DNA of 64,000 nt. Origin: the human T2T-CHM13v2.0 reference genome, Homo sapiens. The stretch lies in assembly GCA_009914755.4 (NCBI GenBank), contig CP068257.2, positions 32,128,001-32,192,000 on the forward strand. Direction: 5' to 3'. The notes under the pieces are model-generated. The model was not told where the DNA came from and made no database searches. It saw only the letters and a list, made by a program, of their open reading frames with translations. Positions 1-64,000 of the stretch are shown piece after piece (the stretch's first letter is position 1; every line of letters starts with the position of its first letter). Made by a program: the position numbers and the translations under genes.

Positions 1-339
1 CAACCTTCAGGGGGAAAATCAGAGCCAGAGTAGCTACAATGTATTATCTGAATGTCCATTTTCACCTAAATTTGAGACATTAAAAAATAACAGGAAAGTA
101 TTGTCTCACCCTCAAGAAAAGAGGCAGTCAGTAGGAACTATCTCTGATCCAGCTGTTGGATTCATTTAGCAGACAAAGGCTTCAAAGCAGCAATTACGTT
201 CAAAGAACTGAAGAACTAAAGGAAAACGTGGAAATGAATCAACAGACAGACACTCTCCAAAAAACAATAGAAATTACAAAAAAGAGGAAAATTGAAATTC
301 TAGAAAAGTATGACAATTGATGTGAAAAGTTCAATAACT
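1..339 (+). mobile_element. Old L1 (LINE-1) fragment, ORF1-region, sense orientation; left part, interrupted by two Alu insertions
   Basis: Sequence style and reading frame typical of L1 ORF1; continues after the Alu pair at 950. Confidence 0.6.
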
Positions 340-648
<309 letters not shown>

Positions 649-651
649 CTA

Positions 652-1965
<1,314 letters not shown>

Positions 1966-1971
1966 GGATGC

Positions 1972-2252
1972 ATACAGTGGCTCAGCCCTGTAATCCCAGC
2001 ACCGTGAGAGGCTTGAGGCCAGGAGTTTGAGACCAGACTGAGTAACATAGCAAGACCCTGTCTCTACAAAAAAATAAAAACTTAGCTGCATTTGGTGGTG
2101 CGTGTCTATAGTCCCAGCTACTTGGAGGCTGAGGCAAAAGAATCCCCTGAGCCCAGGAGTTCAAGGTTACAGTGAGCTGTGATCACGTGACTGTACTTCA
2201 GCCTGGGTGAGAGTGAGACCTTATCTCTAATAATAAAAGAAAAAAAAGAAAA
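1972..2252 (+). mobile_element. Alu SINE, 5' slightly truncated
   Basis: CAGTGGCTCAGCCCTGTAATCCCAGCACCGTGAGAGGC … GCCTGGGTGAGAGTGAGACC + A-rich tail. Confidence 0.85.
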
Positions 2253-2338
2253 TTTTAATTACTATTATTATGTAATAATACTCTTTTCAGTTAGCTCTCT
2301 CAGGTTGAAAAGAAAATTTACTTTTAAAAAATAGTAAA

Positions 2339-2671
<333 letters not shown>

Positions 2672-2770
2672 TCAATAGGGGGCATTTAAACACTAAAATT
2701 TATTTACTCCACATGAAAGAAGGTATTAAAGTTGGGACAGAGAAATAAAAAAGAAGGTAAGCTTTTTTAC

Positions 2771-3069
2771 TTTTTTTTTTTTTTTTGAGACAAGGATCTC
2801 ACTGTATTGCCCAGGCTGGAGTACTGCGGTGTGATTGTGGCTCACTGTAGCCTCAACCTCTTCGGCATAAGTGATCCTCCCACCTCAGCCTTCCATGTAG
2901 CTAGGCCTACAGGCGGGTACCACCATGCCTGGCTAATTTTTAAAATTTTTTGTAGAGATGGGATTTTGCTATGTTGCCCTGTCTGGTTTTGGACTCCTGC
3001 CCTCAAGAGATCTTCCTGCCTTGGCCTTCCAAAGTAGTGAGTTTACAGGCATAAGCCACTGTGCCCAGC
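2771..3069 (-). mobile_element. Alu SINE, antisense
   Basis: T16 then GAGACAAGGATCTCACTGTATTGCCCAGGCTGGAGT … ends GCCACTGTGCCCAGC. Confidence 0.9.
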
Positions 3070-3113
3070 TGGAAACATTTATTTTTGTTTTATCATTTCT
3101 TCTTTATTGGTTA

Positions 3114-3550
<437 letters not shown>

Positions 3551-3923
3551 TTACTAGTTTTCAAAGTAGTAAATTGATTGCCTTAGTGTCCTCCTTTTTT
3601 GACCAGTTAGGATTTTATTTATTTTTAAATATCATTTTGAACTCATGGATTTAATTATATTTGAGCCTTTAAGTCCACTGCAGTTATTATTCTTTTTGAT
3701 TCTCATCTTGTTTGTTCTGTCTTCAGGTTGAGTCTTGAGTCCTTTTGATGTGATCCTTGACATAATTTTTGTTACTCTTTAAAATGATTAACTTGAAGCC
3801 CTATTTTAATTGGAATATATTACAGCTGGAAAGTGATTTTCTTTAAGCAGTACTGGGTTAATTATTATTCAGTGTTGAAATGTGATTGGATGTGAATGGT
3901 GTTGAGCTGTTTTTTCTTCATAG

Positions 3924-4103
3924 GTATGGGAGGTATCGCCAGCATGCCACCGCTTACAGCTGTTGCTCCAGTGCCAATGGGATCCATTCCAGTTGTTGGA
4001 ATGTCTCCAACCCTAGTATCTTCTGTTCCCACAGCAGCTGTGCCCCCCCTGGCTAACGGGGCTCCCCCTGTTATACAACCTCTGCCTGCATTTGCTCATC
4101 CTG
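3924..4103 (+). CDS. ITSN1: ITSN1 coding exon (tentatively exon 6), EH1-EH2 linker: (G)[59 protein letters not shown](A)
   Basis: Acceptor ctgttttttcttcatAG at 3922-3923, donor GTATGT at 4104. Translation matches the intersectin-1 Pro/Ala/Val-rich linker and joins the next exon in frame (g+ca = Ala). Confidence 0.85.
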
Positions 4104-5590
4104 GTATGTGACTTGCTGAAACCATAGGCTGAGTTTTTACTACTTGTATTTTGCTGTTCATTATTAAAATATTTTCTCTTCACGTTCTGATTATGTTTAA
4201 ATGATATTTTAGTCCAGAGGAAAATATCTTTATTTTTTTCACTTGATTTCACATTTTTTCCACTGTATTAAATGGGATATGTTAGTGTGGAGAGAGTCAA
4301 AGAGAATTATAGATTTCTGGGTACCACTGTGGACAAAGGTGAGCTCAGCAGTGAAAGCCACAAATGTAATTTTCTTTCAAGGGCTGAGAAGAGCAATTGA
4401 AGTTGAACTGTAGTTGAACATTTTCTATTTTTATGTATCAGTTACTACTTTTCTTTAGCCACTATGAATTGCTAATAAGCAAGCCAATCCCCTAGGAATA
4501 GAACTATGTTGGGGGTTGTGGGAAAGAATAAAAAAGAACAGTTTATACTATTTTATGGTATTACATGCCTGCTTAATTGAAGGAAAGGATTTAAAAGTTT
4601 CTGGTTTAATTAATTCCACTTTGAGACTTTATTAAGTCTTTTTTCCTTTAGTTAAAGTATAAAACTGTAGATGTAGATAGCCTTGGTCTAACATCTTAAT
4701 GAATTCATATCAATATGGAAAGTATTATTTTTAAAGTACTTTGACTACATCTAAGTAAATTCAGTATTGACGACATGGGTTTTAGCATCATACTTGAAAC
4801 ATTTCTGCGCCTTTGGCCCCCTGAATTTGTTGTATATTTATCAGGATATATATTTAAGTTATGGCCAAATAAGCTAAATGTATCTCCTTTTTTTAGATTT
4901 TTTCTTGTCACATGTAGTTCATCTTGCATATATGACCATGACTGTGGACATGATGGTAGCCCAGAAAGTGTGTGCAGTTGTTTTTCCAGGAGCATAAGCA
5001 AATCCACACACTCTGAGTCTTCTATTCTTTTGTGACTAATGGCACATGTTGCAAGTCGTTTGCCATCAGGCAAGAGTGAGGGAATGTGGCTAAGACGCAG
5101 TGTTTTTTTTCTGACACTCAACTAACCAACCCCAGTGATAATCAGACACAAAAGCTGACCTTCCCTAGTGTCACATGTTATCTGGCCAAGACTACAGTTT
5201 GTGACTTCTTGGCTCTTACATCTGGAACTAATACTTCAGCTCCTTCAGTGCAGTGAATAAAATACCATTTTATATATTTAAGCTGTTACCTCTTTAACTG
5301 TTGGAATAGGTCCTATAAAATGTGATACAAAATGTTTAATGAAGAGTAAAATTTTATGGAAATCAGCATTACTACATAGTAAGGTGATTTTCAGTAGAAC
5401 AAGTAAATCTAGAAACCTTTTTGGCAGGAGGACAGAGGGTAAGGAGGGAAAAGCTCTTTTCAGTCTAGGCTGGCAAGAAGGGGGAATTATTTCTGCCTCA
5501 GATTTGTTGACTGTGCATTTTAATTTTTGTAAATTGGGGAAAGTTTCTTATCTTTGTAGAATTAAAATTATTCAACATTTATTTTTACAG

Positions 5591-5687
5591 CAGCCACATT
5601 GCCAAAGAGTTCTTCCTTTAGTAGATCTGGTCCAGGGTCACAACTAAACACTAAATTACAAAAGGCACAGTCATTTGATGTGGCCAG
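5591..5687 (+). CDS. ITSN1: ITSN1 coding exon (tent. exon 7): (A)[31 protein letters not shown](S)
   Basis: Acceptor atttttacAG at 5589-5590, donor GTAAGT at 5688. In-frame junctions on both sides. Confidence 0.88.
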
Positions 5688-6383
5688 GTAAGTTTGCTTG
5701 TTTTTAAATGGGAAGTTTGGTTAAGGCCATTACCTGATTAAATCATAAATTTGACCATGAATCATCTATATTCTTTTTGTTGTTGTCATCTTTTTTGTAG
5801 GCTTTTGTAGAGTGCTAATAATAATTTTCTTAATTTCTGGATAGTGTCACTAGTTTTTATCATTAATTTGTTGCAGAGATGAGAGAAATCAAGGACATAA
5901 CATTTCCTTAAAGGCTTTGTGTATTTTTTTTTTTTTAAAGAGGATAACAAATGGATAGTAATAAAATGTTTAAAAACAGTAAGATAAAATTCTGGGTATA
6001 AGGGAAAAAAGCAAATGAACTATTTTATGTGTTTATGATTTACAAGTTTATGTATAAAATTTTTGTATGAAGATTGGAGTTATAGTTGGCCTTATTTTTA
6101 ATTCTATCTCAGATAATCTTGTGGAGTTTATATGGGTAATTAGTAAAATCCTATTAAAGACGATTTATTATGAAAAGAATTATCCAGATAGTGGACAATT
6201 CACATTAATCAAATGTGTGGCTCAATTTTATTAAAGCTGACATGACATTATTGCTTATGTTTTGGCCAACCTTGGTTTCAATTATTACCTTTCATATTTT
6301 TATTTTACTCCTATGTTTTACCCTTGCATACTGCTACATTAAGAAGAGAAATTAAGTCTCTTTTAAGCCATCTCAGAACTTTT

Positions 6384-6620
6384 GGGCCGGGTGTGGTGGC
6401 TCACACCTGTAATCCCAGCACTCTGAGAGGCTGAGGCAGGAGGATCGCTTGAGCTCATGAGTTTGAGACCAGCCTGGGCAACATAGGGAGACCTTGTCGA
6501 TACAAAAATTTAAAAATGAGATGGGAGGATGGCTGGAGCCAGGGAGATCGAGGCTGCAGTAAGCTGTGATTGTGCCACTGCACTCTTGCCTGGGTGAGCC
6601 TGCCTAAAAAAAAAAAAAAA
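6384..6620 (+). mobile_element. Alu SINE with an internal deletion
   Basis: GGGCCGGGTGTGGTGGCTCACACCTGTAATCCC … A15 tail. Confidence 0.85.
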
Positions 6621-7260
6621 GCTTTTGGAATTTATCCTGTCTTATGTCAATCCTCACTAGAAATTGTTAAGTGAATCAAGTCATTTTCCCACTTTCAAGA
6701 GAAAAGCATGTTGAATATAATTCAGTGATGCCTTCATTACCTTTTAAAAATGATTTAAAGAAAATCCATAAACTGAAAAGCACTGTGCCAAAAGCTTTAC
6801 ATTAACTCATTCTTCCCCATGAGATGATTCTGTTACTCTCTGTTATAGATGAGGGACAAGCTCAGAGACATTATGTTACTCGTGCAACAGAACGTAACTC
6901 ATAAGTGACAGAGCTGAGTCAAACTGAGATGTCTGATTTTAAGGCGTGTGTTCTTAACTATGCAAGTTTTCTCTAAAAAACTTAATTGTAGGATACAGGT
7001 ATTTATTTGTGTTCCATTTAATTGCGGTTTTACCCTTAAGATGCCTCAATATGTATTGGGCATCTACTTTGCCAGGCACATCATTAATCCTATTCAACCC
7101 CATAGCTACCTATGCAGTAGATGTCTCAAGATGGTGCATGAGGAAGCACACCCAGAGAAGCTCTAGTCCTCACCCATAGTTTACAGCTTAGTGCATGGTG
7201 GAGCTGAGAGTTAAACCTATATCATCTTACACTAAGTTCCTTTTTAAAAAAAATTCTCCT

Positions 7261-7652
<392 letters not shown>

Positions 7653-9077
7653 TTAGAATGAACTATCAGTATTAGTGAACATTAGTGCTATTGAAACAAC
7701 TGTTTTATGTTGTCACCTTTTTAATAACTTAAATTTCTAGCCAATTTTTGCAATGCAGTATTGAACTTTTGGGTACATCTTCATGAGTTTTTAGTCTATT
7801 TAAATTCTCAGGAATTTGGCAGAAAACTCTGATGTGATAAGTGTAATCTGGGACAACTTGTGTATGTAACACCCAACATTCCTGGCGTGTAGCAACTAGA
7901 TAGTTAGCTTCTTGACAAATAGGTGGGAGTTGGAATCAGCAAAATATTAGTTAGTTAACATGAGAGGGTTGGTGCAGAAGTACCCACAGCAGAATAGATC
8001 ATGGTAAGTGTTTTTTATTAAGAAATTCATAAAAATTGAAAAAGGTGAATTCATATAAGTACTTCTCGAGTGTTTGGGAGGTATTTCCTATACTTGAACT
8101 GTATATAATAGATATAAGTGCATAGATAACACATGGAAATGATGATTAAAAAGTTCAGTATTTCAGTAAGATTGTGCTTTTACATGTTTGAATAGATATT
8201 TTTGTTGAAGTGAAATTGCAGACAGAGCATTAGCTGTAATCTGTCCTGGAAGGGGAATGCCAGTTTTACTGTCTGAGCTCAGCCATTGGGTTTAATTCAG
8301 ATGTCGAAGCTTAACAAGCCATTGGTACCAGTGTGATATTTGTGTGGACAGTGGCATCTGAGGAACTAATCACTAAGGAAGTGTAGACGCAGCCTAACTA
8401 CTGGCAAGTGTGTCCTTGGTCCAGCTCAGGATTGTGGCACATTGGCAAGGAGAGATCAGTATTGGATTGTAGTCGAGAAAGTGAAGCTGTCTCCATTCCC
8501 ACTCTGCTTATGTGTGACCATGGAAATGTTCTGTTCTCTCTCTCTCTGGGAAACTGTCCAATGGGTCTGAATTTAAACTTACCAGAATGGAGTAATTTCA
8601 CTTCATTAAGAAATGGGTCCTGTATATTCACGTATAGAAAGTTAAAACATTTTGGAGAATTAGTACCTTTAAAGGCAGTTATTGGTTTGCTTTTAGCATT
8701 GCTTTTTAACCAAAAAAGAAGTGTTTTAGAAATTAGAATAGCCTGGACATTATTGTTTTACCTCAGTTACAAGAGGTTTTTCATACTTTTATAGAACCTT
8801 TAAATTATTATATATACAACTTGAAACAGCCTCTCAGTCTATTGTGTTTATCCATGATTCTGGAAAAATAATTATCTATTTGAGGGAAATGTTTATGATC
8901 TTAAAAATGGGAAATACCCATGGCAAAAAAAATCAGAAGTAGTGATAATAAAATGAATAAAATATGAAAGTTAGAGATGATTATCTAGAGAAGTTCTTAG
9001 TTTACTGTCATTAAGGAACTTTACCAGGCTGTTCCTTATGGATAATCCTCTTTCTCTCCTTTTTCTTTTCCCCACAG

Positions 9078-9178
9078 TGTCCCACCAGTGGCAGAGTGGG
9101 CTGTTCCTCAGTCATCAAGACTGAAATACAGGCAATTATTCAATAGTCATGACAAAACTATGAGTGGACACTTAACAG
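9078..9178 (+). CDS. ITSN1: ITSN1 coding exon (tent. exon 8), EH2 domain start: (S)[33 protein letters not shown](G)
   Basis: Acceptor ttttcttttccccacAG at 9076-9077, donor GTATTT at 9179. In frame with flanking exons. Confidence 0.88.
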
Positions 9179-9802
9179 GTATTTACAAATAAAAATTAGT
9201 GAAATATGATCTTTGTTTTCAATGTAAACTGTTTCTAGATATTGGGTCATAGATATTTTCCATGTCTGTGTGCTTATTTCTTGGCAGTGTTTCCTTTGTC
9301 TCTGTTATCTCATGTTCTTATCCACTGATAACTCTTTACATAGTTATATCATTCTCTCATGCCCCATTGCTTTGTGGTAAAATGGAATATAGACCAGGGA
9401 TACTCCTGTACGCTGAAAGCCACTGATATGCAAATCAAGGCACTAGCAAAGAAACACTTCTTTGAACAAAAACTAGCTTCAACTTCTGAAGTCCAGCTTT
9501 GAACTTGATGAACTTGAAGCTGTCTGTTCACTAGGTTAGAGTTGGAGGCAGCAGGCAGGGTAAAAGCAGGGAGTTGAGAACATGGCTCTGTCTCAGATAA
9601 CTGCCTAGATAGGGCTCACCACTTTGGATATTTCTTTATCTATTAATATAAAAGGCCAGAGTTAACTTAGGTGATCTCAATGGATTTTTTTAAAAGAAGA
9701 ATGATTCTGTTATCTACGTCAGAAGGATAGACAGGAATTTTAGCATACTGTTCAAAATTTTTCTCACGAAGGTTTAAATACTTGTTAGAAAGTTATAAAG
9801 AA

Positions 9803-10088
9803 GGCTGGGTGCAGTGGCTCACGCCTGTAATCCCAATCCCAGCCCTTTGGGAGGCTGAGGCGGGTGGATCACCTGAGGTCAGGAGTTCAAGACCAGCCTG
9901 GCCAACATGGTCTCTACTAAAAATACAAAAATTAGCCGGGTGTGGTGGTGGGCACCTGTAATCCCAGCTACTGAGGCAGGAGAATTGCTGGAACCTGGGA
10001 GGCGGTTGCAGTGAGTCAAGATCATGCCACTGCACTCCATCCTGGGCTGCAGAGTGAGACTCCGTCTCAAAAAAAAAAAAAAAAAAAA
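9803..10088 (+). mobile_element. Alu SINE
   Basis: GGCTGGGTGCAGTGGCTCACGCCTGTAATCCC … A20; TSD GAAAGTTATAAAGAA on both sides. Confidence 0.92.
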
Positions 10089-10554
10089 GAAAGTTATAAA
10101 GAAAAGCATAACTTTAATGAAAGAAAATAGAGACCTCTGATATGAATATTAAATGTTAAAGGGAAAAACTAACTGCCCTCTAACAAATATGAAAGGAAGG
10201 GAAAAAAATTAGGTTTCCTGTGTGGTGGAGTGGGGTAAGGGGAGGATTATAATCCAAAACACTTTTAAGAAATGATTCTTACTATTTTTTCCTTGCTATT
10301 ACTTAAAATTGCAATTTTTACTCCCAAAAGAAAAAAGGTATCTTATGTTTAAAAATGTCAGAGTTGGACGAGATTTTGAAGGGTTCTAATCTAATCTTGA
10401 ACTCTGGTCCCTTTAAGGATCTCAGCAGTCACCCCAAATAAGCATGTATTTATGTTTGAATGGGTGAATAGTAAATACACACAGATTCTCGATGTGTCAT
10501 ACTGCCTCATAAAGCAGTAGCTGTCAAAACCAGCCTACCTTATGCAGGCTCTGC

Positions 10555-10846
<292 letters not shown>

Positions 10847-11660
10847 CACTGAAGGTATATTTAATAGCATATTTTTAAGTACTGTTTTACATGGTTTGTT
10901 TGACACCAGTGCTCCATACAAACCCAGAACTACATTGCCAATGAATCCAAAAATATTTCTTGAAAACGTTGGTGTTTGCTGTGAGTTGATTAAAATAGTA
11001 TTCAATTGAGACATTGATTGAGAAATTCTCTCTTTCTTGGTGGGATGTGTGTTTTATGAATGAAATGCAGTATCTACATTCCAAATATAATGACCCAGGC
11101 ACTTGAGCATTTAGAACTTTTAAATATCTGAGGCAGAAAGTAAAATTTGAAATATACTGGAAAGAAAGCAGATTTTGATATTGTTTATCTGCATACTTAT
11201 TGCTACTTTGATCCAGCAAGAATTTAAGGTGGGAATTTTACTTTTGAGCCAGACCTTTGTATAGTCATGTCAAGTAGAATAATTTATTACAGTAAATTTT
11301 AAAATGGGAATAAACAATAGAAATTTAATTTTTTTTCCCTTTATGTACTTAGGAATCAATATGAAGTATGTTTTATACTAAATTAGAATGTTGATGGAAA
11401 CAGCTGATTTGTTGAGGTGGATGGAACATAAAGGTCATTGTCTTGATCACAATTATAAAAATAATTTTATGAAGTCAGAATCCCCAAAGCAGTTCACTCA
11501 GCTGCAGGAGAAGCAAAATATCAAGAAAGTTGAGAAAAGGTTTCAGTATATAACATGGCCCAAAAGAAATATATAATTTATATTTGTAATCTCTTGTTTT
11601 TCATCCTTCTTGCTTTTGTTTTTTGTGGGTTTTTGTTTTCAGGAGCTAAAAAGCACTTCT

Positions 11661-11946
11661 TTTCTTTCTTTTTTTGAAACAGAGACTTGCTTTGTTACCC
11701 AGGCTGGAGTGCTGTGGTGCGATAGTAGCTCACTGCAGCCTTGAACTCCTGGGCTCAAGCAATCCTCTCACCTTAGCCTCCTGAGTAGCAGGGACTACAG
11801 GCGTGCATGCACCACCACACCTGGCTAATTTTTTTAAAAAAGTTTTCTTTAGAGGTGGGATCTTTGTTGTCCAGGCTGGTTTTGAACTCCTGACCTCAAG
11901 CAGTCCTACCACCTTGTCCTCCCAAAGTACTGGGATTACAGGCACC
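11661..11946 (-). mobile_element. Alu SINE, antisense; directly abuts a second antisense Alu
   Basis: T-rich start, GAAACAGAGACTTGCTTTGTTACCCAGGCTGGAGTGC … GGATTACAGGCACC. Confidence 0.85.
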
Positions 11947-12195
11947 CAGGCTGAAGTACAGTGACATAATCATGGTTCACTGCTGCCTGGATTTCCCAGG
12001 CTCGGGGGATCCTCCCACCTCAGCCCCCAAGTAGCTGCGACTACAGGCATGTGCCACCATGCCCAGCTAATTTTTTGTAGAAACTGGGTTTTGCCATGTT
12101 CCCCAGGCTGGTCTCGAACTCCTGAGCTTAAGCGATCTGCTTACCTCTGCCTCCCAAAGTGGTGGGATTATAGGCGTGAGCCACCGCGTCTGGCC
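11947..12195 (-). mobile_element. Alu SINE, antisense, lacking the poly-T end
   Basis: CAGGCTGAAGTACAGTGACATAATCATGGTTCACTGCTGCC … GCGTGAGCCACCGCGTCTGGCC. Confidence 0.85.
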
Positions 12196-13324
12196 TTAAT
12201 AGTGGCACTGTTTACCCCACTGACTATCTGGGTTGATTTAGCCGATACATCCTGTTGGACACCCTGTTCTTCCTTCATGGCTTGATGTGTAACTGTTGCA
12301 TGCCCTTAAAAGAGACTGCCTTATAAAATAGAGAGGGATCATTCTTTAATTAAGGTTATGTAAGAAGCTCTAGAACTCTGGTATTCCTGTTAATAATGCT
12401 AGCCCTTCTTCTCAAAGAGGTATTTTATTGTTGCATTCTGAAACAATGAATATGCTATTTGGTAATTCATCTATTAATCAGAAAAGCTAAAGTCTTAGTC
12501 ATTGTTTTAAATAAAGCTCATTTCATGTAGTTACTCTCTCCTTTCTAGCCATACTTCCCTGCCCAAACATGGATGCCAGAAGTGGGGTTTGTGTGCTTGG
12601 GATTTCTGGTTTTATTCCTATGTTCCCTTATAAGCCAGTACTCCAAAACCGATATCCCTTTATGTACCTAGGTTTCCACAGAAGAGTTCTGTGCACTCAA
12701 AGCTCAACTGTGTGTTGTCCAAATGTGCTAAGATGCTATCTTAGCTGTTGCTGATCTATTTTTAATATTTTGCAACATTGATTTAGGACATATGTAGACA
12801 AATAGTAGAATTACAAGAGATAATTGTGATCTTCTAGTGTGGGGATTGGCAAACATTTTCTGTAAAGAATAGCACAATAAATATTTTAGGCTCATAGGTC
12901 ATATGTTCTCTGCTGCAACTACTCAACTTTGCCATCGTAGCATGACAACAACCATATATCATGCTTATATCAGTGGATATGGCTGTTTTAATAAAACTTT
13001 GCTTACCAAAACAGGCAGTGGGCCAGATCTGGCCTAAGGGCTATAATTTACCAATCCCTGTTGTAGATTATTTTCCTCATTTCACAGATGGAAGAACTTC
13101 ATTTTAGAAAGTTAAAGTAGTTTTGTTAATGTCACATGCCATTAGGGAGTCAGGACTAGAATCCAAGTCCCCTGATATCCAGGTTTAGAGCTAGTTCTTC
13201 ACATTTATTGTTAGGCTTTTTATGTGTAATAGATAAAATATTAACTTCCTTTTTTATAGTTCTGGAGTAAGGGCAATTGTTACAAGTGTAAATTAAATCA
13301 CCCACTAAAGTTTTGTTAATTCTA

Positions 13325-13915
<591 letters not shown>

Positions 13916-14852
13916 CAGTAGAATGGACAATGAATTAGGATGTAATGACACAATGATACACTCCATAGCAGTGAGGATTAATGTTCTACAACTCTACACG
14001 ACAATATATTGAGCAAAATAAGCCAGGTGGAACAGCGGACAGGCTATTTGGTTAGAAGTTAGGCTACCTTGGTGGTAGCTGAGTCTAAAAGAGAGGCAAA
14101 TAGGGGCATCTGGGGTGCGATTATACTCTCTTTCATGACCTCCATAGTGTTTGAGTATTTTCACTTTGGAAAATTAATTCAGCTGTGTACATGTGCACAT
14201 GTATATATCCACATGTATCCGTATGTGTGCTTTTCTGTCAGGATTTTATATGTAAATAAAAGTTGAACTATTGTCAGTAATGTTACCTGCCATTAGAGCA
14301 CCTCTCATGTGCTAATGTGATGCTAAGCTCATTGCCCCAATGGATCATAGACTGGTTTATCTGAAATGAGCAAACTAGGATCCAGACTACCTGGCCCAGT
14401 CACTCAGCAAAGTCTAGACTAAGCCAGGACTAGAGCCTACAGCTCCTTGGTTCCCTGACCTCTACTGCTGGCCATGCAAAAACACATCCAGTTTTGTGGT
14501 TTTTGATGAGGTGACGTTTGAATAAAGAAATAGCAAAAAGCAAAAACATATACACCAGAATCTTCCCAACAAAATTGCCACAGCCTTCCATTCCTCTGTC
14601 CAGCAGTCTTCCTGGGACCACATCTTGAGAGGCAGTGCTGGAAAGGAAGACGTATTTATTTCTCCCTCTCTGACTGTAGTTTATTTAAACTGAGTCTCCT
14701 ACTGTGCGTTTGTCTGATGTCTAAGGCCACTTTCATACCAGAAGTGAAGATGTTTATGATTATTTTAAGAAATGAGAGCTTATTTTGAGAGAAGAGTAGA
14801 AATTCCAGGAATTCTTCTTTTTTTTTTTTTTCTTGGCTAACATAGGAAATGT

Positions 14853-15146
14853 GTTTTGTTTTGTTTTTTTAATTGAGACAGTGTCTCACTCTGTTGCCCA
14901 GGATGGAGTGCAGTGGCATAATCTTGGCTCACTGCAGCCTCCGCCTCTGGGGCTCAAGCGATCCTCCTACTTCAGCATCCCGAGTAACTGTGACCACAGG
15001 CTCATGCCACCATTCCCAGCTAATTTTTTGCACTTTTGGTGGAGATGGGGTTTTGCCATCTGGTCTTGAACTCCTGAGCTCGAGCCATCTGCCTGCCTCA
15101 GCCTCCCAGAATGCTGGGATTACAGGCACGAGTGACCACACCAGGC
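14853..15146 (-). mobile_element. Alu SINE, antisense
   Basis: T-rich start GAGACAGTGTCTCACTCTGTTGCCCAGGATGGAGTGCAGTGG … ends CACACCAGGC. Confidence 0.88.
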
Positions 15147-15703
15147 TGGAAATGTGTTTTAATCCTGGCTATTAGCGCTTCCTGCAACTTTTTTTTTTTT
15201 TCTTTTTAAGTCTGTTTAGTGAAACAGTTTCCCGGAGATCTCTCCGAGGTCCCTTCCTCCTCTAAGATTCTCCGAATCTTCCCTGAATTTGCCTGAGGTT
15301 GAGCAGGGTGGAGACAGCAGGTGGTAGCAGCGGCAAAAGATGTTAAACTTAAAGAGAATAACTTTCAAGTTTGTAAATAAAGCCCAATACAAATAAAGAT
15401 GGTAATGTGGACAAAAGGTCAGGTTATATTTTGAAACTCTAAATCTTTCACATGGTCATTCTTTATCAAACATCCATTTAACAAAAATTTATTATGTGTC
15501 AGATGCTGTGCTCTGTGTTTCTCCTCTTTTTCATTGGGGCTTAATTTCCTTTTTACAAAGCCCCTGCGGTAGTAGCAAATGTTATTTAAAGCATTGTGAT
15601 TGCATGAGGTCATGGAGTAGTCCACATACGCAGAACCCTGGTCCTCCTGTACAGTGAGTATTTGCTGACTCATCTGTATGTCCTTTTCCTGGTTCCTGTT
15701 TAG

Positions 15704-15767
15704 GTCCCCAAGCAAGAACTATTCTTATGCAGTCAAGTTTACCACAGGCTCAGCTGGCTTCAATATG
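15704..15767 (+). CDS. ITSN1: ITSN1 coding exon (tent. exon 9), EH2: (G)[20 protein letters not shown](W)
   Basis: Acceptor ttcctgtttAG at 15702-15703, donor GTAAGG at 15768. 64 nt, split codons G and W complete in frame with neighbours. Confidence 0.85.
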
Positions 15768-15998
15768 GTAAGGAATGAAAAGTTCTTTGGTTTGGATAAA
15801 GTGGAAACTTGGTTAGATTGGTGTGGCCTCATGGGTTTTAGATTAATACCGTTTTTTATGGGGGAATATGTAGAATTTGCTTAATTTCAGTGAGTTGTAA
15901 TGATTGCCTCTTTTATAATACTATTTCCCCTCTCAATTTTGAAAAATACAAAAGCAGATTAATACAATAAATTCTGAAGGAGTGATAATACAACTTAA

Positions 15999-16349
<351 letters not shown>

Positions 16350-16461
16350 TGATTATTTTAAGCCAAATCTTAGTTATTATATAATTTCTACTGCAAATAT
16401 TTTAGCTTTTATCTTCAAAAGAGAGGGATTTTCCTTTTTTTCATTCATTATTATTATTATT

Positions 16462-16743
16462 ACTTTTGAGATGGAGTCTCACTCTTTCATCCAGATGGCA
16501 GTGGTGCCATCTTGGCTCACTGCAACCTCCACTTCCCAGGTTCAGCCTATTCTCCTGCCTCAGCCTCCTTAGTAGCTGGGACTGCAGGCATGAACCCCCA
16601 CGCTTGGCTAATTTTTGTTTTTTTAGTAGAGACAGGGTGTTGCCATGTTGGCCAGGCTGGTCTCGAGCTCCTGACCTCAGGTGACCTGCCCACCTCAGCC
16701 TCCCAAAATGCTGAGATTCCGGGGGTGAGCACTGCGCCTGACC
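16462..16743 (-). mobile_element. Alu SINE, antisense, preceded by (ATT)5
   Basis: TTTTGAGATGGAGTCTCACTCTTTCATCCAGATGGCAGTGG … GTGAGCACTGCGCCTGACC. Confidence 0.88.
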
Positions 16744-17010
16744 GACTTTCTTCTTAGCACAGTCATAACAGCAATAGCTCACCTAAGTTTTTCAGTAGTC
16801 ATCCTTATCATTAAATTAATCAGGGAATGTTCACATTCCTTAGAGTGCCTCAGAATGTTTTTATAGTTCATTTGTTCAGCTCAGGACTGAAATAAGCCTG
16901 TATTTTGCAATACTTGAGTTTTCCATCTTTTATGTCTCCTTTAATCTATAAATTTCCCCTTGTCTTGTTCTCTGCTTCTTTTCCCAAGTCCCCCAGGCCG
17001 CCCCCCAACC

Positions 17011-17034
17011 AAAAAAAAAAAAAAAAAAAAAAAA
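17011..17034. repeat. A24 homopolymer with no recognisable SINE body upstream
   Basis: CCCCCCAACC then A24 then CTCCG, read directly. Confidence 0.9.
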
Positions 17035-19011
17035 CTCCGTTAAAAACAAACCAGATCATTTGTCCTGTAGTTTCTTAATGGCTTAACTTTTGAAGAGTGC
17101 GTCACTGTGGGATTGTCTAATTTGTTTCTGTATTTCCTGTAAATTGATAATTAGATCTAGAGCAAAGTTTCCCAACCCCAGCACTATTGACATTTTGGGC
17201 CCGATAAATCTTTGTTGTTGGGGGATGTCCTGTATACTGTAGGATGTTCAGTAGCATCTGTGGCCACTACTCACTGGATGCTAGATGCCAGTAGCATGAG
17301 CTCCACACCCAGCATGACAATCAGAAATGTCTCCAGACTTTGATAGATGTGCCTTGGGGTACAAAATCTTCCCTGGTTGAGAATTGCGGATCAGATTTGA
17401 TTTTTTTTTTTGTTTTGTTGTTTTGTTTTTGATAAGACTGTGCCAGAGAGGTCTCTGTGTACTCTCCTCAAAAGGCACATAATGTCTCTATTGTGTAATG
17501 ATTTTGAATAGCTATCGATGAGCATTGCCTGGGTCCTACAGGCTTCCTTAAATTTAAATGTTAACTAGAATGGTTTCTTAAGAAGTGTGCATGTTATAGC
17601 TGTATGTTGGTGATTGTCCCTGGAAAATAAACTTTGTCTACAAGACTCACTGCAAAGTTCGTGATTTTCTTGCAGGCCACATTGATAGGGTTGTTTCACA
17701 AATGATCAAGCTCTAATGCAGCTTCCTTTGCCCTTCTCTTCCCTTCTGTTTTGTATGAAAGAGCTTGCCTTTGGCAGTAGACCAGACCAGTTAATAAACA
17801 TCTTATATCTTTGACACACCCAGAACTCTTTAAATCAGGGTATTGAACAGTATCCTAGGGCCCCCTGAAATATAAACTTAAGATCTAACATTAATGGAGG
17901 TTGGTTGACAATTTATTAGGTTGTTCTCATGATACCAGATTATATTGAAATATTTATTTTAAATTTCTCATTTATAACTTATCCTATTTGAGAAAAACGC
18001 TTGAGGCTTCTTCTGTTAGAATGTTATATTCTGGTGCTACACACTAAAAAAGATATTTTAATTAAATGCTTATAATCATAATTTAGGTAAGTGTGGTGAA
18101 AAAACAAGAATTTCAGCCACCTTCTAACTGGTTTACCTAGGACTGGCTAATTGTGAGACACAAAAAGGAACAGAATAAGGAAGAGCGGGCAGGGGTTTCA
18201 TTTTATTTCATTTGCATTTCTTTTTAAAACTGGGTATCTTGCATATGGGTATCTTGCAAAACTAGAGGAACAGAAAAAAGATCAGCAGTTGCCAGGGGAT
18301 GGGGGCAAAGGAGGGAGTTGCTACAATCAGATGTGGAATTTTAGGTAGAGCTGACACTATTCTGTATGTTGTGGTTCATGTTTGTCAAAACTCTCAGACC
18401 TATACTCTAGAAGGTGTGCATTCTACTTTATGGAAATTATAACAAAAAAAGTTTATAGCACCTAAGGAAATTTCAGAATTAAGAAGGTTTCTTAATTTTT
18501 GGCATTGGCAAAACCAGTTTCCCATTGCATTTGTCCTGTTGACATTCTAGTGAATGGATGTGTTGTCATGTATCTTCTTTTGATGGTCCAGAAATTGTTT
18601 AGTAAAATCACATTCTTGGACTTGCCAGGAGAATGTTTGCTGTAATTAGCTACTTGGGCAAGTTCATTATGAAGAATGATGGAGATTGAATCCTGAGATT
18701 GAGGAAGAGGAAACACTTAGACTCTGTGGCTGGAGTTCATAAAGATCCACTGTGTAGGCCTAGATTAAGGGGTGGCCAGCTCTGCCCAGTGGGCCGAATC
18801 TGGCCTGCATCTGTTTTTGTGAAGAAAGTTTTTATCGTACAAATAGCCATGCCCATTCATTTATATGTTGTCTATGGCTACTTTCTGCCAAAATGACAGA
18901 ATTCAGTATGATAAGGATTGTATGTCTTATAAACTGTAAAATATTTACTACCTGACCCTTTACTGATAGTTTGTCATTTCCTGGTCTAGAGCAGAACATT
19001 TAACAATATAG

Positions 19012-19377
19012 AGCTGGGTATGGTGGCTTATGCCTATAATCCCAGCGATTTGATAGGCTCACTTGAGGCCAGGACAGATCAGCCTGGGCAACACAGTGAG
19101 ACCCCCATCTCTACAAAATATTTTAAAAATTAGCTAGGCATGGTGGCGCACACCTTGTAATCTCACGTTTGGGAGGCTGAGGCAGGAGGATCATTTAAGC
19201 CCGGAAAGGCTGTGGTGAACTATGATCTTGACTGCAGTGAGGCTGCAGTGAACTGTGATCATGACTGCAGTGAGTCTGCAGTGAGCTGTGATCATGACTG
19301 CAGTGAGGCTGCAGTGAACTGTGATCATGTCATTGCACATCAGCCTGGGTAACAGTGAGAGCTCATCTGTTAAAAAA
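19012..19377 (+). mobile_element. Alu SINE carrying an internal 33-bp minisatellite expansion
   Basis: GCTGGGTATGGTGGCTTATGCCTATAATCCCAGCGATTTGATAGGC … CAGCCTGGGTAACAGTGAGAGCTCATCTG + A tail. The right-arm segment GCTGCAGTGA(G/A)CTGTGATCATGACTGCAGTGAG is repeated. Confidence 0.85.
19210..19335. repeat. 33-bp minisatellite x about 3.4 (CTGCAGTGAACTGTGATCATGACTGCAGTGAGG) inside an Alu right arm
   Basis: Three near-identical consecutive 33-bp units plus a partial fourth, read directly. Confidence 0.85.
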
Positions 19378-19655
19378 GATTCATGGAATATGAGTGTATT
19401 ATATGTTAAATATGCAAAGGTTGGGGAAGAGTATCATTATAATCATAGCATTTGTTGAATGAGGAACACTGTCCCAACTACCTGTAATTTTATCTTTGCA
19501 GCAGTATAAAATAGGTACTATTTTGACAAAATGAGGGACAAAGAGACTCAGTTGGCCTGTGGTCAATAAGAAAACATAACTTTTAAATCACTAATGAATA
19601 GTAAAAAGCATGAATTTTCATGAAACCGGATTACAGTTAACTTTTTGTTGAATAG

Positions 19656-19793
19656 GAATCTTTCTGACATTGATCAAGATGGAAAACTTACAGCAGAGGA
19701 ATTTATCCTGGCAATGCACCTCATTGATGTAGCTATGTCTGGCCAACCACTGCCACCTGTCCTGCCTCCAGAATACATTCCACCTTCTTTTAG
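19656..19793 (+). CDS. ITSN1: ITSN1 coding exon (tent. exon 10), EH2 EF-hand loop: (W)[45 protein letters not shown](R)
   Basis: Acceptor ctttttgttgaatAG at 19654-19655, donor GTAAGG at 19794. [13 protein letters not shown] is a canonical EF-hand/EH calcium-binding loop. Confidence 0.9.
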
Positions 19794-20650
19794 GTAAGGA
19801 ACATGGGCTCTGATCAGGAATTGTATGCGGAGTATATGAATTCCAAACTTGGCTTTATTGACTATGTGTCTTACCTGATTTTCATCCCTGACAAGGAAAC
19901 TAAGTATCCGTGAATTCTAGAGACTCTCATCTAGGTCTATGTTAATCTTGGGCCCATTTTGTTCTTCAAAGTACTTGAAGTATATTAGTGAAACAATGAA
20001 GTAAAACATCAATAGATTGTTGATTTTCTACCAACCTATGTCATCAATGCTTACCAGAAATTTTCACAACAGATGCCAGCAGCAAGAGAGAAACTGCATG
20101 AGCCTATGCATAGAGAAGAAACCAAGGAGATCACACTTGTGAATTCCACACATTTCAGTGGTAACAAAAGCTGCTAGCAATGTAGAAATTATAATCAGGA
20201 AGACAAAGAAAATTACCCTGGACTGAAAGACAGTCTCAGTAAAGATGTCAAGAGAGTCACCTGAGGTCCAGTATTGTGACTGGCATCCTCATTTACATCC
20301 ATGCATGCATGCACACGCTGTCCAGGACAGCTCTGTCTCCTGGCTTTGAACATAAAAACTGAATATGAGATCTTACAAGTACAAAGGAGAATGAAAGAAA
20401 GATTAAGATTTCTGACCTGAGTCCTCAAACTGCAGGAAGGACTGGGGCAAAATCCCCTTTAAATGAAGAGAAATAGAGCCATTACTGTCAGCACACACGT
20501 GGTACAGGAGCAAGCTGAGGAAACTGTGACTATGTAGGAAGCAACAGATAGCTGAGGCACTTTGCCTGTGAAATCCCACAACTGCAACATTGGAAGCTGA
20601 TAATGAATGCGTAAAAAGGATTGGGAGACGGTTTAAACACAGCAAAGTTA

Positions 20651-21035
<385 letters not shown>

Positions 21036-21490
21036 TTACGAACTATATAGACATTGCATGTGTTTCTTAGGGGGTGAAATGGAGAGATGGGAAAGGGAAG
21101 AGAGATGCTCCTAGTGAGCTGAGCTGCTGATCTTCCCTTGGAGGAATTTAAGGTTACTTGAGAGGGCAATGGAAATAGCAGCTCCCACTTAGTGCTCACC
21201 ATGTCCCAGGCATTGTTCTTACCACTTTTTGATTATTAACTACTTTCATCCTTTGGAATTGTTTCAATTTTGGTGGTGATTCTTAAGCTTGGCACTCAGA
21301 GTCTGATGACATTCCAATATTCATTAAAAAACTCTTTGTAAATAGAGAAGACCAAATCTTTATATTTTCCTTACTGTAAATGAAATTTGCTCCATGGCAT
21401 GGTAAAATCTTTAAAAATCCTTCTTCATAACTTGTCCAACTCCACCCAGACAGCTCTGTGTGAATCTATTTTTCTTTTTCCCCGCAATTG

Positions 21491-21496
21491 CAGAAG
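21491..21496 (+). promoter_or_regulatory. ITSN1: Tandem NAGNAG acceptor (CAGAAG) at the 3' splice site of the following exon
   Basis: CAG|AAG: use of the distal AAG would delete one Arg codon (FRRVRS becomes FRVRS) without a frameshift. Confidence 0.5.
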
Positions 21497-21609
21497 AGTT
21501 CGATCTGGCAGTGGTATATCTGTCATAAGCTCAACATCTGTAGATCAGAGGCTACCAGAGGAACCAGTTTTAGAAGATGAACAACAACAATTAGAAAAGA
21601 AATTACCTG
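21494..21609 (+). CDS. ITSN1: ITSN1 coding exon (tent. exon 11), EH2-coiled-coil linker: (R)[38 protein letters not shown](V)
   Basis: Acceptor tttttccccgcaattgcAG at 21492-21493, donor GTAAGG at 21610. Start assumes the proximal CAG acceptor (two Arg), consistent with my recollection of the ITSN1 protein. Confidence 0.85.
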
Positions 21610-22060
21610 GTAAGGCAGCCTTTATGTTGAGTTAAATCATTTAGATTAAACGAAATTAGAGATTTCCTATCTCTAAGACAAAGATAGAGGTAAACATAAA
21701 TTTAGTTTTTGACATTTTTGCCTTGTAACTTAACTGACCTTAGTTGGAGATAATTGTTAATTAAGCTTGTGGATTTGGGTCTGGATAGAGAAATAAGAAC
21801 ATTATGCACTCTGCTAATGCACCGTTGTTCTAACTTGTAACTTGAAATCTGATTATAAACTGCTAAACAAAAATTATGTAAATGTTATCCATAGAATATA
21901 CAGCACTAAAAACTGATGAGTATTAAGGTGATTGCTTAATACCACCAGTGCAGAAATAGAAAATCAAATCATCTACTGTTGTTTTCTCATGTTGTTATAA
22001 GAGAATTGGAAACTCCTTAATTGCAGGAACCTATTTTAAATTTAATGTGAACCTATTTTA

Positions 22061-22360
22061 TTTTATTTATTTTGTTTTTTGAGATGGAGTCTCACTCTGT
22101 TACCCAGGCAGGAGTGGAGTGGCGCAATCTAGGCTCACTGCAACCTCCGCCTCCCAGGTTCAAGTGATTCTCCTGCCTCAGCCTCTGGAGTAGTTGGGAC
22201 TACAGGCACATGCACCACGCCCGGCTAATTTTTGTATTTTTAGTAGAGATGGGGTTTCACCATGTTGGCCAGGCTGATCTCAAACTCCTGACCTCAAGTG
22301 ATCCACCTACCTCAGCCTCCCAAAGTGCTGGGATTATAGGCGTGAGTCACTGTGCCCAGC
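22061..22360 (-). mobile_element. Alu SINE, antisense
   Basis: T-rich start GAGATGGAGTCTCACTCTGTTACCCAGGCAGGAGTGGAGTGG … GAGTCACTGTGCCCAGC; TSD TGAACCTATTTTA on both sides. Confidence 0.92.
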
Positions 22361-23369
22361 TGAACCTATTTTAAATAATACTCATTTACAATGATAAATC
22401 CATCATACTATTAAAATATTCTAAGGTGGCTATGAATTATTAATGATGAGATGATAATGATACTAAGAAGCAAATGAAATTATGGAGTCTTTTATGATAA
22501 ATACTTTGTCAGTGTCATTTTGCTGCATTTAAGATGCTCAGCAGTTAATTGGTCTGGTCAGAACACTGGCTGTCCCAGTTTATTGTCTAAACTAAATTAC
22601 CTTTTGTTCACTGATGAAATACTATTGGAAATATTTTACGTGCAAGCCTGCATGTTGAGCAAAGAATCTAAATGTTAATACATGGTTCATACTTTCTAGA
22701 ACCTTTAAAATATATTAGAGGATTTAAGACATCCATATAAGCAATCACTTCAGCAGTATGTGAGTGGGATAAATTCCTGGAGAGTATTATAGATGCACAA
22801 CAGACCTCACTTATGGTTGGTTGGTGTAGACTGGGGAAGATATGAGGAATTAAATGTCTGTGGAAGAGGTCACAGTTGAGTTGAGAGTTGAAGATGAATA
22901 GGGTCACCACAAGTGGAAGTGAGAATAGTTCAGGTTTTGATAACAATGAGAATGAAATTTCAATGGCAGATAAGGACAGGAATGCTTGGAATGCAGAATT
23001 TTCTTTTTCTGTTTTTAGTAGACATTCATTTAAAATTTTGAACAGGAAGCAACATTATCAGAGATTTCATTTGTGCATTCATTCCTTCAACAGCCGTTTA
23101 TTATATGCCTCCTACATACTAGGAATATTGCCAGATGCTGGAATTAAAAAGATGTATAGAGACTTGGAGAGTTTTTTAAATTGAGATGAGATTCACATAA
23201 TACAAAATGTACAGTTCAGAGGCTGTCTTAGTCTGCTTGGACTACCATAACAAAATAGCATAGACCGGGCAGCTTGAACAGTGGGAATTTTATCTCTCAC
23301 CGTTCTGGAGGCTGGAAGTCCAAGATCACGGTGTGCAGATTTGGTTCCCAGTGAGGGCCCTCTTCGTAG

Positions 23370-23777
<408 letters not shown>

Positions 23778-23805
23778 AGTCCCTGTCTTTTTATAAGGAT
23801 ATTAA

Positions 23806-24143
<338 letters not shown>

Positions 24144-24544
24144 AGCTAATCTAATCTTAACCTTCCAGAGGCTCCATCTCCAAATATCACATTAGGGTAA
24201 TTAGGGCTTAAACATATGGATTTTGGTGAGGCGACACAAACATTCAGTTCCTAACAATGACATTTAGTGCATTCACAGTGCCTTGCAGCCACAACCTCTC
24301 TTGTCCCAAGATACTTTCCTCACCTCACAACAAAACTCCATATCCATCACTCCCTCCAGCCCCTGGCAACCACCAATCTGCTTTCTGATTCTTGGGATTT
24401 ACCTGTTGTGGATATTTCATATAAATGGAATCATATATGACTGTTTATGACTGACATCTTTCACTTGGCACAATATTTTTGAGATTCATCCACCTTGCAG
24501 CATGTATCATTACATCATCCCTTTCTGTGGGAGGGGGACTTTGA

Positions 24545-24846
<302 letters not shown>

Positions 24847-25841
24847 AGGACTTTGAATTTTAAGATATCAGAGTAGAGGATACCATCTCCTCTGAAATCA
24901 CCAAAGGTGAGCAAGAAAACCAAAACATACTTGCCCGCTTTCATCTCTAATCGCTGACTACAGTACGTGAAGGAAGTCTGTCTAAAGCAGTGAAGTCCAA
25001 ACAGGAATGTGGGAAGAAGCCAAAGATGGATGCTCACAGCTGCAGATCTCAAGGCAGAGTGAGAAGCAATGGTTCTTAGATGTGGACCAGGGACTGGCAT
25101 GCTGCACAGGGTGGCAATGAGTGCTCCCCTGGCCGGCGTTGGTACCAAGGAGGATTGCGTGAGGCCAACACAGAAATGAAATAGACACTGCTGAGGACAG
25201 TAAGGGACAAGGATGATGGGATTGTAGAAAATGAAGAAATAAAATGGACATAAAGTATTAGAAAAAAAAGGATAGAACTGAGTAATCATTCTAAATTTAT
25301 AATTGATGTGTTAAAGAAGGAAACTGAATAATGGGTTAGAAAAAATTGTTGACTGACTGTGATCTCCATAGGGATCAGGGCACAGCTTGTTCTTCAGTGT
25401 GAAAAGCCGAATGCTCACCTTTCACTCTGCTTTGAGAAATCTTGTTAGAATAGAGGACTCATCAGCACGGTTACAAGGCAAAGGGAAGGAGGGAGAGAGA
25501 CAGAGACTCATGGTCCAGAAGAGAGGGGGTTAATTCCTAGGGCAAGCTCATGGGAAGAAGGGAAAGGATGGAGTAACAGGGAAGGAAAGGAGTCTGGATG
25601 GTGATGTAGAACTGCTAGATAAGGATCTTTTAGAAACAGTGTTTGGCGTGGAGGAGAAGATATAAACAGAGAGGTTAGGCAAAGGGGGTTTTCGTTGTGC
25701 TCATTAACAAGGACACAGAAGCTTAGGGAGTTCTGGGTTTGGGTTTGTACTACAAATTTCAAATACATTGGTGAGTTTTCCTTTGAAAAGAGTCCGTTGA
25801 AAATCTTGAGTTTTCATAGTTGCTGTGTTCCTTGTCTGAAG

Positions 25842-26104
25842 TAACGTTTGAAGATAAGAAGCGGGAGAACTTTGAACGTGGCAACCTGGAACTGGAGAAA
25901 CGAAGGCAAGCTCTCCTGGAACAGCAGCGCAAGGAGCAGGAGCGCCTGGCCCAGCTGGAGCGGGCGGAGCAGGAGAGGAAGGAGCGTGAGCGCCAGGAGC
26001 AAGAGCGCAAAAGACAACTGGAACTGGAGAAGCAACTGGAAAAGCAGCGGGAGCTAGAACGGCAGAGAGAGGAGGAGAGGAGGAAAGAAATTGAGAGGCG
26101 AGAG
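25842..26104 (+). CDS. ITSN1: ITSN1 coding exon (tent. exon 12), start of KLERQ coiled-coil: (V)[87 protein letters not shown]
   Basis: Acceptor ttccttgtctgaAG at 25840-25841, donor GTAAGC at 26105. 263 nt; charged heptad-like E/R/K/Q repeat typical of the intersectin coiled-coil. Confidence 0.9.
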
Positions 26105-26749
26105 GTAAGCAGGCGAGAGTGGAGCCACCCGGAGTTAGTGTGCGATCACCCCTTTTCAGAATTATCCAAGTGATCTATTCACGCCATCTTTGTCTTTTTA
26201 CAATTCAGTAGTTTTAGTATATTCCCAAAGTTGTGCAACCATCGTCCCTAATTCCAGAACATTTTCATCACTCCAGCTCTTTACCCATTAAGCAGCTACT
26301 CCCCATTTCTTTCTCCCTCCAGCTCCTATCATTAATTTTACTTTCTATCTTTCTAGATTTACTTATTCAGGACATTTTTTATAAATGGAATCATCAATAT
26401 ATGGACTTTTGTTTCTGGCTTTCATTTAGCATAATGTTTTCAAGGTTCATCCACATTGTAAAATGAATCAGTCCTTTATTCCTGTTTATGGCTGAGTAAT
26501 ATTTCGTTATATGGGTATACCACATTTTTTAATTCATTCAGCAGTTGATGGTCATTGTGGCTATTATAAACAATGATGTTATGAACATTAATGTACAAGT
26601 TTTTGATGATACAATTTTGTAACAAACCACTGATACCAGTAAAGTGTTTTTCCAGACTGTTTTCTCTGTATACACCTATATAAAAATATAAAGGTTTATA
26701 TGGCGGAGAGTGTAAGGGCTGTATAATTTTTTAAAAACCACTGTAATAG

Positions 26750-27104
<355 letters not shown>

Positions 27105-27301
27105 TAAACTCTTTTAAAAATATGTCTGGGACATCCTCCCTATATTCTATGGAAGGCTTCGTAAATTTAGCGCCATACCTGGAAAGGGGCTAAGCAAATC
27201 TTGTCTCTCTTTCCAATTTTAGTACATTACTGCAGAAGCAACACATGGTTCTTTCATGTGAATGAAAGATAAAAATGAGGAATTTTTCGATGTAAAAAAA
27301 T

Positions 27302-27448
27302 AGCCTGAGTGCTGTGCCTCAAGCCTGTAATCCCAGCACTTTGGGAGGCTAAGGAGGGATGATCACTTGAGGCCAGTAGTTGGAGGCCACTGCATTCCAG
27401 CCTAGGTGACAGAGCAAGAACCTGTCTCAAAAAAAGAAAGAAACAAAA
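27302..27448 (+). mobile_element. Internally deleted Alu fragment (about 145 bp)
   Basis: CTGAGTGCTGTGCCTCAAGCCTGTAATCCCAGCACTTTGGGAGGCTAAGG … CCACTGCATTCCAGCCTAGGTGACAGAGCAAGAACCTGTCTCAAAAAAAG. Confidence 0.75.
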
Positions 27449-27461
27449 CTTATAGCCATAA

Positions 27462-27800
<339 letters not shown>

Positions 27801-28509
27801 TAATTTTCAGAATGAACAAAGATAGGCAAACTTTTCTTCAACGTACCAAAAAAATGATATTCTAGAGTATTTATTCAGAATTATTTAATAGACATTTACC
27901 ATGTATCAGGTGTAGTTGGATGACCCATGAGTCAGAGGCAATTCCCATAGACTGTCAGATGCTCTGATATGTACTCTATCTAGCAGTCGTCAGAGCCAGT
28001 CGTTGGAGGGAGCAAAAGCTTTTGTGGTAAAAAGGAAATGAATGATTAGGAAGTGGGGAGTCGCAGACTTTTAAAACGAGTTAAGTAATAATTTCTCTTT
28101 TGGTGGAGTAAAATCAACTCTTGTTTGTTTTTGTTCAGGGGTGTTTTAGTTTGATTTTACTACATAAATTTTCCTTCTTGGCGTGTCAGTAAATAAGAAG
28201 GAGCATTTTTAGTTAGCACATCAAGCATTCTTGAAGGCATAAAGAATGGAATTCTAATGGGGAAATAATCCTGTCATCTTACGTAAATATAGTATTATGT
28301 AAATATAATACCCAGTTCTGTGTATTCCCTTTATTCCCATAGAAGGAATACTGTATTTTTATGTAATTTTTTGTTTTCTAATGTGATTTCTTGTAATGTT
28401 TAATATTTCATCCCTAAAAGGAAAGACTTCCTAGATGCCATTTTTGTGAAAAGACATTGTGTAGTGTAAGAACTGAAAAATTAGTAATTTGTCTCTGTAA
28501 ATGTCACAG

Positions 28510-28659
28510 GCTGCAAAACGGGAACTTGAAAGGCAACGACAACTTGAGTGGGAACGGAATCGAAGGCAAGAACTACTAAATCAAAGAAACAAAGAACAAG
28601 AGGACATAGTTGTACTGAAAGCAAAGAAAAAGACTTTGGAATTTGAATTAGAAGCTCTA
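28510..28659 (+). CDS. ITSN1: ITSN1 coding exon (tent. exon 13), coiled-coil: [50 protein letters not shown]
   Basis: Acceptor tctctgtaaatgtcacAG at 28508-28509, donor GTGAGT at 28660. 150 nt, phase 0 on both sides. Confidence 0.9.
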
Positions 28660-28748
28660 GTGAGTGAAGTTTGGTTATACTTTGAAAATATACTAAGATG
28701 GAACCATTAAAAACAGTAATAATTTTTATTATCTTTCATTTGTTCAAG

Positions 28749-28889
28749 AATGATAAAAAGCATCAACTAGAAGGGAAACTTCAAGATATCAGATGTCGAT
28801 TGACCACCCAAAGGCAAGAAATTGAGAGCACAAACAAATCTAGAGAGTTGAGAATTGCCGAAATCACCCATCTACAGCAACAATTACAG
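28749..28889 (+). CDS. ITSN1: ITSN1 coding exon (tent. exon 14), coiled-coil: [47 protein letters not shown]
   Basis: Acceptor tttattatctttcatttgttcaAG at 28747-28748, donor GTGAGG at 28890. 141 nt, phase 0. Confidence 0.9.
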
Positions 28890-29689
28890 GTGAGGAAATA
28901 TGCCTCTTAAAAGCTATTATATTAAACTGGCATCCTTTTCTCTAATTCATTTCATTTACTTACTTATTCAGTAAACATTAAGCAACTGTCTTGTACTAGG
29001 CACTGGGAAGCAAAAATGAAGTAGACAGGGTCCTTGTGTGAAAAGTAGCCTGTCAAGGAGACAAACTCAGCAAATATTTACTGAGCACTGCTTCGGGCCA
29101 GGTGCTTTTGCAGTTTCTGAGGCTACAGCAGGGACAGACACTCTGTCTTCTGGGAGCTTACCCTCTGTTTGCAGGAGGAACAGAGACTAACAAAATAAAG
29201 TGTGTACTGTATTAGAAGATGAAAAGTGCTATGGAGAGTGAGTAGGGAAGGGAATAGAGAGTCCTAGGGATAGGAAATGTTGTGATTTTAACTAAGGTAG
29301 CCAAGACAGGTCTTTCTGGATGGTGACATTTGAGCAGAGACTTGAAATTAATGACAGGCTAAGCCATGTGGGTATCTGGCAGAGCAAGATCTAGGCAGGG
29401 AAATAGTGCCAAAGTCCTGAGGTCGTAGCAGGACTCTGAGATGCCAGTTACAGCAAGGAGACTACTGGGTAGAGCAGGTGGGAGCTGGATCACACAGAAC
29501 CTGTAGTCCACCAACAGGACTTTGGCTTTACTGTGGTAATTACAATAAATAAGTACACTTAAGTATTTTAGGGGGTCATATGAGAGCTATATGTATACTA
29601 AATAGTTGGAGACATACAGAGCACTTTTAGTAGTTCTGTCTTCATTTTAAAGCCTATCCAAAGTTGTTATAATATCACCTGGTTTGGTA

Positions 29690-30050
29690 TCAAGTGCTGA
29701 ACTACAGGGGCATCAAATTCATGTAAATATTGCCTGTGGATGATCATATTTGCCTGTGATTCCTTTATGTTAGGCTTTTTCTCAGCATGATGTTTTTGAG
29801 ATGTGTCCATGTTACTGAGTGAATGACTCTTTTGTTTCTTTTCATCACTGAGTAGTGTTTCCTTATGTGTCCATTCACCTATTGGTTGATATTCAGGTTC
29901 TTTCCAGTGTGGAACTTTTATGAATAAAACTGCAGTGAGCATTTATGTACAAGTCTTTATGTGGAAATGGTTTATTTCTCTTGGGTAAACTTTTAGGAAT
30001 GGAACTACTGTGTCATGTAAGTGTATATTTAACCCCATAAGAAACTGTCA
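29690..30050 (-). mobile_element. Old L1 fragment, antisense (ORF2 3' region), left piece
   Basis: Matches the antisense of the L1 ORF2 distal region. The minus-strand ORF 29667-29942 resembles the L1 ORF2p C-terminus. Confidence 0.6.
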
Positions 30051-30372
30051 GGCTGGGCACAGTGGGTCACACCTGTAAACCCAATACTTTGAGAGGGCAA
30101 GGTAAGAGGATTGCTTGAGCTCAGGAGTTTGAGACCAGCCTGGGAAACATAGCAAGACCCCATCTCTAAAAAAAAAAAAAAAAAACTTAAAAATTAGCTG
30201 GCATGGGGGCGTTCACCTGTAGTACCTGCCTGAGGCAGGAAGACCACTTGAGCCCACGATATCGAGGCTGCAGTGAGCTATGATTGAGCCACTGACTGCC
30301 TGGGCCACAGAATGAGACCCTGTTCAAAAAAAAAAAAAAAAAGAGAGAGAAAAGAGAAAGGAAAGAAAGAGA
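30051..30372 (+). mobile_element. Alu SINE inserted into the antisense L1
   Basis: GGCTGGGCACAGTGGGTCACACCTGTAAACCCAATACTTTGAGAGGGCAAGG … A16(GAGA)n tail. Confidence 0.88.
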
Positions 30373-32658
<2,286 letters not shown>

Positions 32659-33610
32659 TATAATATTCTCTTATTGTATGTAAGTCTGTAGTATCTGTAG
32701 TGATGTCTCTTCTTTCTTTACTGATATTGGTAATTTGTGTCCTCTCACTCTGTCTCCGTGCTTCCTTCTCCTTTTCCTTCCTAACCCCTTCTTCTCTCCT
32801 TTCTCCTACTCTATCTCTCCTCCTTCTTCTTTTCTTGATCAGTCTATCTGGAGTTTGTTTATTTTTAAAAAATAAGTTCTTGGCTCTATTGATTTTTTTT
32901 TTTTTAGTAAGCCCTTGGCTTTATTGATTTTCTCTGTGGTATGTCTGTTTTCTGCTTTATTTTTGTTCTTTTTCTCTTGTTTCTTCCATTTACTTATTTG
33001 GGGTTTAATTTTCTTTTCTCAAGCTTCATAAGGAGGAAGTTTAGATAATTGATTTTGGACCTTTCATCATTTTTGATACAAACATTTTAAGCTTTAAATG
33101 TCCATCTAAACACTGACATTGCCATATCCCACAAATTTTTAATATGTTGCATTTTCATATTTATTCAATTCAAAATCTTTTTTAAATTTTCTTTGTAATT
33201 TCTTCTAATTCTTTCACCTTTATTGAGATTTATGGCTCAGCATATGCTCTGTCTTGGGGAATATTCTATGGGCGCTTGAAAAGAATGTGCATGCTGTTGT
33301 AATTAGGTAGAGTGTTCCCTAAATATCAGTTAGATCAAGTTGATTCATGGTGGTCTTCAAGTCTCCTGTGTCTTGACTGATTTTGTGACTACTTTTATTA
33401 GCTACTGAGAGTGGAACACTGAAATCCTGATCATTGTGGATTTGTATATCTTCCTTTCATTTCTGTTCAATTATTGTTTCATGTACTTTGAAGTCCTAAG
33501 AAACTCCTTATACATTTGAAATTTGAGATTTGTAAAGGAAAAAGTACCAGAAGTTGATTGCTGGAAATTATTTTAAAATATTACAAAATGCATGCACCTT
33601 TTTAAAGTAT
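32659..33610 (-). mobile_element. Old L1 fragment, antisense, continuation (CT-rich low-complexity segment at 32700-32840)
   Basis: Continuation of the same antisense L1 sequence on the far side of the AluY insertion. Confidence 0.55.
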
Positions 33611-33868
<258 letters not shown>

Positions 33869-35241
33869 TAAGTGTATTTTTCTATGTGTTAACTCTCTTT
33901 ATGTGTCTTTTGTTAACTCTTGAGGTAAAGTTTCATAAAATATTCTCCTGGAAAATTTAGGGATGAAGGCCATGTGTTTATTAAACTAAGTATTATCACC
34001 TAATACTATATGACCAAGTACAATTTTTATTAAAGATTGATGTTTAGACTGTTCACTTATTGATAATATGATAAAAATCAAGATTCCCAAAAATGTAATG
34101 AAGTGAAAAATAAAACATTCTTTGAAGAAAGAAAAGTATGTAGTAGGTAATCAGATATTGGTTCCCTTTCTGTACAGGGATTAGCAGATACTTGCTTTGG
34201 AGATAAGTCAGATCTGATTTGTGTATTCTGTTTTATCAAGATTTTTTTTTCTGGTATGGATTATTCATAGGAGAAGATGCTTCTAAATTCTAGCTATTGA
34301 GTTAACTCTTTCTACCATTTAGACATGCATTACACAGAGATTTATTCCACATAAGCCAGTCTGTATCTAAAGGTGGTTATTCCAAAATGGACTGGTTTTT
34401 AGCTTCTGATGAAAAATTTTAATTAAGGCATTTTTAGTTTTTCAAACAAAAAGTCAATACATAGAGCTCATTTTTTATCAAGGTAAAAATAAAAGTCAAA
34501 TATTCTTTATTATAACCTAGGAAGGCTGCCATTTTACTGAAACATGCAGAAACTATACAGGATATTTTCGGCTAAATTTAAGCAGATACTGTTCTTGGCA
34601 AGTTAACCACAAAAATTCCAAACAGCCTGTGCAGTGTGGCTTAACTTTTTTCTTGTGTCAGTTAAAAAAATAGTTGCTTCAAAACTTTTGTGTACCTGTT
34701 TAAAATTCCATCCAGTGTGGTGGAAAAATATATACAGCAGCTAAGATTCTAGTTGTTAAAAATCTTTGATTTCTGTTTCTAACTTCAGGTATACGGTAAA
34801 CCTAAGTTCAGCCTTAGTAAGTATCAAAGTTCAGGATAGAGTAATAGGGTAGCTCCTATTTAGACCACTGAGTTAGTTTACAAACAGTAGGATCACTGCA
34901 TTTGCATTTGATCCCGGTGCCATTGGAAGATCATTGCTTCAATTTATCTCTGTGGAGTAGTACTTAATGTACATTTTTTGAAGCTTATAAATATCCGGTA
35001 AGTCAACAAAAATATAAGAAATATCAGGGAAGCTATAACTGTGTAGGGAAAAGCATTTGGCAAACAGAGTTAATTTCTTGGAAAGAAAGCAGGAGCCACA
35101 CCTAATTAATAATTAAATGCAGCTTCACCATGCAGGATTTGGGAAGAGTCTGAGAAAACTGACTTAAGCTCTGCCTGGATCTTAATGTAGATGTGGTAGC
35201 CTTCCCTGTCATTCATTACTATTTTCCTCCTTCCTTCCCAG

Positions 35242-35329
35242 GAATCTCAGCAAATGCTTGGAAGACTTATTCCAGAAAAACAGATACTCAATGACCAATT
35301 AAAACAAGTTCAGCAGAACAGTTTGCACA
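35242..35329 (+). CDS. ITSN1: ITSN1 coding exon (tent. exon 15), coiled-coil: [29 protein letters not shown](R)
   Basis: Acceptor cctccttccttcccAG at 35240-35241. Donor placed at GTAGGT (35330), so the exon ends CAC A; a+ga from the next exon gives Arg, reproducing …NSLHRDSLVTLK… in frame. Confidence 0.85.
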
Positions 35330-35370
35330 GTAGGTGTTTTATTTTTAAAGTTGACCTTTTCTTTATTCTT

Positions 35371-35659
35371 TCTTTTTTTGACATGGAGTCTCACTCTGTC
35401 CCCCAGGCTGGAGTGCAGTGGCGCAATCTCGGCCAACTGTAACCTCCGCCTCCCGGGTTCAAGATTCTCTTGCCTCAGCCTCCCAAGTAGCTGGGACTAC
35501 AGGTGCATGCCACCACAGCCAGCTAGTTTTTGTATTTTTAGTAGAGATGGGGTTTCACTATATTGGCCAGGCTGGTCTCGAACTCCTGACCCCAGGTGAT
35601 CCATCCACTTTGGTTCCCCAAAGTGCTGGGATTACAGGTGTAGGCCACCGCACCCAGCC
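35371..35659 (-). mobile_element. Alu SINE, antisense, starting 41 bp downstream of the exon-15 donor
   Basis: TTTTTTTGACATGGAGTCTCACTCTGTCCCCCAGGCTGGAGTGCAGTGGCGC … GTAGGCCACCGCACCCAGCC; TSD CTTTTCTT(T)ATT on both sides. Confidence 0.92.
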
Positions 35660-35774
35660 TTTTCTTATTTTTTAACCAGCAAGAATTTCCTTAAGTGAAA
35701 TGAGAACATTAAAAAACATTTTCCTCACTGCAAATTAAAGTTTTTCTTATCTTTGCGACGTTTTTCTAAAATAG

Positions 35775-35914
35775 GAGATTCACTTGTTACACTTAAAAGA
35801 GCCTTAGAAGCAAAAGAACTAGCTCGGCAGCACCTACGAGACCAACTGGATGAAGTGGAGAAAGAAACTAGATCAAAACTACAGGAGATTGATATTTTCA
35901 ATAATCAGCTGAAG
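35775..35914 (+). CDS. ITSN1: ITSN1 coding exon (tent. exon 16), coiled-coil: (R)[46 protein letters not shown]
   Basis: Acceptor cgtttttctaaaatAG at 35773-35774, donor GTAACT at 35915. 140 nt. Confidence 0.88.
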
Positions 35915-36524
35915 GTAACTCTTCTATGTGTGCCTGCATGTGTGTCCTACCTTTAATTTTTTTAACTGTCCAAATGATTAGTTGCTATTTAATCACAGGC
36001 AGAAAAATTTATTATGCCATTGTGAGACAATCTAAATTGCACTTTTCTCCTTGAAAATATAAGAATGAATTTGGCATCTATAAATTAGGGCTGAATGAGT
36101 GGCCCCAGCATGACATCTATTTTTAACCTGAATCATATTTTGACACATCTCCATTCTTTTGTCTGTTTATAGTCACATCAAGTTGATTCCAAAAGCTTTA
36201 TCTTTCTTATGTTCTTTGAATACTACTAAAAGGGATTGTTTTCTTTTTTAAAACTAAGAATTTTTCTGCCACTTCTTATCTTCATTGCGCTTAAATGTAG
36301 ATCTTTATTTTGTTACCTCATTTTTAAATCTTACTGTTTTAGTGGAGTAATTGCTTTTGTCTCTTGTGGCAGAAGTGGTGTATGGTTTTGTCACATTTGC
36401 ACAGTAAAATTGGGAAAATGCCAAAACTCTGAGGAAATGTAAAATGGTTAGATCACAGCCTTTTTCAGATTTGGTGTTTCTGATTTAACTTTACAACTGT
36501 ATCATCTTAAGAATGTTAATTCTT

Positions 36525-36828
<304 letters not shown>

Positions 36829-37972
36829 TTAAAATCAGAACACAAACAGTTTATTTCTTATAAACAATCATATACTACTTTAGATGTATGTAGATATTAG
36901 CATTTTTGTTATTCTTATAAGAAATTGGATGTTATACTTTTTTCCCCTCCAAATATTTGTTTTCCTTTTCTAACATAAAATTCTTTTTAAGCCAATTCAG
37001 CTTTTGACAGTGGGAAGAAGTAAAACTCCTATTCTATAATTCTAAAAACAAAATTAAAAATTAGCATATTTGAAACTTTTATAATAGTTGACCTTTGGAT
37101 TGAGATTCTAGGCCAAATTGTCTAGACATCTGAGTTTGAGGTATGTGTGCTGTTCTTTCAGAGTATTAGGTAATGATCTTTTCTCAATTGTACGATTCCA
37201 GGAAAGTGCTCTTAGGGGAAATATTATTTGAGCCAACTTAGTGTTTTTCTTCACTTTGCTTTCATGCTTACATGGTGTGTGTTTGTGTGTACACTATATA
37301 TGTTCTATATTCATGCATATATGATTATGTGTGGTATGTCAGTATTGGAAGTACAGCTGTAAATTAACCATCTCTAGAATAAGTGCAATTAGAAACAAAA
37401 AAACAAAAAAGAATAAGTTCAATTAAAGTATGCTCACATTAACTTTCATTGTCACTTGTCTCTTTTATAAGCAAAAAAAAAAAAAAAATAGCACTGTTGC
37501 AAAGCCTATGTTGCTTTTTAATAGTCTCTTGGGATATAAACTGTTAAATATTAAGCTCTCTTCTGAACCCAGGCAGTAGTCCAGATTTGTGCCTTCACAT
37601 TGATTCTTTTTCTAGAAATTTGACTCCCCTAAAAAAGGTTCAGGTATTAGAAAATGATACTCTAGTGAGAGGCTTTTGATAAATGTCTAGAAGATTAAAT
37701 AATTTTGGTGATTGAATTTCTGTTGCCATTACTAAAGAGAACACCCTTAATATGTGGCGAGTCACCCCTACTTTGTTTAATTGACTATGGCTGCTTTCAG
37801 TATCACAGAGTTTCTTACATAAAGGCCAATTTTAGCCCCCTTTTCCACTAGCCCTTTTTCCAAATATGCTTATTTTTAAATAAGAGTATTTCTTCTTGTT
37901 TTTTAATTTTAATTTTGGCTTTCTCTTATTAACTTTAATTAATATGATGAGTTTAAAAAAAATCACAGGTCA

Positions 37973-38088
37973 GGTCGGGTGTGGTGGCATGTGCCTGTAA
38001 TCCCAGCACTTTGGGAGGCAGGTGGATCACTTGAGCAAGTGGATCATTCGAGACTAGCCTGGGCAAAAGGGTGAAGCCCTGTCTCTAC

Positions 38089-38139
<51 letters not shown>

Positions 38140-38309
38140 CAGGTATGGTGGCATGTGCCTGTAGTCCCAGCTACTTGGGAAGCTGAGGTCAGAGAATCAC
38201 TTGAGTCTGGGAGGTTGGGGCTGCAGTGAGCCATGATTGTGTCACTGCACTCCTGCCTGGGCAACAGAGTGAGACCCTGTCTCAAAAAACAAACAAACAA
38301 AACAGTAAA
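37973..38309 (+). mobile_element. Alu SINE with an (AC)22 microsatellite in the middle linker
   Basis: GGTCGGGTGTGGTGGCATGTGCCTGTAATCCC … (AC)22 … GTCAGGTATGGTGGCATGTGCCTGTAGTCCCAGCTACTTGGGAAGCTGAGG … tail (CAAA)n; 14-bp TSD AAATCACAGGTCAG on both sides. Confidence 0.92.
38092..38135. repeat. (AC)22 perfect dinucleotide microsatellite
   Basis: 44 nt of uninterrupted ACAC… read directly. Confidence 0.95.
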
Positions 38310-41300
38310 CAAATCACAGGTCAGTATAACTATATTGTTTTGTTATTTAACACGCATTTGGAGGACTTAGTGAATATGTTGTGTTATGGTTATTATCTCT
38401 AGTATTCCTCTCAAACCTGATAAAGCCAAAACAAACAATTAAATTGGAGAATCAAAAGATTTATAGAATTTGATTGAGACAACTCAGAGATGGATTTATC
38501 ATTTAGTCTCTTAAGTGTCACTTGCCCACTTTTCTTTGTTGTAGCCACACTGGAAAATGAAATACTTTTTTTGTAACTTTAGAGCATGTGTCCATTAGCA
38601 ACCATGTTTTCTTGGATGAAGAGATAGGCCAGGAGGAGCCAGTCTCCTGACTCTTGGGGTTTCTTCAGTGCCCCTCTTGATCGGCAGTGCCTTTAGAGCA
38701 TCCACGCTGTTGATGCAAAAATTACTTCTGCCTTCCTGGGATGTGTCATTTCACACATCTAACCTGATAGTGTGAATTTGTTGTATCCTAAACCTTCCTT
38801 TCCCTAAAGGAAGCCAGCTGGAGAGTACAGAAAAGAAATTAGGGCTTCCTGTTCTTTTGTATTTCATGTTCACGTAGATTGTTCACCTGGAAGAAGGAAA
38901 TGCAGTTCCCTCATTATAGGTTAGTACTGTAACACTGGAGGAATACCTTACAGAGTACAGAATTTTAAAATTAGTTGATCAGGATACTAAATCTATATTA
39001 AGTGGCTGGCTCCACAAATGAGGATAACATTTAACAAAAATTGATTCTCACTATTTTGGGTAAATTGCAATAAGTCATTCACCTACTTTGATGCATGCTC
39101 AGAGTTATGTCCAGTTTCTTAGGTATAAAGGTAATACAGGGAATAATCGTACCCTGGTTCAGCCCAGATTCTGAGTTATAAGACAGTGATTAGGAAGTAT
39201 AGGAAGCGTATTTAGTCAAAAAACTAAATACACTTATACTTTCCTTTTCTTTTAACATACAATCTGATTTAGTTCTTTCTCTAGAATGTCTTGCTCAGAT
39301 TAATTTGTCTTTTGTGGGTTTCTCCCATTTTCTTCAGTTCAGGAAGAATTCCTTCCTTCCCTACCCAAAATCTGATAAGCAAAGATAGAAATTCTCAAAG
39401 CATTAATTAAAGAGGAAAAAGTTACAGGTTAACAGGTATTTGTCTCGTATAGGAAGCAACCTGTTGAAAACATAAGGCATACTTATAATCGTGATCTTCT
39501 GTTAAATGGCTCCATATTCAAAGTCGTGGGCCTTTAAGTTTCTACCTAATCCATGGAAATTGAAGGCTCATTTTTTGTTTTCCAAAAAAGGCTGTTTTTC
39601 CATGCGTTTTAATAGATATTTACCTTTTAGGTGTCATATTTATATATTCAAAAAAAGATCCTAAGATGTAAATATCTTTCTATTTACCACCCAAACCAAT
39701 AATTACTTGAGAAAGGAAACAGGAATCTTACTGTAGCAAATAAACTTTGCTTTTGGGTTTTAAATAAGTCTGTAAAAACAGGGAGGGTGGGAGAAGAGGA
39801 GAAACGATAGCACCCTGAAATATTGAAGCTCTTATCCTACAAATTCCCCAATTGGCAGCCTTTGTACTTATGCTGCCCTTGCTATGCATGATAAATTTTA
39901 GGTTTTTGATTATCAAATGAAATATTTGAACAGTGAATTAACCAGGAATAATTAATTTTATTGTGATTATTGCTAGCATGAATTAGTACATCTTAAAATA
40001 GTTTTAATTCAGTGGGTAAAATTTATTTACCATTAATTTCTGCTTTTAAAATGTGTTCTGTATGTAACAAATACCTTATTAAGAAATCGGTAGTCTTCTC
40101 AGATCCACGTTCTAGAAACAACAATTTAAAATTATTATCTATGACTTCTACTTCAGTTTACATGAAAATTAAAACTCCCAACTTTTTTGGAGACTCTGTG
40201 TACCAAAAGGGTAGTTTTTCTTACACACAGTGCTTACCTATAGGCATAAAATTATGATTCAAACAAGTGTTAAATAACATTACTGCTAGGACTTTTTGGA
40301 CAGTAGCACCTGACTTTACCTTGACCTTGGCGATGTCAGTAGTTACTGTAGCAGTTTTCCTTGGCACTGACAGCCTAATGTTCCATATTTTAATGTCTTA
40401 GCTCTAAGATGGAGCAGCAGCACAAAGTACAGCTTGTAGTTTTCCAGGCTCCTTTAAGAGGTCAAATAAGGAGAATCCAACACCCAACGGAGCTAGATTT
40501 TATGTTTCATGTTGAAAAGTTGAGTCCTTGTTGGTTCCTGTCTAGTCAGTGTGTACTGGACAAGTCCTAATGTGAATGGCCGTTTACATTTGAGCATTTC
40601 TTTCTTCCAGTCAGTGGCAATGGAGGAGGCAGTGTTGCAGTGCCTGGCAGTTCTCCTGGGCTGCGTCATCCACTTAGACTTCTTTCTAAAGGTCTCCATG
40701 CCCTACTCAGGCAATGCACATCTTTCTCAGACTAAGAATGATGAACCATCTCCAGCTCTGTGCTTCAGTTTCCCCTGCGCAGATGAGTGCTCAGTGTCTA
40801 AGATAGCATTTACCATGAAGTACTAAGCCTTCTTTATAAAAGTTAATTACTAGTTATTATTAATCGTGGAGTATGATTGATTCTTTCCTATTGACGAGTT
40901 GCGTGTGTGTATGGTGGTGTAAACTGAATTACAGGCTGGACAAGGTACTGTATACTGTAGTCTTGTCTTTTTAACAAGCATTTTAGATCATTGAATTTGA
41001 GCTTGTCTGCAAAAATGTGAAAGCGCTCAGTTGTTATTTGGGTCATGTGCATGTTTCCATCATGGGAGACATACTGTGATCAGTATACTATTCCAAATGT
41101 GTATAGCATTTTATTTTCTAGCAAAGTTTGAATATTTAAGACTAATTCACAATTATGATTTAATTCCTTAGTATACTTGGGAAATCCAGGCTTCTAAAAT
41201 TAGACACAAGAGGCTGTTAGAAATATAAATTCTCCCCATAATGCTACCTGTTCTAAAAATTGCTCTTAGAACCGAATCGATGTTGAAATGAGAAGGCCAG

Positions 41301-42229
41301 TTGTAGTAAATGAGGTTGTTTGCTTAACTAAAGCCTTTATACTCTTGGTTTCAGACACTAGCTTTCATGGGAGGCTCATTCATTATGAAGGCAGTGAAAG
41401 GCAAAATGTTTAGCAACCAGAGGAAAAAAGAAAAGAGCTGGAGAAAGAACTGCAGAACAGAGTAAGAAGTCAGGGAAAAAAATGCTTGTGAAGGGAAACA
41501 ATGAAGGAAGGAGAAAGACTCAGAAAGAGGAGGCACAGAGACAGTGAGAGAAATCAGTATGAATTCAAATAGCCATGTTGCTTTGTCATAATTAGTAGAA
41601 TAATGTTTGGTTCTTTCATTCTGTTCAAGCTAAAATTTTATTTTTACCTATATGATCCTTTGGAAAAGACCTCTTATGCACAGAAGTAATAAAGTGCTCT
41701 AACTCTCATTCTGTCAGATTCTGTGCCATACCAGTAGGCTGCTTGGTTGAGTTTTTTAGTTACAGCATGGGTTTTTTTTCTTTTTAAGGTTGTAAAAATT
41801 TAATAAAAGATAATTTGGGAAAGGGTTAAGAAGAACTCAGTCTTTTGAAAAAATACTTTCTTCTCTTAATGGAATATTGCTTTGTGACTGAAGCAGACAC
41901 TTTGAGGGAAATTCAGATTTTCAGGACAAAATGGAATCAGTTTTCTCTTTCTGGTAATGCTTCCCAAGGGTACTTCCCAAAGCCTCATGGCAGAGGGTGT
42001 CTGATTACCTATTACTATTGCAGAGAGGACAAGAGCTTCTAGCTCTTCTGCCCACCTCCTTCCACACACACACCTTGCTCCAATCTCCCTTAGCACTTGT
42101 GACACATTGACTACCATTTTGTGCCATGGGAAATAGTCTTATTATTTTGTTAAATACTGACTTCAAATTTAAATTTTTGAACATGTTTTCAAACAGTATA
42201 TCCCATTTCAGAATTTAAATAACCAGTCA

Positions 42230-42530
42230 GGCCAGGTGCAGTGGCTCATGCCTATAATCCTAACACTTTGGGAGTTCGAGGCGAGTGGATCACTTGAGGT
42301 CAGGAGTTTGAGACCAGCCTGGCCAACATGGCAAAATCCTGTCTCTACTAAAAATACAAAAATTGGCTGGGTGTGGTGGCATGCACCTGTAATCCCAGCT
42401 GCTCGGGAGGCTGAGGCAGGAGAATCACTTGAACTTCATCACGGCAGAGGATGCAGAGAGCCAAGATCATGCCACTGCATCCCAGCCTGGGCAACAGAGC
42501 AAGACTCCATCTCAAATAAATAAATAAATG
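42230..42530 (+). mobile_element. Alu SINE
   Basis: GGCCAGGTGCAGTGGCTCATGCCTATAATCCTAACACTTTGGGAGTTCGAGG … tail (AAAT)n; TSD AATAACCAGTCAG before and AATAACCAATCAG after. Confidence 0.9.
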
Positions 42531-42599
42531 AATAACCAATCAGTATATATTTTTCTGTATAGTCCTCTCAGTTTTAATGCATCGAGAATGAATAAATGT

Positions 42600-42745
42600 A
42601 GCCTGGTACAGTGACATATATCTCAGGAGGCTGAGGTGGGAGGATCACATGAAGCCAGACGTTCAAGGCTATGATCGTGCCTGTGAGTAGCCGCTGTACT
42701 CCAGCCTGGACAACACATGTCTCTAAATAAATAAATTTTTTAAAT
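42600..42745 (+). mobile_element. Partial Alu (monomer-sized fragment)
   Basis: GCCTGGTACAGTGACATATATCTCAGGAGGCTGAGGTGGGAGGATCACATGAAGCC … GTACTCCAGCCTGGACAACACATGTCTCTAAATAAATAAA. Confidence 0.7.
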
Positions 42746-45700
42746 GAATGAATAAATTTATAATTTTATGATAAATGGGCTATCAGTTTACCTTGATTTG
42801 GGTATAGTTTCTGTGTTCTGAAATCGTTATTTTTCAAAATTTTCCATACAGGCACAAGTTCTCACCTCATGGGGTTTGTTAACTGGCCTTCTTTAATAGC
42901 TCTTCATTTGTTTCACAACCACTTAATTTGAAAAAGTTAATGTATTTTAAAACTCCAAAGGCCTTCTATAAATTTTGATACCGTATACTACATATTATCC
43001 CTAGGTGAGAAATAATGTTTATTTACAGAAAAGCACTTCTACTTTGGACTTTTTATGGATGTGATATTATAGATAAACACCTGAAATTTCTGATGCTGGT
43101 AGCTACATCATTTTTTAATGAGGTCAATTTAATATTAACAGTATGAAGATTATTATAAATGTTATATGTGAGCTAAATAATTTTATCTTGATTTATGGTT
43201 TTGAGTTCATGAAATTTAAGTAATTAAGTTATGTTTGTTTTTGTCTCTCATTTCCAAGAGACATCCTGAGGCGAACCAAAAGCAAAATCCTTCAAAAAAG
43301 TTAAATATCTAAATCAGTAAATACATTTCCATTAACTGCTGGTCTCCTTTCATAGACCCCTGTTGCTATTTTTTTCTCTTCATATACATTATGCAAAGTA
43401 ATGTTTGTGAAAAGGAATCCTATATATTGTTCAGGCGCATGCTACTTTATATTTCAAGTAATATTGTTTCACATAATACATGTATTTTTGAGTGTCTCTA
43501 AGACCAGATGAAGGAGAAACAGTCACAGTTATTAAATCAAGTGATTCTGTGCCTTTTAGCTTAGCAATAGAACAAACTTCTTCAGTAAACCTGAGCCACA
43601 TTTCTCAGGGGAAAAATAGTTGGATTTTCTTGGGTATTCAATTTGTCAAACAGATTGCTTTTGAAATACTTTGGCTCTGTGCCATAGGATGTCCAAAGAT
43701 GTTTTATGGTTCAAATATCTTAGTTCTTTAGGGGAAATAAGTGACTTTTCCCTCTTTGGTCTAGGGAAGAAAATTAAAAGCAAGTTGATTTTCGTTTATC
43801 TTAACTAATACAAAACAGAATCTTGATATGCCAGTAATTTGTTATTGTGGTTCATGAGCTGTGCTTGATCAAAGACCCCTTGAGACTAATAAAAGCTGTG
43901 AGCTTTCTCCACCAGAAAAATGCCCATATACCCCAAGTCTGCATGCAACATAGTATCCACAGGGCTGAAGCTTATTCATGGAACCTGGTTAAGAAACTCT
44001 GTATTTTCATGATTCTGCATAAATTGTGATTTTTTAAAAAAAACTTATTTTAATATTTAATATTAATATTTAATATATGTGTGTAGTATATATACTACAC
44101 ATTTTATAGTTTTATTTTTTCTGCATAAGTATTTGTTACATGCAGCTACAATTTCTTGACTACTTAATAATTTCTTATTTAAGAAAGTACTGTAATTATG
44201 TTTTATTGGAAGATAATATCAAATTATTACATACTCTACCTAGTGTAAAACATGTCATACACTTGAATAGAATTCATAAAAGAAAAATCAACAAAGTTGT
44301 ACACTCCGTACTATATTGCTAGATTAATATCCATCCAAGAAACAAGTTTTTGTAGAATTACTGGTTTTAGAAAAAAAAATCACTTAACTTTAGGAAGAAC
44401 CGAGTGAGATACTGACTTTTGATTCGTGGTAATTTGTTTGTTTTCTTTCTGTTATAATAGCAAAATAACTGTGACAAATTCCATGTGGATTTAATAGAAT
44501 TTGCAGGGTCATTTAAATCAAGTTGCCTACCAGGAAATGTTGATACTTTCAGTGTGGTGAAATTTTCCTTAGCCATTTCCCCCAATAATTTGCTCATTTC
44601 CTAGATATGTAATTTAATGGCACTAGATTTGTTTGTCACTTTGAATTTTTTTCTTTCTGAAGGAGTTAAAAGGATACTTCTTAATAACTGTAACTGTACT
44701 TGAGTCTCTTTAATAGTATGGAGAAGAATGAGAGAATAGTGTAGCCATCTGCTCCCCTATGTGAAAGGACTGGGTATTCTACAAGGACTTTGTTCTGGCA
44801 AAGGAAGGAGAGTCATTCACTCATTTTTTTAAGAGTATATATTTCTTCATTCTATAGATTGCCTTCTCGGAAGTTCAACTTTTTAAAAAGCTTATCAACT
44901 TAGAAATCATCCATGTTCTGCTTATGTTGATTCATGCCATAGTAAACTCTTTAAGTCCAAGAAAAGAGAAGACCCAGAATGCCTGCCTCTGGGCAGCATG
45001 TTGATTTCCTTACAACTGTGTATCTCAGCAGTGTTTGACTTGGATGAAGGAAATGATAGAAAAACTTTGCCATCTTGAAATCTGGATCATAAGGTGCCAG
45101 AGCCTTCTGTTAGCTTATTTGTCGTCTGTTATTTTATGGTTCCTGCAAGCTCCATTCCTTGGAGGTGCTTGAAACTGCAACTTACATAATCAGTTCCTAA
45201 GATCGGTTCAAATACTGCTATACTCAAAAACAAGTGTGTTTAAAAAATTTAAGTATCTTTTTTCATGTATTTGATACATTTAAAAATTATTTTTGAAACT
45301 GTGTCATAGGTAGGTTTTTTTTCTGTAGATTCTTCAAAATCACTTTTTCTTACAAGCTTTTCAATTTTATAGTCTCTCCTAATGTATTACTAGCTTTACT
45401 TAAATCCGGTAATCAATGATCTATAAATCCATATCCAGTTACAAGAGCCTAGTATAGAAAGGAAATGTGCGGTATAATTCTTGGGGAAAAATGAAAAATC
45501 TTCATTTGTGCCTATGGGCTATCTATTATAGTATGTTGATACATCATGGCCAGTGTCCATTCTGGTTGTGCAGTACCTGTTGTTGAATATTTTGAATATC
45601 ACTCATGAATACATTTTTTCCTGGATGAAATAAGGACTTTTCTTTATTTAATATATAATCAGATTCCTGAACATCAAGCTGAAATGTTATTTCTCTTCCG

Positions 45701-45898
45701 GCATTTCTTACTCCTTTGTAGGGTTTAATTTCAGCTCAGGGTTATTTTGCTTATGCTTTTTTCACTTATTCTTGCAGTTAAGAATAAAATTCTAAATAAA
45801 ACAGATACTGAAATAAATAAATACTTTATTTGTTTGTTAGACATTGTGATGAACAATGTCTAAGATTTATCAGATCCCAAAACTAGAAGAACACCTAA

Positions 45899-46195
<297 letters not shown>

Positions 46196-46645
46196 ATGGT
46201 GGCGTAACTTTTAAGTATAGTCTTTTGCTGTAAATTATTTTTTCTGAACCTATTTAAGAATTTGATGGTCTTGAAAATGAAATTTTCATTCATATTATTA
46301 CTGATTATTTATTCTTGATTCCAGGTTACTATGAAAACCAGTACTACTGATTTTTTAACACATTAAAATTAAGTTTTACATCCCTTGGTATGGCAGTGAG
46401 AAAGATGATGAAAAATGGACTTCTTTCTCCCTAGGGTTGATTTTCTGATCTCAGCACTTTAAACAGTCAGTGTGAGGCTGCATCATTGCTTTCCAGTCTT
46501 AGCCTTCTTTTCCCCTTCCCTCTGTTCCACATGTCAGGTCTGCTGCCATAGGGAACAGTCCAATTTGTGCCTTACAAAGGTACCTTTTCCTGCTGTGTCC
46601 TGCCTGGATGTTCCCAGTGTCATCTGCTAGGTTCCCTACTGAAGC

Positions 46646-46790
46646 CCCTTCTTCCTTTCTTTTTCCTCCTTCCCCCTTCCTTCCTTTCCTTTTTTCCTTC
46701 TTCCCTTCTTCTCCATTTTCCCCTTCCCCTTTTCCTCCAGTACCTTCCTCTTCCTAAGTACCTCCCCCCAGACCCCTATCTCCAGTTAAA
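46646..46790 (+). repeat. CT-rich polypyrimidine low-complexity tract (about 145 nt)
   Basis: CTTCTTCCTTTCTTTTTCCTCCTTCCCCCTTCCTTCCTTTCC… read directly. Confidence 0.8.
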
Positions 46791-48121
46791 CTTTTTCTTT
46801 TATCTCATTGTTCTTTTAAAGCCTCTCAGCGTCACTTACAGTTTATAAAACATTTGTGTATGGATTTTAACTTTAACCTTAGCAAAATTAGTAGGAAAAG
46901 GTTAGCCTAACCCTTAGGATTTTTTTCCAATAACAAGTGCATTTTAATACTGACTTTCTACAGACAAACCGTCTACCTTTGTTGTTCAATCTCTGAATGA
47001 ATCTAAAGGTAGGAATTTTAGGGCCTGGAAGAAACCTACCTGCCCATCTAGTCTTGCCAGTGAGAAAGGTGATAGAAGACGACAGGGCAAATCTTAGTCC
47101 TTAACTCTCCCCATAGAGATCCCTGGGCCATGTACTGGGAGGACCAGCCCTGGTTAGATCAAGAAATCAGCTGGAAAGATACCTTGGCTCTACTGGGCAC
47201 TTTGACTCATCTGATTTATCGCTGGCCCACATAAGACGAGTTTCAGTGACTCAATCTATTGGTGACCATTTGATTTCTATGGAATCAGGGAGTTTCTTCC
47301 TCAGCAGACGTTTCCTTATTCTTCCTATTTTCAGGTGTCTAAACTTGTGACTTGAGTACTTTAAATATCATAGAATGCATTTTATTTTCAGTAGCCTGCT
47401 AAGGAAATTACTGCTATTCCTGCAGCTAGTAGTATCAAGTGAGGAAATTGGATCCAAGGTATTCATCATCAAATTATAGCTTTTTACTTTTAACCTGATT
47501 GCTGGTTTAGTTTGGGGCAGTTAGCGACTTGAAGGATAGATTTAGTAAGAAAAGATGCTCTGGAAGAGGAGCAACTTGAAGAAAAATAGACCCTGGGGGG
47601 AAGAATTGAGGTCAAAGAATTGAGGAGCAAAGAGATGTCCATTTGTTCTAAGGCAGCTTAGTGAAAGGTGGAGGTGAGGTTTGAATGGAGGTAGTCAGTG
47701 AAGAAGAGGCATCTGTATTTTCAAAGCCAGTAAAGGTTGGTGTTGATTGATAATCAAAAGAAGCTTAAGTTTTATTCATGATCATCGTCATATCTTGGAA
47801 CTGGTTACGTTCCATTATGATTGCTGAGCCTTTAGCAGCAGAGCTCACCTCCTGCCCTTCGCTAGCAGGTTTCTTCTAGAGCAGATCATGGAAAATGGTA
47901 TAATGTGTATGGCTCATTAGAATGTAATCTTAAGTGGCCTTTGGAAATCAGTCATGTCAAAATGTGGTGTGATTCTAGCTTTCCAAGTTGACTTTTTCCA
48001 ACTCTGAAACGTTATCTCCTAAGTGTCCTAGGCTTCCCACTATGAAATGTTGCATGCTGATAAATAGTTGATGTACCTGTCACTCATGTCGCTACATGAA
48101 CTGTTTCTCGGTTAATTATAG

Positions 48122-48249
48122 GAACTAAGAGAAATACACAATAAGCAACAACTCCAGAAGCAAAAGTCCATGGAGGCTGAACGACTGAAACAGAAAGAAC
48201 AAGAACGAAAGATCATAGAATTAGAAAAACAAAAAGAAGAAGCCCAAAG
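48122..48249 (+). CDS. ITSN1: ITSN1 coding exon (tent. exon 17), coiled-coil: [42 protein letters not shown](R)
   Basis: Acceptor tctcggttaattatAG at 48120-48121, donor GTGAGT at 48250. 128 nt. The split Arg codon (ag+a) completes with the next exon to give …EEAQRRAQERD…. Confidence 0.9.
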
Positions 48250-48949
48250 GTGAGTCTTCTTTGGATTGTGGACTCATCTGGAAGGAACTTTGAGGATTTA
48301 CTATTCTTTGCTTGGCTTCTCCAAGTAGTTACTGCACCAGAAAGAGCCTTCAGTCTTTAGTGTGCATGTGAAGTGTGAGTGCAAACACAAACACGTGTAT
48401 ATATGAATCTTTGCATGTATCAGTACCCTCTGAAGTTTTTGGTTGGTTCCCAGAGCTCTCTCAAGCTACTACTATGTAGATAAATGGAATTATACAAGGA
48501 AATTGGGACACTTGGTGTGCTCATTTGCATGCTAATGGCCAGTTCACAGCCTTTTACTAACAGCTAACAGGGGTTGGAGTGCCTGGTTTAAAATCCAAGC
48601 CACTGAGCTAGTGCCCCACACAGGGCTTCTCCAGCAGGGTCAGGGTGGGCCTCTTCTGTTTTTCAACTGCAAATTAAACTTTAGTACAAAAGGGGGAAAT
48701 TTGCCACCGCTGCTTAGTGTGTAGGATACAGACATGTTTTTATCTGTTTTTGTTTGAAGATTTATTTGTGATATTTTTATTTTTACTTGTAACTTACTGT
48801 AGTAAATTGTAGAAATTTGTGTCTGATTTTGTTACTGGGTATTTGCCTTTTAAATGTCAGTTAATTTTAGACTCCACGAAACAAAAATGACCAAATGTCC
48901 CAATGACAGCCCCGTAAATTATAAAAGTTGGTAATTGAAATTAGATTAA

Positions 48950-49234
<285 letters not shown>

Positions 49235-49664
49235 TTAGATTAAAAAGGCGAAGAAACGGATACTTGAGGCAAGTCATTGACTTTAGTGGGCTGAGTTCAG
49301 TTAACCTGCCAAGAGCTGTGCATACTTTCTTATGGGTATATAGAGTCTTCTGTTTGTTTTTCAGTGCCAGTGGGGAGGTATCTGGGGTCCCAGACCAATT
49401 TACAGGATTGTTTTATGGTTTTCTTGGGGGTCAGACTAAGGATCTCCTCCTTGGATGTTGATTAACTCCATCCTTTTCTTACCCCCAGAGTTTATAAAAT
49501 GCTTTTATTATTCACACTATACCACACTGAACTGTTAAATTCCTACAGTGTAGAAATAAACATAAAATACAGAAAAATACATAAAATAGCATAATACAGA
49601 AAATAGCATAAAAATATAATATGGAATATGTATTCCAATTATATAGATAAAAACTGCAAATTAA

Positions 49665-50052
<388 letters not shown>

Positions 50053-50289
50053 ACTGTTTTTATTATGGTTTTTTTGTTGTCATGAATAACCATATCCTTA
50101 CCCCTCCAAAAAATGTTTTTATACTTTCTTAAAAGACATTTTAAAAATTGTAAATAAAATGTTTAAGATTTAAGTTTAAAGACTTCTGCATTAAAATATC
50201 ACATTCATACAGAGTAGAAATAAATGTAATTTTTTGACAATGGAGAATAAAAGTATAATTTGTTTCAATTATGTTCCCGTGGCAGATTC

Positions 50290-50530
50290 CTAATTCTAGC
50301 CGATGACCTGTGTGCGTTAGCCATGTCACAGGATGGCAGTTCAGGGTGGAGACTCTGGGACCAGGCTGCCTGGGATTGAAGCCCATGCATGTATGGCTGT
50401 GTGACGTGGACAAGTCATTTAATATCTCTGCCCCAGCTTCCTCATTTGTAAAATAGGAGTAATACTAGGACTACCAACCTGATTCGCAGTTTAAAGGAGT
50501 TAATATATGGGGAGCTAGTTATTATTATGT
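50290..50530 (+). mobile_element. MIR (mammalian-wide interspersed repeat) SINE fragment
   Basis: …GCTGTGTGACGTGGACAAGTCATTTAATATCTCTGCCCCAGCTTCCTCATTTGTAAAATAGGAGTAATACTAGGACTACC… matches the MIR core (GCTGTGTGACCTTGGGCAAGTCACTTAACCTCTCTGNGCCTCAGTTTCCTCATCTGTAAAATGGGGATAATAATA). Confidence 0.6.
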
Positions 50531-51160
50531 CATTTGTTATTACATATTAGTTTCATTTAAAGTATTTTCTGACTTTATAAAGTATTATGGAATGAGAAAA
50601 ATCATTCTCAGTCTTTTACTGTGGGTTTCAGGTTGAGGCCATCAAAAATTTCAAGGCCTAGATTTAATTACAATTATCTATTTGTGGTAGCTACTTTGAA
50701 AAACAAAATCAAAGTAGTTGAAGTCAATAAAACAATCCCTTGCTTTCAACTTCAGGTTTGGGGAGCAATGTGTGTGCATGTAAATGTGTTGTTCCCTTTG
50801 CTGGGGGGAAATTTTTACAGTGTTGGGTGTATTTTATTTTTATAGAAGTTATGTTCTCTGTGTTTTATGGCTTTGTTTGTTTGTTTTGTCAGTTTAATAC
50901 CAGCTTTATTATTAAGAAGTATTTTTCTTATTCTTGTAACCACTTTGTAAAATACATCAGAAATTTTCTGTGTTTTCCTAAATCATGTGATTTCTTCTCA
51001 TTCAGAACTGGAGCCCTGATTCAGTTGCCCCATCTGAACAACAATGTTCCCTTGATGTTCCCATCCCATTTACTGGATGGAGCTTTTTTTGTGAAAAGAG
51101 GCAACAGTAGTGTTAACTTAGAGTTGCTTTCTTGCTGTAATCAAGCGTGTTTGTTGGCAG

Positions 51161-51390
51161 ACGAGCTCAGGAAAGGGACAAGCAGTGGCTGGAGCATGTG
51201 CAGCAGGAGGACGAGCATCAGAGACCAAGAAAACTCCACGAAGAGGAAAAACTGAAAAGGGAGGAGAGTGTCAAAAAGAAGGATGGCGAGGAAAAAGGCA
51301 AACAGGAAGCACAAGACAAGCTGGGTCGGCTTTTCCATCAACACCAAGAACCAGCTAAGCCAGCTGTCCAGGCACCCTGGTCCACTGCAG
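51161..51390 (+). CDS. ITSN1: ITSN1 coding exon (tent. exon 18), end of coiled-coil: (R)[76 protein letters not shown](E)
   Basis: Acceptor tgtttgttggcAG at 51159-51160, donor GTATTA at 51391. 230 nt, in frame with both neighbours. Confidence 0.88.
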
Positions 51391-51852
51391 GTATTAGAAG
51401 CCAAAAATAATTATAGAAAATAAGTCATCTTCTCTCCCAGAGCCTCCTGAAAAATGCCCCTATCTCATCAGTACCTGTCTTGGCTACATTAACAGATGAG
51501 AACGTCAGTCTCTTATTTTGAGCATGGCCAGCTCTTCTTTCCCCAGGGTCATTTGAGATCTGTGTAATTCTCCCACCACCATGCCAGCCTCTGGCCCACG
51601 TTACACTGGCATCCACGAGTCCTCTACGGAGCTAACAAGTGGCGTGAAGTTCCAGTGGTCTTATATGCTGCAAAAGAACCTGCTGTTTCTCTGGTTTGTT
51701 ATTTCCCTCCCTGGAATTTCTGAGCTGTTTCTGCAACAGAAAGTGGCACCTTTCACCCTTGCCTCCACTGATGGGGCATTCGCTGTCTTCGGTCTGCATT
51801 GCATAAAACTGCTTTTACTTTTTGAAAAATGTAAAAGCATAATTTGCCTTTT

Positions 51853-52181
<329 letters not shown>

Positions 52182-53589
52182 TAATTTGCCTTTTTTTTTT
52201 AAAAAAGGGATAAATGAAAGACTGAACAAAAAGATAAATGAAAGACCAATCTAATCGGAATAGCTAGAAAAAGCTATCCTTTATAATATCTGATGTGAGC
52301 TAGAATGTATTTAAGATTCTTGTGTGGTTGTGTGATTGTACAGTTTTGCAAATAATGTTCAGTGGAAGCAAGTCATTGCTTTTTCTTTGTGTGGTAAATT
52401 ATACCAGTTTTGCTTGGTCATCCATGTGCTTCTTTAGTGCTTCAGTATACAGAAAGAAAAGAAAGAAAAAACACTTTCAAGCTATTCTGTAAAGGTTTAC
52501 TGGTCCCCAGCTACATAGTGGGCAGAGATGGGCGTGAGGTATGGAGTTGCATTAGGCACCTACCTGCCTTCAGATGCATGCAGTCCAGGGGAAAGACTGG
52601 CAGGTCATCAGACCTACAGAGTAGCAACCATGTCATAGGAGGGGCAAATTAATTTTTTGATAGTTTTTTTTTTAATCTGAAAATAATTTCACCATTGATC
52701 TTAGGAAGTTAGTTTAAGTTCTTCATGCGTCCTCCTAGTATAAGATGAGGATTTATTTTTCCCCTTCAGTCAGTAGGAAATCTTGCATGTCATACAGTTC
52801 AAAATCATGTGGAGATAATACTTCCCCCTCGTTGCTTTTCAGATAAGATAGGTATATGTCAAAATACTTGTAGCTCTTGAGTAAAAATGCCCAAAGGTCT
52901 GTTACTAGTTTTTGCTAACCAGAATCCAAAATATCCTCCGCTCATGTGCATTTTTAAACATTTTATTTCATGTAAAATCTAAATTATTTTCATCTAGGTT
53001 TCATCCTTAGGCTAATTATTTCCCAAAGAAATGTAGAGGAAGAGTGTCTTCATCGGGGATTATCAGTATAACCAAAATCAGCACTTAGTTTTTATATGAC
53101 CAGGTTAAAGAGCCTAAAACATCTGCATTTTCATGTTTCAGTATGGAAACTGGTGCCTCTGTTCCCTCCCAAACAAGTTGACTCCTTGGCTGATTCAGAC
53201 TTTGGGTCATATCCTAACTGCTACATTGTACTCAACACACTGGGTAGGGAGGAGGGCGGGTATTGATGCTTTACAGATCTGCACTGCTGGAGCCCAAGGA
53301 AAGAGGCAGAGACAAGGGACCTTTAGGCAGCCTCGCCGCACCCAGGCTTGGAGTGACCTTTGTTTAGAGAGAGTCACTAATGAACTCTCTCATGGGTTTT
53401 TGTTGCTGACGTCAGATTTGGCTGTGCTTTGGCATTCAGTATGTGTTTCAGAAATTCCTTGAATGGAGGGAAATAGTTCAGAGGTTAAGATAGGCAATAG
53501 AGGAGAGGTTAGTTGTTTGGCTTGTTGTCATACATTTGTGTTCTCTGTAATTATTTATTTTTGTCCCCCCCACCTTTTTTTGTAAACAG

Positions 53590-53711
53590 AAAAAGGTCCA
53601 CTTACCATTTCTGCACAGGAAAATGTAAAAGTGGTGTATTACCGGGCACTGTACCCCTTTGAATCCAGAAGCCATGATGAAATCACTATCCAGCCAGGAG
53701 ACATAGTCATG
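53590..53711 (+). CDS. ITSN1: ITSN1 coding exon (tent. exon 19), SH3A domain N-terminal half: (E)[40 protein letters not shown]
   Basis: Acceptor ttgtcccccccacctttttttgtaaacAG at 53588-53589, donor GTAAGA at 53712. ALYPFE…[11 protein letters not shown] is a canonical SH3 start (ALYDY-like motif). Confidence 0.9.
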
Positions 53712-54063
53712 GTAAGAAAGACTCCAGTGAGAGGGTCATTTCTGTTGAAGATTAGCCTCTGTCCTCTTTTTTTCACTTTATTCAACAATTGTGAGATTGT
53801 CAGTGAGTATGAAACCCAATAATCCAGCATCTAGATTTTTAAAGTATAAGCTCAATCTTCTTTCTTTTCTATTAAAATGAAAGATGGCATTTAAAAAAAT
53901 GTATCCTAACATCATTTTAAAATTGAGTTGATAAAGACAGTGTGTTCTTATTTTTAAATCTATAAATGTCTGATAATTTCAGAGTTTAGATTACTACTTA
54001 TATACTATGAGTATACATATATATGTAATACATATATTTTATATATGATGTATAGACAATATA

Positions 54064-54136
54064 TATACTAGTGTGCGTGTGTATATATATGTGTATGTAT
54101 AATATATACTAGTGTGCGTGTGTGTATATATGTACA
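54064..54136. repeat. TA/CA-rich low-complexity region containing a duplicated ~33-bp block (ATATATACTAGTGTGCGTGTGT(GT)ATATATATGT)
   Basis: Two copies, 54061-54092 and 54102-54136, read directly. Confidence 0.8.
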
Positions 54137-54594
54137 CATATATATACACACACAAAAGGATCCTCCAAGGTGGAAGGAGGCCAGGAGTCTTTAAGAAATA
54201 GTTATAAGTGCAAAACACTCTATCAAATCATTCTCATAATTGCAATAACTTTTGTATCTTTGCATCAAAGCATCTTTTTTCCCTTTAATTATGTGAACTT
54301 TTAATTATGTAAAAAGAGTAATGAATTATACAGTTAATCTGCTTTCCTACTTTGTAACAGAAAATAGTTTAGAATTTTGCTTTGTTATTGTTTCTTTCCT
54401 TGAACTAATAATCATTTTATGATGTGACTAAAACTATAGGAACCAGTTTAAGAAAGAAAATCAGACATGGTTGATCTAAATCATTTTCTAAAAGAAAATA
54501 GTAGTTCCTTGTTCTAGTTACTCTCTTTAGAGTCTTAGAAGTAGTCAACTCTGCATTACTCTTAACATTTTTTTTTTTTTTAAAGATAATTTAG

Positions 54595-54970
54595 ATTTTT
54601 TTTTTGTTGTGGTTGACACAAGTTCTCACTCTGTTGCCCAGGCTGGAGTGCAGTGGTGTGATATTGGCTCACTGCAACCTCTGCCTCCCTGCAACCTCTG
54701 CCTCCCTGCAACCTCTGCCTCCCTGCAACCTCTGCCTCCCTGCAACCTCTGCCTCCCGGGCTCAAGCAAAGCGATTCTCCCACCTCATCCTCCCAACTAG
54801 CTGGAACCACAGGCGTGCACCACCATGCCCAGCTAATTTTTGTAATTTTTATAGAGATAGGGTTTCTCCGTGTTGCCCAGGCTGGTCTTGAATTGCCTGG
54901 GCTCAAACGATCCTCCCAGGTCAGCCTCCCAAAGTGCTGAAATTACAGGCATGAGCCACCATGCCTGGCC
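54595..54970 (-). mobile_element. Alu SINE, antisense, carrying an internal 18-bp x5 tandem expansion
   Basis: T-rich start GTTGTGGTTGACACAAGTTCTCACTCTGTTGCCCAGGCTGGAGTGCAGTGG … (CTGCAACCTCTGCCTCCC)x5 … GAGCCACCATGCCTGGCC. Confidence 0.9.
54672..54761. repeat. Perfect 18-bp minisatellite (CTGCAACCTCTGCCTCCC) x5 inside an antisense Alu
   Basis: Five identical consecutive units (90 bp) read directly. Confidence 0.95.
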
Positions 54971-55264
54971 TAGAATTTGTAAAGAACTGTGAAAGTTAAC
55001 AATTGAAACAAACATGTTTCTTACCCAAGGACTGTATGTCTTTGAAGTATAAAGGGTGGTGTACAGGTGATTTTACTATTACTCATGCATTCATCTTGCC
55101 ATATACACATCATATCTGTGGATCTTTAATAGGCTAAAATACCTAGAAATAACAATATGTTTGGCACTTAGAGAAATGAATTCCTGTGTCCCCTTTTTTC
55201 CTAATAGCTGCTTTCTCTGTAATTACCATGGGCTAGAAGAAGCAAGGCCAAACATCCCAAATTA

Positions 55265-55478
55265 TTTTTTCTTTTTTTTGAGACAGGGTCTCACTCTGTC
55301 ACCTAGGCCAGAGTGCAGTGGCATGATCTTGGCTCACTGCAGTTTCCACCTCCCAGGCTCAAGTGATCCTCCTGCCTCAGCCTCCTGAGTAGCTCAGAGG
55401 CGTGTGCCACCACACCGAGCTAATTTTTATTTTTTTACATTTTGTAGAGACAGAGTCTCCCTATGTTGCCCAGGCTCC
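55265..55478 (-). mobile_element. Alu SINE, antisense, truncated
   Basis: T-rich start GAGACAGGGTCTCACTCTGTCACCTAGGCCAGAGTGCAGTGGCATG … TTGTAGAGACAGAGTCTCCCTATGTTGCCCAGGCTCCAG. Confidence 0.85.
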
Positions 55479-56196
55479 AGATCTTTAAAAGTTAAAATCA
55501 CCTTAACAGTAGCAAAAACCTCTTCAAGTATACTCCATGGCTTCATTCAGCACACAGTTATTGACTGAAACATGCTGGGTGCCAGCCTTACTCATCCTTT
55601 ACAGAAAGAACTGTTGGTTTGGGCATGCCACTCTGTACACACAAATGGTAACTTGAGCCAGCGGGGTGTGTTTCTGTCAGCTTTCCTCTGACTTCACCAC
55701 CTGCTGTTTCCTACACCGTGGTTTCTGATAGCCTGAAGCTACTTTACTCATACTGCCTCATATTTGAAGTAGTGTATCCTGTAAAGCAGATTAATTGTAA
55801 AATATGTAAACACCATATAATAGGAATCTAAAATTTCTGAAAATACAATGTCACATCAGTGAGGACCTCATTACAATTTTTTTTTTAATGTTAAACAAAC
55901 CAGCCTAATATTTTTGAAACTGGATTTTGTTGCAACACAAGGTGCAGAGAAGCAGCTCGCTCTCATCCTAAAGTAAGGGAATGTTATGAAATGTGATGAT
56001 GAGGAAATGTTGCAGGTGATCTGTATCTTAATGAGAAAGTGTTGCTCTTTTTCGGGAACATATCTGGGCTTCACTTGTAATCCTAGGCCTGTTGAAACCT
56101 TTTCCTCGAATTGGCTAGTTAACCACCAGCTTGATGAGATGCGTAGAGTTTAGATATGCTGTAAGAATAAAGCATGTCATTAAACATATATTTTGC

Positions 56197-56220
56197 CTTG
56201 CTTTCAAACCTTTGCTTTCC
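56197..56220 (+). promoter_or_regulatory. ITSN1: Two UUGCUUUC (UGC-containing) motifs in the polypyrimidine tract 15 and 29 nt upstream of the microexon 3' splice site; putative SRRM4/nSR100-type neural microexon enhancer
   Basis: ccTTGCTTTCaaaccTTTGCTTTCctggtggAG|GTT; UGC at 56199-56201 and 56213-56215. A GCATG pentamer sits at 56172-56176. Confidence 0.5.
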
Positions 56221-56228
56221 TGGTGGAG

Positions 56229-56243
56229 GTTAAAGGGGAATGG
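56229..56243 (+). CDS. ITSN1: ITSN1 15-nt neuron-specific microexon (exon 20) inserting VKGEW into SH3A: GTTAAAGGGGAATGG
   Basis: Acceptor ctttgctttcctggtggAG at 56227-56228, donor GTAAGT at 56244 (perfect consensus). Phase 0 on both sides. VKGEW follows …DIVM in the neuronal ITSN1 isoform (…IVMVKGEWVDESQTGEPGW…). Confidence 0.9.
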
Positions 56244-59200
56244 GTAAGTGTTGCCTAACTGTCAGGAAGTCTGCATCTTATTCAATGTTTTGTCCTTTTA
56301 AGTCACTTGAATTCTGTGTAAGTACACGTATCTCTGGGTGTTGTTGCGGCAGTAAAAATGTGTTTGAGTCTGTGTAGTAGGTTGTGCTTTTTAAAAAAAA
56401 AGTAAGTCGTAAGTCTTCTCAGTTTGTGTACTGGGTTTCTTTTTGTTAGATTCCTTTTAAGGACTAACTTGAATGCTCTGTGTTTGGCAAGGGATTAGGT
56501 CAAGTCTCCATCTCAGGCCATAGACAAAAAGGAGTTCCAAGTAGATTAAACATAAAAGATAAAATTCTGGGAAAAAAATTTTTTTAAGCAGACTATTGGA
56601 ATAATTTTCTGGCTAAGAAAGGCCTTTTGAAGCTATAAAAACCAGAAGTCGTTAAGAGGCAAAAATGGACAGTCAACAATATGCAAAAATTAAAATGTCT
56701 ATGTTTCAAAATATATGAGACCAAGGGTTACATAAAGGGTTACCCCTGTTACATAAAGATTCCGAACAGTTCACTTTGAAAGACACCCACAAGCCTTAAA
56801 CAATTGGCAGAGGGTGGGAAGGGACATTCACAGATGAAGTAAAAAGTCAGTTATTTAAAAAATACATGAAAAGATGCTTAGCTTCTTGGGTGATCAGAAA
56901 AATGCAAGTTATAAAACAAAATAGCATTGTTCCTCTGTCAAATGAGCAAGTTTAAAAGTCTGGTAATATCCAGCTTTGTCAAGAGTATAGGACAGTGGAT
57001 ATAATATACATTGTTAGCATGGTTGTATAAATTGGTTAAGCGATTTGGAAGGCAATTTGGCAGTGCCTGTTTAGATTTAAAATTCTCGTTCCCTCTGCCC
57101 CAGAAATTCTATTTTTCTCCTTCCTCTCATTCTTCTCCTTCCTCTTTTGGGCACATGCACAAATATGTGTGTACATGGATGTTCACTGCAGTGGTGTTGG
57201 TAAAAGCAAATAAACAGCCCAATGTCCATCAGTAAAGGGATGGCTTAAATAAATTATGATACAGCTAAAAAATACAATGAAGATTAAAACTTATGTAGAT
57301 CACATATACACATAAGATTTCCATCAAAAAAGCAGAATATGTGCAGCATAATTGCATTTTGGTTCGAAATAAAACTATATATGTATTCATGTGTTTATGT
57401 ATAGTTAACAGTTTTGAAATATATATATCAAACTGTTAACAATGGTTACCACTGGGCAGTAAAGAAGGGGCTTTCGTGTTGAATTTTATAGACTTCTATG
57501 TTATTTTCATTTTTATAAATGTATCTAATTTGTAATTTTTAATAAAACAAAATAAATTCAAGGACAAGTATATTAGAGAGTATCTACTCAGGACTGTAAT
57601 AATGTTTATTATATCTCAGACCTCCCAAATATGTAATGAAATGTAGAATGTACTACTAGGCATAATTCGTTGGCTTGCAGAAGGGACAGCAGTGTTTCGA
57701 TTTTGTACTACAAAATGCATTGTGATACTCCAGGTGCCATTCAGCTGTGTTATCTTTGTGAGGATAACAGTCAATGCAAAAAGATAGATATTGACATCTA
57801 ATAGCAACAGGTTTGTATTTTTTTAATTTCATGAATTTTGCAGTTAACAAATGATGAGCATGAGACATGTAGTACAACATTACTGTCAGTCTCCCTAGGT
57901 TGAAAAATCCGGGGTTCACTTATACTTTTGTGGGCACAGTCATCAGATTCTCAGATTCCTCAAACGTCTTTGGGACATAGCTTACTATAATATGTTCGAT
58001 TTTTAGAAGTCTAACATTGTGACAGTGTTTTTTAATGTAGGCAGTCTTAGCCTTAAAAATATTTTGTTTTTAGAAAAACTTAGCCTGGTTTTATCCAAAA
58101 CTATAATTTTTCATGTTTAACAAAAATTTAATGTGGTACCTTGTATATAGCACTATTCTCAGCACTGTAGATAATAGAAAATTATCAAGTCTGCCATTCA
58201 TATGTTTAAAATCTTTTTAGAAAAATCTAGAGAAACACATGAAAAGGCCAACATGTGATGAAGTTCTCAATAAACATTCACTAACTCTGCTAGGAATTTA
58301 AAAGAGGAGAGGAATCAGTGTAAAGTGATGTGCTCAGGGAAGACCAAATGCTTTCAATTGAGTCTGACCTTGATGGCTAAGGCTTAGATGCGTAGAAAAT
58401 ACATGGCCTCTCTTGATCTGGAACTCCCAATACTTGGAGGGTGAATTAAATCAAATTTGACATCCGTAACATGTTAGTAGAACATAAGAAATGAGAAGAC
58501 CTATGCTCACTGCTGTTTTGTTGAAGTTTATCTTGAGAACACAGGCTGAGTGTCTAAATCAGTACAATCTTTTGGCTTTCATGGGCCACATTGCAAGAAT
58601 TGTCTTAGGCTGCACATAAAATACACTAACACTAATAATAGCTGATGAACTTCAAAAAAAAGCTTGCAAAAAAAACTCATAATGTTTTAAGAAAGCTTAC
58701 GAATTTGTGTTGGGCCTCATTAAAAGCTGTCCTGGGCCACATGCAGCCAGTGGGTTGCGGGTTGGACAAGCTTGGTTTAAATGCTTATCCTTGGACTGGT
58801 ACAGGCCTGAATGCATCCAGATTGCTGAGGGAGCTTCCAAAAAATAACCATGCCAGGGCTCATCCCCAGAGATTCTGAGAACTCTACTGCATATACAGCC
58901 TTCAGAAGTCTGACCAGGTGGTTCTGTTAGGTAGTCAATTTCAGGAACCGCTGATCTAACCTAATCTCTTTTTCACGTCAGGACTAATCCTAAATCATTT
59001 CTAGAAAATATCCTCTTAAAAATATCCAAAGAAGAATGGACTTCTTTAGTAGTTATCAGTCATTAGCCAGTCAGTTCATTCTGGAAATTGTTTGTCTTAG
59101 TGTTACTCTTATAACAATTTTTAACTCATTCTTTTCCTTTTCTTCTCCTGACAGACATTTTTTTAAATGTAGCCAACAATACCTTTTTCCTCTACCTTCC

Positions 59201-59405
59201 ATAGATTTCCATAGATTAAACATCAGAAAGTATCTCATTTAGTAACAACTGGCCATAATATCACTGCAGTTTTGAGGGACCAGTATACACGATTACAGGG
59301 TTGGCTCAAATCTGGCCCAATCACTGCCTGTTTTATAATAAAGTTTTATTGGAACACAGCCAGGCTCCTTCATTCACATATTGTGTGCTACAGTGGCGGA
59401 TTTGA

Positions 59406-60064
<659 letters not shown>

Positions 60065-61044
60065 TCAAAACCGGCAAATCCATGGAAAATGTTTTACTAC
60101 CTGCACTCCTCAACACATCCCATGCAGCCACTGTCAGCTGGTCTGAATACACAGGCTAAACCTGTTTGCTACACTTGTTTATCATGTTCTATGAGGGGAA
60201 AAAGGAATTTCTGCTTCCCCCCTTTGTGACAAGGTCAGAGATTTTAGAAATATTAATCTTACCTAATGAAGATGGCAGCCATGGAGCATATAAAAATTGA
60301 GAAAAGAGGTGTAATATCATCGGCCTTTGCCAAACGGACTTGAAGCTGAAGTGGCTGCTGTGTATATTTGACTGTTGCATCAGCGAGCTACAATATGCAG
60401 TGTGTAATTACTAACATTTAGTAGAGCAGCTCTGTAACATAGTCCCAGAAATGTGAGCAATATCTGGTGTTTGTACTTCGCTTAAATGATGTTTCACTAG
60501 AATTACCCCCAAATACGTTGGGGTGTTACAGTGTGCCTGATAAATGAAATTGTATTGAGACCAAAATTGTTAATAATAACATCTCCCTTATAGCCCCCAG
60601 TAGGTAAATGTACATTGTGTAAAAGTCCACGTTGGAACCAGTCATATTACAAAGCAGTTTGTGTTCCTATTTCTTGGTCTGCCATAATCTTATGTTTTCC
60701 AAAATTGGATTGGCATTTTGGGTAGTTTTCCAAATCCAAGAAGAAATATTTTTCATTTTCATATGTTGACCTTTGTGCCCTTTCTAAGTGGTTAATTTAA
60801 TTTAGGTGTTAAGAATGAAAGTCTCTTACAGCCCCTGAACCTTAAAATGTAATAATTTATTAAAATTGATGTATACTTGTAAGAGTAAATTAAGCTAATT
60901 GAGACTATTGTTTGGGGGGCTGTTGAGACCAACAGATTTCTTTGCTTAAAAGTGAAATGCTGATTTCACTGTTATCCTTAGGGATGGGAGAAGCTCTTGC
61001 TTAAGGGGATAAGAGGCTGATATGGCCCCCTCCTTCACTCCTAG

Positions 61045-61422
<378 letters not shown>

Positions 61423-61702
61423 TAAAAGTCTTATTAACCAGTCAATACCCTGTGTTTCAAGGGAGTAACAATAGATCATGGGACATAATTAAGCAAAGCA
61501 GCTGACCTTTGAGGAGGTCCAAAATGAGCAGACGAGTAGGAGTTCCCGTCGATCAAGGGATCCACTTGAGCCCCTAAAGGATTGCTTATGGCAAGAAGGT
61601 AAACCTAGAGGGAGCAGAGGACCAGGCAGTTAGAGCAGGGAACTCCTGAACAGAGAAGCAGATTGTTACCTAGAGTGAAGGTAAAGTCAAGACCAGGCTT
61701 TT

Positions 61703-62004
<302 letters not shown>

Positions 62005-62101
62005 AGACCAGGCTTTTAGAATAGGACAGAAGCCCAAGTAGGAGAACTACAGCGCAACATCAGAGCTGGACAGCAGAAGAGAGAATTTAAAAAAAATATC
62101 T

Positions 62102-62560
<459 letters not shown>

Positions 62561-63565
62561 ACTAGCTCCTAAATTGAGACGGTCTAACTGCAGAGCCCTA
62601 TTCTTGATCATTACACTTTGCAGTCTTGACACTAAGTTATTGTGTGTTTGGCTCAAGCTCCTAACCCACTCCTGCCTGACATCACCTTTGGTCCTAGAAC
62701 CAAGGTGGCTGATCTTGACTATTGAACCTACTGAGAAGTCTGGCAGGACCTGGCTTGGATAGAGACAGCTATGTTTCCAGTGTGGAGCAAAGTTATAATG
62801 TGTCACCATATCACCAAAATGTAAACAAGGAAGGAAAGACATCTAGCCATTTGAGTTCAGCATAAAAGAAGATCCAAATGGGGGAAAATTTATCTTAAAT
62901 CCTCATCTAGAGAAACAGTTGGGGCTGCCCAGAAAAAGAACAGTAAGAACAAAACAATGACTGCAAAGTGGCTAGTGTGTTCATGTGGGTGTAAGTGTGA
63001 GCAGAAATGATAGAACTGTGAAGCCAAAAATTCAACCTTTGGAAGTGTTATTGCATTTTATACAAGGGAACTCCTTTTTTGGTTGTTTGGAGAATTCTCA
63101 GCTTTAAAAATTGCTTTTATCTGTGACAATAAAGATTCCCTAAAGTGGAGCAGCAAGCAGGCATCCCCTACTTGCTGAATATATTGTAAATAACAGGTAG
63201 AAATCAGAAGTAAGCCTTGCCTTGCATTCTGTTTTCTCCACCTCTACCCCAAACATTTGTTAATTCAAATAAGCTAATAAGTATTGAACCCTATTACTCA
63301 CTGTCCACTGAGTACATACAGATAGATGTTTGGTTTGTTTAATGTAATCATTTTTTGCTTTATTTTTAATTAATTTTTACTGAATACTTGAATGGATTAG
63401 ATAACTGGTATTTTTGTCAGATTTTTCCAAAATCATTGTTAAGACCCTGCCTACTCATGTCTGATTTCTAAGAAGCAACTTTAATTTCCAGTGAAGTGTT
63501 TGATGTTTTACTCCTTAGGCAGCATAGGAAGGGGTAAAAATAAGATATAAGGTTTCATAAGATAA

Positions 63566-63890
<325 letters not shown>

Positions 63891-64000
63891 CAAAAATAAA
63901 TTTCCCAATAGCAAATGTGATTGTCCTCCAAAGTCATTCTCCTGTTGCTCATAAAATAGTAGGGACAACTCGTAAAGAAAAGTAGAATCGTTTTGGCCAT

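What the first reader, a model, noticed from the sequence alone, without database searches (positions are those of the whole stretch)
56172..56250. 15-nt neuron-specific microexon (VKGEW) with paired UUGCUUUC motifs and a perfect GTAAGT donor
GTTAAAGGGGAATGG (56229-56243) is a phase-0 5-codon exon that fits between …DIVM and the downstream VDESQTGEPGW… exon, which was not found in this window. It has the hallmarks described for SRRM4/nSR100- and SRSF11-dependent neural microexons. The donor GTAAGT is consensus. The acceptor is weak (GGTGGAG|G), with a short pyrimidine tract carrying two UGC motifs at -15 and -29, duplicated as TTGCTTTC. There is a GCATG pentamer 53 nt upstream. This exon is known (ITSN1 exon 20 changes SH3A binding specificity), so it is not novel. 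It is still the most functionally loaded 15 nt in the window and a convenient test case for microexon regulatory grammar.
Basis: partly seen in the sequence, partly recalled or inferred. Interest (0 to 1): 0.6.

Follow-up and report, generated by a model that had tools for sequence, protein, structure and literature searches.

The report
Known neuronal ITSN1 15-nt microexon

Summary
GTTAAAGGGGAATGG (56229-56243, +) encodes VKGEW, follows a weak GAG acceptor, and precedes a GTAAGT donor. It lies 2.5 kb downstream of the ITSN1 SH3A exon that ends ...DIVM (53590-53711). The next exon is absent from the window and is expected about 770 nt past its end.

- There are three upstream UGCs (U at -35, -30, -16), not two.
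- Only the proximal UGC is invariant in the three other vertebrate lineages I recovered.
- The GCATG at -57 is lost in all three and sits on the non-activating side, so it is probably chance.
- No UCUC-type motif supports the SRSF11 claim in this sequence.

Published work already covers the proposed tests:
- Neuron-specific "microexon 20" in the n-Src loop (Tsyba 2008, Dergai 2010, via PMC3645719).
- Strong dependence on nSR100 in knockout mice (PMC4387716).
- Dose-dependent inclusion by SRRM4 in HEK293 cells. A +3 A>G donor mutation abolishes the response (bioRxiv 10.1101/2024.09.17.613571).
- SHAPE/DMS structure probing (PMC12871342).
- CRISPR deletion in zebrafish (PMC12626424).

An internal AG (56234-5) gives a known frameshifting 8-nt variant.

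Verdict: correct identification, already known, low interest.

The parts
51336..51390 (+). 3' part of the preceding ITSN1 coding exon (…[18 protein letters not shown], plus the first base of the Glu codon)
   Evidence: tblastn and six-frame match to P0002, 100% over 18 aa
53590..53711 (+). ITSN1 exon 19, the first half of the SH3A domain. It encodes (E)[40 protein letters not shown], ends in phase 0, and has donor GTAAGA.
   Evidence: SH3 Pfam match and PDB 6h5t alignment
56178..56185 (+). Candidate branch-point region CAUUAAAC, with the A about 45-46 nt upstream of the exon. This is inferred, not shown.
   Evidence: Identical in L013. L015 has UAUUAAC, a 6/7 match to UACUAAC, at about -43. 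It lies just inside the 54-nt AG-free zone. Median predicted branch-point distance for neural microexons is 45 nt (PMC12871342).
56190..56221 (+). Pyrimidine tract carrying three UGC motifs (TGC at 56194, 56199, 56213), including the duplicated TTGCTTTC (56198-56205 and 56212-56219). Proposed SRRM3/4 enhancer.
   Evidence: The proximal UGC is invariant in 4 lineages, the middle one in 3 of 4, and the distal one in 2 of 4. The most conserved 50-nt window between the primate and L013 sequences is 56196-56245, at 96%.
56222..56228 (+). Purine-rich spacer plus weak acceptor GGTGGAG|, with G at -3
   Evidence: Conserved as TGGTGGAG, TGTTGGAG, TGCTGGAG or TGGTGAAG.
56229..56243 (+). 15-nt microexon GTTAAAGGGGAATGG encoding VKGEW (ITSN1 microexon 20; VastDB HsaEX0032608)
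   Evidence: literature
56234..56243 (+). Internal alternative acceptor AG (56234-5) followed by the 8-nt exon variant GGGAATGG (56236-56243). It shifts the frame and gives a stop after 18 codons.
   Evidence: The tail of P0002, GNGWMKAKLENPAGLEEN*, equals the predicted frameshift product. The VastDB coordinate string lists both acceptors, 33802430+33802437.
56244..56249 (+). Consensus 5' splice site GTAAGT
   Evidence: Published MaxEnt score 10.24. A +3 A>G change lowers it to 8.73 and abolishes the SRRM4 response. L013/L014 carry GTGAGT.
56250..56390 (+). Conserved downstream intronic flank
   Evidence: 84-88% identity to L013 against a 68% background. Conserved to +46 in L001, where it is part of the only conserved island in a 6.4-kb intron.
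56172..56176 (+). GCATG pentamer. Present, but probably not functional.
   Evidence: Not conserved: AACATC in L013 and absent in L001 and L015. About 12% chance of one in any 100 nt. No TGCATG within 400 nt.

Best explanation
This is ITSN1 microexon 20, a 15-nt, phase-0 cassette exon in a primate (apparently human) ITSN1 locus. Including it inserts VKGEW into the n-Src loop of the SH3A domain.

Outside neurons the exon is skipped. It is too short for ordinary exon definition, and its 3' splice site is poor. That site has G at -3, a purine-rich spacer before the AG, a pyrimidine tract interrupted by G, and a branch point probably about 45 nt away.

In neurons, SRRM4 and SRRM3 bind the UGC-containing tract between the branch point and the AG. 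Through their eMIC domain they promote early spliceosome (A complex) assembly on the upstream 3' splice site. The strong GTAAGT donor recruits U1 and is needed for this response.

The resulting neuronal protein has shifted SH3A ligand preferences, with more binding to dynamin 1 and less to SOS and Cbl.

Shown here: the anatomy, the reading frame, the gene identity, and the conservation of the exon, the proximal UGC, the weak acceptor and the donor.
Taken from papers: neural specificity, SRRM4 dependence, the donor requirement, and the binding changes.
Inferred: the branch-point position, and which UGC is the operative one.
For: Sequence anatomy.

Gene identity. PDB 6h5t aligns with a gap of exactly the five residues VKGEW.

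Orthologues recovered from public assemblies:
- L013/L014: VKGEW, donor GTGAGT, about 70% intronic identity to the window. This fits the artiodactyl state described in the preprint.
- L001-L007: VKREW. The microexon sits in the only conserved island (window 56190-56289, 82% identity) in a 6.4-kb intron.
- L015-L018: VKGEW encoded by GTGAAAGGGGAGTGG, with flanking introns of about 200 and 400 nt.

Peak conservation against L013 is at 56196-45, 96% versus a 68% background. UGC density is enriched upstream of the acceptor (P=0.014).

Literature:
- PMC3645719: microexon 20, n-Src loop, neuron-specific, conserved from human to zebrafish.
- PMC4387716: the exon is 'strongly regulated by nSR100' in knockout mouse brain.
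- 10.1101/2024.09.17.613571: endogenous PSI of 0, 1.1, 17 and 76-82 with rising SRRM4. The minigene goes from 21 to 93 with SRRM4. The +3 A>G donor mutant goes from 0.2 to 0. The SRRM3 eMIC domain raises the A/H complex ratio about 2.5-fold.
- PMC12626424: zebrafish itsn1 microexon deletion lengthens neurites.
Against: - Nothing contradicts the identification.
- Only one of the three UGCs is invariant, so the 'paired motif' grammar is not the conserved unit.
- The preprint reports that UGC motifs facilitate SRRM4 action but are not strictly required, and it classes this exon as low-sensitivity.
- Per-UGC mutagenesis values for this exon were not in the text I could read.
- The window's exon19-to-microexon distance is 17 nt longer than the hg38 coordinates imply. 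The sequence is therefore not identical to hg38.
Confidence: 0.95

Rival explanations
1. Neural inclusion is set mainly by relief of PTBP1 repression of the CU-rich upstream tract as PTBP1 falls during neuronal differentiation. SRRM4 would then be secondary.
For: The tract from 56190 to 56221 is pyrimidine-rich. PTBP1 knockdown raises inclusion of most responsive microexons (PMC4317164). nSR100 is described as counteracting PTBP1 (PMC10551640).
Against: SRRM4 expression alone takes the endogenous exon from PSI 0 to about 80 in HEK293, where PTBP1 is presumably still expressed. Loss of nSR100 strongly reduces inclusion in mouse brain. No classic UCUU or CUCUCU motifs are present in the primate tract. 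PTBP1 is at most a contributor.
Confidence: 0.15
2. The GCATG at 56172-6 is an RBFOX site that regulates the exon.
For: GCAUG is present 53-57 nt upstream. RBFOX proteins regulate many microexons (PMC4317164).
Against: It is AGCAUG rather than UGCAUG. It is replaced by AACATC in L013 and absent in L001 and L015. The RBFOX motif enrichment linked to microexon inclusion is downstream of the exon, not upstream. About 12% chance of one occurring per 100 nt. There is no TGCATG within 400 nt.
Confidence: 0.04
3. The 15-mer is a chance AG…GT pseudo-exon with no function.
For: AG-N15-GTAAGT occurs 3 times on this strand of the window, including a non-conserved one 60 nt downstream at 56303.
Against: The coding sequence is exactly or nearly conserved in three other vertebrate lineages with conserved flanks. 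There is also extensive experimental literature.
Confidence: 0.01

Closest known systems
ITSN1 microexon 20 (VastDB HsaEX0032608; Tsyba 2008, Dergai 2010)
   Same: It is the same object. It has the same flanking exons, the same 15 nt encoding VKGEW, and the same position in the SH3A n-Src loop. The donor is the same, and both acceptors match the VastDB record (15-nt and 8-nt forms).
   Different: Intron 19 up to the microexon is 17 nt longer than the hg38 coordinates quoted in the preprint supplement. That is exactly one unit of the 17-nt tandem repeat at 54668-54757. This points to another haplotype or assembly, or a close primate.
SRRM3/4 (eMIC)-dependent neural microexons in general
   Same: Length of 27 nt or less and frame-preserving. 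UGC between the branch point and the AG. A weak 3' splice site with a shifted pyrimidine tract, a strong 5' splice site, highly conserved intronic flanks, and a location in a protein-interaction domain.
   Different: It is classed as low-sensitivity, needing high SRRM4 levels. It carries three UGCs, of which only one is deeply conserved. It has G at -3 and a competing internal AG 7 nt downstream.
c-Src N1 microexon (18 nt, n-Src loop of the Src SH3 domain)
   Same: A neuron-specific microexon inserting residues into the n-Src loop of an SH3 domain and shifting ligand specificity towards dynamin 1. Dergai 2010 treats the two exons together.
   Different: A different gene and a different exon sequence and length. 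The regulation of N1 was not examined here.

Membership tests
ITSN1 microexon 20 | Lies in the intron between the two SH3A-coding exons of ITSN1 (…DIVM | VDESQ…) | tested here: met
   The upstream exon is at 53590-53711. The downstream exon is outside the window and is expected about 770 nt beyond it from the published coordinates. In orthologous loci L001 and L015 both flanking exons bracket the microexon.
ITSN1 microexon 20 | A 15-nt, in-frame exon encoding VKGEW inside the SH3 domain | tested here: met
   The gap against PDB 6h5t is exactly the five residues VKGEW.
SRRM3/4-dependent neural microexon | Length 3-27 nt and frame-preserving | tested here: met
   15 nt, phase 0
SRRM3/4-dependent neural microexon | A UGC motif between the branch point and the 3' splice-site AG | tested here: met
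   TGC at -35, -30 and -16, all within a 54-nt AG-free zone. The proximal one is invariant in 4 lineages. The branch-point position is only inferred.
SRRM3/4-dependent neural microexon | A weak 3' splice site with a displaced pyrimidine tract, and a strong 5' splice site | tested here: met
   G at -3, purine-rich from -9 to -3, and a pyrimidine tract from -39 to -10. GTAAGT donor, with a published MaxEnt score of 10.24. No MaxEnt 3' score was computed here.
SRRM3/4-dependent neural microexon | Strong conservation of the intronic flanks | tested here: met
   96% in 56196-56245 against a 68% background versus L013. It is the only conserved island in the 6.4-kb intron of L001.
SRRM3/4-dependent neural microexon | Neural-specific inclusion that responds to SRRM4 gain or loss | not testable with these tools
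   No expression data are available here. Published evidence comes from knockout mouse, an SRRM4 dose series and minigene in HEK293, and zebrafish.
SRSF11/RNPS1 co-activated microexon | A U/C-rich (UCUC-type) element upstream of the UGC, and dependence on SRSF11. The motif definition is recalled from Gonatopoulos-Pournatzis 2018, which I could not read. | tested here: inconclusive
   The primate tract is CU-rich but has no UCUC or CUCU. L015 has CCTCTTTCTC. No SRSF11 data for this exon were found.
RBFOX-activated exon | A conserved (U)GCAUG, typically in the downstream intron | tested here: not met
   The only GCATG is upstream, is not UGCAUG, and is not conserved.

The most novel reading that the evidence does not exclude
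The two acceptors 7 nt apart (GAG|G at 56228/9 and AAG|G at 56235/6) might act as a built-in switch between a productive and an unproductive transcript. Activation of the 3' splice-site region would then yield either the in-frame 15-nt neuronal isoform or an 8-nt frameshifted transcript with a premature stop. The ratio of the two would tune ITSN1 dosage. The conserved purine spacer UGGUGG and the weak -3 G would be kept to balance that choice.

The evidence does not exclude this. However, the internal AG is forced by Lys-Gly/Arg coding (AAR followed by GGN/AGG), so its conservation needs no regulatory explanation.
Probability: 0.07. Interest if true: 0.3.

Novelty: already known. Interest (0 to 1): 0.1.

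Why it matters
The exon matters biologically. Five residues in an SH3 n-Src loop redirect an endocytic scaffold encoded on chromosome 21 towards dynamin 1 in neurons. It is also a model substrate for how SRRM3/4 define very short exons.

All of this is already in the literature, including the donor dependence, the response to SRRM4 and the eMIC domain, structure probing, and an animal deletion. The present finding therefore adds no new biology.

What it does provide is a positive control for the scan, showing that a reader without tools can identify a real 15-nt exon. It also yields three refinements:
- Only the proximal UGC is deeply conserved.
- The GCATG is not conserved.
- The 8-nt variant arises from an AG that the coding sequence forces.

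Tried and rejected
- Protein search with exon 19 plus VKGEW. It returned only 12 short gene-caller fragments and no full-length ITSN1, so isoform distribution across annotated proteins could not be surveyed.
- The look-up of encoding contigs for P0002, to fetch human chromosome 21 DNA. It is not on record, so neither the species or assembly of the window nor the downstream exon could be checked directly.
- A fuzzy-regex scan of the loci timed out and was replaced by blastn.
- Contigs L009-L012 end before the microexon, so they were uninformative.
- L008 holds both flanking exons but no microexon. Smith-Waterman alignment against shuffled controls showed no significant relic (P=0.08-0.58), so my first impression of a degenerate copy at L008:1281-1318 was rejected.
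- RNA structure. A hairpin pairing the pyrimidine/UGC tract with the purine-rich exon is predicted, but z is only -1.79 and there is almost no covariation. Published probing found no support for covariation-maintained structures around these microexons. It is not pursued as a mechanism.
- Rfam scan of 53000-58000 found nothing. ORFs on both strands around the exon are short and unremarkable.
- Irimia 2014 (PMC4390143) is not held. Gonatopoulos-Pournatzis 2018 has no PMC id. The SRSF11 claim therefore could not be checked.
Full report
**1. The observation**

Direct reading of the window confirms every coordinate.
- GTTAAAGGGGAATGG occupies 56229-56243 on the + strand and translates to VKGEW.
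- It is preceded by CTGGTGGAG| (AG at 56227-8, G at -3) and followed by GTAAGT (56244-9).
- TTGCTTTC occurs at 56198 and 56212.
- GCATG is at 56172-6.
- The upstream exon ends ...GACATAGTCATG|GTAAGA at 53711. It translates to [40 protein letters not shown] and ends on a codon boundary.

The U residues of the three UGCs are at -35, -30 and -16.

The window carries 27 Alu-like heads and has 38.9% G+C, so it is primate DNA.

**2. Is it more than chance?**

The bare splice-site frame is not rare. AG-N15-GTAAGT occurs three times on this strand. One is a non-conserved example 60 nt downstream at 56303.

Three or more TGC in the 38 nt before an AG is found at 1.4% of AGs in the window, or 3.1% of AGs with a comparable AG-free zone. 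Two TTGCTTTC copies 14 nt apart are unexpected, given six copies in 64 kb.

A GCATG within 100 nt has about a 12% chance of occurring.

These statistics are suggestive only. Identity and conservation settle the matter.

**3. Identity**

- The database search with exon 19 plus VKGEW returned NCBI 'intersectin 1, partial [Homo sapiens]' (P0002) and exon fragments from other vertebrates.
- The preceding exon (…[18 protein letters not shown]) is at 51336-51390.
- The spliced product matches Pfam SH3 models with and without the insert.
- It aligns to PDB 6h5t (Intersectin-1) with a gap of exactly the five residues VKGEW.
- Only the ubiquitous form appears to have a solved structure.

**4. Comparative evidence gathered here**

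Contigs that encode the exon-19 fragments gave three further lineages holding the microexon. The source species are unknown.

| Loci | Peptide | Notes |
|---|---|---|
| L013/L014 | VKGEW | Donor GTGAGT. Introns about 70% identical to the window, so a placental mammal. |
| L001-L007 | VKREW (GTTAAAAGGGAATGG) | Donor GTAAGT. |
| L015-L018 | VKGEW (GTGAAAGGGGAGTGG) | Donor GTAAGT. Flanking introns of only about 200 and 400 nt, probably a teleost. |

The preprint cited below reports the +3 A>G donor state in pig, cow and dolphin. L013/L014 are therefore probably artiodactyl.

Conservation results:
- In L001 the microexon island (window 56190-56289, 82% identity) is the only block conserved with the primate sequence in a 6.4-kb intron.
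- Against L013, the most conserved 50-nt window of a 1.5-kb alignment is 56196-56245. It is 96% identical, against 68% overall.
- Invariant across all four lineages are the exon (apart from synonymous changes and Gly/Arg), the GT[A/G]AGT donor, the weak acceptor context UG[G/U/C]UG[G/A]AG, and the proximal UGC.
- The middle UGC is replaced by CCUCUUUCUC in L015.
- The distal UGC is lost in L013 and L015.
- GCATG is lost in all three other lineages.

**5. Mechanism**

The anatomy fits the published architecture of SRRM3/4-dependent microexons.
- A candidate branch point, CAUUAAAC, lies about 45 nt upstream. It is conserved, and L015 has UAUUAAC. This position is inferred.
- It is followed by a pyrimidine tract interrupted by UGCs.
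- A purine-rich spacer then leads into a poor GAG acceptor.
- The exon itself is a 15-nt purine-rich stretch.
- The donor is consensus.

Published experiments on this exon:
- It is neuron-specific 'microexon 20' in the SH3A n-Src loop. It is conserved from human to zebrafish, lowers SOS and Cbl binding, and raises dynamin 1 binding (PMC3645719).
- It is 'strongly regulated by nSR100' in knockout mouse brain (PMC4387716).
- In HEK293 cells the endogenous PSI rises from 0 to 1.1, 17 and 76-82 with increasing SRRM4.
- A minigene goes from 21% to 93% inclusion with SRRM4. A +3 A>G donor mutation (MaxEnt 10.24 to 8.73) gives 0% with or without SRRM4.
- The SRRM3 eMIC domain raises A-complex formation about 2.5-fold.
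- These last four results are from bioRxiv 10.1101/2024.09.17.613571.

That study classes the exon as low-sensitivity. It also reports that UGC motifs strongly facilitate SRRM4 action but are not strictly required.

The pre-mRNA has been probed by SHAPE and DMS in human and chicken (PMC12871342). The zebrafish exon has been deleted by CRISPR, which increased neurite length (PMC12626424).

**6.

- GCATG is probably a chance occurrence. It is not conserved, it is not UGCAUG, and it is upstream. The RBFOX motif enrichment at microexons is downstream (PMC4317164).
- The duplicated octamer is not the conserved unit.
- SRSF11 dependence is unsupported. There is no UCUC in the primate tract, and I found no data for this exon.
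- The suggested tests have essentially been done. These were tissue junction reads, SRRM4 perturbation, and UGC mutagenesis. This exon was in the mutagenesis library, although its per-variant values were not in the text I could read.

**7. Extra detail**

The AG at 56234-5 inside the exon is a second acceptor that gives an 8-nt exon, GGGAATGG.
- The C-terminal tail of P0002, GNGWMKAKLENPAGLEEN, is exactly the frameshifted translation of exon 19 plus these 8 nt plus the next exon, ending at a stop.
- The VastDB coordinate string in the preprint's supplement lists both acceptors, 33802430+33802437.
- The internal AG is forced by Lys-Gly/Arg coding, so its conservation needs no regulatory explanation.

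The same coordinates put the downstream exon 8,531 nt after the microexon, about 770 nt beyond the window's end.

They also show that the window's exon19-to-microexon distance is 17 nt longer than in hg38. That equals one unit of the 17-nt tandem repeat at 54668-54757.

**8. Verdict**

The object is already known and intensively studied, so interest is low.

Noticed in passing
window 54668-54757: A 17-nt tandem repeat, CTCCCTGCAACCTCTGC, with 5.3 copies at 98% match. The unit resembles an Alu-internal segment. One unit equals the 17-nt excess of the window's exon19-to-microexon distance (2518) over the hg38 coordinates quoted in a preprint supplement (2501). This suggests a copy-number difference from hg38.
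   Followed up: partly
window 56234-56243: An internal AG inside the microexon gives an 8-nt frameshifting exon variant. The NCBI human partial protein P0002 is its product. The preprint's supplementary tables (VastDB event entry) list this event with length 8 even though the library construct used 15 nt.
   Followed up: yes
window 56301-56323: A second in-frame AG-N15-GTAAGT unit (TCACTTGAATTCTGT, SLEFC) lies 60 nt downstream of the real microexon. Both of its splice sites are lost in L013 (AAAT and GTAAAT), so it is probably a chance pseudo-exon.
   Followed up: yes
window 55902-55951: An intronic block about 300 nt upstream of the microexon is 92% identical to L013, against a 68% background. 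It is not detected in L001. Its function is unknown.
   Followed up: no
L008:694-2862: An ITSN1 locus from an unidentified species. It has both SH3A exons, and its downstream exon resembles my from-memory (unverified) human ITSN1 sequence more closely than L001's does. Its intron is only 2.2 kb and has no microexon and no significant relic. This may be a lineage-specific loss or a paralogue.
   Followed up: partly
window 56192-56246: A predicted hairpin pairs the pyrimidine/UGC tract with the purine-rich acceptor and exon (MFE z = -1.79). The pairs are mostly invariant or G-U, with almost no covariation.
   Followed up: partly
window 54012-54152: A (TA)n microsatellite and TG/TA-rich repeats in intron 19. 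This is another likely source of length polymorphism.
   Followed up: no
PDB search with the spliced SH3A: Only the SH3A form lacking VKGEW (6h5t) was found among solved structures. No entry contains the neuronal insert.
   Followed up: no
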